NCBI GenBank assembly: GCA_963790475.1
Contig: CAWBOS010000010.1
Span: 96,001-160,000 of the forward strand
Direction of reading: 5' to 3'
DNA: 64,000 nt
From: an uncultured delta proteobacterium
GTDB lineage: Bacteria > Desulfobacterota > RBG-13-43-22
Shown: positions 1 to 64,000 of the stretch, piece after piece
How positions within the stretch are numbered: position 1 is the first letter of the stretch
Layout: the number at the start of each line of letters is the position of its first letter
Made by a program: the position numbers and the translations under genes
The notes under the pieces: model-generated
Told to the model about the DNA's origin: nothing
What the model saw: the letters and a program-made list of their open reading frames with translations, nothing else
Databases searched by the model: none

Positions 1-10
1 CCAGGAGGTC

Positions 11-1177
11 ATGAAAAATAGCCCGGAAATTCAGGCGGCCCAGGCCGGGGTAAATGTCGCTCAATACAAAATCCCTCAAGCCGGCGCCCTGCCCGACCCC
101 ATGGTTATGGTCGGCTACCAGAACGATGGATACAGTAACTATACCTTCGGAGAATCCAATTTCGCTTATTATATGTTCTCGGCCAGCCAGATGGTGCCTT
201 TTTGGGGAAAGCGGGACTTAAAGGGTGAGATGGCCACCCGGGAAGCGGAAAGCCTTAAGGCGTCCTCGAAAAATACCATCCTTAAGACCGTTACCAAGGT
301 CAAAGAACTCTATTTTGATCTTTTGCTGGCCTATAAGACCAAAGAACAGATTGAGGACAAAACCGATTTGTTTGCCCGGATTGAGGACGCTGCTCTGGCT
401 CGGTATTCATCGGGCATGGGCCCCCAGCAGGAAGTGCTCATGGCCCAGACCGAGAAATACATGCTCCGGGAAAAAGATGAGATGACGAATCAAAAAATTC
501 AGGCGGCCGAGGGTATGCTGAACACAACTCTCGGGAGAGAGGTCGATGCCCCTTTGGGCCGTCCCCAGGTTCCGGCCTATGCCCCTTATCCGTACAAGCT
601 CGAAGAGCTTCTGAAGATGGCCAAGGAAAATTCCCCGGAAATCCAGTCCAAGGAAAAGATGATCAAAGGGGCAGAAGCCAAGGTCCGGATGGCGGAAAGA
701 GAATACTATCCTGATTTTACCCTGGGGGCCAATCTCTATAAAACAGGCGGGCCTTTTACAGACATGTGGAGTGTGACCGCTCAGATCAACATCCCGCTCT
801 ATTATGAAAGGAAGCAGAAGCAGGGGGTACTGGAAGCCAAGGCCGCCCTTTCTCAGAGTAAACAGGAACGCCTGGCTACCGAGAATATGCTGGCTTCGAA
901 TCTGAGGGATAGTTACTCCATGATTAAATCAGCCGAGCGGTTGATGGAACTCTATAAGGAAGGCTTGATCCCCAAGACCGTGCAGGACTTTCAACTGGCC
1001 CTCTCGGGATATACCGTGGGCAAAGTGGAGGCCATAACCGTCATCTCCAGACTGAAGGCCCTTCTGGATTTCGAGCTGTTATACTGGGGGCAATTTACCG
1101 AAAGGGAAAAGGCCATGGCCCGGGTTGAAGCGATTGCCGGGATTACGGATTTGATGATGGAGGATAAAAAGAATTGA
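11..1177 (+). CDS. TolC-family outer membrane efflux protein (CusC-like), probably 5'-truncated by the window edge
   Basis: Two OEP-like helical repeats (NSPEIQAA / NSPEIQSK); no signal peptide visible; overlaps the adaptor gene. Confidence 0.85.
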   Translation: MKNSPEIQAAQAGVNVAQYKIPQAGALPDPMVMVGYQNDGYSNYTFGESNFAYYMFSASQMVPFWGKRDLKGEMATREAESLKASSKNTILKTVTKVKELYFDLLLAYKTKEQIEDKTDLFARIEDAALARYSSGMGPQQEVLMAQTEKYMLREKDEMTNQKIQAAEGMLNTTLGREVDAPLGRPQVPAYAPYPYKLEELLKMAKENSPEIQSKEKMIKGAEAKVRMAEREYYPDFTLGANLYKTGGPFTDMWSVTAQINIPLYYERKQKQGVLEAKAALSQSKQERLATENMLASNLRDSYSMIKSAERLMELYKEGLIPKTVQDFQLALSGYTVGKVEAITVISRLKALLDFELLYWGQFTEREKAMARVEAIAGITDLMMEDKKN

Positions 1178-2349
1178 AAATATCAAGGATGGTCATCGGC
1201 TTAACATTAGGGATCGGACTTGGTCTTTCCGCCTGGCCGCTTCTTGCCCAACCCCATCAGCACGGGGCAATGTCGGAAATGACAAAGGCCCCTGCAAAAA
1301 AACCTGCCCCACAAAAGGAACCGGTTCAGGAGGAGGTCCCCACCGTAGAAATCCCCAAGGATAAACAACAGCTCATCGGTCTAAATACCACCTCGGTAGC
1401 CATAAGGCCCTTACAAAAGGTCATTCGGACCGTAGGCCGCATCGAATATGATGAGAGAAAAATGGCCACGGTCAATACCAAGTATGAGGGCTGGATCGAG
1501 AAACTGCGGGTCAACGCCACCGGGAGCTACGTGAAGAAGGGAGAGCCCCTGGCCGAAATCTACAGCCCGGAACTTTTGGCTACCCAACGGGAATATCTGA
1601 ATGCCCTTAAATGGAAAAATTCCACCAAAAAGGATAGCGAACTCGGTGCCCTGTTGATCAAAGATGCGGAAACTATTCTGGAGGCAGCCAAACAGCGTCT
1701 GAAACTTTGGGACATCACCGAAGAACAAATCAAAAAAGTCGAGGGAACCGGTCAGCCGATCAAGACCTTGACCCTTTACAGCCCGGTCAGCGGGTATGTG
1801 ACCCAAAAAACAGCCATCCAGGGGATGAAGGTCATGCCTGGTGATAAGCTCTTTGATATTGTCGATCTTTCATCGGTTTGGGTGCTGGCCGACATCTATG
1901 AATACGAACTTCCGGTCGTCAAATTGGGGGCGCCGGCCGTCATCAGTCTAAGCTACTTCCCGGGCAAGGAATTTCTTTCTAAAATAGATTATATCTATCC
2001 AACCCTGGCCGGTGAAACCAGGACCGCCAAAGTTAGGTTTACCTTGCCCAATCCGGGGGGTCAGCTCAAACCCCAGATGTTCACCGATGTGACCTTAAAG
2101 ATCAATCTCGGTAAAAAGCTCGTTGTTCCTGAGGATGCGGTTATTGATACCGGAACAAGGCAGATTGTTTATGTGGATAAAGGGGATGGAAATTTTGAGC
2201 CCCGAGAGGTCTCTGTCGGCCTCAAGACCGATCAGATGGTCGAGGTGACAAGAGGATTACGGGTTGGAGAAAAAGTGGTTTCTTCAGCAAATTTCCTGAT
2301 TGATTCAGAAGCGAAATTAAAAGGGGTTGCTCCAAGGACGAACAAATAA
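1174..2349 (+). CDS. cusB: Heavy-metal RND periplasmic adaptor (CusB-like)
   Basis: Signal peptide, His/Met patch QPHQHGAMSEM, GWIEKL..G..V.KGEPL..IYSPEL, LKPQMF, SANFLIDSE. Confidence 0.88.
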   Translation: MKISRMVIGLTLGIGLGLSAWPLLAQPHQHGAMSEMTKAPAKKPAPQKEPVQEEVPTVEIPKDKQQLIGLNTTSVAIRPLQKVIRTVGRIEYDERKMATVNTKYEGWIEKLRVNATGSYVKKGEPLAEIYSPELLATQREYLNALKWKNSTKKDSELGALLIKDAETILEAAKQRLKLWDITEEQIKKVEGTGQPIKTLTLYSPVSGYVTQKTAIQGMKVMPGDKLFDIVDLSSVWVLADIYEYELPVVKLGAPAVISLSYFPGKEFLSKIDYIYPTLAGETRTAKVRFTLPNPGGQLKPQMFTDVTLKINLGKKLVVPEDAVIDTGTRQIVYVDKGDGNFEPREVSVGLKTDQMVEVTRGLRVGEKVVSSANFLIDSEAKLKGVAPRTNK

Positions 2350-2360
2350 ATCATGGGTAA

Positions 2361-2454
2361 AAGGTTTAAGGTTTGAGGTGTAAGGTGAGAATACCTCAGA
2401 ACCGGCTTTCCTTAAAGCTTTTAACATTAAACTTTAAACCGTAGACCTTATACC
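2361..2454. repeat. Intergenic heptamer tandem-repeat element with complementary arms
   Basis: Left AAGGTTT/AAGGTTT/GAGGTGT/AAGGTGA; right arm has degenerate reverse-complement units (..TTAAACTTTAAACCGTAGACCTTA). Confidence 0.6.
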
Positions 2455-2468
2455 GGTTTCATAATCTT

Positions 2469-5400
2469 ATGATCGCCAAAATTATTGAATACAGCGCCCG
2501 GAATAAATTTATCATTTTTTTGTTGATGTTTTTTTTGGGGATCTGGGGGTACCTTTCCCTTATAAACACCCCCCTGGATGCCCTCCCCGATCTCAGTGAT
2601 ACCCAGGTGATTATCTATACCGAATGGCCGGGAAGAAGCCCGGACCTGGTTGAAGACCAGATCACTTATCCCATTACTTCAACCTTATTGGCCGCTCCCA
2701 AAGTGCAGGCGGTTAGAGGTTTTTCCTATCTGGGCAGTTCTTTTATCTACGTCATCTTTGAAGAGGGGACCGATATCTATTGGGCTCGAAGCCGGATCCT
2801 GGAGTACCTCCAGGCCGTAAAAAACAAGCTCCCGGCCAATATCAACCCGGTCCTCGGACCCGATGCCACCAGCCTGGGCTGGGGGTTCTCCTATGCCGTT
2901 GTGGATGAGACCGGCAAGTTGGACCTGGCCCAGTTGCGTTCCCTCCAGGACTGGAATCTAAAGCTGGCGATTGAAAGTGTCCCCGGGGTTTCCCAGGTGG
3001 CCAGCCTGGGCGGGTTTGTCAAACAATATCAGATCACCCTGGACCCCAACCGTCTTTCCGCTTTTAACATCCCCATTACCAAAGTCATGGAAGCCGTCCG
3101 CCGCAGCAACCTGGACGTAGAAGGGCGGGTCATCGAGTTCTCCGGGGTGGAGTACATGGTCCGCGGACGGGGATATATCAAAAGTCTGGAAGACTTAAGA
3201 AATATTTCTTTGGGCACTAATGGCAATGGGACCCCAATTTACTTGAAGGACGTGGCCGGGATCCAACTCGGGCCGGAGATCCGCCGGGGGGTGGCCGAAC
3301 TGGATGGAAAAGGGGAGGTGGCCTCCGGAATCGTCGTGGTCCGGTTCGGTGAGAATGTTTTGAAGGTCATCGACCGGGTCAAGGAAAAAATAAAAAAAGA
3401 TATCGAACCCAGCCTGCCCAAAGGGGTGAAGATCATCACCACCTATGACCGGTCAGATCTGATTCATCGTTCCATTGATACTTTGAAAGACGAGATCATC
3501 AAACTCACCATTGCCGTCAGCGTGGTCTGCCTCGTCTTTTTATTTCACATCCCCAGTGCCCTGGTGATCATTCTGACCCTGCCTTTGGCCATTATCATTT
3601 CCTTTATCCTCATGGTCCATCTGAAGGTTACTTCCAATGTCATGAGCCTGAGCGGGATTGCCATTGCCATCGGAGCCATGGTGGATGCCTCGATCATCAT
3701 GGTGGAAAATGCCCATAAAAAGTTGGAAGAGTGGGAGGAAGCGAAACGACTGAGGGGAGATGGGAGCGGGGAGGAGGGGGAAGTCCTGGATGCTCATCAA
3801 TCCGCACTCGCAAATATGAGCAGGATTGATGTCATTATTCATGCGGCACAGGAAGTAGGGCCGTCCCTTTTCTTTTCCCTGCTGGTCATCATGGTCGGCT
3901 TCCTGCCGGTATTCACCTTGCAGGCCCAGGCCGGCAGGCTCTTCAAGCCCCTGGCCTATACCAAAACCTTTGCCATGCTTTTTGCTTCCTTTTTGGCCAT
4001 TACCCTCACCCCGGTTTTGATGACCTTATTTATCCGGGGGAAAATAAGACCGGAAGAAAAAAATCCCATCAGCAAGGTCCTTCATAAGCTCTATGAGCCG
4101 GTGGCGCGGCTTGCTCTGCGGTTTAAAAAAATAGTCATAATTCTAGCCGTCCTTATTCTGGCCTCCACCATCTATCCCTTTATGAAAATCGGTTCGGAAT
4201 TTATGCCCCCCCTTTATGAGGGGACCCTGTTTTATATGCCGGTGACCGTACCGGCCGCTTCTATCTCCGTAGCTACAGACCTGCTGAAAATGCAGGACCA
4301 GATTTTGATGAAAATTCCGGAAGTAACCCAGGTCTTCGGCAAAGCCGGCCGGGCTGAGACGGCTACCGATCCGGCGCCCCTGGAGATGTTTGAAACAGTG
4401 GTCAACCTTAAACCCGAGTCTCAGTGGCGCAAGGGGATGACGGTCGATAAACTCAAAGATGAAATGAACGACGCCCTGACCATTCCCGGAGTGGCCAATT
4501 CCTTCACCATGCCCATCAAGGCCAGAATCGATATGCTGGCTACGGGGATTAGAACACCGGTGGGCATCAAGGTCCTGGGTCCGAAACTGGAGGAACTGGA
4601 ACGGATCGGCCTGGAACTGGAACATCACATCAAGGACATTCCCGGGACCCGCAGTGTGTATGCCGAGAGGATGACTACCGGATATTTTCTGGATGTAATT
4701 GTTAATCGGCAGGAAGCCGCCCGGTACGGGTTGGCTGTGGAAGATATTCAGGAAGTGGTTGAGACTGCCATCGGCGGCATGAATATCACCACCACTGTGG
4801 AAGGCCGGGAACGCTATCCGGTGAACATTCGCTATGCCCGGGAACTGCGGGGAAATATCGAACAGATCAAGAGAATCCTGGTGCCGGTTACGATGACCAG
4901 TCCCCAAAATGCCCAGACCGGTTCCAGTATGGGCTCCAGTGGGGCGGGGGTACAATCCTTGAGTGTCCCTCTGGGTGAAGTGGCGGACATAAAAATCATT
5001 AAGGGGCCGACGGCCATCAAGAGCGAAGAAGGGCTTTTAAGCCTCTATGTTTTTGTAGACTTCAGCGGCAGAGATGTGGGGGGATACGTGCAAGAGGCCA
5101 AGAAGAAGGTGGCCTCTTTGAAGATCCCCACAGGGTATCGCCTGGAATGGAGCGGGGAATATGAATATCTGCTCAAAACCGAGGAAAGATTAAAATTAGT
5201 CATCCCCTTGACCCTCTTGATCATTTTTGTCTTGATTTTTTTTAACACCAAATCGGTGACCAAAACCCTTATCGTCTTGCTGGCTGTCCCTTTTTCCTTA
5301 GTGGGCTCCTTCTGGCTCCTTTATATCCTTAATTATAATCTTAGTATCGCGGTCTGGGTGGGGATTATCGCCCTGGCCGGTCTGGATGCCGAGACCGGAG

Positions 5401-5732
5401 TGGTCATGCTGCTTTATCTGGAACTGGCTCATGAAAGGTGGAAGAAAGAAGGCCGTTTGAACGGAATCTCCGATCTGAAGGAGGCCATCATGTTCGGGGC
5501 CGTGAAACGGATACGTCCCAAGATCATGACCGTCAGTGTTATCCTGGCCGGTCTGGTTCCTATTATGTTCAGTCACGGTACCGGATCGGATGTGATGAAG
5601 CGTATCGCTGCCCCTATGGTGGGAGGGGTGATCACCTCCATGATTATGGAACTGGTTATCTATCCGACGATCTATCTGATCTGGAAGGGGAGGGAATTTA
5701 AACTCCTGGAAAGTCCTGCAAAAAAATCCTGA
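2469..5732 (+). CDS. cusA: CusA-family Cu(I)/Ag(I) RND efflux permease
   Basis: DALPDLSDTQVII, IYWARSR, AIGAMVDA; Met-triad equivalents in EFMP, PLEM, TMPI. Confidence 0.93.
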   Translation: MIAKIIEYSARNKFIIFLLMFFLGIWGYLSLINTPLDALPDLSDTQVIIYTEWPGRSPDLVEDQITYPITSTLLAAPKVQAVRGFSYLGSSFIYVIFEEGTDIYWARSRILEYLQAVKNKLPANINPVLGPDATSLGWGFSYAVVDETGKLDLAQLRSLQDWNLKLAIESVPGVSQVASLGGFVKQYQITLDPNRLSAFNIPITKVMEAVRRSNLDVEGRVIEFSGVEYMVRGRGYIKSLEDLRNISLGTNGNGTPIYLKDVAGIQLGPEIRRGVAELDGKGEVASGIVVVRFGENVLKVIDRVKEKIKKDIEPSLPKGVKIITTYDRSDLIHRSIDTLKDEIIKLTIAVSVVCLVFLFHIPSALVIILTLPLAIIISFILMVHLKVTSNVMSLSGIAIAIGAMVDASIIMVENAHKKLEEWEEAKRLRGDGSGEEGEVLDAHQSALANMSRIDVIIHAAQEVGPSLFFSLLVIMVGFLPVFTLQAQAGRLFKPLAYTKTFAMLFASFLAITLTPVLMTLFIRGKIRPEEKNPISKVLHKLYEPVARLALRFKKIVIILAVLILASTIYPFMKIGSEFMPPLYEGTLFYMPVTVPAASISVATDLLKMQDQILMKIPEVTQVFGKAGRAETATDPAPLEMFETVVNLKPESQWRKGMTVDKLKDEMNDALTIPGVANSFTMPIKARIDMLATGIRTPVGIKVLGPKLEELERIGLELEHHIKDIPGTRSVYAERMTTGYFLDVIVNRQEAARYGLAVEDIQEVVETAIGGMNITTTVEGRERYPVNIRYARELRGNIEQIKRILVPVTMTSPQNAQTGSSMGSSGAGVQSLSVPLGEVADIKIIKGPTAIKSEEGLLSLYVFVDFSGRDVGGYVQEAKKKVASLKIPTGYRLEWSGEYEYLLKTEERLKLVIPLTLLIIFVLIFFNTKSVTKTLIVLLAVPFSLVGSFWLLYILNYNLSIAVWVGIIALAGLDAETGVVMLLYLELAHERWKKEGRLNGISDLKEAIMFGAVKRIRPKIMTVSVILAGLVPIMFSHGTGSDVMKRIAAPMVGGVITSMIMELVIYPTIYLIWKGREFKLLESPAKKS

Positions 5733-5795
5733 TTCATGGAGGCCTCATCAAGGGGTGAGCGATTTATTACTCCCCAGTGATCTTTTAGTCCGGCT

Positions 5796-6494
5796 TTATT
5801 CTCTTGGCCCGAAAAGGGCTGTTCCAACGCGGATGACAGTGGCCCCTTCCTCAATAGCTATTTCGAAGTCATGGGACATGCCCATAGAAAGTTGACTTAA
5901 ATCGACGGAAGGGAATCGGGCTTGCCACTGGTCTCGCCACTGAAGAAGCGAGTGAAACCAAGCCCGGGATTTTTCCGGGTCCGGATCATAGGGCGGGATG
6001 GTCATCAAACCCCGAATACGCAAGGCCGACCAGGTAAAGCTTTCTATCAACAATTCAGGAACCTTTGCGGGCGGTAATCCGGACTTGCTGAATTCTTCAG
6101 CCTCATTGACCTGAACGAGTACTTCGATGGTGTCTCCTGATCTAAGGGCCTGTTGATTTAATTCCCGGGCCAGGGCCATACTATCCAACGTCTCGATCAT
6201 GGAAAAAAGCTTTACGGCCTGTCTGGCTTTGTTTTTTTGTAAATGACCGATAAAATGCCAGGTCCCTTGCCGGATGGTTTCGATCTTGCTTTGGGCTTCC
6301 TGGATATAATTCTCTCCAAAATAGGTTAAGCCCTCCCCGATCGCCTCTTGAATCCTTTCAACGGGTATGGTCTTGGTAACGGCAATCAGTCGAATTTCAT
6401 CTCGCGTTCTTCCAGCCCGAAGACAAGCGCCTGATATTCTTTTTTCAACCTCTGCTATTGAATGAGTTAGAATTCCCATTTCTATTTTTTCCAT
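5796..6494 (-). CDS. yggS: PLP homeostasis protein YggS
   Basis: AVTKT, FGENYIQE, WHFIGHLQKNK, LSMGMSHDF, IRVGTALFG. Confidence 0.95.
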   Translation of the reverse strand: MEKIEMGILTHSIAEVEKRISGACLRAGRTRDEIRLIAVTKTIPVERIQEAIGEGLTYFGENYIQEAQSKIETIRQGTWHFIGHLQKNKARQAVKLFSMIETLDSMALARELNQQALRSGDTIEVLVQVNEAEEFSKSGLPPAKVPELLIESFTWSALRIRGLMTIPPYDPDPEKSRAWFHSLLQWRDQWQARFPSVDLSQLSMGMSHDFEIAIEEGATVIRVGTALFGPRE

Positions 6495-6513
6495 TTACTT
6501 GAATTACTCAAAA

Positions 6514-6544
6514 AACCTTGAACCTTGAACTTAGAACCTTAAAC
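6514..6544. repeat. Heptamer tandem repeat (single arm)
   Basis: AACCTTG AACCTTG AACTTAG AACCTTA AAC between maf and yggS. Confidence 0.65.
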
Positions 6545-6548
6545 ATTT

Positions 6549-7136
6549 TTATTTCATCCGAAATCCGGCCACCTTTTCCAGTACCGCCAACACTTCTGTT
6601 ACCGGCAGACCGACTACATTGGTATAGGACCCGCTTATTTTTTTGACACAAAAGGCGCCCTTCCCCTGAATGGCATAGGCACCGGCTTTGTCCAAAGGCT
6701 CTCCGGTCTGGACATACCAGTCGATCTCTTCGCTGGACAAGGATTTGAAATGGACCCGGGTTGAAATGCTTTTAATAAGTGTACGGTTCAGCACTCGATT
6801 CTTCAAACAAAAACCGGTAATCACCCGATGGATTTCCCCGCTCAAGAGTTGAAGAAATCTTTTCGCCTCTTGTGAATCCTTAGGTTTTCCCAGCATTTTT
6901 TCTCCTAAAACAACCACCGTATCGGCCCCTAAAACCCATTGTCCCGGATAGAGGCAGGAAACGATATGGGCCTTCTCTTCGGCCATACGAAGGGAAAACG
7001 ATACCGGGTCTTCCCTGTGACGGGGGATTTCTCGAACTTCCGCAGGAACAATTTTCAACCGCAACCCTAAATCCTTTAACAAGGCTTTACGCCTGGGTGA
7101 CTCAGAGGCTAAAATCAACAAGAAGAGTGATTCCAT
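6549..7136 (-). CDS. maf: Maf/YhdE nucleoside triphosphate pyrophosphatase
   Basis: LILASESPRRK, GADTVV, LGKP, DKAGAYAIQG, NVVGLP. Confidence 0.95.
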   Translation of the reverse strand: MESLFLLILASESPRRKALLKDLGLRLKIVPAEVREIPRHREDPVSFSLRMAEEKAHIVSCLYPGQWVLGADTVVVLGEKMLGKPKDSQEAKRFLQLLSGEIHRVITGFCLKNRVLNRTLIKSISTRVHFKSLSSEEIDWYVQTGEPLDKAGAYAIQGKGAFCVKKISGSYTNVVGLPVTEVLAVLEKVAGFRMK

Positions 7137-7145
7137 TCCCTGTGA

Positions 7146-7922
7146 TCAAATTCCCTTCAACCGTTTAAAGGCCCGATAGGTATTTTGAAGAACAACCGGA
7201 CTTAATTCCGATAAAGCTATTCCTCTAAGCCGGGCCACATGTTCGGCGGTGTGGACCAGCTGGGCCGGTTCGTTTCGTTTTCCCCGGAAGGGATGGGGGG
7301 CAAGGTAGGGGGCGTCGGTTTCCAAAAGAAGGGATTCAATAGGTGCGCGCCGGATAACCTCTTCCAAAACCGAACCTTTTTTATAGGTAACAGCCCCGGT
7401 GATCGATAGAAAAAAATTCATATCCAGACACTGTCGGGCCATTTCCCAATCACCGGAAAAGCAATGGAAAATTCCTCCGACTTCTTCGGCCTTTTCCTCT
7501 CTTAAAATTGTCAACACTTCTTCGTGGGCCTCCCGGTCGTGAATGATGACGGGAAGGGCCGCTGTTCGGGCCAACTGAATTAAATGGCGAAAGGTTTCCT
7601 TTTGCCGGGTCGGTGGAGAAAGATTGCGATAAAAATCCAGCCCGATTTCTCCGACGGCCACCACTAAAGGATCTTTCGTCAGTTTGGCCAAATGAGGGAG
7701 GATTTCCGGATGAAAAGAAGCGGCATCGTGGGGGTGGAAACCGACTGTGGCCCAAATCTTTTGATAAGTTTTGGCTAAGGCCAGGGCCTTACGGCTGCTT
7801 TCTAAATCGGTTCCGATGGTGATGATCCCGTTTATCCCTCCGGCAATGGCCCGCTCAACCACCTGGGGACGGTCGGGGTCGAATTCCTTCATCTCCAAAT
7901 GGGCGTGAGAGTCAATCCACAT
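7146..7922 (-). CDS. tatD: TatD-family hydrolase
   Basis: IDSHAH, GFHPH, GEIGLD, IHDREA, HCFSG, LETDAPYL; start set at MWIDSHAH. Confidence 0.93.
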   Translation of the reverse strand: MWIDSHAHLEMKEFDPDRPQVVERAIAGGINGIITIGTDLESSRKALALAKTYQKIWATVGFHPHDAASFHPEILPHLAKLTKDPLVVAVGEIGLDFYRNLSPPTRQKETFRHLIQLARTAALPVIIHDREAHEEVLTILREEKAEEVGGIFHCFSGDWEMARQCLDMNFFLSITGAVTYKKGSVLEEVIRRAPIESLLLETDAPYLAPHPFRGKRNEPAQLVHTAEHVARLRGIALSELSPVVLQNTYRAFKRLKGI

Positions 7923-8155
7923 AAAAGGATCTCCAAGGGCCAAGTGGGAAGTATTTCATTTTATTAATTGTTTTCCACGGATTGTAAAAGGGGCTCTGAT
8001 TATTAAAGCGATAATTTTATATCATATTTTTTGATTTAAAGCCAATTTATTCCGGAAAGATATTTCTTTTGAAATTAATCGGTGAATATGTTATAAGTGC
8101 TCGACTCAAATGAAGGTTTCATTAATAACGTCTTTGAAAAAGCATAACGATCGCA

Positions 8156-8187
8156 TTCCCCGCAGTTCGCTCCCGGGATATTCAATG
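8156..8187. repeat. Degenerate short palindromic repeat (CCCCGCAG..GC..CGGG type)
   Basis: ATTCCCCGCAGTTCGCTCCCGGGATATTCAA resembles, from recall, a dispersed palindrome of deltaproteobacterial genomes. Confidence 0.3.
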
Positions 8188-8252
8188 TTCGTCTTCAGCC
8201 TTGTGGATCGCAATCCTTTTGCTAAGTGGAAAAATGGAAAGGTTATTGGAGC

Positions 8253-9239
8253 GTGAAAAAAATCGGCATAAAAGGAACAGGGTCTTATCTGCCCGAACGA
8301 ATCGTTCCCAATTCCTATTTCGAAAAAATTATCGATACTTCTAATGAATGGATAGTCAGCCGTACCGGCATTCAGGAGCGGAGGATGGTCCTCCCCGGGC
8401 AGGCGTTGTCCGATATGGCCACCCCGGCTTGTGAACAAGCTCTGGAAATGGCCGGTCTTTCTGCCGAAGATTTGGATTTGATTATTGTGGGGACCTCCAC
8501 GCCCGATATGCCGACACCGTCGACCGGCTGTTTCCTTCAGCATTATCTTGGTGCTAAAAAGGCGGTTGCTTTTGATATCAGTGCGGCTTGTCCGGGATTC
8601 ATTTATGGATTGACTATAGCTCAAAAATTTATGCAGGACGGTTCTCATCAACACGCCCTGGTCGTGGGAGGGGAAATCATTTCCCACCGAATTGATTATC
8701 AGGACCGGGCCACCTGTGTCCTTTTCGGCGATGGAGCCGGGGCCGTGGTTTTGGGGCATTCTAAAGGTAAAGGGGAAGGGAAAATCCTGTCGACCGTGAT
8801 CCAATCCGATGGAAACCTCTGGAGATTGCTCAATGTGCCCGGAGGCGGATCCCTCCATCCTCCCTCCCATGCAATGGTCAAAGCCGGTCTCCATTTTCTC
8901 AAAATGCAGGGAAATGAGGTATTCAAGCATGCAGTCCGTTCCATGACTGATGCTGTGAGGAAGGTTATGGAAAGTGGTGGTATTACCAGCCGGCAGGTCG
9001 ACTGGTTTATTCCTCATCAGGCCAATCTCAGGATCATGGAGGCCGTGGCCAAACGGGTGGCGATACCAATGAAAAAAGTGATCGTCACTGTCCACAAATA
9101 CGGCAATACCTCTGTGGCTACTATCCCTACGGCCCTGGATGAAGGGGTTCGAAGCGGACAAATTCAAAAAGGGGATCTGATCCTGACTGCTTCCTTTGGG
9201 GCCGGTTTTACCTGGGGAGCGGCCTTATTCCGATTTTGA
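8253..9239 (+). CDS. fabH: 3-oxoacyl-ACP synthase III
   Basis: AACPGF, LFGDGAGA, PHQAN, YGNTS, FGAGFTWG; GTG start at 8253. Confidence 0.95.
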   Translation: MKKIGIKGTGSYLPERIVPNSYFEKIIDTSNEWIVSRTGIQERRMVLPGQALSDMATPACEQALEMAGLSAEDLDLIIVGTSTPDMPTPSTGCFLQHYLGAKKAVAFDISAACPGFIYGLTIAQKFMQDGSHQHALVVGGEIISHRIDYQDRATCVLFGDGAGAVVLGHSKGKGEGKILSTVIQSDGNLWRLLNVPGGGSLHPPSHAMVKAGLHFLKMQGNEVFKHAVRSMTDAVRKVMESGGITSRQVDWFIPHQANLRIMEAVAKRVAIPMKKVIVTVHKYGNTSVATIPTALDEGVRSGQIQKGDLILTASFGAGFTWGAALFRF

Positions 9240-9258
9240 TTTTTTGGAGAAATAAATT

Positions 9259-9502
9259 ATGCCTATTTATGAGTTTTGCTGTGACCAGTGTCATAACACC
9301 TTTGAACTGCTGGCAGTTCAGAGTGATGACCTGATAGAACCCGTTTGTCCTTCCTGCCAGTCTCCGGAGATCAGCCGGGTGACTGTCGAAAATTAACGTG
9401 GGAAGCTCCGGTAAAGGGGGGCAATCCATGCCCCAGGTGAGTGAGCGAAACTGTGCATCCGGAAATTGCACCACTATTGATATTCCCGGTCCAAGCAAAT
9501 AG
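9259..9502 (+). pseudogene. FmdB-family zinc ribbon protein with +1 frameshift (absent from ORF track)
   Basis: MPIYEFCCDQC..FE...CPSCQS; stop at 9394-9396; removing A9382 gives RVLSKINV...NCASGNCTTIDIPGPSK* (TAG 9500-9502). Confidence 0.8.
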
Positions 9503-9707
9503 TCTTGTCTCCAGATCATCCTTTTTTCCGCACACCGCTAAAGGGTTCTAATAGATAAAGCCTGTTGGGAAAAAGCAACTAAAGAGATCTTTTCAGAAAT
9601 TACCGGCAAGAAATTTTTGTTTAAAGTCCGCCAACCGATCTCCAGCTTAACTTGACAAGAGCCCGGAAGTATATTAAAGGCTATTATCCTTATTTATTAA
9701 TCAGCCT

Positions 9708-10775
9708 ATGGATGATCAACTAACGTTATCCCAATTCGATTTTATATTGTCTCCTGATTTGATAGCTCAGGAGCCTTGTCAGGAGAGAGACCGTTCCCGG
9801 CTTATGATCCTGGATCGAAAGACCGGAAATCGGGAGCACCTTCGCTTCCACCGGCTTATCGAATATTTGTCTCCAGGGGATGTGCTGGTGGTCAACGATA
9901 CCCAGGTGATTCCGGCCCGTTTGGAAGGGAAGAAAAAGAGCGGGGGGCGGGTGGAATGTCTGATTTTAAATTATCCGACGCAACCAGTCAGGGAAACCTA
10001 TGTCACCCCTTGTCTGCTCAAAGTCGGTGGGAAAATCCGGCCAGGCGATCAAATCCATTTTGGTGAAAGTCTGCAAGGGGAGATACTTCCTCCACCTCCA
10101 AACGGAAAAGCCCTGGTTCGATTCCGTTTCGAAGGATGGTTCGATTCCGTTTTAAAAAAAATTGGCCGGGTTCCCCTGCCGCCTTACATTCACCGGGACG
10201 TTCATGATGCCGATCTCTGGGAACAGGACCGGAATCGCTACCAAACCGTGTATGCCCGGCATCCCGGGGCGGTGGCAGCCCCTACAGCCGGACTTCACTT
10301 TTCTCCGGATTTGATAGCGGCTATTAAAGACAAAGGGGTTTTTATCAGCCCGATTACTTTACATGTAGGTTACGGCACTTTCGCCCCGATAAAAGCGGAA
10401 AGGATCTCGGAGCATAAGATGCACTCTGAAGCGTATAGGGTTTCGGCTCAAACCGCCGAGGAGATTCGGGAACAAAAACAACGGGGGGGGCGGATTATCG
10501 CCGTGGGAACCACCAGTGCCCGGGTCTTGGAACACCAAGCCCTGAAATATGGATCAATCAAGGCCGAAGAAGGGGAGTGCGATCTTTTTATTACCCCGGG
10601 TTTCTCTTTTCAAGCGATTGACGGATTGATCACCAACTTCCATCTGCCAAGGACCACTTTGCTATTGCTGGTTTCCGCCTTTGCCGGTAGTGAAAAGATT
10701 CAGAAGGCCTACCGGGAAGCCATCGAGCGGAAATACCGTTTTTATAGTTATGGGGATGCGATGTTGATTCTTTAG
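9708..10775 (+). CDS. queA: SAM:tRNA ribosyltransferase-isomerase
   Basis: VNDTQVIPAR, PLPPYI, YQTVYA, AAPTAGLHF, TNFHLP, YRFYSYGDAM. Confidence 0.97.
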   Translation: MDDQLTLSQFDFILSPDLIAQEPCQERDRSRLMILDRKTGNREHLRFHRLIEYLSPGDVLVVNDTQVIPARLEGKKKSGGRVECLILNYPTQPVRETYVTPCLLKVGGKIRPGDQIHFGESLQGEILPPPPNGKALVRFRFEGWFDSVLKKIGRVPLPPYIHRDVHDADLWEQDRNRYQTVYARHPGAVAAPTAGLHFSPDLIAAIKDKGVFISPITLHVGYGTFAPIKAERISEHKMHSEAYRVSAQTAEEIREQKQRGGRIIAVGTTSARVLEHQALKYGSIKAEEGECDLFITPGFSFQAIDGLITNFHLPRTTLLLLVSAFAGSEKIQKAYREAIERKYRFYSYGDAMLIL

Positions 10776-10785
10776 GAAAAGACGG

Positions 10786-12050
<1,265 letters not shown>

Positions 12051-12055
12051 CGTTT

Positions 12056-12415
12056 ATGTTTCCATTCACCGCCGTTGCCGAGGCCATGGGACTTCCCGGA
12101 GGAGGATCCGGAGGTTCCGGAGCAGGGGGATATGCAGGATTGATCCCCCTGGTATTGATGTTTGTGATTTTCTATTTTCTATTGATCCGGCCCCAACAAA
12201 AAAAGTCCAAACAACACCGGGAATTATTGAGCAATTTGAAGCGTGGTGATTCGGTCATCACCTCCGGAGGGATCTACGGCCGGATCGCTGAAATTAACGA
12301 GAATATTATTGTCCTGGAAGTGGCTGATAGGGTTCGCGTCAAGGTGGCCAGAGGTTTCGTCTCCGGCCTGGCCGGGCCCGGGCAAGAAGCCCCTCAGCCC
12401 ACGAAACCGGCCTGA
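12056..12415 (+). CDS. yajC: Preprotein translocase subunit YajC
   Basis: FYFLLIRPQQKK, GDSVITSGGIYG; follows tgt. Confidence 0.95.
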   Translation: MFPFTAVAEAMGLPGGGSGGSGAGGYAGLIPLVLMFVIFYFLLIRPQQKKSKQHRELLSNLKRGDSVITSGGIYGRIAEINENIIVLEVADRVRVKVARGFVSGLAGPGQEAPQPTKPA

Positions 12416-12422
12416 GGAATAT

Positions 12423-12524
12423 AGGTCTTCTGGTCCGTTTGGTCTCTTTAGTCTGTTTGGTCGTTTTGTTTTTTTGACCGAGAAGACTAAAGAGACCGAA
12501 TAGACTAAATAGACTAAACGACTA
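12423..12524. repeat. Intergenic nonamer tandem-repeat element with complementary arms
   Basis: Left GGTCTTCT GGTCCGTTT GGTCTCTTT AGTCTGTTT GGTC; right GACCGAGAA GACTAAAGA GACCGAATA GACTAAATA GACTAAAC. Confidence 0.75.
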
Positions 12525-12525
12525 T

Positions 12526-13423
12526 ATGGATCGCAAATCCCTTTATCCCTGGCTGGCTTTAAACGGGATCGCCGGATTGGGCAAGGTCGGTTTCGCTCGC
12601 CTTATAGAGAGATATGGGTCTCCGATTTATATTAAAAGGGGTCCCTTATTCAGGATGGCCGATCCTTGACGGTAGTTGGTTCCCGGAAGCGTCCCATTAC
12701 GGGATCAAGATGACCGAACGGTTGGCCTGGGGGCTGTCTCAAAAAGGATTGACTATTGTCAGCGGCATGGCCCGCGGTATTGATGCCGCCGCTCATCAGG
12801 GGGCCTTGATGGCCCAGGGCCGGACCGTGGCTGTGCTTGGTTCCGGTCTGGATGTTGTTTATCCGCAGGAAAACAAGAAGCTCTTTGATCGAATCGTTAA
12901 ATTGGGCCTGGTCTATTCTGAATTTCCTTTAGGGACTCTTCCTGAGCGCCAGAATTTTCCGGTCCGGAACCGGATAATCAGCGGTATGTCCCTGGGCGTG
13001 GTCATCGTTGAAGCTACGCAGCGCAGCGGTTCTTTGATTACCGCCCGACTGGCTTTGGATCAGGGACGGGAGGTCTTTGCCGTTCCCGGAAGCGTGGAAT
13101 CATTTAAAAGTTCCGGAACCCACAGCCTGATCAAACAAGGGGCCAAATTGGTAGAACATGCCCAAGATGTTCTGGAAGAACTTCATTGGGAGGAATCCCA
13201 ACAGATTGAACGGGGGCCGAAAACTGAGGTCACAAAAAGAAGACCTTCTCTTTCTCCACAGGAAGAACAAATTTGGGACCTGCTGTCCAACGGGTCGATT
13301 CACGTGGATCAGATGGTCCGGCAAGCCGGGATAGGCATATCCCCGATGTTGTCTTTACTCTTGGAGATGGAACTGAAGGGGCTTATCAAACAATTACCGG
13401 GTAAATATTTTACCAGGACATAA
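12526..13423 (+). pseudogene. dprA: DNA-processing protein DprA, disrupted near its 5' end
   Basis: ATG12526 MDRKSLYPWLALNGIAGLG..IERYGSP; TVVGSR lies in a second frame; core IVSGMARGID, FPVRNRIISG, SGSLITA, GREVFAVPG in a third. Confidence 0.85.
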
Positions 13424-13454
13424 ATAAAGCGCACGCAGGAGCTGACTAACCCCT

Positions 13455-15893
13455 ATGGAAAAATCGTTGTTGATTGTTGAGTCGCCTACCAAGGTTCGAA
13501 CCATTAAAAAATATTTGGGGTCCGGGTTTGAGGTCAAAGCCTCCCTGGGACATATTAAAGATTTACCCACAAAACTGCTGGGGGTGGATGTAGAAAATCA
13601 ATTCAAACCGGAATTTCAGATTATTTCCGGAAAAGACAAGATCCTGAAAGAATTGAAACAGGCGGCTAAAAAAATCCGTCATATCTACCTGGCCCCGGAC
13701 CCGGACCGCGAAGGGGAGGCCATCGCCTGGCATCTGGCTGAAGAGCTGGCCGGCAAGGATAAGGAATTTCATCGGGTTCTCTTTCATGAATTATCACCCA
13801 GAGCGATTCAGGAAGCCCTGGCCCACCCGGAAAAGTTGAATGAGCCGCGCTTTCAATCGCAACTGGCCCGCCGCATCCTGGATCGGCTGGTAGGTTACCA
13901 GATTTCTCCTCTCCTCTGGGACAAGGTCAAAAGAGGTCTAAGTGCCGGCCGGGTGCAGTCCGTGGCCGTTCGTTTCATCTGCGACCGGGAACGGGAAATC
14001 CAGGCCTTTGTTTCCAAAGAATACTGGTCGATCGCCGCCTCACTTCAGGCCGACCTTCCCCCTGACTTTGAAGCCAGACTGATTAAAGGACAGGGGAAGG
14101 CCATCAAGATCGTCAGTGAAGAGCAGGCCAAGGCGATTACCGACCGTTTATCACACGAATCCTTCCAGGTAATCAGTATTGAAAAGAAGGAGCGTAAACG
14201 CAATGCCCTGCCTCCTTTTACCACCAGTCAATTACAGCAGGAGGCTTTTCGGAAGCTGCGTTTTCCGGCCAAAAAGACCATGTTTCTGGCCCAGAAACTT
14301 TACGAAGGGGTAGAGGTGGGGGATGAAGGATTGGTTGGTTTGATTACCTATATGCGAACTGATTCCACCCGGGTCTCCCAAGAGGCCCTGGCTGCCGTTC
14401 GCCATTATATCCAAAGCCAGTTTGGAGCGGAATACGTACCTGGCAAACCCCATTTCTATACCAATAAAAAATCAGCCCAGGATGCCCATGAGGCCATTCG
14501 TCCTACTTCCATGAATTTATCTCCGGATAACCTGTCGCGTTTTCTGGAGAATGATTTACTGGCCCTCTATCGCCTGATCTGGAATCGGTTTGTGGCCAGC
14601 CAGATGAAGGCCGCCCTGTTTGATCAAACCACGGTGGACATCAAGGCCGGGGAATATCTACTGCGGGCTTCGGGCTCGGTCTTACGCTTTCCCGGTTTTA
14701 CGGCTGTCTATGAAGTGGGAAAAGATATTGTTTCTTCGGAGGAGGAAGAGGAAGAGAAAAAAGGGCAACTCCCCATTCTTCGGGTTCATCAAAAATTGAC
14801 TTTGCTTCAGATCATTCCCAAGCAGCACTTTACTCAGCCACCGCCCCGTTATACCGAAGCAACCCTGGTCAAGGAGTTGGAGGAAAAAGGGATCGGCCGC
14901 CCCAGTACCTATGCCGCCATCATCTCCACCATTCAGGATAAAGATTATGTCAAGAAGGAAAAATATTTTTTCTTTCCCACCGAGCTGGGTTTTCTGGTCA
15001 ATGATCTCCTGGTAAAAAATTTCCCCGATATCCTGGATGTCCAGTTTACCGCCCTGATGGAAAACAACTTGGATCAGATCGAAGAGGGTAAGCAGGAATG
15101 GACCAAGGTTCTGGGGGATTTTTATCTGCCTTTTTCCAAGGATCTGGACCGGGCCCGGACGGAAATGAAACAGGTGCGGGGCAAGGGCGTAAAGACAGAT
15201 ATCGTCTGCCCGACCTGCGGAAAACCCATGACCATCCGCATCGGGAAAAACGGTCCTTTTCTGGCCTGTTCCGGCTATCCGACCTGCAAGCAAACGCAAA
15301 ATTTTGTACGGGATGAGAAAGGAAATATAAAACCGGTGACGGTAGAAACCCCTCAATCGGACCCCTCGGGAAAAGAATGTCCCCAATGCGGCAAGCCCAT
15401 GGTGGTGCGCAATGGGCGGTTTGGATCTTTTTGGGCCTGTTCCGGTTATCCGGATTGCAAACAAACCCAGCCGATTTCCTCGGAAGGGCAACCGGCCGAG
15501 GAGACTGCCCCGAAGGTGGTCAGCGACCAGGTCTGCCCCAAATGTGGAGGCCCAATGGTTGAGAAAAAAAACCGTTATGGAGGGACATTCCTGGCCTGTG
15601 AAAAATACCCGAAGTGCAAAGGGGCCTTGCCGGTGACCACGGAGTTTCCCTGCCCGAGCCCCGGATGTTCTGGGATGCTGGTTTCCCGGGTGGCACGCAA
15701 AAAAGGCTTGAAGTTCCTGGGTTGCAGCCGTTATCCTGAATGCAAGACCATGATCTGGGGAAAACCGGTCAAAGAAACCTGCCCACAATGCCAGGCCCCT
15801 TTCTTAGTGGAAAAGACGACTAAAAAAGAGGGGACGGTCTGGTCCTGTGCCAACAAGGAATGCGGGTATCAGGTGGGGAAGAGGGATGAGTAG
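13455..15893 (+). CDS. topA: DNA topoisomerase I with five C-terminal Zn ribbons
   Basis: IVESPTK, DPDREGE, SAGRVQS, ITYMRTDS, AHEAIRPT, GIGRPSTY. Confidence 0.98.
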   Translation: MEKSLLIVESPTKVRTIKKYLGSGFEVKASLGHIKDLPTKLLGVDVENQFKPEFQIISGKDKILKELKQAAKKIRHIYLAPDPDREGEAIAWHLAEELAGKDKEFHRVLFHELSPRAIQEALAHPEKLNEPRFQSQLARRILDRLVGYQISPLLWDKVKRGLSAGRVQSVAVRFICDREREIQAFVSKEYWSIAASLQADLPPDFEARLIKGQGKAIKIVSEEQAKAITDRLSHESFQVISIEKKERKRNALPPFTTSQLQQEAFRKLRFPAKKTMFLAQKLYEGVEVGDEGLVGLITYMRTDSTRVSQEALAAVRHYIQSQFGAEYVPGKPHFYTNKKSAQDAHEAIRPTSMNLSPDNLSRFLENDLLALYRLIWNRFVASQMKAALFDQTTVDIKAGEYLLRASGSVLRFPGFTAVYEVGKDIVSSEEEEEEKKGQLPILRVHQKLTLLQIIPKQHFTQPPPRYTEATLVKELEEKGIGRPSTYAAIISTIQDKDYVKKEKYFFFPTELGFLVNDLLVKNFPDILDVQFTALMENNLDQIEEGKQEWTKVLGDFYLPFSKDLDRARTEMKQVRGKGVKTDIVCPTCGKPMTIRIGKNGPFLACSGYPTCKQTQNFVRDEKGNIKPVTVETPQSDPSGKECPQCGKPMVVRNGRFGSFWACSGYPDCKQTQPISSEGQPAEETAPKVVSDQVCPKCGGPMVEKKNRYGGTFLACEKYPKCKGALPVTTEFPCPSPGCSGMLVSRVARKKGLKFLGCSRYPECKTMIWGKPVKETCPQCQAPFLVEKTTKKEGTVWSCANKECGYQVGKRDE

Positions 15894-15901
15894 AGATGAA
15901 C

Positions 15902-16276
15902 CTATAGAAACCGTTCAACCGGAACCGCGAATATAGCGCTGAGTTTCTTGGCCAACTCTTTACTGATACTTCGCTTACTATGTTCGATATCGGAAATTTT
16001 TTGGCGGGAATATTTCCCCAATTTCCTGCCTAACTCTATCTGGGTTAGACCCCAATTTTCTCGATAGATTCTGACCGTGTCGCCGGGAGTTGTTGCAGCT
16101 TTGATTCCCCGATACCAGTCGGTTTCAACTATTTTGATCCGCTCTTCATCCTCTTCAACTAATTCGATATTCTTGCCATAGGTCTGGTGCAGATACTTAA
16201 TTATCTTTGGTGGGATGTTCCCTTTTACTTCGAACAGGGGAAGATTAGTACGGGGCTTTTTCACGACTGCCAGCAT
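15902..16276 (-). CDS. XRE-HTH antitoxin (HigA-like)
   Basis: C-terminal HTH YRENWGLTQIELG..SRQKISDIEHSKRSISK; overlaps the upstream small toxin-like gene. Confidence 0.75.
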   Translation of the reverse strand: MLAVVKKPRTNLPLFEVKGNIPPKIIKYLHQTYGKNIELVEEDEERIKIVETDWYRGIKAATTPGDTVRIYRENWGLTQIELGRKLGKYSRQKISDIEHSKRSISKELAKKLSAIFAVPVERFL

Positions 16277-16508
16277 AATACACCTCAATAAAAGTTGGTT
16301 TTTGATACCGCCAACAGGCTACCCAGGATATCCCTAAATGGCAGTGATACTCGATCTTGCTGAGTTTACTATAATTTTTCCATGTTGGTTGTTCAGGACC
16401 TTTGTTTGCGAGATCTTGGATCAAGAGAACCAGATTCTTCTGCACCCACAACGGAAGCTTTGGGAACTCTTTGAGTACTTTTCTCTTGACGATGACCTCA
16501 TATTTCAT
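16245..16508 (-). CDS. RelE/HigB-like toxin
   Basis: 87 aa, basic; NYSKL..YHCHL..WVACW..IEVYYAGSRE; toxin-first order with an HTH partner. Confidence 0.7.
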   Translation of the reverse strand: MKYEVIVKRKVLKEFPKLPLWVQKNLVLLIQDLANKGPEQPTWKNYSKLSKIEYHCHLGISWVACWRYQKPTFIEVYYAGSREKAPY

Positions 16509-16517
16509 GGGAATTCA

Positions 16518-16546
16518 ATTGTCCCCTTATTTGGGGTACATGTCAA
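16518..16546 (-). promoter_or_regulatory. sigma70 promoter with palindromic operator for the TA operon
   Basis: TTGACA-17nt-GACAAT; spacer holds TGTACCCC-AAATAA-GGGGACA; ATG begins 10 nt past the -10 box. Confidence 0.7.
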
Positions 16547-16809
16547 GAAGATATTTTCTCTTGAGAGGATTTTTTGTTTGAGATAAGTATTCGATACTTT
16601 ACAAAATTTCAAACCTTAGTCTTCCGGCTGTGCCTATAGGTTTTGGTATTATAAACGCATAACCCTTATCTCTCAAGACACAAGTATTAGTGAGGGCTTC
16701 ATGATCAAAAATCGAATGGCCCCACTGTTGCAAAACCAACCCACCAGCCAGCCGGTTTATACCCTTTCAAAGATAGACTCTCCAATTCGGAAAGGCTTGA
16801 ATTCTTCTT

Positions 16810-18282
16810 ATGCCTTCAACTTCGGTCTCGGTGGATCAACGCTATTCGCACCGCGCAGCAAGGTATTATTCACGCCAGGCCCGTGTTGAACGCCTGATTG
16901 CCACAGCCAGACTTGCTCTTTCGGTTTGTTTCCTCGTGGCCTTATATCTGGACCCTTCAGAGCCGGCCATCTATGCCTCTATAACCTTCTCAATACTGGT
17001 CGGCTACCTCCTTTACGCGGTCATTTTAGCCGCGGCAGCCTGGGGCCTTGGAGAGCAAGGAAGAGAGTTTCGCTTGATCACTCACGACTTCGATCTGATG
17101 ATCTTCGCGGCCATCATGTTTTTGACACAGGGATCCACCAGTCCTTTTTTTGTCTTCTTCATTTTCTCCCTGCTGTGCGCCGCCATTCGCTGGCAATGGA
17201 AAGGAACCTTGTGGACGATTATCATCGCTTTGACGGCGGTCATCGGAATGGTCTTTTATCCGACCTATTTCCTGGCTGACCCGGAATTCGAGACGAACCG
17301 TTTCATTATCCGGGTGGTTTATCTCGCTGTCATGGGGGGTCTCTTCGGCTATGTGACCGTCCATGTTCAGAATTTGCATCGGGATCTCTCCCAATGGCGA
17401 CCTGGCCCAACACCGATGCAACCGATGTGGCCGACTTTCATCGGAAAGTGCTGGAACATGCCGCCGTCATCTTCGACTCAACCCGCCTGGTTTTGGCCTG
17501 GGAGGATGAAGAGGAACCTTTGCTTCACCTTGCTTCCTGGGCCGGCAGCACCTTTCAATACACCCGGGAATCGCTGACATTATTCGGAACCCTGGTGGCC
17601 GAGCCTTTGACCCGCATCAGTTTCTTCTGCTTTGACGCATAAGACCCAAAGGCTTCGGTGGTGTGCGATTTCCCGTCAGGATTGGGAAAATGGGAAGGCT
17701 TGCCTTGGACAAAAAGTTGCAGGAGCGCTTCACTATCAAAGCTGTTCTGGCCTTAAAGCCAAAGAGCGCCTGATGGAAGTGCAGCGGCAGATTGCGGCCG
17801 AGGGGCGGGATCTGCGCTTCCAGATCCAGGACTTGAAACCTCACTATTCGGGACTTTCGAAGAAAGAAGCGCTTCTCCTCGAACGCCTTACGGCCCTGGC
17901 CGAACAAATCAATCGTCAATGGAGTCTTTCAGGCGGAAATAGAATGGAAGCTTCAGGAGAAAGATGTTCCGCAAGCCGAGGCGCAGCAGATTTATTTTAT
18001 TGTTCATGAATCGATGATCAATGCCGCCCGTCATGCGAGAGCCTCCCGGGTGCGGGCCGAACTGGCCGTCAAAGCCGGCTGCCTATACATTACGGTGGCC
18101 GACGACGGCCGCGGCTTTCCCTTTCAGGGCGTTATGATCATGCCGCCTTAAAGGAAATGAATATCGGGCCCGGAACGTTGAGAGAAAGGATTGAATCCCT
18201 ATTTGGGTCCCTGACCATAGACTCAAGCAATACAGGCGCCCGTCTGGAGATAACCCTGCCTCTCCAAGAGAAAGGTGCTTAG
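16810..18282 (+). pseudogene. Membrane sensor histidine kinase (NarX/LiaS-like), frameshifted and internally deleted
   Basis: TM sensor domain; frame breaks near 17390 and 17640; HATPase motifs ESMINAARHA, VADDGRGF in other frames; no H-box found. Confidence 0.75.
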
Positions 18283-18918
18283 TGCCTATACGTCTCATCA
18301 CCGCCGACGATCACCCGCTCATTCTCGACAGCCTGGATAGCCTTTTCCAACTGGAAAAAGATTTTCAGGTGGTGGCCCGTTGCCAAGATGGGATGGAAAC
18401 TTTGCGGGCGGTTCGAATTCAGCAGGCGGATATCCTGATCCTGGATATACGTATGCCGGGCAAGAATGGCCTGGAGGTCCTGCGGGAGATGCATGAGGAA
18501 CACATTCCCAGAAAAGTTGTTCTCCTGACGGGTGAGCTGGACGACGAGGAATTGATTGAGGCCATGCATCTCGGCGTCCAAGGCATTATACTTGAAGAGA
18601 TGGCACCCCTAGCTTCTGATCCAGTGCATTCAAGGTTCACGGCGGGCACCAGTGGTTGGAGCATCGATCGACCAGACGGGCCCTGGAGAAAATACTTAGG
18701 CGGGAGGCCGGGACCCGAGAGATAGCGGGTCTTTTGACGGCCCGTGAAATCGACACGGCCCGCCTGGTAGCCCAGGGACTTCACAATCAGGAGATCGAGG
18801 AAAAGCTTTTTATCAGCGAGGTACGGTCAAGACCCACCTGCACAACATTTTTGAAAAGCTGAAAGTGAACGGCCGCCCGGCTCTCGTGCGATATATGCAA
18901 GAGAAGGGGTTGGTGTAA
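18282..18918 (+). pseudogene. NarL/LuxR response regulator, frameshifted
   Basis: ADDHPL, LDIRMPGKNGLE; LTAREI..VAQGLHNQEI..LFISE and TVKTHLHNIFEKL in shifted frames. Confidence 0.85.
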
Positions 18919-18931
18919 AGGGGGGAAGAAA

Positions 18932-19005
18932 AGGGTTCGAGGGGTCCAGGATTCAAGGGTTCTAGGGAAATGCTTAGAAATTACAAAGAGCTGAAGGCTT
19001 GGTAA
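18932..19005 (+). pseudogene. Octamer repeat arm fused to the N-terminal remnant of a four-helix-bundle (IVS-protein family) gene
   Basis: GGGTTCGA GGGGTCCA GGATTCAA GGGTTCTA GGGAA then ATG18970 MLRNYKELKAW*; resembles the family start (..Y.EL.VWQK) from recall. Confidence 0.6.
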
Positions 19006-19100
19006 GGACGAAAAGGAACAAAGAGATTGACAAATATCGACCATTCATTTAAACTAAATAAACTAAGTTCATTAGACTAACTTCTTGATCGGGGTAGGCT

Positions 19101-19349
19101 ATGGAAACAGTGAATATTCATGAAGCGAAGACGCACCTTTCCCGTCTGGTTGAAGAGGCCGCGCAAGGGAAATCCTTTATTATTGCCAAAGCTGGAAAGC
19201 CGATGGTTAAGGTTTTGCCGTTGTCCGCAGAGGATGGGAAGGCTGCTGAAAAGCTCGGATTTATGGCGGGGGAGATTTCAACACCGGACGATTTTGATAC
19301 TCTTGGGGCTACGGAGATTATGGAACTTATTGAGGGCAGGCCGGCGTGA
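19101..19349 (+). CDS. Phd/YefM antitoxin
   Basis: VNIHEAKTHLSRLVE..IIAKAGKP. Confidence 0.93.
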   Translation: METVNIHEAKTHLSRLVEEAAQGKSFIIAKAGKPMVKVLPLSAEDGKAAEKLGFMAGEISTPDDFDTLGATEIMELIEGRPA

Positions 19350-19732
19350 AACTGCTGCTCGATACACACATCCTCTTATGGGCGGCGGGGGAGCCTGAAA
19401 AACTATCGGCATCAGCCCGCTCCCTTCTGACGACATCGGAAAACATTCTGTTTTTTAGTGCGGCCAGCCTTTGGGAGATTGTTATCAAGCTGGGACTTGG
19501 ACGAGAAGATTTTAAGATTGATCCTTATCGTTTGAGAAAGATGCTCTTAGCGCATGGATATACAGAACTCGTTGTAACCACTGAACATGCCTTGAAAGTT
19601 CATTCGCTGCCGTTTCTTCATAAGGACCCTTTTGACCGGCTGTTGATTGCCCAAGCCCGTACGGAAGGGATGCTGTTGCTCACCGGTGATTCTTCCGTTT
19701 CCCAATATCAAGAATCAGTATTGGCTGTGTGA
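19346..19732 (+). CDS. vapC: VapC PIN-domain toxin
   Basis: LLLDTHILLW, SAASLWEI, HKDPFDRLLIAQA; GTGA overlap with the antitoxin. Confidence 0.93.
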   Translation: MKLLLDTHILLWAAGEPEKLSASARSLLTTSENILFFSAASLWEIVIKLGLGREDFKIDPYRLRKMLLAHGYTELVVTTEHALKVHSLPFLHKDPFDRLLIAQARTEGMLLLTGDSSVSQYQESVLAV

Positions 19733-19825
19733 TATAAATAAATAGGGATAGCTGAAGCTTTATAAGAACTTGCAGGACCATTCAAAAAATGATTTATTCC
19801 GCATTTCTTTTTCTTCAATTCCGCC

Positions 19826-20641
19826 TCAATGGCCTGCTGGAAAGCCTCCAGGCTTCGTTGGTTGGCCACTTTCCCGTTTAGGAAGACCGTTCGGGGTAGC
19901 TCTCACGCTCGCCTCCGCCGCAATGTTCAGTGCCCTGTCAATCTTGGAAGCCGTAGCCTGGTCTTTTAAATCCTGATGGAACTGTTCCATGTTTAAACCG
20001 ATCTCGCCGGCAATGGCCTCCATCCGGGTCTCATTAAGCTCCCTATAATGCTCGAACAGTTTTTGGTGCATCTCCCAGAACTTCCCCTGATTGGCCGCCG
20101 CCAGGGCGCTGGCGGCTGCCTTTCTGACGAAACTGTGGTTAGGGAGGGGAAAGTTTATGATCACCAGCTTGACTTCTTTCGGATATTTCTCCAGCACCTG
20201 CCGGAGGAGGGGCTCAAGCCCCGCACAATAAGGTCACTGGTAATCGTCGAAAACCACCAGGGTCACGGGCGCGTTTTCAGGCCCTTTGAAAGGGTGCCCG
20301 GTCACATCGATTTTATAGATCATCTCGAAAGTAAGGATTTGAAGCGCCTTTTTCGTGCTGCTTGAGATTATAACCCCATTCCCCCCGGCCAGCGGAGCGA
20401 TCCGGTCGAACCCCTTGTCCACCGAGACATTCCCGACGATCTTCCCGTCCTTAAAGGAGTAAACCAGGACCTCTCCAGGGGTCAGGACGAATAAACGCTG
20501 TCCGTCGGTTGAGGTGGCCACGTCAAGCGGGGTTGCCTTCAGATCAACGGGGTTGAAAATCCGCCACTCCATATCGGCCTGAGCCCGTGGGGCGATACAA
20601 ATTGATCCAGCCATGAAAAAGAGGATCAAAATAATTTTCAT
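19826..20641 (-). CDS. Exported DsbA/thioredoxin-fold selenoprotein (UPYC) with a C-terminal frameshift
   Basis: Signal peptide; KGPENAPVTLVVFDDYQ-TGA(20234-20236)-PYC in frame with the 19826..20197 ORF; an extra base at ~19891 breaks TPTVFLNGK. Confidence 0.85.
20209..20222 (-). promoter_or_regulatory. Putative bacterial SECIS hairpin
   Basis: GGGGC-UUGA-GCCCC separated from the UGA by 11 nt. Confidence 0.6.
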
Positions 20642-21285
20642 GGGGTCAAATCTTTCAAATTGACAATTTCTTTTCAATCCGGTCCACTTCCTTTCTTAAG
20701 GCTTGGTCTTTTTCCATTCGCAAAGCCGATCTTTTCCTGGTTTGACTTACGGGTAATTTGGTAAAACGCTCAAGGGTATTCAAGTCTTAAAGGTCGGGAC
20801 ATAAATTACTCATAATATTCCCTGGGTCATTTGTCAATTTGAAAGAATTGACCGCGGCTACTACCTCGATCCCCTTCGTCTAAGTCGGAATAATGGGTCA
20901 ATTTGATCGGAAACATACAGATAGACTAAGCATATAATAAATGATAAAATATCAACTTAAAAAAAAGAAATAAATGTACCAGCGCCCGTTTGCAAGCCTC
21001 AAGTCAAGAATTAGAGCAAAAGGAGCAATGGCTATGAACGACAAAGAACTCTTAAGCTCACATATTTTAAAAACTGAATCACTCCGTATAAATGCCGCCT
21101 CCTTTCATTTTTCATCCTTCCTCATATCCGGTGCTTCTCGGGATCTCGGAATTCCTCAGTTTAAAAGATGCCTTCTATAATTTAGCTATTTCATCATTCA
21201 GGACCCGGCTGCGCTAAGCTGCTCCAAAGACAGCGGGCCATCCTCTGAAAGTCCTTTTCTTTCCCAAAGAGCTTTTCCGCCCCAC

Positions 21286-21669
21286 TCACCCTTCTTTTTT
21301 TGTGAGTGCCTGAGTGATGTCGAGATCTGTCCCTGGGTTGCTTGAATCCCCGTTCTCCTGGATGCCCTGGAACCAATAGGAACGAATTGCGACCGCCACA
21401 CCCTTCCTGGCATTCTCTTTCACCCTGACCACTTTTCCTGAACAGTGCATGCGGACCAACAGCCCTGGGTGGAAATGTTCCAAGGGCAAGTCAAATTGGG
21501 CGGGCTGGCCGGGTAAGATGGTCAGGTCCGTCTCGGTCTCGAAGTAAATCCCCGCGGCGCTGAAATCACGGGTCATACCCTCATACCGGCAGTTTCCGCA
21601 TCCAAACTCTACCGGCACTTGGCCCTGAAACCGCGGTGCCACTCGTCTTTCGATAATTTCTTCAGCCAT
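21286..21669 (-). CDS. PilZ-domain protein
   Basis: RxxxR (ERRVAPRF) and DxSxxG (DFSAAG). Confidence 0.85.
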   Translation of the reverse strand: MAEEIIERRVAPRFQGQVPVEFGCGNCRYEGMTRDFSAAGIYFETETDLTILPGQPAQFDLPLEHFHPGLLVRMHCSGKVVRVKENARKGVAVAIRSYWFQGIQENGDSSNPGTDLDITQALTKKEG

Positions 21670-21854
21670 TTTAAGCCTCGTGGGCTGTATATTAGCTGTT
21701 GAAATGGCAGGAAACAATCGCTCGACGGATAGATTTTTCTATAACCTTAGATATAGATTAACGCCATCTGATATGTTTTATAGATGGCCGGAGAGCAATG
21801 ATCTTGTTTTGACCATTGGATTGGTATAGAATAAGTTCGACTGAACTAATCAAA

Positions 21855-22028
21855 GGAGCCAAGGTTTCAAGGGGCCAAGGATTCAAGTGAAAAGAGTGGA
21901 GATTAAAAGCACGCGGTTTGGGGAACCTTTTTTTAGCTCGACTCTGGGCCTCTTTGGGAAGCCTCTTCTATAGGTCGGCAAAGCCGACCGCAAAGTCGAG
22001 GGGCTGAACCCTCGAATCCATGAACCCT
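21855..22028. repeat. Octamer tandem-repeat element with complementary arms
   Basis: Left GGAGCCAA GGTTTCAA GGGGCCAA GGATTCAA; right TGAACCC TCGAATCC ATGAACCC. Confidence 0.7.
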
Positions 22029-22086
22029 ATTTTCGGAAAAGGCTTTCAAACACGGGAGGGCACAACAAATCATGAAAATGGTTATT

Positions 22087-22116
22087 CGCCGAACGCCGAA
22101 CAGCGAACGCCGAACG
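22087..22116. repeat. Heptamer tandem repeat
   Basis: CGCCGAA CGCCGAA CAGCGAA CGCCGAA CG just upstream of the trmFO start. Confidence 0.7.
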
Positions 22117-22124
22117 TTATTTTC

Positions 22125-23435
22125 ATGTTGACGATCACCATCATCGGTGGGGGATTGGCCGGGTGTGAGGCCGCCTGGCAGGCGATAGGGCAGGGGGGTG
22201 AGGTCCGGATTCTGGAAATGAAGCCTCTGCGTTTTTCTCCGGCCCACCAGTCTCCCTTATTGGCCGAACTGGTATGCAGTAATTCTCTGCGCTCTCAGGA
22301 CCCGGAAAGCGCGGTCGGGCTGCTCAAAGAGGAAATGCGTCTCTTGGGTTCTCTGGTCATGGAATCAGCCCTGACACACCGAGTGCCGGCGGGAAAAGCC
22401 CTGGCGGTGGACCGCGAAAACTTCGCCCGATTTATCACCGATAAAATTATTAATCATCCCTTGATTCAGGTTGTTCATCAGGATGTTTCCACCATTCCCG
22501 ATATAGGCCCTTTGATCCTGGCTACCGGTCCTTTGACCACCGATGAATTGGCCCAGGAGCTTGGTACGCTGTTGGGTTCAAATCATTTGCATTTTTATGA
22601 CGCCATCGCACCCATCGTTTTTCTGGATTCCATTGACTTAAATAAGGCCTATAAGGGTTCAAGGTATGGTCACGGTGGGGATGACTATATCAACTGCCCT
22701 TTAAATGAAGAAGAATACCGGATCTTCCTGAGGCAACTCCTGCAAGCCGAACAGGTGCCGCTTCATTCTTTTGAGGAGCCCCGTTTTTTTGAAGGTTGTC
22801 TGCCGATTGAAATCATGGCCGGGCGGGGAATAGACACCCTGCGATTCGGTCCGATGAAACCGGTGGGTCTACCCGATCCCCGAACGGGCAAGATTCCTCA
22901 TGCGGTTGTTCAACTCCGTCAGGATAATCAAGAGGGAACTTTATTCAATATGGTGGGATTTCAGACCAAGCTGAAATGGCCGGAACAGGAGCGCGTCTTT
23001 CGTCTGATCCCCGGTCTGGAACGGGCGGAGTTCGCCCGGTTGGGGAGTATCCACCGTAATATCTTTGTCAATGGTCCGGAAGTGCTGCTGCCTACCCTGC
23101 AACTCAAAAAAAACCAGGGAATTTTTCTGGCCGGTCAGATTACCGGGGTGGAAGGTTATGTGGAATCAGCGGCCATGGGGATTCTGGCCGGGATCAACGC
23201 CGGTCGGCTCGCACAAAACAAAACACTGATTATTCCTCCGAAGACCACCGCCATTGGGGCCCTGGTGGCCCATATCAGCCGAGAACCTAAAAAAGATTTT
23301 CAACCCATGAACGTCAACCTTGGTCTTTTTCCCCCCCTGGAGGGAAAAGTTCCCCGCCGGCTTCGCGGGAAAGCCTATGCTGAAAGGGCCTTGAGCGATT
23401 TGAGAACTTGGATGGTTTTGGAAGGTCTGAATTGA
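22125..23435 (+). CDS. trmFO: Folate/FAD-dependent tRNA m5U54 methyltransferase
   Basis: [50 protein letters not shown]. Confidence 0.97.
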
Positions 23436-24493
23436 TCGGAATAGGGGAGAAGGGAAGGCTTCTGATTATTCACCAGGGGGCCTTGGGGGATCTGATGATG
23501 TCCCTCCCGGCCCTTTATTCCCTGCGTATGTTCCAAGCTGGAGTCGCCTGGACTATGGCCGGAAATTTGGAGACCCTATCTCTGCTTCATAAAAGGTTCT
23601 ATGCTCAAGAGATCATTTCAATCCAAAAAAAAGAATGGGTCTGTTTTTTTCAGGAAGATGGCCGTTTACCGGAAAAGTTCGGGCAATTTTTATCCTCGTT
23701 TCCAAAAGCCTATGTGTTTTCAGCCCATCACCCGGAAATATGGATTCAGGGATTAAACCGGGCCGGTGTCAAAAAGACTTGTTGGATCCCCTCCTTCCCG
23801 GATGTTCAACAGGGGTTCAATCTGCAATCCCTTCAAAGAAAGATACTTGATTCGGAAAATATTCCCTGGAGGCTGCCGGAAAAGACTATTTTCCCGAATG
23901 CGGAAGATTTACAGAAAGCCCGTCTGTATCTGCGAAAACATTTAGGGTTAGGAGAAGGACAGCCTCTTTGGGCCATCCATCCCGGCAGCGGCAGCCCTCA
24001 TAAAAATTGGCCGTTGGTCCGATTTTTAGAAACGGCCGGAAAACTGAGAGACCACCAGCGAATTCAACCGATTTTTCTATCAGGTCCGGTGGAACAGGAA
24101 ACCGATCCTTCTTTGATCCCGGCGATTCAAACCCGAGGGTTCCCAATCGTCAGGAATATATCCCTGCCTATTCTGGCCGCTGTGTTGTCTTATTGCAGAG
24201 GATATCTGGGCAATGATTCCGGGATTTCCCACTTAGCCGCCGCTGTGGGTATTCCCACGGTGGTTATTTTCGGTCCTACCGATCCCACCTTCTGGAGTCC
24301 TCAAGGAACTGCGGTAAAAATTTTATCGCCTAACTGTTCCTGCGCCCCCTGTGACCGTGAAGTCATGCGGAATTGTACTACGAAGGAATGTCTGACCTCT
24401 TTGAAGGCTCAACAGGTCTTGGAGGTCATAGGTACCGAAATAAAAAATAGTTCTTTAGATCAAAGGGTTTCAACATCGGGGCATGAAGAATAA
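23408..24493 (+). CDS. Glycosyltransferase family 9 (heptosyltransferase-like); start uncertain
   Basis: [30 protein letters not shown]. Confidence 0.9.
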
Positions 24494-24532
24494 TTTCGAC
24501 CAACGAAGGGACCCGAACGACGGACCTGTTTT

Positions 24533-25006
24533 CTATTGGGGCCGAATAGGATATTCTTTATCGTTTAACTTGAGAACAAATCCGCCGGAATTGTCCTCGG
24601 TGATGCTTTCGGCTATTTGATAGTAAGCCGGACGCAAGAATCGGGCCGGGAATTGACCATTTTTAGTCGTACAGTAAAGGACGCTTTCCGAACTGATTCT
24701 TAAGGTAAGCGGGTCGAGAATTTCCCGGGATTCATCATTCAAGGTAATGCGGATGTGTGCCCGTTCTTCCAGTCCTTCATGGATCAAGTCCACCTGTCGT
24801 ACTACCAGGGGGGTATCTTCTACCTCCAGAAAACATTTCCGATTATTCAGATGGACAATAAATAATCCATCTTCCGTTTTTTCCAGGCTTTGAATCATCC
24901 AAAGAAAAATGGGGCGATGGATGATTTCTGCGCCCTCATGAAACCATTTCCCTTCCTTGCTGACGAAGATCATGCAAGGGGGGATGGATTTACCGTAATC
25001 GGTCAT
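24533..25006 (-). CDS. DUF1285-like protein
   Basis: GKWFHEGAEI.., EVEDTPLVV, ARFLRPAYYQ. Confidence 0.7.
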   Translation of the reverse strand: MTDYGKSIPPCMIFVSKEGKWFHEGAEIIHRPIFLWMIQSLEKTEDGLFIVHLNNRKCFLEVEDTPLVVRQVDLIHEGLEERAHIRITLNDESREILDPLTLRISSESVLYCTTKNGQFPARFLRPAYYQIAESITEDNSGGFVLKLNDKEYPIRPQ

Positions 25007-25021
25007 ATTTCTCCAGTCGGG

Positions 25022-25471
25022 TTAAAAATTCTTTTTGCTGTCTAATATAAAGGTTACCGGACCGTCATTGATAAGATGTATATCCATCATCTCCTGAAAG
25101 CGGCCGCAGGCCACAGTAACCCCTTTTTGTCGAACTTTTTCGATAAATCTTTCATATAAAGGGAGGGCCTGGGAAGGAGGGGCCGAGTCCGAAAATGAGG
25201 GCCGCCTTCCTTTCCGGCAATCCCCCAGGAGGGTAAACTGGGAGACGACCAAAACGGCCCCTCCCGTGTCAGTCACGGAAAGATTGAATTTCTGGTCCCC
25301 GTCCTGGAAGATCCGCAGGTGAATGACTTTTTCCACCAGGTACTCTACATCGGCTTCCATATCTCCGGCCTGGATGCCCAAAAAGACCAAAAGGCCCGGG
25401 CCGATTTCCCCGACCGTCTCTTCCCTGACTTTTACCCGGGCCTCTTTGACCCGCTGAACTACCAGGCGCAT
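25022..25471 (-). CDS. dtd: D-aminoacyl-tRNA deacylase
   Basis: VVQRV, VSQFTL, GRRPSF, NDGPVT. Confidence 0.97.
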
Positions 25472-25574
25472 GGTTCCTTAGCCACCTTTCAGGATAGGCT
25501 TTTTATTAGCACAATGCTTCAAGATGGAAAAGAAATATTTTTCTGGAAGGCTAATAAAAATTGGGTTGTTCTGG

Positions 25575-26294
25575 TTAGGCTGTTGATGAGGAGTTCAGAT
25601 AGGACTGATATTGCTTCTCCACCCGGACTATGTAATTCCGGGTTTCTTTGGGCAGGCCCGAAGGATTTTTTTCCAGGTTTCCCATGCCCCAGTTGTAGGC
25701 TGCCAGGGCCAACTTCTGGTTACCCTGGTAACGATCCAGGAGCCGGCTTAAGTACCGGGTGCCGGCCCTGATATTTTGGGCCGGGTCAAAGGGATCGGTC
25801 ACCCCTAATTCGGCGGCAGTCCTGGGCATCAATTGCATCAACCCCTGAGCACCGGCCGGAGATACGGCCTTGGAGTTACCGTTGCTTTCAACGGAGATAA
25901 CGGCTCTTATTAAAGAAGGGTCCACCCCGAATTGACCCGCCGTCCCTTGAATGATTTCGTCAATTTCTTGTCCCTTGGGTTGGCCTGTTGACAGACCGGG
26001 ACCGGGTTCGGATGATGGGTTTTTCAGAACCTGGTGGGGTTGCGAAAAGCTCTCCCCTAGAGAAGGGATTCCGGAAAATGAGGACCACTGTCCCTTTTGG
26101 TCTGTCTTCGATAAAATAGATTCTATTGTTTTTATTAAAAAATCGAGGGCCATTTTCTCCAAGGGGGACGAGAGGTTCATTTCATTTTTGAGAAGGTCAT
26201 GAAATGGAGAAGCTGGGTCGGAAAAGGAGGATGGCACAGTCACCCTCTGGTCGAGGTTTCCGGTTAGGCCGTAATTGGTCAGTTTTTCGATCAT
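25575..26294 (-). CDS. Lytic transglycosylase (SLT domain)
   Basis: VES, AVSPAGAQGLMQLMP, ALAAYNWG, ETRNY. Confidence 0.92.
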   Translation of the reverse strand: MIEKLTNYGLTGNLDQRVTVPSSFSDPASPFHDLLKNEMNLSSPLEKMALDFLIKTIESILSKTDQKGQWSSFSGIPSLGESFSQPHQVLKNPSSEPGPGLSTGQPKGQEIDEIIQGTAGQFGVDPSLIRAVISVESNGNSKAVSPAGAQGLMQLMPRTAAELGVTDPFDPAQNIRAGTRYLSRLLDRYQGNQKLALAAYNWGMGNLEKNPSGLPKETRNYIVRVEKQYQSYLNSSSTA

Positions 26295-26307
26295 GGTTAT
26301 TTTTAAC

Positions 26308-26323
26308 TGCAATTCTTATGCCC
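26308..26323 (-). promoter_or_regulatory. sigma54 promoter for the SLT gene
   Basis: GGGCAT-AAGAA-TTGCA with GG-N10-GC spacing. Confidence 0.65.
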
Positions 26324-26447
26324 GTTCGATAGTCTTAAATAAAAGGCCACTTTCCCCCGATAAATCGGATTTGATCATGGGCTTCCTATACAGATGGAAG
26401 GGGGGATGAGCCTAATTTCCCTTGCCCCTATCTTTTTCTTGACTTAT

Positions 26448-27854
26448 GAGCCTCTTGCAAAAGTCTATTTTTAGGGAATAGACAAGCATAAAGAGTGAGC
26501 CTCAGCGGTGGTTCTGTGTTAAGATGATGTTTAGAAAGAACACAAAAAAACACAGGAGACACCGATGAAGCTCTGGAAAAAAGTATCATGGTTAAGGGGT
26601 AGATTGCAACAAGGTTTATTTTCCGATTTAGAAGAATGTTGGGAACAGCCTTTGACTGAAAAAGAGGAACGGCTGGTGACGATATTGGAACTGGTTGAGG
26701 TTGAAAGATATGTTCCCCGGAGTTCTTTAAATCAGTGGATGGGGAGGAAGATCCTTGAGCGCCAAGCGATAGCGCGGGCTTTTGTGGCCAAGACGGTCTA
26801 TAACCATTCCTTCACCAGATCAACCATTGAACATTTGAAAACGACGTCTAATGTAAGACGCATCTGCGGGTTCGAAAAGGTATCCGACATTCCCTCTGAG
26901 GCCACTTTTTCCAGGGCCTTTGCGGAGTTTGCCGAAGGGGGGCTTGGCGAAAAAGTTCACGAAGCCCTGGTGGAACGTTGTTTAAAGCCGGAACTGGTTG
27001 GTCATATATCCCGAGACGCAACGGCCATAGAAGGTCGGGAAAAGCCGACTAAGAAGCCTGTAAAAGAAAAGCCTGCGCCGAAGAAGAGAGGACGTCCAGT
27101 CAAGGGAGAACTCCGTGATTCCAAGGAAGACAAACGCTTGACCAGGCAACGAGAGCAATCAGTTGAAGAGGCCTTAAAAGAATTGCCGGTTTACTGCGAC
27201 GTAGGGACCAAGAAGAACTCCAAAGGGTACAAAGAGACCTGGGTCGGGTATAAACTCCATGCCGATGTTAATGATTGCGGATTGCCGGTGAGTGTCGTCT
27301 TGACCGCAGCATCGCTTCATGACAGCCAGGTCGCTATACCGTTAATGAAGATGACTAGTTCCAAGGTGGATTATCTTTATGATTTGATGGATGCCGCTTA
27401 TGACGCTGGATCTATCTATGCAATCAGCAGAGCTCTGGGACATGTGCCCATTATCGACAAGAACTTCCGCGGTAAGGATGTGATCCCTATGGCTCCCCAC
27501 GAGGCCAGAAGATTTAATGGAAGGACAGCATCAGAACGGTTCAATAGCCGGTTAAAAGAAGAGTTCGGTGCCAAGAATGTCATGGTCCGAGGAGCCTTGA
27601 AAGTCAATCTCCATCTCATGTTTGGCGTCCTGGCGCTCTTTGCGGATCAGTTGATAAAGTTGGCTTCCTGAGTAAATTTTCAAAGAACGGGGTGAAAAGT
27701 TCAGGTCAGGAGGAGAACTATGCCTGAAAATTGTTACCAAAGTCTCAAATCTGACTATCGTCGTTAAGAAAGACCCAAAATTCCTAAATCGACTGGGATA
27801 ACTGCCTGCTGATATATTTCATCATGCAGTTTTTATAAGTTTTGCAAAAGGTTC
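26448..27854 (+). mobile_element. Complete insertion sequence (DDE, IS5/IS1182-like), 1407 bp
   Basis: IRL GAGCCTCTTGCAAAA vs reverse-complemented IRR GAACCTTTTGCAAAA (13/15); TTAT flanks at 26444-26447 and 27855-27858. Confidence 0.9.
26565..27671 (+). CDS. DDE transposase
   Basis: PSEATFSR, SRDATAI, GYKLH, HDSQ, MDAAYD, R..SERFNSRLK. Confidence 0.93.
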   Translation: MKLWKKVSWLRGRLQQGLFSDLEECWEQPLTEKEERLVTILELVEVERYVPRSSLNQWMGRKILERQAIARAFVAKTVYNHSFTRSTIEHLKTTSNVRRICGFEKVSDIPSEATFSRAFAEFAEGGLGEKVHEALVERCLKPELVGHISRDATAIEGREKPTKKPVKEKPAPKKRGRPVKGELRDSKEDKRLTRQREQSVEEALKELPVYCDVGTKKNSKGYKETWVGYKLHADVNDCGLPVSVVLTAASLHDSQVAIPLMKMTSSKVDYLYDLMDAAYDAGSIYAISRALGHVPIIDKNFRGKDVIPMAPHEARRFNGRTASERFNSRLKEEFGAKNVMVRGALKVNLHLMFGVLALFADQLIKLAS

Positions 27855-28033
27855 TTATAGTAAGAATTATTTCGGAAAAGGGGTTTTATGAATCCAAAAC
27901 CTTCCTATAAACTTGGCGTCGGCCTTCTGTTCCCCTTTTCCCGTTAAAGGTAAGGGCTTAAAAAAATCGTTTCACGGGGATCAATTGTCGGTCCCTCAAG
28001 GCTGCAAAAAAATATAATCCTAAGGAGAAAAAA

Positions 28034-28477
28034 ATGGACGAAAAAAAAGACAAGGCCGGCTTTATCTGTGTTAAAGATACCCTGGACGGTGCCTATCCTT
28101 CCTTGGTTTTGGGAATCAATGCCGCCCGTCTGGGTATGGAAAGCAAGATTTTTTACTCTTTCATGGGGTTGAATATGGTCCTCAAAGGAGGTGCTGAAAG
28201 GGCTAAATTCATCCCACCGGGCGTTATGGGGGCTATTCCGGGTATGAGTACCATTGCCACAGGTATGATGAAAAAAAAGATTGATAAGGCCAACATCCCC
28301 AATCTGGAAGAAATGCAGGAAATGGCCCAACTGGAAGGGGTTCAACTCATCGCCTGTAAGATGACCGTGGATATGATGGAAATAGACGAAGAAAAACTCA
28401 TTGAAGGGGTTATCGTTTGGACGGCGGAGGATTTTCTGAAATATGCCAGAGAATGTAAGATTTGTCTCTTTACCTGA
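28034..28477 (+). CDS. DsrE/DrsH-like sulfur carrier family protein
   Basis: FYSFMGL, MMKKKI..ANIP, LIACKMTVDMM; RBS AAGGAG. Confidence 0.8.
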   Translation: MDEKKDKAGFICVKDTLDGAYPSLVLGINAARLGMESKIFYSFMGLNMVLKGGAERAKFIPPGVMGAIPGMSTIATGMMKKKIDKANIPNLEEMQEMAQLEGVQLIACKMTVDMMEIDEEKLIEGVIVWTAEDFLKYARECKICLFT

Positions 28478-28539
28478 TACAAGAACGGGTGGGGGCAGGA
28501 TCGGGGTATTCGATCCTGCCGATCCTGCCGTTGTAAATA

Positions 28540-29979
28540 TTACCCCCGATCCCCGACCACCCTTTTCAATTCTTCCAGAATGTTGGTCATGCTATTGGCC
28601 TGGGCGGTTATCTCTTGAGCCACAGAGGCAGACTCCTGGGCGCTGGAAGCGTTGATCTGAGAGGTCCTGCTGATTTCTCCTATGGCGATGTTGATCTGTT
28701 CAATCCCTTGGGCTTGTTTCTGGGCAACCTGAGAAGCCGTGCCGCTAAATCCAGTGATAGGAGTACTGGCATCTCCGTAAGCGATGAAACTTCCCAGACT
28801 GGCTCTCACCAGTTCATCTCCCCTATTGATAAGACGAACAGTCTCTTCGATGAGGGCGCTGGTGTTCTTTGACGCTTCGGTGGAACGCATAGCCAGGTTT
28901 CGAACCTCCTGGGCAACTACCGAGAAACCGATACCGACCTCATTGGTCTGGGCGGCCTCTATCGAGGCGCTTAGGGCCAGGAGGTTGGTCTGAAAGGCGA
29001 TTTCACTGATTGTTTTGACGATCTTGTAGGTCTCTTCGCTCGAAACCTTGATCTCCTTCATCGCCTTCTTCGCCTGTCTAAATTTTTCAAAAGCCTCCAT
29101 TCCCAAAACGCTGGATTCTTCCGAAATAATTTTTAAACTATCGACATCTTCATTATTTCTCTGGATAATGGAGGCGAGTTCCTCCGTTACGGAAGAAGTC
29201 TCCTCCACCGCAGCTGCTTGTATCGAGGTCCCACCGGCAAGCTGATTACTTGATGAGGCAATCTGCTCGGATGTGGCAGCAAACTGGGAGCAAGTCTCGG
29301 AAAGATTCCTGATGCAGTGATAGACCGGCTTGGTGATTGAGCCGGCGAAAAAAAATCCGAAGAGGAGGGCGATCACGATCCCGGCCGCTGTTCCGACTGC
29401 GACCAGGCGTTTTTGCCAAACCTCCAGATCAAGTCCTGTCTGCTTTGCTTTTTCGCTGAGTTTCAGATTAAAGTTCGACAAATCCAGCAGAAGCTTTTCG
29501 GCCTGGCCGAAGGATTCCCTTTCCTTGCCGGCGGAGAGGGCCACCGCTTCGGCGCGTTTCCCTTCTTTCAACAAGTTAATAATTTCATTATGGCTTTTCC
29601 GCCAAGTCTCCCAGGCAGGTTTCAGATTACTCCAAAGGGCCTCTCCTTGCTTCGTGCTGGGCAGAGTCTCATAAACCTTCCTGCTTTTCTCAGCACGATC
29701 CCAGGCTTCGTCAAGCCTCTGGAAAAGACGGCCTCTCTCGGTCTCATCGCTGAAGGACTCCGGGATCAAGAGAGACTGCTTCACCCTCTGAATAGTCTTC
29801 TGGGCCTCGATCATAGTCCCCAGGCAATGAATGGCCGGGAAATGAACCTCGGATACATCCTTCAGTTCGTCGCCCAATTGGGAAATGCCGTATGGTCCCA
29901 GTAAACCGCCGATCAAAAGTATGAAACCCATCAACATGAATCCACCGATTAATTTGGTGCTTAAATTTAACTTTGCCAT
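28540..29979 (-). CDS. Methyl-accepting chemotaxis protein, divergent signalling tip
   Basis: TM-4HB-TM layout; [17 protein letters not shown]. Confidence 0.9.
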   Translation of the reverse strand: MAKLNLSTKLIGGFMLMGFILLIGGLLGPYGISQLGDELKDVSEVHFPAIHCLGTMIEAQKTIQRVKQSLLIPESFSDETERGRLFQRLDEAWDRAEKSRKVYETLPSTKQGEALWSNLKPAWETWRKSHNEIINLLKEGKRAEAVALSAGKERESFGQAEKLLLDLSNFNLKLSEKAKQTGLDLEVWQKRLVAVGTAAGIVIALLFGFFFAGSITKPVYHCIRNLSETCSQFAATSEQIASSSNQLAGGTSIQAAAVEETSSVTEELASIIQRNNEDVDSLKIISEESSVLGMEAFEKFRQAKKAMKEIKVSSEETYKIVKTISEIAFQTNLLALSASIEAAQTNEVGIGFSVVAQEVRNLAMRSTEASKNTSALIEETVRLINRGDELVRASLGSFIAYGDASTPITGFSGTASQVAQKQAQGIEQINIAIGEISRTSQINASSAQESASVAQEITAQANSMTNILEELKRVVGDRG

Positions 29980-29991
29980 TTTTATATCCTT

Positions 29992-31530
29992 TCAAACGGG
30001 AATAGGTGACAAAATTTCCCTTTTCTTTAACAGTGGAAAATGCTTCATCTGGAATTCTCTCTCGTTTTCAGCCAACGGCATTTCGTCCGTTCCCTTGGAA
30101 TTGATGACCGCTGCCAATTCAGAAACGTATCGCTTCATGGCTGTGGATTGGGCGCTCATCTCTTCGGCGGCGGCAGCAGTCTCCTCGGCGCAGGCGGCGT
30201 TTTCCTGATCCACTCTGTTGATTTCTTTTATGGAAATATTGATCCGATCAAAGCCCAGGGCCTGTTCATGAGAGGCTTCCGCTGCCCGGTTGATGGTATC
30301 CACAAACTTGTCGGCAATCGCGCTGAAATCGACGAATTTTGCCGTACTGGTATCGACGAGCTCTACTCCCTTGGAAATGGCCTGAACGGTTCTTTCAATG
30401 AGTGTGCTGGTGTTGTTTGCCGCCCTGGCCGACCTGATGGCCAGATTTCGGACCTCATCGGCAACAACGGCAAAGCCGGCTCCAGCCTCACCCGCCCGGG
30501 CGGCTTCGACCGAAGCGTTGAGGGCCAGCAGGTTGGTCTGAAAGGCGATTTCTTCTATGGTCTTCACCGTCTTTGAAGTTTCCGTGCTTGCCTCCTTGAT
30601 GGCGCTCATCGCTATGGCCGCTTCCTTGATGTTTTTAAGCGTATTTTTACGCACTACTTCCACTTGATCAGTAATCCCCTTGAGCTTGTGTATGAAATCG
30701 TCATGACGCCGGTTGGCGGAAGTGAGTTCTTCAGTCACGGATGATGTTTCTTCAACGGCGGCAGCCTGTTCCGATGTTCCTTCGGCGAGCCGATGACTTG
30801 ACGAAGCAATATGGTCGGAGGCCGTTGTGAACTGTTTAGAAATTTCATTGAGATTTACGGTAATGCGGTTAATCGGCTTGGTAATGGACCGCGTGAAAAA
30901 AATTCCTAAAGCAAGGGCGATCAGGATTCCGACGGCCGAACCGGCTGAGGCCATGGCTTTCTGCCAGAGCTCCAGGGCCAGTCCTGATTTTCTGGCTTCC
31001 TGGCCAAGTTTGAGATTAAGGTCCGATAGATCCAGCAGGATCCTTTCCGCCTGTCCGAAGGATTCCCTGGTTTGACCGACGGACAGGGTCACCGCCTCGT
31101 TGCGTTTCCCATTTCTTAAAAATTGAACAACCTCCTGATGATTTTTCCGCCAGGACTCCCAGGCCGGTTTCAGATTAGTCCAAAGGGTCTCTTCTGCTTT
31201 AGTGCGAGGGAGAGTCTCATAAATCTTCCAACCTTTTTCAGCTCGGGTCCAGGCTTCTCCAAGATTTTGAATCAGTCGCGCTTTCTCGGTCTCGTTGTTC
31301 AGATACTCGGGGGTCAGAAGCGACTGCTCAATCCCCGATATTGTTTGTTGGGCTTCGCTGATGATTTTTAGGCCATTTATTCCCGGAAGGCGAACATCGG
31401 AAAATGTCCTCAGGTTAATACTCATCTGGGAGATGCCGTATGATCCAATAAGGCCTCCGATCAAAAGCATCAGACCCATGACCGTGAATCCACCGATCAA
31501 TTTGGTGGTCAGTTTTAATTCTCTCAACAT
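29992..31530 (-). CDS. Methyl-accepting chemotaxis protein
   Basis: [37 protein letters not shown]. Confidence 0.95.
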
Positions 31531-31644
31531 TTAAATTATTCCTTTCGCCTTTTATTTTGTATCTTTCAGGGTTAACATGCACTTTTCATAATCAAAAACA
31601 GGTTGTTACGGAGATGTAGATCCTTCTTTACCTATTCATGGTAA

Positions 31645-31672
31645 TTATCGGCATTTCAGGATAAAAGCTTTA
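31645..31672 (-). promoter_or_regulatory. sigma28 (FliA) promoter of the MCP pair
   Basis: TAAA-N16-GCCGATAA, ~115 nt upstream of the MCP start. Confidence 0.8.
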
Positions 31673-31942
31673 ACCTCTTTCAATCGCAACAAACGGTTAA
31701 AAAATAGAAGTATTTTGCTAACTATTTAAAAGAAAAGGAAAAAACAAAAATAGTTTGGATCTTGATCCAAATTTAATTTCAGAATGAGGTCCGGCCAGGG
31801 GGTTTCATAAGGACGGTATTTTGAAAAAGGTCCTTTTTTATAGGTTTTTCATTATATTTTTTTTGACAGTTCGTCCGTTTTCATATAAATATTTCAAGTT
31901 GAATGGCATTTATTGAAAAAGGTAGTTCCATAGAATGACCTC

Positions 31943-32923
31943 ATGAGCGCCTCTAAAGAATTAAACAAACGAATTCAAGTAGATATTGATAGAATCCATT
32001 ATTATCTCCGGGAGAATCTAAAATCTCATGTCCCTTTAATCGCAGAGATCAATCAACATATTCTTCTAAGCGGCGGGAAAAGACTCCGGGCCTTGCTCTT
32101 TATCCTCTGTTCCAGGCTCTGCGGATTTTCGGGGGGTGAAAAGGCCTATTATTTTTCTTCTATTTTTGAATACCTCCATGCCGCCACCCTGCTTCACGAT
32201 GATGTTATTGACAATGCCACTGTCAGGAGAGGCAAGGCTTCGGCTAATACCCTTTGGGGTAATTCAGCCTCGGTTTTAGTTGGTGATTTTCTGCTGGCAA
32301 AATCCTTCGCTCTGGCAGTAGAAACCGAAAACCTTCAGTTCTTGGATGTCCTTTCCCGGACAACAACCCTGATGGCCGAAGGCATGGTTTTGGAATTGGT
32401 TGAAAGCCACAATCTGGAGGTGTCTGAGGAGACCTACCGGGAGATATTGATCAATAAAACGGCTATTCTTATCTCTGCCGCTTGTCAGACCGGGGGTATT
32501 TGGGGCCAGGCCGGACTTGAGGAACAGGCGGCCCTGGCCGAATACGGCTTGGAATTGGGGATAGCCTTTCAACTGGTCGATGATCTTCTGGATTATACGG
32601 GTACCCAGGATGAATTCGGCAAACCGGTGGGCAATGATTTTAAAGAAGGGAAGATCACCTTGCCCTTGATCCATACCTTGAAGGTTTGTTCGGATAAAAA
32701 TAAAAACAAAATTGAAGAGATTTCTAAAAAAGATCAATTTATGGATGAAGATTTTCGATTTCTTCTTGACCTGATCAAAGGGCATGGCGGGTTTGAGTAT
32801 GCCTGGGGGCGAGCCTTAAATTCTAAAGAAAAGGCCAAAGGAATGCTTACTCGATTCAACTCTACAGAGGCTAAACAGACCCTGATCGATCTGGCTGATT
32901 TTGTGGTTGAACGGAAAAATTAA
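31943..32923 (+). CDS. ispB: Polyprenyl diphosphate synthase
   Basis: GGKRLR, LHDDVID..RRG, KTA, FQLVDDLLD, EGKITLP. Confidence 0.9.
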   Translation: MSASKELNKRIQVDIDRIHYYLRENLKSHVPLIAEINQHILLSGGKRLRALLFILCSRLCGFSGGEKAYYFSSIFEYLHAATLLHDDVIDNATVRRGKASANTLWGNSASVLVGDFLLAKSFALAVETENLQFLDVLSRTTTLMAEGMVLELVESHNLEVSEETYREILINKTAILISAACQTGGIWGQAGLEEQAALAEYGLELGIAFQLVDDLLDYTGTQDEFGKPVGNDFKEGKITLPLIHTLKVCSDKNKNKIEEISKKDQFMDEDFRFLLDLIKGHGGFEYAWGRALNSKEKAKGMLTRFNSTEAKQTLIDLADFVVERKN

Positions 32924-32969
32924 TCTATTTTTTAAAGTAAAAATAAAAAGATGACAGGGAAAATTAAGC

Positions 32970-33341
32970 ATGATTCGATATGAGTTGTCCCCGGAAATTG
33001 AGTCGAAATTAAGACGGATCACCCGCAAACTTAAGATGGACCATATTGATCTGGACCGGGTTAGAGGGGTGCGAAGTTACGGTTCCACCGGTAAAGGAAT
33101 CATCGCCAGGTGCCACGCCCTACCCAAGGTGATGCAACTGGCCCTGGGAATAGACGCCCATTATGTAATAGAAATATTAACTGAAAATTATGATCGCCTG
33201 TCCAAAGAAGAACAGATTAAAATTCTGATTCATGAACTGATGCATATTCCGGAAACATTTGGTGGGGGCTTCCGTATGCACAGCGACCATGTAACCCGAA
33301 AAAATGTTGAAAAGTTGTACAGGAAATTAATGGGCGAGTAA
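32970..33341 (+). CDS. Small putative HExxH metallopeptidase
   Basis: IIARCH..YVIE..LIHELMHIP..GG. Confidence 0.7.
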   Translation: MIRYELSPEIESKLRRITRKLKMDHIDLDRVRGVRSYGSTGKGIIARCHALPKVMQLALGIDAHYVIEILTENYDRLSKEEQIKILIHELMHIPETFGGGFRMHSDHVTRKNVEKLYRKLMGE

Positions 33342-33396
33342 CATTTTATTTGCTGGTCAGGTGAGATGTTGGAAAAATGGGGCATTTCCCAAGGTC

Positions 33397-33636
33397 TCAG
33401 TCTTCAGGTTCGGAGGCATCATATAGCAGATTGTTGACCATAGAATGCAGGATACCCGCCAAATAGATCTCATCGTTGATGTCTGAAGACAGGGAGTGAT
33501 AAACTCCTTCTTTATCCATATAAAAAACAATAAGTTCCTTTATATTCTCTTGCTCTTCACTTAACCTGTCCAGGATATCCACAACCTGCTTCTGGGTTCG
33601 GTCAATGTGAATCAGTTTTCCCTTTTTTTCAGACAT
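33397..33636 (-). CDS. Hypothetical protein
   Basis: 79-aa acidic ORF with RBS GAGGAG. Confidence 0.6.
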   Translation of the reverse strand: MSEKKGKLIHIDRTQKQVVDILDRLSEEQENIKELIVFYMDKEGVYHSLSSDINDEIYLAGILHSMVNNLLYDASEPED

Positions 33637-33718
33637 TCTAAGTACTCCTCAATAAGTATTTCTTATTTCTGAAGGCGGATTCCAATATGATTTCAGGGCA
33701 AAAATTCTCCGACCACAA

Positions 33719-34606
33719 TCATCCGGGAAAAAGTCTGAATTTGTCCACCATAAGTTCCGGATGATAAGAAAGCTTGGACTTTCGTAAGCCCTCGATCCCT
33801 AAGTCCTGTTCCCGATTGACAAAGGGGACATTAGCCCATTCCCGCTCTAAAAACTGTTGTTGGAGTATAGGATAAAGACCGGGAAGCTCCGGGTTGGCCT
33901 TTTCTATGTGTATAACCACGGTCTCCGGGTTTAGCAGTTCTCCCAGGGTGAAGGCTTCCACTTTGTTTCCGATCCGGATAACTCCGCCCTTATAACTCAA
34001 TAAATCATATTTTTTGATGGCCTCAGAAACAGCCTGATCCTCACTCAACAGATTGTGAGATTCAAGACATTTTTTCGAACGGCACCATTCCTCCTGGAGA
34101 TTGAGGCATTCGTCAACAAGGTCGATAGTCAGAGTGTGGTATTCCCAAGTGTGCTTTTTATTAAAACGGTTGATGTGGTTTTTCAAGGTATGATATTTAT
34201 TTCCGGAAAGATGGACCAGCTTATTGATCCGGTAAACATAATCGCTGTTATCCCGATCCAGAACAACTTTTAAATCAGGAAAGTCAGGGAGTTCTTTGAC
34301 GACCGATTCAGGAAGACGTTCGAAGGAAGGGGGAAGCCCTTGATCTTTAAAATAGGTCAGGCAATCGATGACCCAGGACGCCGTATCCCCTTTTCCTATA
34401 GGGGGAAAGAAAAAAGGGGCGGCTCCCTTAGGCTGGGCCAACAGGGTTATGAACCCCTGATGGAGGGCTACCTTAAATTGATAATAATACCTCCAGATAT
34501 AAAGATTGGTAAAGGTCAACTCAGAAATAACCGGGGGGTTTTGTTGAAGATTCTCCTCGATTTCCTGTTTGTGGTCGAGAGAAAGAGGGGTAAAGTTCAA
34601 TTGCAT
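33719..34606 (-). CDS. DUF2156 (aminoacyl-PG synthase catalytic-like) protein
   Basis: TFTNLYIW, DYVY, LSGNKYH..KNH, HIEKA, NREQDLG..GLRKSKLSYHP. Confidence 0.9.
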   Translation of the reverse strand: MQLNFTPLSLDHKQEIEENLQQNPPVISELTFTNLYIWRYYYQFKVALHQGFITLLAQPKGAAPFFFPPIGKGDTASWVIDCLTYFKDQGLPPSFERLPESVVKELPDFPDLKVVLDRDNSDYVYRINKLVHLSGNKYHTLKNHINRFNKKHTWEYHTLTIDLVDECLNLQEEWCRSKKCLESHNLLSEDQAVSEAIKKYDLLSYKGGVIRIGNKVEAFTLGELLNPETVVIHIEKANPELPGLYPILQQQFLEREWANVPFVNREQDLGIEGLRKSKLSYHPELMVDKFRLFPG

Positions 34607-34675
34607 GGCGAGTTCGATTTTGAATGTTTAAATATTAGATTCATTTTATATTTTAAGTAATTCATTTTAATCCTT

Positions 34676-35560
34676 TTATTGTTTACTCTTTCTTGTCTTT
34701 CCGAAAGGCCGATCCAGACCTTTCAAAGCCTTAAGATCCTCAACAATTTGATAGGGGATCTTTAAATCCCCTTTCCCGGTAAGGAGGTCCACATCTTTTT
34801 TGATGTCCCCGTGATAATCAGTACCCCCAGTGTAAATAAGATTTAACTCTTTGGCCAGTGAAAAATAATCGCCTGTCTGATTGGGCGTATGCTCGGAATA
34901 AAGGACCTCGATCCCTTTGAGCCCACTATTTTTTAATTTTTGGATTAATCTTTTTAGATCCCTTAACGATGGATAATTTAAAGTGAAAGGATGAGCCAGA
35001 ACCGGGATCCCTCCGGCCTGAGTAATCAAAGAAATAGCCTCAGAGGGAGAAAACCGGAATTTTTCCACATAGGCCTGAGCCCCTTTAGCTAAATATTTTT
35101 GAAAAGCTTCTTCGAAAGAGGAGACCGCCCCCATCTGAAAAAGGACCCGGGCAATGTGAGGCCGGCCCATCTGGCCAGTGGCCAGGGCCTGGACTTGATC
35201 AAAGGAAATGGGAATACCCAGGGACTGAAGCTTGCTGATGATCTTCGGATTTCTTTCCCTCCGGGCCTCTTGGAGCCGTAGAAGTTCTCGATTCAAATTC
35301 AGGTCTGAAGGATCAATATAATAACCCAGCAGGTGCATCGTCCCTCCGGGGTATTGGGCACTGATCTCCAAACCCGGTATGACCTCAAGCCCTATTTCTT
35401 TGCCGGCGACCAAGGCCGTTTCCAATCCGTCGATGGTATCATGATCGGTCAAAGAAACGGCCGCAGCCCCCTTTCTTCTGGCATAGGCCATCAGGTCTCC
35501 GGGCGAAAGGCTGCCATCAGAAGCGGTGGAATGGATGTGGAGGTCGATCAGCTTTTCCAC
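34676..35560 (-). CDS. PHP-domain phosphoesterase
   Basis: DLHIHSTASDG, TDHD, GRPHIA, LAHP, GGTDYHG. Confidence 0.92.
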   Translation of the reverse strand: MEKLIDLHIHSTASDGSLSPGDLMAYARRKGAAAVSLTDHDTIDGLETALVAGKEIGLEVIPGLEISAQYPGGTMHLLGYYIDPSDLNLNRELLRLQEARRERNPKIISKLQSLGIPISFDQVQALATGQMGRPHIARVLFQMGAVSSFEEAFQKYLAKGAQAYVEKFRFSPSEAISLITQAGGIPVLAHPFTLNYPSLRDLKRLIQKLKNSGLKGIEVLYSEHTPNQTGDYFSLAKELNLIYTGGTDYHGDIKKDVDLLTGKGDLKIPYQIVEDLKALKGLDRPFGKTRKSKQ

Positions 35561-35587
35561 TTTGTTACCATTTTTGACTCTATCCCA

Positions 35588-35613
35588 CAATCCGAATTCC
35601 GAAATCCGCAATC
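35588..35613. repeat. Heptamer tandem repeat
   Basis: AATCCGA ATTCCGA AATCCGC AATC between lon and the PHP gene. Confidence 0.6.
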
Positions 35614-35619
35614 AAGAAA

Positions 35620-37992
35620 TTATCTCTTGCAGGCCCTGGATCTTTTACATAGGGCCAGGTCAATGACCTCATCCATTCGTTCCACAAAATGAAACTTCAG
35701 ACCTTTTTTCAGATGAGAGGGGATCTCTTCCAGGTCTTCTTCATTTTTCTTGGGCAGGATAACCGTCCTGATCCCGGCCCGCTTGGCTGCCAGAACCTTT
35801 TCCTTGATCCCCCCCACCGGAAGGACCAGACCACGCAGGGTGATCTCTCCGGTCATGGCCAGGTTCCCGCGTATTGGCCGGTCAGTCAACAAAGAAGTTA
35901 ACGCGGTCATAATGGCTATTCCGGCAGATGGCCCGTCTTTGGGGATGGCCCCGGCCGGGACATGGACATGGATGTCGTTCTTTTCATAAAAATCTTCCGG
36001 GATACCCAACTGCGCGGCTTTGGAGCGGATATAGCTGAGGGCCGCCCCGGCCGATTCTTTCATGACGTCTCCCAGTTGTCCGGTAAGGGTCAGGGTTCTC
36101 CGACCGGGCATTTTAGAGGCCTCGACAAAGAGAATGTCTCCCCCGGCTTGAGTCCAGGCCAGACCGGTGGCCACTCCGGGCTCTTGAGTTCTTTCGGCAA
36201 TTTCGGAAAAAAAGTGGACCGGACCTAAATATTGGTGCAGATCCTCCTCGGTTATTCTTTTAGTCTGGATTTTTCCCTCGGCCACCTCTTTGGCTACCCC
36301 TCGGCAGATGGAGGCTATTCCTCTTTCCAGATTACGCAGACCGGCCTCGCGGGTATAAGAGCGGATAATAATCTGAAGGGCCTTCTGGTCAAAACTGAGG
36401 ACCTTTTCGGACAGACCGTGTTCCTGCAGTTGTTTGGGGATGAGATGTTTCCGAGCGATTTGTATTTTTTCCTCCTCAATATAGCCGGACAAATCTAAAA
36501 CCTCCATCCGGTCCCGTAAGGCCGGGGGAATGGTGTCCAGGATATTGGCTGTGGTGATAAACATGACCTTGGAAAGGTCGAATTCAACCTCCAGATAGTG
36601 ATCGGAAAAAGTGGAGTTTTGTTCAGGATCCAGGACCTCCAAAAGGGCCGAAGAGGGGTCGCCTCGAAAATCTGCGCCCACCTTATCGATTTCATCCAGG
36701 ATAAAGACCGGATTGTTGGACCCGGCTTTTTTCAGGCCCTGGATGATCCGGCCGGGCAGGGCCCCAATATAAGTCCGCCTGTGTCCCCTGATTTCGGCCT
36801 CATCCCGAACCCCTCCGAGAGAAAGACGGACAAACTTCCTGCCCAGGGCCCGGGCGATGGAACGCCCCAAGGAGGTTTTGCCCGTGCCCGGAGGACCGAC
36901 AAAACAAAGGATAGGCCCCTTCATGTCCGGTTTAAGTTTCCGGACGGCCAGGTATTCCAATATCCTTTTCTTGACTTTTTCCAAATCAAAATGATCGTCG
37001 TCTAAAACCTTGGCCGCGGCCCCGATATCCAGGTTATCTTCGGTATGGGTCTGCCAGGGCAGTTCGGTCAGCCAGTCAAGAAAGGAGAGGGCAACCGTAT
37101 ATTCGGGTGAGGCGGAGTTCATGCGGGAAAGACGGTTCAATTCCCGTTCCGCTTCTTTGGCTGCGGCCGGCGATAAACCGCGCTCAATGATCTTTTTCCG
37201 GTACTCCTCAATCTCCAGAGATTTTTCGTCTTTTTCCCCTAACTCTTTTTGAATGGCCTTGAGTTGTTCCCGGAGGTAATATTCCCGTTGTGTTTTATCT
37301 ATTCCTTCCTTGACTTCAAACTGGATTTTTTTACCGAGTTCCAAAACTTCCAATTCTTTGGTCAGGATTACGGTTATCTTTTGGAGCCGTTGTCTGACCT
37401 CCAGGGTTTCCAGGATATCCTGCTTGTCTTCCTTCGGTATATTCAGAGTTGAGGTTATCATATCGGCCAGAGAGCCGGGATCTTCCACACTTTGGGCCAA
37501 AAGACCCAATTCGGAGGGAAGATAAGGGGATAACTCGAGTACTTTGATAAAAAGACCCCGGGCGCTGTTTAACAAGGCATCGGTTTCGATTCCCGACTCC
37601 AATTGATCTTTGAGGATTTCGATCCGGGCCCTGAAATAAGGGCTGGTGGAGGTGATTTCCTCAATTTTAAAGCGGGAGAGGCCCTGGACCATAAGCCGGA
37701 CCCCTCCTTCGGGGACTTTGGCCATCTTCAAAATGGAGCCTACGGTCCCATAAGTATACAGGTCCTCGGTCGTTATAGGATCTTTGCCTTTACCTTGAAT
37801 CATGACCAGACCGATCAGGTGGTCTTTCATCAGGGCATCGTCCACTAATTGGACCCAGTTTTTTTCCCAGACCATCAGAGGCATGACCATTTTGGGAAAC
37901 AAGGCTACATCAAGAACGGGTAAAATAGGAATTTCTTCCGGTATGGTCAATACCTGAGTTTGAAGGGGTAAAGAAGTTTCGTTGATTTCCAT
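35620..37992 (-). CDS. lon: ATP-dependent protease La
   Basis: [40 protein letters not shown]. Confidence 0.98.
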
Positions 37993-38023
37993 GGACTTCT
38001 CCTTTTATATTTAAGACCGAAAT

Positions 38024-38446
38024 CTATTCGGATTTAATGGGAATTGTTTTCTTTTGGGAAAGCTTTTTTGGCAAGACCACGGTAAGCAGTCCGTCTTTGT
38101 ATTGGGCCTCGATCCGCGATTCTTCAACCAGAACGGGTAACTCAAAGGACCGTTCAAAAGAGCCATACTCGATTTCCATTTGAAGATAACGAACAGCATT
38201 GGCCATTGGGAGCCGCTGTCTTTTCCCGGCCAGATAGACCAGGTTCCTTTTAACCGTAACCTGTATCTCGTCTTTTTTTAAACCCGAAACCTCGGCGATT
38301 ATCATAAAGGCCTCAGGGGTTTCGAGTACATCAATCTGTGGAGACCAGATTCTTTGGTCAAGTAAAAAACGGGGACTGAGTTGATAGAGCATATCATCCA
38401 TCAAACGCCTCATTTGACCATGAAGTTGGGATAAGTCGCTTACCAC
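38024..38446 (-). CDS. Hsp20 small heat shock protein
   Basis: PQIDV.E, EIEYGSFERSF.LP, AQYKDGLL. Confidence 0.92.
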   Translation of the reverse strand: MVSDLSQLHGQMRRLMDDMLYQLSPRFLLDQRIWSPQIDVLETPEAFMIIAEVSGLKKDEIQVTVKRNLVYLAGKRQRLPMANAVRYLQMEIEYGSFERSFELPVLVEESRIEAQYKDGLLTVVLPKKLSQKKTIPIKSE

Positions 38447-38718
38447 CTTGGATCCTCCTTTCTCTTCTAAGAACGATTATTTTGAAGAGCTGCTCTTTAT
38501 GTCAAAAACTATATGAAGTCTTATTATAAGGATTGTAAAGGCTTTTGTAAAGGAGAGGGTTAATAATTTTTGGCTTGACAGGGTCCGAGGGAGGTGGGAG
38601 ATTTGGATGCAGGCAAGAGGCATGACGTTCTTAATAATACCTACTTTGAGTATTCGACACAATTTTGAATTTTGATTCCTGGATTCCTGAGGATAATTTT
38701 AAAATTGAAAGCCAATCC

Positions 38719-40635
38719 ATGAAACAGATTATTCTCGGTACTGCCGGACATATCGATCACGGCAAGACCAGCTTAGTTAAGGCCATGACCGGGATAGATA
38801 CCGACCGCCTTAAAGAGGAAAAAGAGCGGGGAATCACCATCGAACTGGGATTTGCCTATTTGGATCTTCCTAATGGCCAGCGTCTGGGAATTATCGATGT
38901 CCCCGGGCATGAACGTTTTATCAAAAATATGGTGGCCGGAGCCAGTACCATCGACCTGGTGGCCTTGATTATTGCCGCCGATGAAGGGGTCATGCCCCAA
39001 ACCAGGGAGCATTTGGATATTTGCACCCTCCTGGGTATTAAAAAAGGTCTGGTGGCCTTGACCAAAATCGACTTAGTCGAAGAAGATTGGCTGGATCTGG
39101 TTCAGGAGGATATCAAGGAATTCTTGAAGGGGACCTTTCTGGAAGGAGCTCCGATCCTTCCGGTCTCATCGGTTACCGGCCAGGGAATTTCTGAATTGAC
39201 GGTAGTCCTGGAAAGGCTTTCGGGCGAGGTAGAGGAACGTTCTTCTGCCGGCATCTTCCGGCTGCCGGTGGACCGGGTCTTTTCCATGCGCGGGTTTGGT
39301 ACGGTGATTACTGGTACGACCATGTCCGGCAGCCTGTCCGTGGGGGAGCAGGTTTATATTTATCCCCAGGAGATCCAGGCCAAGGTCCGCGGGATTCAGG
39401 TCCACAATCAGGATACTGAACAGGTCCGGGCCGGTCTGCGCACAGCCATTAATCTGCAAGGAATTGAAAAGGCCACTGTAAACCGGGGGGATGTGGTTGC
39501 CTCTCCTCTGAGTTTGTATCCGACCCGATTGTTGGATATCCAGGTGCGCTTACTGAAATCCATTCCCAGACCCTTAAAAAACAGGAGTCAGATACGTTTT
39601 CACAGCGGGACGAACGAAATCCTGGGCCGGGTTATCCTTCTGGAAAGCGAAGAAATAAAACCTGGCGAATCCCAGTTCTGCCAGATACGTTTCGGCGAAC
39701 CGGTGGCCTTGTTGCCCGGAGACCTGGCCGTAATTCGCAGCTATTCGCCGGTCCAGACCATTGGCGGAGCTGAGGTTTTGAATGTGAAACCGGGCAAGCA
39801 TAAACGTTTCAATCCCGAAGTGATTCATCAACTCCAGGTCCTTAAATCCGGCAGCGATTCGGAAAAAGTAGCCCTGCAAGTCCTCCAGAGCGGGGCAACC
39901 GGGGTGTCCCGGAAGAATTTGGGACAGGTCCTGCCCCTTCCCCCGAAAAAGTTGGATGACCTGCTCAAAGAGCTCCTTTTCCAGAAGGTGCTCGTTCAAT
40001 GGGACAAGGAAAATAAAATCATTATCCATCAACAGGAGTTGTTCAAGCTGAGCCAGGCGACCCGGTCGGAATTGGAAGGATATCATAAAGCCAATCCCTT
40101 AAAGTCCGGATTGTTTAAGGAAGAATTAAAATCCCGTCTGCCTCAAATTCGAGAGGCCAAACTTTTTAATTTTGTTTTAAATCAACTGGCCGAGCAGAAT
40201 ATTTTGGTTCAGGAAAAGGAACTGGTTCGACTGACAGACCATAAGGTGCAGTTAAAGGAAGACCAACAGGCGGTCCGGGATTCGCTGGAAAAGGTCTATC
40301 TAACCAGCGGCCTCCAACCTCCCTATTTCAAAGAACTGGCTGAAAAATTCGCCAAAGGGCAACCCCGGCAGGTTTTGGAATTGATGGTCAAGGAAGGAAA
40401 ATTAGTCAAGGTTAAAGAGGACCTTTATTTTCACAAACAGGCCATCGAAGATCTCAAAAGAAACCTGATCCAGTGGCTGAAGGAAAAAGGAGAAATCACT
40501 ACCCCGGAATTTAAAGATATGACCCAGACTTCGCGGAAATATACTATCCCTTTATTGGAGTATTTTGATGCTCTTCAGGTGACCATGCGGGTCGAGGACA
40601 AGCGGCTCCTTCGGGAGAGTAAGAAGTCGGTTTGA
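38719..40635 (+). CDS. selB: Selenocysteine-specific elongation factor
   Basis: [32 protein letters not shown]; C-terminal winged helix [13 protein letters not shown]. Confidence 0.97.
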
Positions 40636-40842
40636 TTTCAAGCCGGATATCATTTAGCACTCTTCTTTTTAACCCTATAGAATTTTTCCGTGAGCCAAAG
40701 AAGACCCGTCGCATCAAATAAGACCCCATAGTCCCTTTTCCCTTTTGCTCAGACTACCCGGAATCACCGGACACATCAGACCGATGATTTTATTCGTCGA
40801 AATAGGTCTGTGGCCAGATAAATACTTCGAATTAAATATCCC

Positions 40843-40872
40843 TTGACTTACCCTATCCAAAAAAAATAGTAT
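40843..40872 (+). promoter_or_regulatory. Putative sigma70 promoter
   Basis: TTGACT-18nt-TAGTAT upstream of the CMD gene. Confidence 0.45.
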
Positions 40873-40904
40873 TCCTCCCAACAAAAAATGATAGGGAGGA
40901 ATGT

Positions 40905-41465
40905 ATGCGGCTTAAAGAACCCCGGGTGAAACCTTTGCCTGAATCGGAATGGACTGAAGAACAAAAAACGCTTCTTGAATATTATCGAAGAAAGTCCGGC
41001 AAGATATACAATATTTTTCTGACCCAGGCCCGACATCCTGAATTGATGAAAAAATGGAGGACCTTTTCCGATTATATCCTAAACCAAACCAGCCTTCCTG
41101 AAAGGGACCGCGAAATCCTGATATTACGTACCGGCTGGCTTTGCCAGTCGGAGTACGAGTTTGGACAGCATACCCGCATTGGAGAGAAGGCTGGGTTAAA
41201 ACCGGAGGAGATTGTAGAAATTACTAAAGGCCCCGATGCCCCGGGGTGGAGCCCTTTCGACTCTGCCCTGCTGCGGGCCGCGGATGAACTCCATGCCGAT
41301 GCCTTCATCTCCGATGTCACCTGGGATGTGCTGTCCAAGCGATACGACGAAAAGCAAATGGTGGATCTAGTCCTGACCGTAGGACAATATACCATGGTCT
41401 CCATGTTTCTGAATACCTGCGGCGTTCAGCTGGACCCCAAATTGGTCGGTTATCCTAAAGCCTGA
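40905..41465 (+). CDS. Carboxymuconolactone decarboxylase/AhpD-like protein
   Basis: NIF.T.ARHP, REILILRTGWLCQSEYEFGQH, LLRAADELH, TVGQY. Confidence 0.88.
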   Translation: MRLKEPRVKPLPESEWTEEQKTLLEYYRRKSGKIYNIFLTQARHPELMKKWRTFSDYILNQTSLPERDREILILRTGWLCQSEYEFGQHTRIGEKAGLKPEEIVEITKGPDAPGWSPFDSALLRAADELHADAFISDVTWDVLSKRYDEKQMVDLVLTVGQYTMVSMFLNTCGVQLDPKLVGYPKA

Positions 41466-41478
41466 AGAGAACAATTCC

Positions 41479-41703
41479 ATGACGCCGATAATTATCTATG
41501 GAAAAGACGGCTGACCTTTTACCCGAAAGGCCCGTGAGACCTATCAGGCCCAAGGAAGAGAAATCTTATATTACAATCTTCCGGACCATCCGGAAAAGAT
41601 CGCAGAGTTCCTTTTATTTTCTCCGGATCGAAAGGTTCCGGTGGTCGTGGAAAATGGCCAGGCGATCATCGGATACGGGGGGACATGAAGGATAAAAAAT
41701 TAG
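41479..41703 (+). CDS. Glutaredoxin-like selenoprotein with two Sec codons (UXX-star-like; absent from ORF track)
   Basis: MTPIIIYGKDG-U-PFTRKARE...RKVPVVVENGQAIIGYGGT-U-RIKN*; TGA at 41512 and 41686 in frame, TAG at 41701. Confidence 0.85.
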
Positions 41704-41717
41704 GCCGGGTCCGGTTT
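41702..41717 (+). promoter_or_regulatory. Putative SECIS hairpin overlapping and following the stop codon
   Basis: AGGCCG-GGUC-CGGUUU, 13 nt after the second UGA; GGUC loop as in the E. coli fdhF SECIS. Confidence 0.65.
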
Positions 41718-41972
41718 TAAAATCAACCGCCGTTTCGCTGTTTATCGCAATGGCTTCACCAGGATGACAAGATTGTTCGGACGACAAGCGGTTATTTTTG
41801 GGAGACGGGACAGGGATGTTTTCCTGGGCGAAGGACCTGCAAATAGTCGGGATTGAGATCGGGCAGGGGAAGGGTCTTCCTTAAAAATTCGGATTACCAA
41901 TCTAAATTTTCAAGGGGCACTGGGGAGAAGAAGGCTATGGATTGAACGGGAAAAAATTAGATTGTTTTATGT

Positions 41973-42446
41973 TCAGGTGACGTTGATATCGACAATTTCC
42001 AGGAGCCTCAATCCTCCCGGCGTTTTAACCTGAATTTCGTCCCCCGGTTCTTTTCCGATCAAGGCCCGGCCCAATGGAGAAAGGACGGAGATATCTCCAT
42101 CGTCGGCATTGGATTCATCCGGTCCGACCAGTCGGATTTTAAATTCATTGCCGGTATCCAAGTCGTTTAGAAGAACGGATGTGCCGAAGACGACCCGGTC
42201 TTCCGGCAAATCGGATATATCAATGATTTCGGAGACGGCGATCTTGGAGTGGAGTTCCGCTATCCGGCCCTCGATAAAACCCTGGCGTTCCTTGGCGGCG
42301 TGATATTCCGCATTTTCCGAAATATCCCCGTGAGACCGGGCCTCGGCGATGGCCTTGATAACCGCCGGCCGTTCGTCCCTTTCCAGTCGTTTTAGCTCTT
42401 CCCGAAGTCTTTCCAGCCCTTCCTTGGTAATCGGCGTCCGATCCAT
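41973..42446 (-). CDS. greA: Transcription elongation factor GreA
   Basis: ARSHGDISENAEYHAAKE, ISVLSPLGRALIG. Confidence 0.97.
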   Translation of the reverse strand: MDRTPITKEGLERLREELKRLERDERPAVIKAIAEARSHGDISENAEYHAAKERQGFIEGRIAELHSKIAVSEIIDISDLPEDRVVFGTSVLLNDLDTGNEFKIRLVGPDESNADDGDISVLSPLGRALIGKEPGDEIQVKTPGGLRLLEIVDINVT

Positions 42447-42659
42447 GCTACTTTTTCCTTTCAAACAAACTACCCCCGGAGAAGCTTCCATCCGAGGGTT
42501 TAAACATATTAGCAAAACAAGGGTCATAGTGCAAGAATATTATGTCATAACCCTTGATGTTGAAAGAGCCGAGGATACTGAAGCGTGGAAAGGCGGCAAG
42601 GAGAAGAAGTCCGGAGAATAAGGGGGGGGACGGCTGCAATGTCTCTTTACAAGGTCAAT

Positions 42660-43247
42660 TTAATTCTTAAAGAGCGTCTTGCTTTCTCTATGCAGCCTCA
42701 CATGATAGGGGAAAGAGCCTATCAGTATTTCCATCTCCGCAGCCTCCCGTACGGAAAGGCCATCTGCACCGAGTTTCCGACCATAGTATCCGTTGGCCAC
42801 CACTGTTGCAGCAGGCCCTATCCATTGCACGAGGTCCTTTGCGTTCCCGGCTTGCAGATACATACTGATGTCGTTGATGAAAAGGATGTCCTTTCCTGTG
42901 CGCCGAAACTCGTCAAAGAGGGGATCGATTTTTCCCCTGTTTTCCCGGGCCTTCATGACGGCCTCTTCGTCGGTCTTCGATGTCAGCCGGGGAGGTCTGA
43001 GTATTGCAGTCAGATAGACCACATCCGTCCATCCGGCAGCCATCAGCTTTCCTCCTACCCCTTTGATGCCCCTCTGTAAGGCAATCTCTTTAGGAATCTC
43101 CGGCGCCATATCTACAATCACGATTCGGGATGAGAGGCCGCGACTGCATAATCCTTCCATGATGTTTCTCGCCAGCGTCGTTTTCCCTGTGTTCACATCC
43201 CCGGTGATCAGTATCTGCTTGCCAAGCACATCCTTTGGCTCTGCCAT
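42660..43247 (-). CDS. Uncharacterised P-loop NTPase-like protein
   Basis: ILITGDVNTGKT, LFIND; RBS AGGAGG. Confidence 0.7.
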   Translation of the reverse strand: MAEPKDVLGKQILITGDVNTGKTTLARNIMEGLCSRGLSSRIVIVDMAPEIPKEIALQRGIKGVGGKLMAAGWTDVVYLTAILRPPRLTSKTDEEAVMKARENRGKIDPLFDEFRRTGKDILFINDISMYLQAGNAKDLVQWIGPAATVVANGYYGRKLGADGLSVREAAEMEILIGSFPYHVRLHRESKTLFKN

Positions 43248-43257
43248 AGACACCTCC

Positions 43258-44472
43258 TTATGACCGTTTCTTCAGGGTCTCAGGCAAAAAGCAGAGGGTA
43301 ACGACGCCCAGAAGATTAATGACACAGGTAATGGCGAGACCTGTCTGAAGACCGTAGATTTTGCCTATATAACCTATCGTATAGGGCGCCAGTACAGCGC
43401 CGATACGTCCCATATTCCAGCAGAACCCGCTTGCATATGCACGGAGGTGTTCAGGATACAACTCTGCATAGTAAGCTCCCACGGCCGCTGCAAATCCGCT
43501 CACCCCGATGCCCACTACAGCGCCCCACCAGAAAAGGAATATGGGGTTCTGTAAAATGATATAGACGCCGACGGAAAAGGCAACCAGCAGGAAGGCAGCC
43601 ATCATGGCATTCCGGCGTCCTATCTTATCAGCCATATAGCCGAAGACCTGGAAGCCGATGAACATGCCAACATACATAAAGAGGGAAAAGTTGGCCATGG
43701 TTATAAGGGAGAGCCCTCTCTCCTTCACAAGGAAGGTGGGGACCCAGTAGGCAATACCCCAGTAACCGGCAAGGTTGCACATGCTCACGAGGGTGGCCAA
43801 AATGGTGGTCTTGAGCAGCCCTTTCTCAAATATTGCGCCGATCCTGACCTTTTCTTTCTTTGACGCAGGAGCCAGGGCTGTTCCCTTTTTGTTGTCTGAC
43901 GGTATGAGCCATCCGACAATGAATGCGAGGATAATCGAGCAGACTCCCAGAAGGAAGAGGACCCGCCAGTCCAGGTTGAGCACCAGTCTGCCCACGAGCG
44001 ATGCGAGTACGGCGCCGATCGCAAAGCTGCTTACAAAAAAAGAGGCGGCCCGGGCGCGAAAGGCTGGCGCCCAGTGCTCGACCATCAGGGCAGCGCAAGG
44101 GCCCCAGAGACCGCCTATGGCAAGGCCGGTAAAGAATCTGAGGGCCATCCACTGAGTCCAGGTTGAGACAAAGTAGACACAACCCATACCGATGCCCAGC
44201 CAGACGAGGGTCAGAACAAGGGTAAATCGCCTGCCGTAATTCTCTGCGAGGAGGCCAAAGACGATGGAGCCTGCCATGGCCCCCACCATCGTGGCCGAGC
44301 CGAGAAGCCCCCCTTCAGGCAGGGAAATGTTGAGCACCTTGAGCAAGACCGGCATGGCAATGGCCAGGACGATGAGGTCGTAGCTGTCAACTAAATAGGA
44401 AAAAAAGGAGGCCCACAGCACACGCCAGCGGTACACAGTGCCCGTGGCAGTTTCGTAAATAGGTTCAGTCAT
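43258..44472 (-). CDS. MFS transporter (aromatic acid:H+ symporter-like)
   Basis: 12-TM pattern, DSYD, G.LAE.YGRR, ADKIGRR, ELYP..LRA. Confidence 0.9.
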   Translation of the reverse strand: MTEPIYETATGTVYRWRVLWASFFSYLVDSYDLIVLAIAMPVLLKVLNISLPEGGLLGSATMVGAMAGSIVFGLLAENYGRRFTLVLTLVWLGIGMGCVYFVSTWTQWMALRFFTGLAIGGLWGPCAALMVEHWAPAFRARAASFFVSSFAIGAVLASLVGRLVLNLDWRVLFLLGVCSIILAFIVGWLIPSDNKKGTALAPASKKEKVRIGAIFEKGLLKTTILATLVSMCNLAGYWGIAYWVPTFLVKERGLSLITMANFSLFMYVGMFIGFQVFGYMADKIGRRNAMMAAFLLVAFSVGVYIILQNPIFLFWWGAVVGIGVSGFAAAVGAYYAELYPEHLRAYASGFCWNMGRIGAVLAPYTIGYIGKIYGLQTGLAITCVINLLGVVTLCFLPETLKKRS

Positions 44473-44804
44473 CGATTCCCCCGTACTCTTTTTTATAGTC
44501 GTTCAAAGATATTTTCCAAGAAGAAATAGAAATCAAATGAATTATATATTCTATCGCAACATGTGGCTACATATCAATACTCAAATGCGTTTTTGTATGG
44601 GATGAGTGACAAAGGGAGGGTGGGGATAAGGATGATATGGTTATTGATAGTTATTGATTGTCCTGATTACAGTGCATTACAAAATTCTTCCTGACAACGA
44701 ATCTGTCAACCCTTAGCCACATTGAAGCAAGCAGCGCCCAAGCCTTCACCTACGAAGCAAGAGGTCGGATGGTAGCAAGAGTTGATGATTTACGTTTGGA
44801 AGAG

Positions 44805-44864
44805 AGCATACGGTTTGGCGCTGAGCGACTGTCGCAGCCAGTCCGCTCGAGCGGCTTGTTCAAG
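44805..44864 (+). other. Degenerate attC-like recombination site
   Basis: GCATA(-)C GGTTTGGCG CTGAGCGACTG..CAGTCCGCTCGAG CGGCTT GTTCAAG: imperfect palindrome with unpaired bases; R'' lacks one A. Confidence 0.55.
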
Positions 44865-45021
44865 TAAGCCCCCTTGCGGCAGAACCCTTTTTTGTAATCA
44901 TTTCTGGTAAATCTCTTTAGAATCCATTCGATAGGACGTATAATGTTTAGTCAAGTATGATACTTCAAAACCCCTCCCAATGGGAAGGGGCAAGTCTTTT
45001 TATGAAGAAAGGAGAAGTATC

Positions 45022-45126
45022 ATGATGGCCAATTGGTATGACAAAACGATCCAAGCCCTTCAACTCAACGGCAAAGGGGAGCGCACCCAGAAGGCCTATG
45101 CCTACTCGGCCTTCTGGGTCTATTAA
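45022..45126 (+). pseudogene. N-terminal remnant of a tyrosine recombinase (SAM-like domain)
   Basis: RBS AAAGGAG; MMANWYDKTIQALQLNGKGERTQKAY then an early stop. Confidence 0.65.
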
Positions 45127-45203
45127 TAAGCCCGTGATCAACATCCCTGATCAATTTATTTCTAACCCTTACCTTATATAGATCACCAAAAATATTCATG
45201 CTT

Positions 45204-45265
45204 CTTGAACAATGGATTAATACGACCGTACTGGATCGTCTCAATCCTTAGTTAGTGGTTAGGCC
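45204..45265 (-). other. attC-like site downstream of the nuclease gene
   Basis: Minus strand GCCTAAC CACTAAC TAAGG ATTGAGACGATC..GGTCGTATTAAT CCATT GTTCAAG, starting 12 nt after the stop. Confidence 0.45.
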
Positions 45266-45276
45266 GATGAATTTCC

Positions 45277-46152
45277 CTATTTTTTGCCCACGATGAAATA
45301 AGTGCGAAAATATTCAAGATTTTTGGAGCTAATTCCTTTTACTTTGAGCAAATCATCTACGGTTCTATATGGGCGGCCGGCTATAATTCTTTGAGCAAGA
45401 ACTGGACCGATACCTTTTATAGACTGAAGTTCTTTTTCAGCGGCAGTGTTAAGGTTTACTAAACCCTGTGGAGATTTGGCTTTTGTTACCTGATCCCGTA
45501 TTTCCTGTAATTCACGATCTTCACTGCGTTGTTTAGAGCGGAGTTCCGCAATTCGATCCGGATCACTCTCCGCCCAAACGCCAACACGTTTCAACATGGC
45601 CGAAATCTCAAAATCCCGCAGCCTTTTAACCATTTCATCCCGTGTAACTCCGTCGAACGTTTCCCTCCCCATGCCGTATGTCCGGGCAAAACCATTTTTA
45701 ACGAGCAGGCTCGCCAAATCATTTCCGTCAGCAGTGGTGATGAATCCATATACTCGGCCATTGGATGACCTTCCTAACGCACTTGCAAAGGCTGTATAAA
45801 CAGTAAAAGGTTTAACAAGGACATGATTAACAAAGGTTTTTGCTTCGTTACCGAAATGAATAGTACGTTTTACATCAGACAATCCAAAATAACGTGTTTG
45901 TTCCCGGACCCTCTGTACATCACCTGTAAAAGCAATTAAGGTTTCAGGACAGTCCACAAAATAAAGCCTCACATGGAAAGATCTCCCATTGGCTTCCACA
46001 AGAAAGCTATCCCCATCATTTGCTGGATCATTTATCAATCTCACATTGGAGAACATTTGCAAATCAGCAGAAAATGACGGAGAAATGCCTCCAAACATCA
46101 GCACTGCTGTTACGAATAAAAACCCGATTGTCGGTTGAATAAGATTTTTCAT
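45277..46152 (-). CDS. Secreted SNase-like nuclease domain plus ComEA-type helix-hairpin-helix domain
   Basis: Signal peptide, NDGDSF, VRLYFVDCPE, LVKNGFAR; VNLNTA..ELQSIKGIGPVLAQRII. Confidence 0.85.
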   Translation of the reverse strand: MKNLIQPTIGFLFVTAVLMFGGISPSFSADLQMFSNVRLINDPANDGDSFLVEANGRSFHVRLYFVDCPETLIAFTGDVQRVREQTRYFGLSDVKRTIHFGNEAKTFVNHVLVKPFTVYTAFASALGRSSNGRVYGFITTADGNDLASLLVKNGFARTYGMGRETFDGVTRDEMVKRLRDFEISAMLKRVGVWAESDPDRIAELRSKQRSEDRELQEIRDQVTKAKSPQGLVNLNTAAEKELQSIKGIGPVLAQRIIAGRPYRTVDDLLKVKGISSKNLEYFRTYFIVGKK

Positions 46153-46435
46153 AACGTAACCTTAAGGGTCAACAAGTTATTCTAAAGTTTCTGTATAACA
46201 CCCCAACTCAAGTAATCTCTTCGGGGATATAAACAAAGACCATTGGCTGATATTGGACGTCCAACGGTACGGCACCCTTTTTAAATTCCAGATGACCTAT
46301 TATAAAAGATAAATATTATCATGACAAATTAATTTCTGGCGTTATTTCTTTGAATGATATATTTGATGCTCATCCGTAGAGAATATTTTTGGGAGAGAGT
46401 TGACAGCGAAAAGATCAGGAAAGGAGAAAGATAAA

Positions 46436-46714
46436 ATGAAACGGGTCACGGAAAATGTTTTTGTGGAAACCGGTTATCGAGGATGTAATCCGGGTTTTGT
46501 GAAGACCTCGGAAGGGGTGGTGATGATCGACACCCCCCAGATCCCCAGAGATGCCCTGGCCTACCGGGAGATTGTTCAAAAACAGGGTAAGGTCATTTAT
46601 TTGATCAACACCGAACCGCACGGCGATCATTATACAGGCAATTTCTTTTTCGATGCCGTCTGCGTGCCCATCAAGGGACCAGAGAAGTTATGATGAAATC
46701 GTCGTTGGACGTCC
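46436..46714 (+). pseudogene. Truncated duplicate of the MBL-fold hydrolase gene
   Basis: Near-identical to 47690-47965 (TEPHGDH); 1-nt deletion near 46666; upstream region also duplicated from 46295. Confidence 0.9.
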
Positions 46715-46912
46715 CGGCATGTACATGGAGGGACGCGGGTGGTAAAACAACTTAAGGATTATCTTAAATTCTGAATTTCAATTTCCGAAGGCACCTAATC
46801 TGGTTTGCCTTGGCCTGCTTTTTTCTTCATTTTTATATCTCTATTTGCAAAGTTGCCTTTGCACTAGCGTCTCCGTTTACGATTGCCGGAAACCCCGGCC
46901 ATTTGTTGTAAA

Positions 46913-47491
46913 TTATGAACGAGGCTGAGATAACCTTTTCAGGTCTTCCCGTAGTTGCCCTATCAGCGCAATTTGCTTTTGCTGGATGGCTATTAGATCG
47001 TTCCACTGCTTCTCTCTGAGCCTGTCTATTTTTTCATTAAGGGCCATTATCTCAAGTTCCGCCTTGAGGTTGACTTCATAGTCATGTTGGGCTCTGTGGC
47101 GATCTTTATCGTCCTGCCGATTCTGCGACATCAGAATGATGGGTGCTTGAATGGCTCCAAGCATGGATAAAACGAGGTTTAGCAGAATATAGGGATAGGG
47201 ATCGAATTCCTTGCTTATCTTGATGAGGAGGAAAGAGTTGAGTGCGATCCAGGCAAAGAAGATCAGGCAGAAAATGGTGATGAAGGGCCAGGAGCCACCG
47301 AAAGCCGCCACCTTGTCAGCAATCCGCTGGCCGTGGGTCAGTTGCTCATCGTATTCCCTGACCATGTCCTTCGATATCGGAGTCCGTTCGTGAAGATGAT
47401 AAGCGATTTCTTTTTCTTTTTCACCGAACTCCTTACAGCTTCGTTGAAGGATGCTCTCCGGTGTGCACTGCTCCATCTCGTCGGTGGCCAT
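46913..47491 (-). CDS. DUF1003 membrane protein
   Basis: ADKVAAFGGSW, FDPYPYILLNL, QAPIILMSQNRQ, VNLKAELEI. Confidence 0.92.
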   Translation of the reverse strand: MATDEMEQCTPESILQRSCKEFGEKEKEIAYHLHERTPISKDMVREYDEQLTHGQRIADKVAAFGGSWPFITIFCLIFFAWIALNSFLLIKISKEFDPYPYILLNLVLSMLGAIQAPIILMSQNRQDDKDRHRAQHDYEVNLKAELEIMALNEKIDRLREKQWNDLIAIQQKQIALIGQLREDLKRLSQPRS

Positions 47492-47689
47492 AGAGACCTC
47501 CATTTTCTCTACCCTGAATTTTTGTTTTTTATACTTCTTATGTTACTTTGAAAGGAAATCTTGGTACCTATTATAAAAGATAAATATTATCTTGACAATT
47601 TCTTTCAACCGGTTATTTCTTGAAAGATAAAAATGATGTCCATCCGTATAGAATTGTCAGCGAAAAGATCGGGAAAGGAGGAAGATCAA

Positions 47690-48514
47690 ATGAACCAGGT
47701 CACGAAAAATATTTTTGTGGAAACCGGTTATCGAGGATGTAATCCGGGTTTTGTGAAGACCTCGGAAGGGGTGGTGATGATCGACACCCCCCAGATTCCC
47801 AGAGATGCCCTGGCCTACCGGGAGATTGTTCAAAAACAGGGTAAGGTAATTTATTTGATCAACACCGAACCGCACGGCGATCATTATACGGGCAATTTCT
47901 TTTTCGATGCTGTCTGCGTGGCCCATCAGGGGACTCGGGAAGCCATGAGGCAAGCATCATTGGAGGCCTTGAAAGAAAGGATAAAATTACTGGATCCCGG
48001 TTTCGAACCCCATCTGGATACCTACCGGATAAAACTGCCGACCATCACTTTCGATCGGTCCATGCGTTTGTATGTGGGCAACCATACCTTCGAACTGTTC
48101 CACCTTCCCGGCCATACGGCCAGCGAAACAGCGGTCTTTATTCCGGAGGAACGAACCGCTTTCACCGGGGATAATATCTTTAATCAGGTGCAGTCTTTTC
48201 TTCATGAAGCCTGGCCGAAGGAGTGGCTTGAGTCGCTGGAGGCGCTAAAAAAATTGGATGCGGATCATTATATCCCCGGACACGGGGAGGTCTGCGGCAA
48301 GGCCTATCTGGATGAACAGGCCTCATTTATCAAGGACTGGATCAATTCCATCCGGGAAGCGATCAAGAAAGGATGGACTTTGGATGAGGCCCAGAAGCTT
48401 ATCTCATTTCTGAACCGTTATCCCATGGGGGCGGGTATGGAGGCCTTCGGCCCAGAGCTGCAGAAAATGAATGTGGCCCGTCTTTACGCCCTGGCTATGG
48501 AGGGAAGGCTTTAA
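47690..48514 (+). CDS. MBL-fold metallo-hydrolase (cyclase-like)
   Basis: TEPHGDH, PGHT, FTGD, IPGHG; RBS AAGGAGG. Confidence 0.9.
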   Translation: MNQVTKNIFVETGYRGCNPGFVKTSEGVVMIDTPQIPRDALAYREIVQKQGKVIYLINTEPHGDHYTGNFFFDAVCVAHQGTREAMRQASLEALKERIKLLDPGFEPHLDTYRIKLPTITFDRSMRLYVGNHTFELFHLPGHTASETAVFIPEERTAFTGDNIFNQVQSFLHEAWPKEWLESLEALKKLDADHYIPGHGEVCGKAYLDEQASFIKDWINSIREAIKKGWTLDEAQKLISFLNRYPMGAGMEAFGPELQKMNVARLYALAMEGRL

Positions 48515-48665
48515 CACGAAAAATACCGTTCGTCGTTAAGCGTTCGGGTCTAAAGAGCTCCAAGCCAAAAACAAACGGGTAAAAAGTTTGGAGTTCGGAG
48601 ATAAAAGGTCAAAGAAAGAACAAGGCAGGTTCGGAGTAGGGGAATAGGAGGAAAGAAAAGAATGT

Positions 48666-48698
48666 AAAAAAAGGGCGGGTTTTATCCCGCCCTTTTTT
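48666..48698. terminator. Bidirectional intrinsic terminator
   Basis: AAAAAAAGGGCGGG-TTTTAT-CCCGCCCTTTTTT between convergent genes. Confidence 0.85.
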
Positions 48699-48747
48699 AT
48701 CTCAAGCACGAAGGCTTAAGCGATAAAGCCTATCCTAAACGGAATGC

Positions 48748-50196
48748 TTACTTAACGGCCTTCAGTAAGGATTCAGGCATGGTCCAGGGAGATTTCATTG
48801 GCTGCTGATAATCCGGGTGATCCGTGGGGATTCCCAGACCGCGTTTGGCAATGGCCTTGAATTTTTCCCAATCGGCCATCTGATAAACCACCATCCTCTG
48901 GGTGGCCAGAGAGCCTTCGGCATGGATAGTCAGGACGCCGCCGAAGGTCGAGCCCATGCGGATGACCGCGTTAACGGCCTTGATCCGATCTTCAGCCGAG
49001 AAGCGGGCATCACCTTGCAGATACTTATCCATATACTTTTTGACTTCAGGATTCTCATAATCCTTCGTGGAAGGAATGGTGGCGGCAATACCGCCGGTGA
49101 TATCCTGGACATACTTCATGGCTTCATGCCACTGGGAGGCAAACCAGTACTTGGCGCAGTTGGTGTAAACCGGATTTGGTAAAGCAAATCCCGTTTCCGG
49201 ATCGATAACCGGGGCCAGGGCAGCGGCTTTTCCCAAGGCCTCGGTGACATCGGCATACATGGCCAGCCAGGCCAGCATGTCCTGGATCCGGGTGGCATGG
49301 GTCAAACCGTTATATTCGGCCATCAACATGGCGGTACCGGCCACATGCTGCAATTGGACGTGCTTGTAAGTGGCGGCGGTTAGGCGATGATAACGGGCGA
49401 AAGAAGTGGCATAGACCCGGGAGAACTGCCATTCACCGCAGAGAAACACCCTTTCCCAGGGCACAAAGACGTTATCAAAAATGATCATGGGGTGGCCGCC
49501 GTTCTCGGAGCCGGCCGTGGCCAGGAACTTCACGCCCTTGGCCCCGCAGGGGACGGCACAGGATACGGCATAATCCTTGCCGGTTTCGTTATGGTTGCGG
49601 GAAGGGAGGACGATCAATTCATTGGATAGAATAGAATCGCTGATGTGCAGTTTACAACCGACAATGGTGATGCCTTCCTTGTTTTTGTCAACCACCCGGA
49701 CATAAAAGTCCTTGTGGGCCTGTCTGGGGTCTTCGGCATGCAGTCTCCGGTTACCCTTGGGGTCGCTGACTGCGGCGCAGAGGCTGGGGTCGTTTTTCTT
49801 GCACCAGGCCCGATAGGCCTTCATGTTCTCGGCATAATGGGTGCCCATGGCCGCATCCATTTTTTCACAGGCATAGGCCACACCGTTCAAACTGTCGATA
49901 CCGGTAAGCCGGGAACCGCCGATTCGATTGCTGGTCAGGGTCGTGAGAATTTGCCTGCGTCTTTGCAGGTGTTCCCCGGTTGTGGGTACGTTAAAGGAGA
50001 AGGAGACCTCCTCGCCGTCCTCCACCATATTGAACAGCTCCCGATACTTCGGCTGGGTAGAAATCCAGAATTCGGCCGCGGAGCGCTCCACCGCCTCTTT
50101 GTAACGGGTAGGCACGTCTTTTACCAGTTCCCCGTCCTGATAGACCACTCTTCCATCTCTTAAACTTTCAACATACTGTTCCGGTGTCTTAACCAT
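48748..50196 (-). CDS. HpaB/AbfD-family flavoprotein
   Basis: KTPEQYVESLRDGR, AVSDPKGNR, G.K.H, FDNVFVPWERVF, QDITGG, HAEGS. Confidence 0.85.
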   Translation of the reverse strand: MVKTPEQYVESLRDGRVVYQDGELVKDVPTRYKEAVERSAAEFWISTQPKYRELFNMVEDGEEVSFSFNVPTTGEHLQRRRQILTTLTSNRIGGSRLTGIDSLNGVAYACEKMDAAMGTHYAENMKAYRAWCKKNDPSLCAAVSDPKGNRRLHAEDPRQAHKDFYVRVVDKNKEGITIVGCKLHISDSILSNELIVLPSRNHNETGKDYAVSCAVPCGAKGVKFLATAGSENGGHPMIIFDNVFVPWERVFLCGEWQFSRVYATSFARYHRLTAATYKHVQLQHVAGTAMLMAEYNGLTHATRIQDMLAWLAMYADVTEALGKAAALAPVIDPETGFALPNPVYTNCAKYWFASQWHEAMKYVQDITGGIAATIPSTKDYENPEVKKYMDKYLQGDARFSAEDRIKAVNAVIRMGSTFGGVLTIHAEGSLATQRMVVYQMADWEKFKAIAKRGLGIPTDHPDYQQPMKSPWTMPESLLKAVK

Positions 50197-50338
50197 TGTT
50201 GTTCCTTTCTAATATTAGATTTGTCGGTTAAAATCTCATGATTTAATTATCTTTAAGAATCCTCGGTTGATATCTTAAATCACCTCCTCAAACATTCCCG
50301 ATATCCGGGAATCAGCAAGCTGTTCACCTACCTTATAA

Positions 50339-50355
50339 ACTTAAATAGTTTAAGT
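50339..50355. promoter_or_regulatory. Palindromic operator overlapping a minus-strand -35 box
   Basis: ACTTAAA-TAG-TTTAAGT; minus strand TTGACT-17nt-TAAGGT. Confidence 0.55.
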
Positions 50356-50389
50356 CAAGATATTTTCAATTTGAAGTAAATTCTAAAGA

Positions 50390-50848
50390 TTAGAGGTCTT
50401 CCCTCAAGGTAACCCCCAGTTTTTTAAGCAGGCGGCCCAGATCCAGCTGCTCCTGCTCGGTTAGAACTGAAGCCATTTTCGTCAGATACCCGGCATGGCG
50501 GGCGAAAGAGTCGTCGAATACTTTTTTCCCTTTCGAAGTAAAACGAACCAGGATAGACCGGCGATCATCCTCGCTGGGAACACGTTCCACCAGGCCGTCT
50601 TTTTCCAGATTGTCGACCACGACCGTCATGTTCCCTCCGCTGACCAGCATTTTCTTACACAATTCTCCCATCATCATCGGGCCCAGGTGCCCCAGACATT
50701 CGATAACGGCATATTGGGCTGCTGTGATGCCGAAGTTCTTCAGATGATCGGCATTTTTTTTGTTGAAGGTTGCATAGCTTCTTATCAATTTCACCCACAT
50801 ACTCAGGGCGGTATCGATCTTTTTCCCGTACTTGATTGTATTTTTCAT
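50390..50848 (-). CDS. MarR-family regulator
   Basis: SGGNMTVVVDNLEKDGLVER..DDRR..T.KG. Confidence 0.93.
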   Translation of the reverse strand: MKNTIKYGKKIDTALSMWVKLIRSYATFNKKNADHLKNFGITAAQYAVIECLGHLGPMMMGELCKKMLVSGGNMTVVVDNLEKDGLVERVPSEDDRRSILVRFTSKGKKVFDDSFARHAGYLTKMASVLTEQEQLDLGRLLKKLGVTLREDL

Positions 50849-50862
50849 AGGTTTAAGACCAA

Positions 50863-51660
50863 TCAGGCTTTCATGCCGGGTAGGTTGAGTGAAGCAGTAT
50901 TGCCGCCATCGACCGGGAGGGCCTGGCCGGTGATATAGCTGGCGTCATCGCTGGCCAGAAAAAGAATGGCAGCAGCCACCTCTTTGGGATGGCCATATCG
51001 CCTTAATTCACAACGATATCCCATTTTTTCAATTTTCCCCGTTGACCTGGCATAATCAAAGGCCCGTTTGGTCATCCCTGTTTCAATCAAACCCGGGCAA
51101 ACGGCATTGACCCGCACACCGAATCCTCCCAGATCACAGGCCGAGGTCTGGGTAAAATTGATCAAGGCGGCCTTGCTGGCGCTGTAGGCATTGCCTCCGG
51201 CTCCCCCGCGAATCCCGGCTACCGAGGAGGTATTGACAATGGCCCCGGTTTTTCTGGCCATCATGTGCCCGGCCACATGCTTAGACGCAAAAACAGCCCC
51301 TAAGACATTGACCCCGTACACCCTCATCCAGGTCTCCTCACTCTCATTCACTAAACTGGCCAGGTCACCGCCGATGCCGGCGTTATTGCAGAGGATATCG
51401 ATTTGGGAGTAAGTTTTCAGGGCCAGATCGATCAGGGCCTTGACTTCCGCCTCGACGGCTACGTTGGTTATTCGGCCAGTTGCCTCTCCGCCTTCTTCTT
51501 TAATCAAATCCAGTGTCTCGTTTAAACCTTTTTCATTGACATCGGCCAGGACCAGTTTGGCGCCCTCGGTGGCGAATAAAATGGCTGTCGCCCGGCCGAT
51601 TCCGTTGGCGGCCCCGGTGATAATGGCCACCTTTCCAGACAATCTTCCCTTTGTCTCCAT
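50863..51660 (-). CDS. SDR oxidoreductase
   Basis: TGAANGIG, NNAG, YSASK. Confidence 0.95.
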   Translation of the reverse strand: METKGRLSGKVAIITGAANGIGRATAILFATEGAKLVLADVNEKGLNETLDLIKEEGGEATGRITNVAVEAEVKALIDLALKTYSQIDILCNNAGIGGDLASLVNESEETWMRVYGVNVLGAVFASKHVAGHMMARKTGAIVNTSSVAGIRGGAGGNAYSASKAALINFTQTSACDLGGFGVRVNAVCPGLIETGMTKRAFDYARSTGKIEKMGYRCELRRYGHPKEVAAAILFLASDDASYITGQALPVDGGNTASLNLPGMKA

Positions 51661-51889
51661 GAAATCTCCTTATTTTTTTGTTTCGATCGGCCTTCTTTCA
51701 ATTAAAGTCTTAGCTGAAAACAGGCTTGCAGGCTGAAGGCGGATAGACTGAAGGAAAACGTTCGTCTGATCGTCCAAAACAAAAAATGCCAGAATGGTCT
51801 GACGGGAGATTCGGTCAGGATGATTATCCTTTTTTTACCTTCGGGCCTCGGTCTATCTACCTAAAAATTCCTTTTCTGAATTCGCCCGG

Positions 51890-52672
51890 CTATTCCGGAG
51901 AACCTGCCGTCCCGACCATGGAGCCGCCGTCGATGACTATGGTTACTCCGGTAACGTATCTTGAAGCACCGGAGGCCAGATAAAGCACAGCACCGGCCAC
52001 ATCATCCGGCTGACCCAGGAAACCGACGGGCATACGGCTGATCGCGGCAGCCCTTACCGCCGGGTCCTTCCACAGGGCTTCGGCGAGGCGCGTTTCGATC
52101 ACTCCCGGGGCAATGGCGTTGACTCGGATACCGTATTGACCCCACTCCCTGGCCATACACTGGGTCAGCATGATCAAACCGGCTTTGGTCACGCCGTAAA
52201 TGGCCAATCCACTGGCCCTTAATCCGGCAACGGAGGCCGTGTTGATAATAGATCCGCCTCCCTTTTCCTTCATAACCCTGGCCACTAACTGGCTCAGAAA
52301 GAACTGCCCCTTCAAATTGACGTTCATGGTCGTATCCCAGGCCCATTCCTCGGCATCCATCAGACTCCCGGGGTAGGGATTGGTGCCGGCATTGTTAAAT
52401 AAAACGTCAATACGGCCGAACTCTTTGACCACCTGATCGACCAACTTTTTCTGTTCGTCGAGTTTGGCTACATGAGAGGCAATGGCCTTTGCTTTTCCAT
52501 TTTTGGCTTTGATCTCTTGAACGACTCGATCCAGATCAGCCTGTTTGCGGCTGCTGACCACCACTGTCGCTCCGGCGTCGGCAAAAGCCATGGCGCTGGC
52601 CTTGCCGATTCCGCGGCTTCCGCCGGTGATGAGGGCCACTTTGCCCTCTAAAGAAAATCTGCTGCAGTCCAT
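51890..52672 (-). CDS. SDR oxidoreductase
   Basis: TGGSRGIG, NNAGTNP, YGVTK. Confidence 0.95.
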   Translation of the reverse strand: MDCSRFSLEGKVALITGGSRGIGKASAMAFADAGATVVVSSRKQADLDRVVQEIKAKNGKAKAIASHVAKLDEQKKLVDQVVKEFGRIDVLFNNAGTNPYPGSLMDAEEWAWDTTMNVNLKGQFFLSQLVARVMKEKGGGSIINTASVAGLRASGLAIYGVTKAGLIMLTQCMAREWGQYGIRVNAIAPGVIETRLAEALWKDPAVRAAAISRMPVGFLGQPDDVAGAVLYLASGASRYVTGVTIVIDGGSMVGTAGSPE

Positions 52673-52998
52673 GATGATTCTCCTTTCAATTCAGATCCAT
52701 TCAGACCGTTTATTAGGGATTAATTTTGTAAACCTGCTCCAAGGTCTTCCTACAGCTATCTCCTGGGGAACGACCCCGGTATTATTAGTTTAAATTCAAA
52801 ATATAGAAAGTCATATCATAGCCCCGGGGAAAAAGGCAACAAGGTTTTTTGTCTTCTCCGGGAGGGGGATTTTCTCTCCAAAGTCGGGTTTCAAAACCGC
52901 CTCATCATCCACTCATGCCCTTCCCATTTTCTTAAAATGGATACCGGGCCTGGAACTCCCGAATTCTCCCGACCATAATACGGACGCCCTTCCGGGGA

Positions 52999-54729
52999 TC
53001 AGGCCTTTTGCAGTTTCCTGGCCTTTTCCACATATTCATCCATTTTCTTCCGGATGGCGATCTTGTCGTATTTGCCCACACTGGTCTTGGGTATTTCATC
53101 GCAGAAAACAATATAATCAGGCAGCATCCATTTGGCGAGTTTTCCCGTTCCCACCCCTTCAGTCTCGAGATATTTAAGGAGATCTTCTTCGGTCTTACCC
53201 GAACCGGGTATACACCGGGCCAGACACAGGGGTCGCTCTCCCCACTTCTCATCCGGAACCCCGACATAGGTGGCTTCCAGCACGAAATCGGCGTTGCAGG
53301 TCAGGTTTTCCAGGAGCACCGTGGGCACCATCTCGGCCCCGCTGCGGATGACATCCGTTATCCGGTCGACGATGATGATGTAGCCCTCTTGATCCACTTT
53401 GGCCGCATCTCCGGTATGGAACCAGCCGTCCCGCCAGGCGGCATTGGTCTTTTCCGGATCCTTATAGTATTTTTCCATTATCCAATGGCCTCTCAAAACG
53501 ATCTCGCCAATGGTCTCATTGTCGTGGGGCACCGGTTTTCCGTTTTCACCCATAACCACAGCGTCAATGGCCGGGTTGGGCAAGCCGGTCTTGACCCTGA
53601 CCTGATCCAGTTGTTCTTTCGACCAGCCAACCATTCCACGTTTGATGGTCGCCCCGATAACACCAGCCAGGGTTTCCGTCATGCCGTAACCGGAGCCGAC
53701 GGTGAACTTCGGAAACATTTTCTCGGCTTTGGCTTTCAGACCCAGGGGCAGGGCCGCGCCGCCGGTCCCGACCGTGGTCAGGCTGCTCAAGTCAAATTTA
53801 TGAAAGTCCGGGTATTCGATAAGCATAGCCAGCATGGTCGGCACCATGGAGGTCGCGGTCACCTTCTCCGTTTGCACCAGATCACAGAAGCTCTCCGGAG
53901 AAAACCGGCCGGGGAGAACGATCCTGGCGGCCGCATAAACATAGGCAAAGGGAGCCTGCCAGGCGTGGATATGGAACAAGGGGACATTGATCATAACCAC
54001 GATCGTATTGGGTGTCGGCGGGTCGTCGGGCAACGTCGGAGTCAGAAATCGAGTGCCCATCGTGTATAAAGTTTGCAAAAAAAGCTGTCGGTGGGTGAAA
54101 AGGGCGCCTTTGGGCAGGCCGGTGGTGCCCGTGGTGTAATAGAGAACGGCCGGGGTATCTTCGTCGAAGTCGGGCCAGTCAAAGGTTGGCGGTTGCTCCT
54201 TTATCAATTCCTCATATTCGTAGAGAGGCTCGATAAGGGTCTTAGGCTTACCCGGCTTTTCGGAGATATAGACGAATTTCTGAACGGTAGCCTTTATCCG
54301 GTCATACAACGCTTCAACCAGGGGCAGGACCGCGTCATCAAAGAACAGGATCTTGTCTTCGGAATGGGTTATGGTGTAGGCCATGTGATCCAGGGAAAGC
54401 CGGATATTGACCGGATGAGACACCGCTCCGGTGCAGGTGGTGGCGTATATGGTCTCCAGGTGCCAGTGGTGGTTTAAAGACATGGTTCCTATGCGGTCAC
54501 CGGGCTGGCCGGGTCTACCAGGGGTTACCCCCAAGGCCTTAAGTGCCTGGGCCAGACGACAGGTGCGTTCATGCCACTGCCGCCAGGTGAATCGGGAATA
54601 TTTGCCGGCATCATTTCTGTAAACCACGCCTATTTCATCCGGATATAAAGACAGCGGCCGCTTAAAACAATTTTTTATGAGCAGCGGGTAATGGATGTTG
54701 TATTCAGGGTAGGTAATTTCCTCAATCAT
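52999..54729 (-). CDS. Fatty-acid/acyl-CoA ligase
   Basis: YTTGTTGLPKG, GYGMTE, WFHTGD, DR..DVIRSG, PKTSVGK. Confidence 0.93.
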   Translation of the reverse strand: MIEEITYPEYNIHYPLLIKNCFKRPLSLYPDEIGVVYRNDAGKYSRFTWRQWHERTCRLAQALKALGVTPGRPGQPGDRIGTMSLNHHWHLETIYATTCTGAVSHPVNIRLSLDHMAYTITHSEDKILFFDDAVLPLVEALYDRIKATVQKFVYISEKPGKPKTLIEPLYEYEELIKEQPPTFDWPDFDEDTPAVLYYTTGTTGLPKGALFTHRQLFLQTLYTMGTRFLTPTLPDDPPTPNTIVVMINVPLFHIHAWQAPFAYVYAAARIVLPGRFSPESFCDLVQTEKVTATSMVPTMLAMLIEYPDFHKFDLSSLTTVGTGGAALPLGLKAKAEKMFPKFTVGSGYGMTETLAGVIGATIKRGMVGWSKEQLDQVRVKTGLPNPAIDAVVMGENGKPVPHDNETIGEIVLRGHWIMEKYYKDPEKTNAAWRDGWFHTGDAAKVDQEGYIIIVDRITDVIRSGAEMVPTVLLENLTCNADFVLEATYVGVPDEKWGERPLCLARCIPGSGKTEEDLLKYLETEGVGTGKLAKWMLPDYIVFCDEIPKTSVGKYDKIAIRKKMDEYVEKARKLQKA

Positions 54730-54752
54730 CGATTAATTCCCCTTTCTTCAGG

Positions 54753-55559
54753 TTAATTCTTTTCAAAAATTTTGGCCCCGATTTCATAAACACGGGTGAC
54801 CTCAGTTAATGACTCGGATAACCGGCCGGAGGCTGCCAAGGCGTCAGCCCGGACCAGGCCACGGGCCGTTTCAGGATCTGCATCGTCAGGTCGGGCTAAG
54901 GTGGTAAGGTCGGCCAGAAAGCGCCGTTCCGCCGCCCGGTTAAGCACCAGATAGGGGAGGCCATCATACCACAACAATCGTTCCTCCAAACTGGCAAAAG
55001 GGACCCGTTTGGTTAGCCTGTCAGCCAGGATCCGGCCGAGGGCTTCAACTCGTTCAAGGGATTCCTGAAAATTGAAACGGGTGACCGGTAATGGTTCTAT
55101 GGCACGCATCTGCATCACTTGAAAAAAATGATACACCGGACGCAGACCGGAAATGAGGCCGTTGCCGGTCCCTCCGGCGATGCTAAGGCCCAAGGCCGGC
55201 AAACCCTTAAGTGGAGCCGATCGGGCAAAAACGCGAAACATTTTCAGGATAAAATATTTGACCATTCCGCTGGTATCCCCCCAATAGACCGGTGTTCCTA
55301 AAACCAAAGCGCCACAATTCAATATTTTTTGACTCAGGAACTGAAAGGCTTCATCATCAAAATTACACTCAAGATTGGTTAGGCAGGTCCAAGGCAGGCA
55401 ATCTCGGCAGGCAGCGACGACATGATCGCTCATCTGAATCAATTCGACAGCGGCACCTGCCCGGCCGGCGCCTTCCAGGGCGGCGGTTACCAACTCATTA
55501 GTCCGTCCTTTCGGGTTGGGGCTTCCAACCAGCCCCAATACAACATCTTCTGATCCCAT
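54753..55559 (-). CDS. Flavodoxin-fold / iron-sulfur flavoprotein-like protein
   Basis: GSP..GRT, CRDC....C.....C, GTPVYWG. Confidence 0.8.
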   Translation of the reverse strand: MGSEDVVLGLVGSPNPKGRTNELVTAALEGAGRAGAAVELIQMSDHVVAACRDCLPWTCLTNLECNFDDEAFQFLSQKILNCGALVLGTPVYWGDTSGMVKYFILKMFRVFARSAPLKGLPALGLSIAGGTGNGLISGLRPVYHFFQVMQMRAIEPLPVTRFNFQESLERVEALGRILADRLTKRVPFASLEERLLWYDGLPYLVLNRAAERRFLADLTTLARPDDADPETARGLVRADALAASGRLSESLTEVTRVYEIGAKIFEKN

Positions 55560-55748
55560 GACACTTTTTCCCTTTCTGTAGTTGCAGAAGAGTTCAGCTC
55601 AAGATAGGAATTGCAAGTTTTACCCTTGCCCTCACTGGGCCAAATGACTATAAGACAGGAAAGGAAATGGGGTCAAGCAGAAAATCAATTAGCCGGCAAA
55701 GTCCGACTTCCTGTCCCCTGATGATCCTCAGGAAGAAAAGATTTGATA

Positions 55749-55777
55749 TTGACATAGGAAATCCTTTCTAACATACT
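55749..55777 (+). promoter_or_regulatory. sigma70 promoter
   Basis: TTGACA-17nt-CATACT upstream of the MFS gene. Confidence 0.65.
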
Positions 55778-55813
55778 CCCAACTTTTGAAGGGTTTTTTT
55801 CTTATTCATTTAA

Positions 55814-56989
55814 ATGGATCAAAGCGTGAAGCGCCATACCGAGCTTAAAGGCCGGGCCCTCATATTTCTCTTTTTCCTTTGGTTTCTCTGGTTCAATAAT
55901 CTGGGCGTCCGGCTCATTTTTTCACCCATCTTGCCGCTGATTGAAGATGAGTTTGCCGTCAGCCATGCCCGGGCCGGAAGTGTTTTTATTTTTCAATCTG
56001 TCGGTTATGGCTTGTCATTGTTTTTTTCAGGATTTTTTTCGGGGAGACTGGGATATAAGAAATCGATCCTCCTCTCCCTGGCGGTTTCGTCCCTGGTCTG
56101 TTTCTTGATCCCTTTGGTCAAAATATTTCCGGCGATTTATCTCTTTTCGTTTTTTTTGGGTTTTTCAACCGGGGTGTATCTTCCCTCGGTGATGCCCCTC
56201 CTCACTGAGTATTTTGATGAAAAAAATTGGGGCAAATCCATTGCCATCCATGACTCGGCGGCCTCGATCAGTATTTTCTCTACTCCCTTCCTGGCTCTAT
56301 TTCTGCTTCATTTTTTTTACTGGCGAGGGATTTTTCCGGTATTTGCCGGGATCTTCCTCCTGAGCACCCTCATTTTCTTTTTTTCAAGTGAGGAGTTCAA
56401 AATCAGACATTCCGAAAAAACCCGACTGCGTGATCTGGTGCGAAGACGATCCCTGTGGATCATGGCCATCTTGTGGATGTTTGCCGGGGGGGCCAATATG
56501 GGGATCTATTTTATCATTCCCCTGTATTTGACCAAAGAGATGTCCTTGAGTATCGGCTATGCCAACACCATTCTGGGGGTATCCCGCTTTGGAGGTATTG
56601 CCGTGGCCATCTTGTGCGGATTTCTGGTTGACCGCTTCAGTCTGAAGAAGATTATGTTTGCCATGCTGTTACTGACCGGTATTTTTACCGTCCTGTTGGG
56701 GATGGCTTCTGTTCGTTGGGTAGGGATTTTTCTTTTTTTACAGGCTGTCATGGTAACCGGTTTTTTCCCTTTGGGGCTGGTGTCCATGGCCCGGATGTTC
56801 GACCGGGAAATCAGGGGCCTGGCCACCGGTGTCACCCTGACGGTCGGGGTTATCCTGGGAGCAGGGCTCATGCCTTATCTCCTTGGTCTTTCCGGTGACC
56901 TGCTCAGCTTCCGTTTTGGTATTTCCCTGCTGGGAATGGCCATTATTCTGTCCACCAGCCTGGTCTTTTCGTTAAAGGAAATTAGATAA
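55814..56989 (+). CDS. MFS transporter
   Basis: Hydrophobic 12-TM pattern; SGRLGYKK, LVDRFSLKK. Confidence 0.9.
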   Translation: MDQSVKRHTELKGRALIFLFFLWFLWFNNLGVRLIFSPILPLIEDEFAVSHARAGSVFIFQSVGYGLSLFFSGFFSGRLGYKKSILLSLAVSSLVCFLIPLVKIFPAIYLFSFFLGFSTGVYLPSVMPLLTEYFDEKNWGKSIAIHDSAASISIFSTPFLALFLLHFFYWRGIFPVFAGIFLLSTLIFFFSSEEFKIRHSEKTRLRDLVRRRSLWIMAILWMFAGGANMGIYFIIPLYLTKEMSLSIGYANTILGVSRFGGIAVAILCGFLVDRFSLKKIMFAMLLLTGIFTVLLGMASVRWVGIFLFLQAVMVTGFFPLGLVSMARMFDREIRGLATGVTLTVGVILGAGLMPYLLGLSGDLLSFRFGISLLGMAIILSTSLVFSLKEIR

Positions 56990-57000
56990 AGGAGGAAATT

Positions 57001-58166
57001 ATGGTATCTGCTATTCGGATCGAAATGAACGTCCCCATGAAAATGCGGGACGGAGTAACCTTGCGCGCCGATGTTTATCGCCCGGATGATAAGGAAAAGC
57101 ATCCCGCCATTATCGTGCGTACACCCTACAGCAAAACCTACAGCCACCACAGCGATTATCTGTCGGCGCATCAGGCCGCGGTCAATGGTTACGCCTTTGT
57201 CGTGCAGGATGTCCGGGGGCGCTTTGCCTCTGAAGGCAGCGGGTTCACTATCGGGGCCGCGGAAGGGCTTGACGGTTACGACACGGTGGAGGGTGTTGCC
57301 GCCGAGCCCTGGTGCGACGGGAATGTCGGCATGGTGGGCTGTTCCTATCTGGGCCGCAACCAGTGGCAGGCGGCCTTTGAAAATCCGCCGCATCTAAAGG
57401 CCATATCACCTTCCGTGATCGGATCGGGGCCCCTGATGGAAACCCGTCTGACCGGGGTTTGTGGGTATGGCCTTCGATACGCTCGACAAATTGAGCAGGC
57501 AGGGCAAAGACGTGACCGAGGCCTTGGCAACCCTCAGGCAAGCCCGCCTGAATATTACCGAGATGTTCGACTATCTGCCTCTGAAGGACCTGCCGATCTT
57601 CAAAATTGAGCACCTGGGCGCCAATTTTCTGGCCCGTCAATCTGAGGCCGTTCCACCGACCATTAAGACCGAGGCCGATCTGGTCTGGCCCTGCCGCAAA
57701 CCGAGTGGCAGCGGTTCTTTTTCCACAGCCAAGGGAAGGCCAATTCCCTGACCGGTAACGGGACTCTGAACCGGGATGCTCCGAGTTCGGAACCGGCGGA
57801 TATCTTGGTTTATGACCCCAGGTTTCCGGTGCCCTCTTTAGGCGGGAGAAATCTTGACCTGGGAACTCTGGTGGCCGGTCCCCTGGACCAGAGGCCGGTT
57901 GAACAACGCCACGATGTGAGGAAATGGTTGTTCCCGGTGAGGTCAATGAATATGTGATCGATATGGCCAACACCAGTAACTGCTTCCGACGGGGTCATCG
58001 TCTGAGGATCGACCTGACCAGCAGCAATTTCCCCCGGATCGATCGCAACATGAATACGGGAAACCCCTTTGGGGAGGATGCGGTAAGCATTCCGGCAATC
58101 CAGACCATTTTTCACCAGAGCGATCATGTGTCTTACATCGATTTGCCGGTGATACCGACGAAGTAG
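57001..58166 (+). pseudogene. CocE/NonD-family hydrolase with several internal deletions
   Basis: MRDGVTLRADVYRP, RTPY, QDVRGR..SEG, GCSYLG; YDP..PVPSLGG and SSNFPRIDRNMNTG in other frames. Confidence 0.88.
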
Positions 58167-58227
58167 GCGTGAGGCGAGAGGCGTGAGGGTTAAGGTTTCT
58201 TTGCCTCAAGCCTCTCGCCTCAAGCCT
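58165..58227. repeat. Heptamer tandem-repeat hairpin; probably also acts as a terminator
   Basis: AGGCGTG AGGCGAG AGGCGTG AGGGTTA / GCCTCAA GCCTCTC GCCTCAA GCCT between convergent genes. Confidence 0.75.
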
Positions 58228-58232
58228 GCTTT

Positions 58233-58991
58233 TTATCCATACCGGCCGGTGATATAGTCGTTAGTCCGGTCATCCCGGGGCTTGGTGAAGATCTGCCCGG
58301 TGGGGCCGAATTCGATCAGGTCCCCCAAAAGCATAAACCCGGTTTCTTCGGAGATTCGAGCGGCCTGCTGCATATTATGGGTGACGATGACGATGGTAAA
58401 GTTTTCCTTAAGCTCCAGCATCAGGCTTTCGATCTTTTCCGTGGCCATGGGATCCAGGGCCGAGCAGGGTTCGTCCATCAGGATAATACGGGACTGCAGG
58501 GCCACGATCCGGGCGAAGCAGAGCCTTTGTTGTTGTTCGAGGGTCAGACTTAAGGCCGATTGTTTTAGTTTATCTTTGAGATTATCCCAGAGTCCCACAG
58601 CGGATAAGGCCTGGGAGGCAATTTGATCCCAGGTTCCTTTTTTCGAAGGTAGCAGGCCATGGACCTTTAACCCGAAAAGAACATTTTCCAGGATGGAGAG
58701 CGGGAAAGGGTTGGGCCGTTGGAAGACCATGCCCACTTCTTTCCGAAGCTGAATCAAATTGGTTCCCGGTTCATAGATATTTCTATCCCCGATCAAGACC
58801 TGTCCTTCTATCCGGACATCGTCAATTAAGTCATTCATCCGGTTGAGACAGCGCAGTAGGGTGGATTTCCCGCACCCGGAGGGGCCGATCAGGGCGGTAA
58901 TGGTCTTTTCTTTGAAAAAGGAAGATACGCCCTTCAAGGCATGGAAAGAACCATAATACAAGTCCAGATTTCTTATGGTGATGGCCGGCAA
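58233..58991 (-). CDS. pstB: Phosphate ABC transporter ATPase (degenerate signature motif)
   Basis: GPSGCGKST, NRMND, VFQRPNPF, MDEPCSALDP; LTLEQQQR in place of LSGGQQQR. Confidence 0.93.
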   Translation of the reverse strand: MPAITIRNLDLYYGSFHALKGVSSFFKEKTITALIGPSGCGKSTLLRCLNRMNDLIDDVRIEGQVLIGDRNIYEPGTNLIQLRKEVGMVFQRPNPFPLSILENVLFGLKVHGLLPSKKGTWDQIASQALSAVGLWDNLKDKLKQSALSLTLEQQQRLCFARIVALQSRIILMDEPCSALDPMATEKIESLMLELKENFTIVIVTHNMQQAARISEETGFMLLGDLIEFGPTGQIFTKPRDDRTNDYITGRYG

Positions 58992-59002
58992 TATTCCTCC
59001 TT

Positions 59003-59770
59003 TTAACCAAATCTTCCCGAAACATAATCTTCCGTTCGTTTGTCCGATGGACTGGTGAAGATCTTGTCCGGAGAGCCGTATTCAATCAGATCCCCCATGA
59101 GGAAGAAAGCCACCTTATCCGAAATGCGGGCGATTTGTTTGGTGTTGTTGCTGACCAGGATAATGGTGTAGTCCTTTTTCAGAGTGCGCAAAGCCTCTTC
59201 AATCTTGGCGGTAGAGATCGGGTCCAGCCCGGAGGTCGGCTCGTCCAGAAGGATGACCTCGGATTGCATGGCCAGGGTCCGGGCCACACAAAGCCGTTGC
59301 TGCTGGCCGCCGGAAAGTTTCAGGGCCGATTCAAACAGGCGGTCTTTGACTTCATCCCAGAGGATGGCGGCCCGAAGACTCTGTTCCACCCGTTCATCCA
59401 GAATCCGCCGATCTCTCACCCCATGCATCCGGGGGCCAAAGGTCAGATTTTCATAAATGGAACGGGGCAGGGGGATCGGTTTGGCAAAGACCATGCCCAC
59501 CCTGGCCCGAAGGAGATTGACATCAAAATTGGGTAACAGGATGTCGTCCTCTTCCAGGAACACCTGCCCCCGGATTAAAATATTCGGGATCAGGTCGGAT
59601 AATCGATTTAAAATCCTGAGCAGGGTGCTTTTCCCACTGTTGGAAGGCCCCATGATCCCGGTAATTTGATTCCTGGGGATGGCCAGGGAGATGGACTGGA
59701 GACAGGATTCCTGGCCATATAAAACCGTAAGATCTTTGATCTGAATTTTATTGGGGGCCTGGTTGGTCAT
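59003..59770 (-). CDS. pstB: Phosphate ABC transporter ATPase
   Basis: GPSNSGKST, LSGGQQQRL, LDEPTSGLDP. Confidence 0.92.
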   Translation of the reverse strand: MTNQAPNKIQIKDLTVLYGQESCLQSISLAIPRNQITGIMGPSNSGKSTLLRILNRLSDLIPNILIRGQVFLEEDDILLPNFDVNLLRARVGMVFAKPIPLPRSIYENLTFGPRMHGVRDRRILDERVEQSLRAAILWDEVKDRLFESALKLSGGQQQRLCVARTLAMQSEVILLDEPTSGLDPISTAKIEEALRTLKKDYTIILVSNNTKQIARISDKVAFFLMGDLIEYGSPDKIFTSPSDKRTEDYVSGRFG

Positions 59771-59797
59771 TAATTATTCCGCAATCTGCCATCGAAA

Positions 59798-60634
59798 TCA
59801 GGAGTATTTTTTCATAAAAAACCGCATGGTCAAATAAGCGCTGATATTAATGGTCAAAATAAGCAGGACCAGAATGGCTGCTGTTCCATAAGCCATTGGC
59901 ATAGAGATCCCTTCACGGGCCAGGATATAAAAATGGACAGCCAGGGTTCGACCGGATTCAAAGATGGATTCCGGAAACCGCAGGGAAGAACCGGCGGTAA
60001 AGATAATGACTGCCGTTTCGCCGATGGAACGGGCAATGCTCAGGACGATACCGGTCATGATCCCGGGGAGGGCCGTGGGCAGGACAACGCGGGTGATAGT
60101 CCGCCATTTGCCCACTCCGAGAGAAAAAGAAACTTCCCTGAATTCCTGAGGGACGGCCAGGATTGATTCTTCCGATGTTCGAATAATCGTGGGCAGGAGC
60201 ATGGCCGATAGGGTCAGGCCGCCGGAGAGAAGGCTCCATCCCCAGCCCAAGGCCATGACAAAAATGGCAAATCCGAAAAGACCCAAAATGATGGACGGTA
60301 TCCCGGCCAGGGACTCGGTCCCGAATCGGATGATCCTGGTAATCAGGCCTTCCTGGGTATATTCGGTAAGATAGATCGCTGTTCCCAGTCCCAGGGGGGT
60401 GGCGAAGAAAAGGGCGATCCCGATTAGATAGATGGTACTGACGATGGTGGCCAATATTCCTCCCGAGCGTCCCATATCGACCGGATTGGTGGAAAGAAAG
60501 GCCCAGGAAATCTGGGGGAGTCCTTTGATGAAAATGAAAATAATGATGAAAAACAGGATGCCGATGGTTGAACCGGTCAGGACCCAGAGCAGGGTCTTGA
60601 TGAGTTTTTGGGTTAGGATGGGATTAAGGCGCAT
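59798..60634 (-). CDS. pstA: Phosphate ABC permease PstA
   Basis: AIYLTEY, LAGIPSI, ARSIGETA. Confidence 0.95.
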   Translation of the reverse strand: MRLNPILTQKLIKTLLWVLTGSTIGILFFIIIFIFIKGLPQISWAFLSTNPVDMGRSGGILATIVSTIYLIGIALFFATPLGLGTAIYLTEYTQEGLITRIIRFGTESLAGIPSIILGLFGFAIFVMALGWGWSLLSGGLTLSAMLLPTIIRTSEESILAVPQEFREVSFSLGVGKWRTITRVVLPTALPGIMTGIVLSIARSIGETAVIIFTAGSSLRFPESIFESGRTLAVHFYILAREGISMPMAYGTAAILVLLILTINISAYLTMRFFMKKYS

Positions 60635-61470
60635 TATTTTTTCCGCATCAAAAGATTGGCCAGGATGTTGAGGGCCATGATGAAGATAAACAAGATGATC
60701 CCGGCGGCAAAAAGGGCGGTTCGATGATCTCCGGCTGAATAGCCCATCTCCAGGGCGATGGTGCTGGTCAGGGTCCGAACCGGATCCACCAGGGAACTGG
60801 GTATCTTCAGGGCATTACCGGCCACCATAATTACGGCCATGGTTTCACCGATGGCCCGGGCCATACCCAGAATGATGGCCGTCACTACCCCGGACCGGGC
60901 GGCAGGAAGAAGGACCAGCCGAATGGCCTGCCAATGAGTGGCCCCCATGGCCAGGGCCCCTTCTTTGTATAACAAGGGGACGGCTTGAATAGCATCGATG
61001 GAAATACTGGTGATCGTCGGTAAGATCATAATAGCCAGGATGATGGAGGCCGCGAGTAAGGACAACCCCGGTCCACCCAGATATTCGCGGATGAAGGGGA
61101 CCAGTATAATGACCCCTAAAAATCCAAAGACCACGGAAGGGATCCCGGCCAGCAGTTCGATAGTCGGTTTCAGGAAGACCAACAAGCGGGGCGGGCAAAA
61201 TTCCGCCAGGGTGATGGCACAGGCCAGGGCCAGGGGCACCCCCAGGATGATGGAGCCGAAGGTCACCGCCAGAGAGGAAATGATCATGGATAAAATCCCG
61301 AAGTGACCTTTGGTCGGCGCCCATTTGGCACTGAAGAGGAAGTCTTTTATCCCCGCCTTCAAGATGATGGGAAGCCCTTCCTTAAAAATAAAAACCGTAA
61401 TCAGCAAAAGAAGCCCTATGGCCGAAAAAGCGAGGAGGGTCAGGAATTTTTCGATGATTTTTTCTTTCAT
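60634..61470 (-). CDS. pstC: Phosphate ABC permease PstC
   Basis: ELLAGIPSVVFG, ARAIGETMAVIMV.GN. Confidence 0.95.
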   Translation of the reverse strand: MKEKIIEKFLTLLAFSAIGLLLLITVFIFKEGLPIILKAGIKDFLFSAKWAPTKGHFGILSMIISSLAVTFGSIILGVPLALACAITLAEFCPPRLLVFLKPTIELLAGIPSVVFGFLGVIILVPFIREYLGGPGLSLLAASIILAIMILPTITSISIDAIQAVPLLYKEGALAMGATHWQAIRLVLLPAARSGVVTAIILGMARAIGETMAVIMVAGNALKIPSSLVDPVRTLTSTIALEMGYSAGDHRTALFAAGIILFIFIMALNILANLLMRKK

Positions 61471-61471
61471 C

Positions 61472-62278
61472 TTAATGGATTCCCACCAAACCTTCTTTTT
61501 CCAGAATTTGCTGACCTTCCCGGCTTAAGACAAAGTCAACAAACTGCCGGGCCAGAGCTGTGGGTTGACCGGGCAGAACGAAGATGAAAGGCCTGGTCAG
61601 GGTATATTGATTGTCTTTGATGGTGGTCACACTGGGGGCGATCGAGTTGACGGCCAAGGCCTTTACTTGATGGTTAATAACACCAAAGGAAATATAACCG
61701 ATGGCCTGGGGGTTATTGGCAATGATTTCCCGGACCGAACCGTTGGAGTCCTGGACCAGGGCCTCATCGGAAATCTCCCCTTTTTTCATAACCAAATTTT
61801 CAAAGGCATCCCGGGTGCCGGACCCTTCTTCCCGATTGACAAAATAAATCGGTTTGTCCACCCAGCCCAGGCGGGACCAGGAGCGAATTTTTCCGGAAAA
61901 AATTCCCTTCAGTTGTTCAAGGGAAATATCAGTGATTGGATTTTGGTGGTGAACAATAACGGCTATCCCGTCTTTGGCAATGATTATTTTAGTTAAGTCG
62001 CTTTCATCAGGATGTAGTTCTCTGGAGGAAGTGCCGATTTGGGCCGCTTTTTCGCGGCAGGCCTTGATCCCGGCGGTCGAGCCCCCGCCTTGGACATTGA
62101 TAACCAGTTTGGGATTCATATCCATATAGATTTCAGCCAGTTTTTCGGCAAAGGGCTGGATGGACGTGGAACCGGCAATCGTTAACGAGTGAGACCTGGA
62201 GGAACCTTTTGAAGAACAGCCTAAAGCCAGTAAAAACACCAATAGGCTAAAGCCAATAAATGACCGTTTGACTCCCAT
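61472..62278 (-). CDS. pstS: Phosphate-binding lipoprotein PstS
   Basis: Lipobox [24 protein letters not shown]. Confidence 0.95.
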
Positions 62279-62335
62279 AGAAAAATTACCCTATTATAAA
62301 AACCCCGAATTTGGGGCAAAGGTCTTTCTTAGTCC

Positions 62336-62412
62336 TGGTGCGCCCGGCCCGACTCGAACGGGCGGCCTGCGGATTCGAAGTCCGACGCTCTATCCAACTG
62401 AGCTACGGGCGC
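62336..62412 (-). tRNA. tRNA-Arg(TCG)
   Basis: 77-nt cloverleaf GCGCCCG..CGGGCGC-ACCA; loop CT-TCG-AA; A20; encoded CCA. Confidence 0.95.
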
Positions 62413-62577
62413 ACGCAAAGTCACCATACTAAAAATTGGTTTCAAATTCAAGAAAATCAATAGGGTAGGAAAAATTAAAGAAATTCAATTTAAATAGGCA
62501 CTTATTCTTCTTGAAACGGTTTTTAAGGTGTGTTATTTAAAATATCGGGAAAAATTTTTCATCGGGGGGCTTCTTTC

Positions 62578-62874
62578 ATGTTTGTATTCGGGAATCTATT
62601 GATTGCAGTAGCAAAAATTCTGGATATTATTTTTACCCTCTATACCTGGATCATCATTGCCCAGGCGATTATCTCCTGGGTCCGTCCCGATCCCTACAAC
62701 CCCATTGTCAGATTCCTCTATGCAGTGACCGAACCGGTGTTAAGGCCCATTCGTCGTTATCTTCCGGTGTCCTGGGGAGGATTTGATTTTTCACCGCTGA
62801 TCGTTCTCTTGGCCGTTGTCTTTTTACAGGAATTTCTGATCAAAAGTCTGATTCAATTGGGTTATAGAATGTGA
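62578..62874 (+). CDS. yggT: YggT membrane protein
   Basis: SWVRPDPYNPIV, TEPVL.PIRR, DFSP. Confidence 0.93.
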   Translation: MFVFGNLLIAVAKILDIIFTLYTWIIIAQAIISWVRPDPYNPIVRFLYAVTEPVLRPIRRYLPVSWGGFDFSPLIVLLAVVFLQEFLIKSLIQLGYRM

Positions 62875-63233
62875 GGAAGTATTACAAAAAACATATAAAT
62901 TCAATTTATTACCAACCATCTCTCCCCCTATACTTGAAGCTTTCCTCAAAAGGAATCATTCTTAATATCCGGGTTCAGCCCGGGGCCAGAAAAACAACCT
63001 GGGCGGGAGTCCACGGCCAGGAACTGAAGCTAATGGTCCAGGCCCCTCCGGTGGAGGGAGCTGCCAATCAAAGTTGTCTTTCCTTCTTAGCCCGCTGGTT
63101 TCGAGTGAAGCAGTCCGAGGTCGTACTGCTTAAAGGAGGGAAATCCCGTTCGAAGGTTCTTCTGCTGAAAGGTTTGACTTTGGAAAAATGCCTGTCCCTT
63201 ATTCCAGGCCAAAATCCAGATCTGCCGGACTGA
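62871..63233 (+). CDS. DUF167/YggU protein (true start possibly TTG 62934)
   Basis: VQPGA, APPVEGAAN, G.KSRSK. Confidence 0.88.
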   Translation: MRKYYKKHINSIYYQPSLPLYLKLSSKGIILNIRVQPGARKTTWAGVHGQELKLMVQAPPVEGAANQSCLSFLARWFRVKQSEVVLLKGGKSRSKVLLLKGLTLEKCLSLIPGQNPDLPD

Positions 63234-63402
63234 AGGCGGGGAAATAATCCTCTGCCAATTCCATTTCAAACCATTGTTTCTTGGCCAGGGCACATCGGAT
63301 ATTTAAAGCACAATATTTCAAGCAGATCGGGTCGATCCGATTAAATTGGCTAAAACAATCAAAACGGCCGTGCAATTGTTGGGCGGTAAAGAGCTTCTTC
63401 AT
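63199..63402 (-). CDS. Small Cys-rich hypothetical protein
   Basis: RBS AAGGAGG; C-x10-C-x3-C-x5-C. Confidence 0.55.
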   Translation of the reverse strand: MKKLFTAQQLHGRFDCFSQFNRIDPICLKYCALNIRCALAKKQWFEMELAEDYFPAFSPADLDFGLE

Positions 63403-63676
63403 GTATGCCTCCTTAAAAATCTCGTGGCATAGAGGGATGAACTATTGAACAACACCGGAGAATTCCTTTTAAAAAGCTTTCAAAAAAATGAAGAGTCGAA
63501 GCGAAGTATTTAAGGAAAAGGGTTGCGTAAGTATTATATTAGCTTAGGCCGGGGCGTTTGTCCAGATAAAACGAAGATCGGCCGAATTTCGAGGATAAAT
63601 ATGTTATATCTTATTGTTTTTTAAAAATAAAATTCGTATAACCGTTCGTAAATGAGTCTGATCTAGTCCCCAATTT

Positions 63677-63768
63677 GTCATTCCGGCGAATGCCGGAATC
63701 CAGGAAATTTGGAGTGGTTCCCGGCTTTTGCCTGACGATGACTGGACCCCGGCTTTCGCCGGGGTGAC
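63677..63768. repeat. REP/MITE-like double-hairpin element
   Basis: GTCATTCCGGCGAATGCCGGAATCCAG ... CTGGACCCCGGCTTTCGCCGGGGTGAC: mutually inverted arms, each itself a hairpin. Confidence 0.75.
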
Positions 63769-63900
63769 GGCTCTATAGACTTTTCAAGTATTTATCATCT
63801 GTAGCAAAAAATTTTTTCTTGGCCTTCAATTTCCTCCCCCAGATCGAGCTGTTCTTGGAAAGAGTTAAGAAAGGTTCCTGCCTGCCTTTAAGCCTCCTCA

Positions 63901-64000
63901 TCAAGCCGCCCGAAGCCGGCGACGGTTAAGGGAGTCCACTTGAACCACTTTTGGCTTAAAGTTTTGAAGTTCTTTTTCCTCCATGGCGGCATAAGTGGCA
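63901..64000 (-). CDS. panD: C-terminus of aspartate 1-decarboxylase (partial)
   Basis: ATYAAMEEKELQNFKPKVVQVDSLN..* resembles the PanD C-terminus. Confidence 0.7.
   Translation of the reverse strand, partial: ATYAAMEEKELQNFKPKVVQVDSLNRRRLRAA

Follow-up and report, generated by a model that had tools for sequence, protein, structure and literature searches.

The DNA downstream of selB in an uncultured delta proteobacterium raises the question of whether a small gene carrying two in-frame TGA codons encodes a protein with two selenocysteines (Sec), and whether this protein serves the carboxymuconolactone decarboxylase (CMD)/AhpD-like protein encoded just before it. An earlier note on the locus had proposed both. 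The window, i.e. the whole stretch of 64,000 nucleotides that was analysed, belongs to a metagenome-assembled genome (MAG) with 9.68% contamination. The features concerned are the following:

38665..40635, + strand: selB, Sec-specific elongation factor (TIGR00475, 390.8 bits for a cut-off of 242.25; Pfam SelB-wing_2, SelB-wing_3 and Beta-barrel_SelB)
40843..40872, + strand: promoter-like site, TTGACT, 18 nt, TAGTAT (consensus scan only, 9 of 12 matches; no evidence of function)
40905..41465, + strand: CMD gene, 186 amino acids, ending with TGA (PF02627, 42.9 bits)
41479..41703, + strand: gene of a predicted glutaredoxin-like selenoprotein, 74 codons and TAG (NF041114, 85 bits; PF00462, 33.3 bits; AF2; Foldseek)
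41512..41514, + strand: predicted first Sec codon, U12, in U-P-F-T at the N-terminus of helix 1 (TGA 43, TGC 4 and TGT 3 among 50 homologues)
41528..41542, + strand: position of the site-1 SECIS-like hairpin, 5-bp stem and 5-nt loop CGUGA, typical of the family, here with a C·A mismatch at 41531/41539
41686..41688, + strand: predicted second Sec codon, U70, ahead of R-I-K-N and the stop TAG (TGA in 50 of 50 homologues)
41702..41717, + strand: SECIS-like hairpin of site 2, 6-bp stem, loop GGUC (41708-41711), beginning in the stop codon and located for the most part in the 3' UTR

Reading the sequence confirmed the frame that the earlier note had described: an ATG at 41479, 13 nt past the CMD stop, opens 74 sense codons closed by TAG at 41701-41703, with in-frame TGA as codon 12 (41512-41514, within G-U-P-F-T) and codon 70 (41686-41688, within G-G-T-U-R-I-K-N). 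The glutaredoxin motifs IIYGK, UPFT and RKVPVVV were all found in its translation. The tail reads U-x4-stop, as that note had described. When TGA was read as Cys, residues 4-72 aligned with positions 1-70 of NF041114, the profile of UXX-star selenoprotein family 1, at 85.0 bits, above the curated cut-off of 72, which bears out the resemblance to UXX-star selenoproteins proposed there. The score was 70.7 bits in a six-frame search, where the stops cost score, and the parent family NF041212 gave 66.5 bits for a cut-off of 66. These results indicate that 41479-41703 is a real gene, the product of which is almost certainly a small glutaredoxin-like protein with two Sec residues. Very probably, this product is a tail-extended form of UXX-star family 1: a glutaredoxin-fold protein of 74 residues, truncated at its C-terminus, with Sec at both UGA codons.

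The genome is equipped for such decoding. Besides selB, whose position upstream of the gene pair is as the note had claimed, it carries tRNA-Sec (74.3 bits), selA (629.5 bits) and selD (394.1 bits), so that a complete Sec machinery is strongly supported. It should be noted that the selB open reading frame begins with TTG at 38665 whereas the family alignment starts only at residue 22, and ATG 38719 may therefore be the true start.

The two-Sec gene itself is not new, since the family is already catalogued as NF041114 and in reviews. The table of a 2026 review gives NF041114 as 'Distant Grx-like protein 1', UxxT, with 2 Sec, and the corresponding entry of an earlier review reads 'Distant Grx-like protein 1, UxxT' (PMC13188914 and PMC9312934 for the two reviews). 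The family is credited in review to Zhang & Gladyshev 2008, in the main text of which (PMC2398784) 'distant Grx' does not occur; UXX, Grx-like and glutaredoxin are not mentioned in the BSepDB paper (PMC13326102). As curated and reviewed entries already cover the family together with both Sec codons and the UxxT motif, the same as U12-P-F-T here, the discovery value is small. A search of public protein databases matched three protein calls, all unnamed and all ending at the second TGA, being short because gene callers stop at TGA. Ordinary gene callers miss 41479-41703, and the annotation of these MAGs omits or shortens the two-Sec gene.

Like other members of UXX-star family 1, the protein has about 70 residues, U-P-[FY]-T, a cis-Pro, G-G-[ST]-U near its end, two predicted Sec codons and a hairpin behind the second of them; the family-typical hairpin behind the first is interrupted in the window. 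It differs by its tail of four residues (R-I-K-N) instead of two, and by the location of its gene behind selB in the window's genus. The name-giving feature of the family is a Sec third from the C-terminus (U-x-x-stop), whereas the window reads U-R-I-K-N-stop; because this tail has four residues and the longer tails all come from the window's taxonomic family, we filed the protein as a tail-extended variant. UXX-star families 2 and 3 and the HUGP/GUXX-star fusion (NF041211, NF047338 and NF045501) are likewise glutaredoxin-like with a Sec near the C-terminus and gave weak HMM matches; membership in them was rejected, as the scores (35.2 for a cut-off of 100, 39.5 for 97 and 30.1 for 325, respectively) are far too low.

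The AF2 model of the small protein (pLDDT 92.9) contains strands at residues 4-8, 29-33, 55-58 and 61-64, helices at 13-24 and 38-47, and isolated bridges of two residues each (52-53 and 70-71). Its top Foldseek matches are glutaredoxins and NrdH, with TM scores of 0.73-0.79. The model thus strongly supports a predicted beta-alpha-beta-alpha-beta-beta fold in which Sec12 lies at the N-terminal end of helix 1, V53-P54 forms the cis-Pro motif and a C-terminal helix is absent. With classical glutaredoxins and NrdH (E. coli Grx3, 1FOV/3GRX; NrdH, 1H75; A. fulgidus Grx, 3IC4) the protein shares the thioredoxin/glutaredoxin fold, an active site at the N-terminus of helix 1, the cis-Pro and the G-G motif, and E. 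coli Grx3 itself matched the profile with an E value of 5e-10. By contrast, the small protein has U-x-x-T where they have C-x-x-C, ends in a short Sec-bearing tail instead of a C-terminal helix, and scores far under the cut-offs of TIGR02181 and TIGR02196. According to review, bacterial UxxC glutaredoxins also carry Sec at the first active-site position of the glutaredoxin fold; however, they contain a single Sec, resolve it with a Cys at +3 and have a normal C-terminal helix, whereas the small protein has Thr at +3 and its second Sec in the tail. The same genome encodes a candidate glutaredoxin of this UxxC type, with the motif U-P-E-C (L002).

On this model, the U-P-F-T site would be of the monothiol type, with Sec12 as its nucleophile. 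Sec70, on the short tail directly past the G-G motif, would fold back along the strand preceding the cis-Pro, if the bridges 52-53 and 70-71 pair with each other as we read the DSSP string, and would thereby occupy the position taken by the glutathione cysteinyl in complexes with glutaredoxin. From there, Sec70 could resolve Sec12 to give an intramolecular diselenide, which would make the protein a self-contained shuttle for redox equivalents, or one that binds chalcogen or metal. Animal thioredoxin reductase has a C-terminal Sec tail with the motif G-C-U-G and provides a working analogy only: its Sec, too, is separated from the C-terminus by a few residues, the flexible tail carrying it shuttles redox equivalents, and its recoding signal also lies past the stop codon. 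However, fold and enzyme are unrelated, a selenenylsulfide takes the place of the putative diselenide, the SECIS element is eukaryotic, and no homology is claimed.

The same protein might perform another chemistry, in which the two selenols are a ligand pair for a metal or metalloid, making it a chaperone or sensor instead of a redox couple. In keeping with this, 10 of the 16 loci from the window's taxonomic family have, as the next gene on the same strand, one for a membrane-fusion protein of the HlyD/CusB type. Nevertheless, HlyD-type domains occur in efflux pumps generally, what follows downstream in the window is greA on the other strand and not a gene of this kind, no metal-resistance genes adjoin there, and a glutaredoxin fold with cis-Pro and G-G motif suits thiol/selenol exchange. 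We consider the ligand-pair function unlikely and retain the selenol-based redox function as the working model.

If both UGA codons are decoded as Sec, each should be followed by a SelB-type hairpin. NF041114 matched in 114 of the 401 genomes sampled from the phylum at E <= 1e-12, with 94 exceeding the cut-off, and the comparative counts below come from 50 parsed homologous loci, which are mutually related, so that their independence is overstated. In the window, the hairpin after the second UGA is present much as the earlier note had drawn it, with 6 bp including two G·U pairs and a GGUC loop, starting 13 nt past the TGA and overlapping the TAG. It is conserved: 43 of the 50 loci have a hairpin with GG or GU in a loop starting at +19 to +26, compared to a mean of 3.6 and a maximum of 9 in shuffled sequences. 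Stems vary among lineages while loop and spacing are constant. A single fixed structure for this hairpin was rejected, as loop sizes differ among genera and the MAFFT alignment is therefore out of structural register; a per-sequence hairpin finder was used instead, with shuffles and offset controls (1-11 of 48-50 loci at the control offsets). Given the U-run behind it, the site-2 hairpin could also aid transcription termination.

The site-1 hairpin was detected in 27 of the 50 loci (shuffles: mean 2.1, maximum 6), and among these loci in 26 of the 43 Sec forms versus one of the seven Cys forms. In its stem, 79.2% of the cells are paired over the 50 loci, versus 24-53% when the partners are slid, and 12 cells are changed on both sides (shuffled mean 3.2; none of 500 shuffles as high). 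The comparison thus strongly supports putative hairpins of the SelB type behind both UGAs, at a fixed distance and throughout the family. That they exceed chance follows from the homologues, the window sequence alone being insufficient: its hairpins compared to shuffles gave z = -1.08, +0.36 and -0.77, without significance. A scan of 40600-41900 against Rfam at E <= 1 found nothing, a result of little weight as Rfam, to our knowledge, has no bacterial SECIS model.

At site 1 the window departs from most of its close relatives. The first hairpin, which the note had called less clear, indeed has its stem 41528-41532/41538-41542 interrupted by the C·A mismatch at 41531/41539, at about -0.7 kcal/mol, and goes undetected by the hairpin finder, whereas the same stem has -5.9 to -8.8 kcal/mol in all but two of the 15 further loci that belong to the window's taxonomic family. 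Because of this mismatch, read-through of the first UGA is possibly inefficient in this organism. In one DNA run, which contains 0.58 of the sampled words and may be the source sample, the contigs agree with the window, including the A at 41539, a base located 3 nt from a contig end. The gene might be decaying or poorly expressed here, a G-to-A change at 41539 having weakened the first SECIS so that most ribosomes stop at codon 12; a ribosome-binding site that by eye appears weaker than in the relative L011 points the same way. However, the rest of the frame is intact, and from its start to the end of the tail it shares 72-74% identity with the nearest relatives. The apical loop CGUGA is also preserved, and two other structures remain, a longer, mismatch-containing helix (-4.6 kcal/mol) and an alternative hairpin from the same starting point (-8.0 kcal/mol). 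Decay or poor expression is accordingly judged decidedly unlikely.

The second part of the question concerns the CMD gene. Its product matches TIGR01926 ('peroxidase-related') at 35.7 bits, below the cut-off of 81.8, and shares the CMD domain with the AhpD/CMD family (PF02627), from which it differs in having neither CxxC nor CxxU and in its conserved motif E-Y-E-F-G-Q-H (residues 83-89, at least 90% conserved). The alignment of 87 orthologues upheld the claim that the protein lacks a CxxC: S82-E-Y-E85 replaces the Cys pair of the AhpD-type CxxC(xxxH) before H89, position 82 being S or A and position 85 being E in the 87 orthologues. The small gene and the CMD gene are co-oriented and probably co-transcribed here. 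That translation continues past the CMD stop into the small gene was rejected, as the frames differ (574 nt apart, 1 modulo 3). In a metatranscriptome, one 253-nt contig with 7 differences covers 40899-41151, part of a relative's CMD gene, and no RNA contig covers the small gene, in a set of assembled contigs only that is no measure of expression.

The two-Sec protein was proposed to be a dedicated redox partner that supplies the missing redox centre of CMD in a functional two-component system. The 13-nt gap, the common strand, the shared promoter-like site upstream (within the 269 nt that separate selB from the CMD gene), the absence of CxxC from CMD and the order CMD-then-small-gene, kept by 7 of the 10 small-gene loci in the window's genus, would all suit such a partnership. 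Yet the adjacency is confined to this one genus and amounts to 7 of 50 loci of the family and 4 of 80 CMD-orthologue loci. Even within the genus, CMD is missing at two loci, where the small gene comes directly after selB, and a third retains just a 19-residue CMD remnant; at other loci, the genes surrounding the small gene are quite different. Each gene also occurs without the other. Four genomes (completeness not stated) with a CMD 74-79% identical have no NF041114 match at E <= 1e-6, and CMD orthologues abound in MAGs of Acidimicrobiia, Dehalococcoidia and Acidobacteriota without the small gene; conversely, G007 (100% complete), G014 (94%) and G018 (93%) have the small gene and no CMD relative at E <= 1e-10. 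Moreover, the CMD family has no invariant Cys, Cys80 being present in 63 and Cys172 in 10 of the 87 orthologues. The operon-based inference therefore fails a two-way co-occurrence test, and a dedicated partnership is very doubtful. Judged from gene order and content, the pairing is synteny at the level of the genus only and the CMD gene is not an obligate partner of the small gene.

Cooperation limited to that one genus is a long shot as well: the small gene would there form part of a selB-linked cassette with the CxxC-less CMD, the diselenide protein acting on the semi-conserved Cys80 of CMD or on its ligand, and the lineage-specific basic tail U-[RK]-x-[KR]-x being an adaptation for docking. 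The small gene lies behind selB at every one of the genus's 10 loci, and in a bolder, still more speculative version the two-UGA, 74-codon frame could report on Sec-decoding capacity.

The distribution of codons at the two sites completes the case for two Sec residues. Conservation of the homologues beyond the first TGA was verified in the parsed loci. Homologues with Cys were found for site 1 (7 of 50); for site 2, neither the 50 parsed loci nor 10 more distant ones contained any, so that among these loci the Sec/Cys pair is seen at site 1 only. That the second TGA is instead a true stop, yielding a 69-residue single-Sec protein followed by a transcription terminator, would agree with this lack of Cys, with the short, G+C-rich window hairpin and its U-run, and with the public gene calls of relatives ending there, but is hardly credible given that the column is invariably TGA while the true stops of the same loci are mixed (TGA 27, TAA 14 and TAG 9), that an in-frame stop follows exactly two codons on in 34 of the 34 loci outside the window's taxonomic family, that these two codons encode Gly/Ala/Arg/Ser and then Val/Ile with synonymous variation, that GG or GU in the loop is kept at +20 to +25 from the TGA as in the site-1 hairpin, that locus L025 has its hairpin within a 10-codon tail, that a terminator scan left the window's hairpin uncalled, and that the NF041114 profile includes the tail, ending two positions past U.

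With Sec70 retained as the preferred reading of the second TGA, the tails can be compared as protein sequence. Two residues follow the second Sec in 34 of the 50 loci, three in 6, four in 9 and ten in one. The longer tails (3-10 residues) account for 16 of 16 loci of the window's taxonomic family and form one group (support 100/98), which corresponds to a family of uncultured Thermodesulfobacteriota, as named in the record titles of the nearest relatives. Since longer tails occur in one taxonomic family, the 'UXX-stop' spacing is no hard constraint on the protein family or on a SECIS placed past the stop. In the two-codon tails, Gly is encoded by GGG (12), GGT (6), GGC (6) and GGA (3), and Val by GTC (12), GTT (9), GTG (5) and GTA (4). 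Within the window's taxonomic family, a mostly basic-hydrophobic-basic tail is kept through different codons, such as AGG-ATA-AAA and AAG-CTG-CGC.

The locus was re-read from the sequence of the window, and the earlier coordinates all matched. Its features are as follows:

38665-40635, + strand, selB (TIGR00475, 390.8 bits), upstream of the CMD gene
40905-41465, + strand, carboxymuconolactone decarboxylase (CMD)-family ORF, stop TGA
41479, + strand, ATG of the small gene, 13 nt past the CMD stop; 74 sense codons
41512-41514, + strand, site 1 TGA (codon 12), context G-U-P-F-T
41686-41688, + strand, site 2 TGA (codon 70), context G-G-T-U-R-I-K-N
41701-41703, + strand, TAG stop of the small gene

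Because greA, the next gene downstream, lies on the opposite strand, the transcription unit can hold no more than selB, CMD and the small gene; a promoter-like site (consensus match only) is found in the selB-CMD gap. At the small gene, the standard ORF listing holds only a 65-codon ORF in a different frame (41498-41695, +), which a gene caller would report instead of the 74-codon frame. In one relative, a public protein (P0002, 63 aa) begins like this ORF and then follows the true frame until the second TGA. Beyond greA, between it and an MFS transporter gene, stands a 197-codon ORF (42660-43253, -) without a Pfam match at E <= 0.001.

When TGA was read as Cys, the small-gene protein scored 85.0 bits against NF041114, 'UXX-star selenoprotein family 1' (cut-off 72), which bears out the gene call and family assignment of the earlier note, and 66.5 bits against the parent model NF041212 (cut-off 66); Pfam Glutaredoxin (PF00462) gave 33.3 bits. 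The models of UXX-star families 2 and 3 and those of true glutaredoxins were rejected, the protein falling far under their cut-offs. The small gene belongs to a known selenoprotein family as a variant with an extended tail; about novelty the earlier note was mistaken. The UXX-star families were reportedly named by Haft & Tolstoy in 2025. A 'Distant Grx-like protein 1 ... UxxT' already figures in the list of a 2022 review (PMC9312934).

The NF041114 model matched 28 of 41 relatives at E <= 1e-5 and 114 of 401 sampled genomes of the phylum at E <= 1e-12, 94 of these 114 above the cut-off. From 61 parsed loci, 50 were used for codon and hairpin counts; left out were nine weak glutaredoxin-like matches without a phmmer hit at 1e-6, a split locus (L026), and an ordinary glutaredoxin-like selenoprotein in which the C-terminal helix is present and the second TGA absent (L032). 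TGA stands at site 1 in 43 loci and TGC/TGT in 7; at site 2 all 50 have TGA, while the true stops are TGA in 27, TAA in 14 and TAG in 9; these counts, like those of the hairpins, come from related sequences, so their independence is overstated. In the 34 genes with the short tail, the two codons of that tail draw on all four Gly and all four Val codons; in the window's taxonomic family, differing codons preserve a basic-hydrophobic-basic tail. Cys was seen at site 2 neither in the 50 loci nor in ten more distant ones, which leaves the classical Sec/Cys test without its site 2 half. Two relatives, L143 (G282:C322) and L142 (G133:C37), are odd: in one, Tyr replaces Sec/Cys at site 1 (Y-P-F-C) although the tail is still G-G-S-U; in the other, C-P-F-C is combined with an insertion ahead of G-G-T-U and a seven-residue tail.

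Hairpins were scored as uninterrupted stems of at least 4 bp and at most -4 kcal/mol, with a loop beginning +19 to +26 from the U of the UGA and containing GG or GU. Such a hairpin follows site 2 in 43/50 loci (shuffled sets: mean 3.6, maximum 9) and site 1 in 27/50 (mean 2.1, maximum 6), and eight control offsets passed in 1-11 of 48-50 loci. With a fixed 5-bp stem at site 1, 79.2% of cells were paired, compared to 24-53% when the partner was slid, and 12 cells were doubly changed against a shuffled mean of 3.2. Of the 43 loci with Sec at site 1, 26 passed for the site 1 hairpin; of the 7 with Cys, only 1 did. The window's taxonomic family supplies 15 other loci, and in 13 of them this hairpin has its typical stem of 5-6 bp from +16, worth -5.9 to -8.8 kcal/mol. 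The window's own stem is weak (-0.7 kcal/mol left) because the A at 41539 (Ala GCC to Thr ACC), a G in 13/15 close relatives, stands opposite 41531 as a C·A mismatch at the third pair; an extended mismatched helix (-4.6 kcal/mol) and a different hairpin (-8.0 kcal/mol) are alternatives there. The contig of one strongly matching DNA run, which may be the source sample itself, also has A at 41539.

The tail after the second Sec reads U-x4-stop in the window. The window's taxonomic family, with 16 loci, comprises nine with a tail of 4 residues, six with 3 and one with 10; all 34 loci of other families have 2. The 16 long-tailed sequences form one group (support 100/98) on a protein tree of 75 columns only, to which the tail columns themselves add a little. 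In this longer-tailed form, the base of the site 2 hairpin (41702-41717) shares nucleotides with the stop codon of the small gene.

A confident AF2 model built on the 50-sequence alignment (pLDDT 92.9, pTM 0.81) has the order beta1 (4-8), alpha1 (13-24), beta2 (29-33), alpha2 (38-47), beta3 (55-58) and beta4 (61-64), lacks the C-terminal helix, and shows two isolated two-residue bridges at 52-53 and 70-71. Its Foldseek matches are glutaredoxins, NrdH and methanoredoxin (TM 0.73-0.79), and a profile search aligns the protein with E. coli Grx3 as far as the G-G motif. In glutaredoxin-glutathione complexes, such as the Grx3-glutathione structure, the cysteinyl backbone of glutathione pairs with the strand before the cis-Pro; residues 52-53 come just ahead of the cis-Pro here. 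If residues 70-71 pair with 52-53, Sec70 would, by likeness to glutathione, occupy the place of its sulfur beside Sec12, and a putative intramolecular Sec12-Sec70 diselenide could form in a site where Thr replaces the resolving Cys. Alternatively, the selenols may be metal ligands, as a review proposes (PMC13188914).

The window's genome, a MAG with 9.68% contamination, carries tRNA-Sec, selA and selD. Since selD (G000:C10:1969676-1970587, outside the window) contains one in-frame TGA, it is probably itself a selenoprotein gene. Also outside the window lies a second glutaredoxin-like frame (L002, G000:C10:1440216-1440401, -), which has an in-frame TGA in U-P-E-C and whose C-terminal helix region is normal; it probably encodes a classical Sec-glutaredoxin. 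In addition to the intact selA on C20, a second selA-like stretch (G000:C13:443305-444527, outside the window) is split into two pieces by TAA; it represents a defective copy or, alternatively, a trace of a second organism.

The CMD protein, which the two-Sec protein had been proposed to serve, is a PF02627 member without CxxC; among 87 aligned orthologues the motif E-Y-E-F-G-Q-H (residues 83-89) is conserved, and Cys80 occurs in 63 and Cys172 in 10. CMD adjoins the small gene in 7/50 family loci, all within the window's genus; at two further loci of that genus, selB is followed directly by the small gene. Seen from the CMD side (best 80 orthologue loci, one genome per species), the small gene lies downstream in 4. 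At four other CMD loci, with CMD 74-79% identical, it is absent, and those genomes (completeness unstated) gave no NF041114 match at E <= 1e-6. Three genomes 93-100% complete (G007, G014, G018) possess the small gene and no CMD relative at E <= 1e-10, and two (G006, G011) have CMD only as 54-59% identical copies elsewhere. As each gene is found without the other and adjacency is confined to one genus, the partnership does not stand, and we interpret the pairing as local synteny behind selB rather than as a conserved module. At L017 (G011:C215), another locus of that genus, a 19-residue remnant matching CMD residues 167-185 lies between selB and the small gene, in the place of CMD in sister genomes, which suggests that CMD was deleted there and the selenoprotein gene left intact.

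Elsewhere the small gene has diverse neighbours, judging by a scan of 98 ORFs, the longest to the left and to the right of each of the 50 loci. A HlyD/CusB-type membrane-fusion gene (405-463 residues) lies about 50-250 nt downstream on the same strand in 10/16 loci of the window's taxonomic family (L009, L010, L014, L015, L016, L018, L020, L021, L023, L024), whereas in the window that place is taken by greA in the opposite orientation. At six loci from other families of the phylum (L005, L117, L121, L123, L125, L131), the UXX-star gene is followed at a distance of a few hundred nt by a protoglobin-PsiE fusion gene. A HhH-GPD glycosylase gene is found upstream at four loci (L118, L121, L125, L131).
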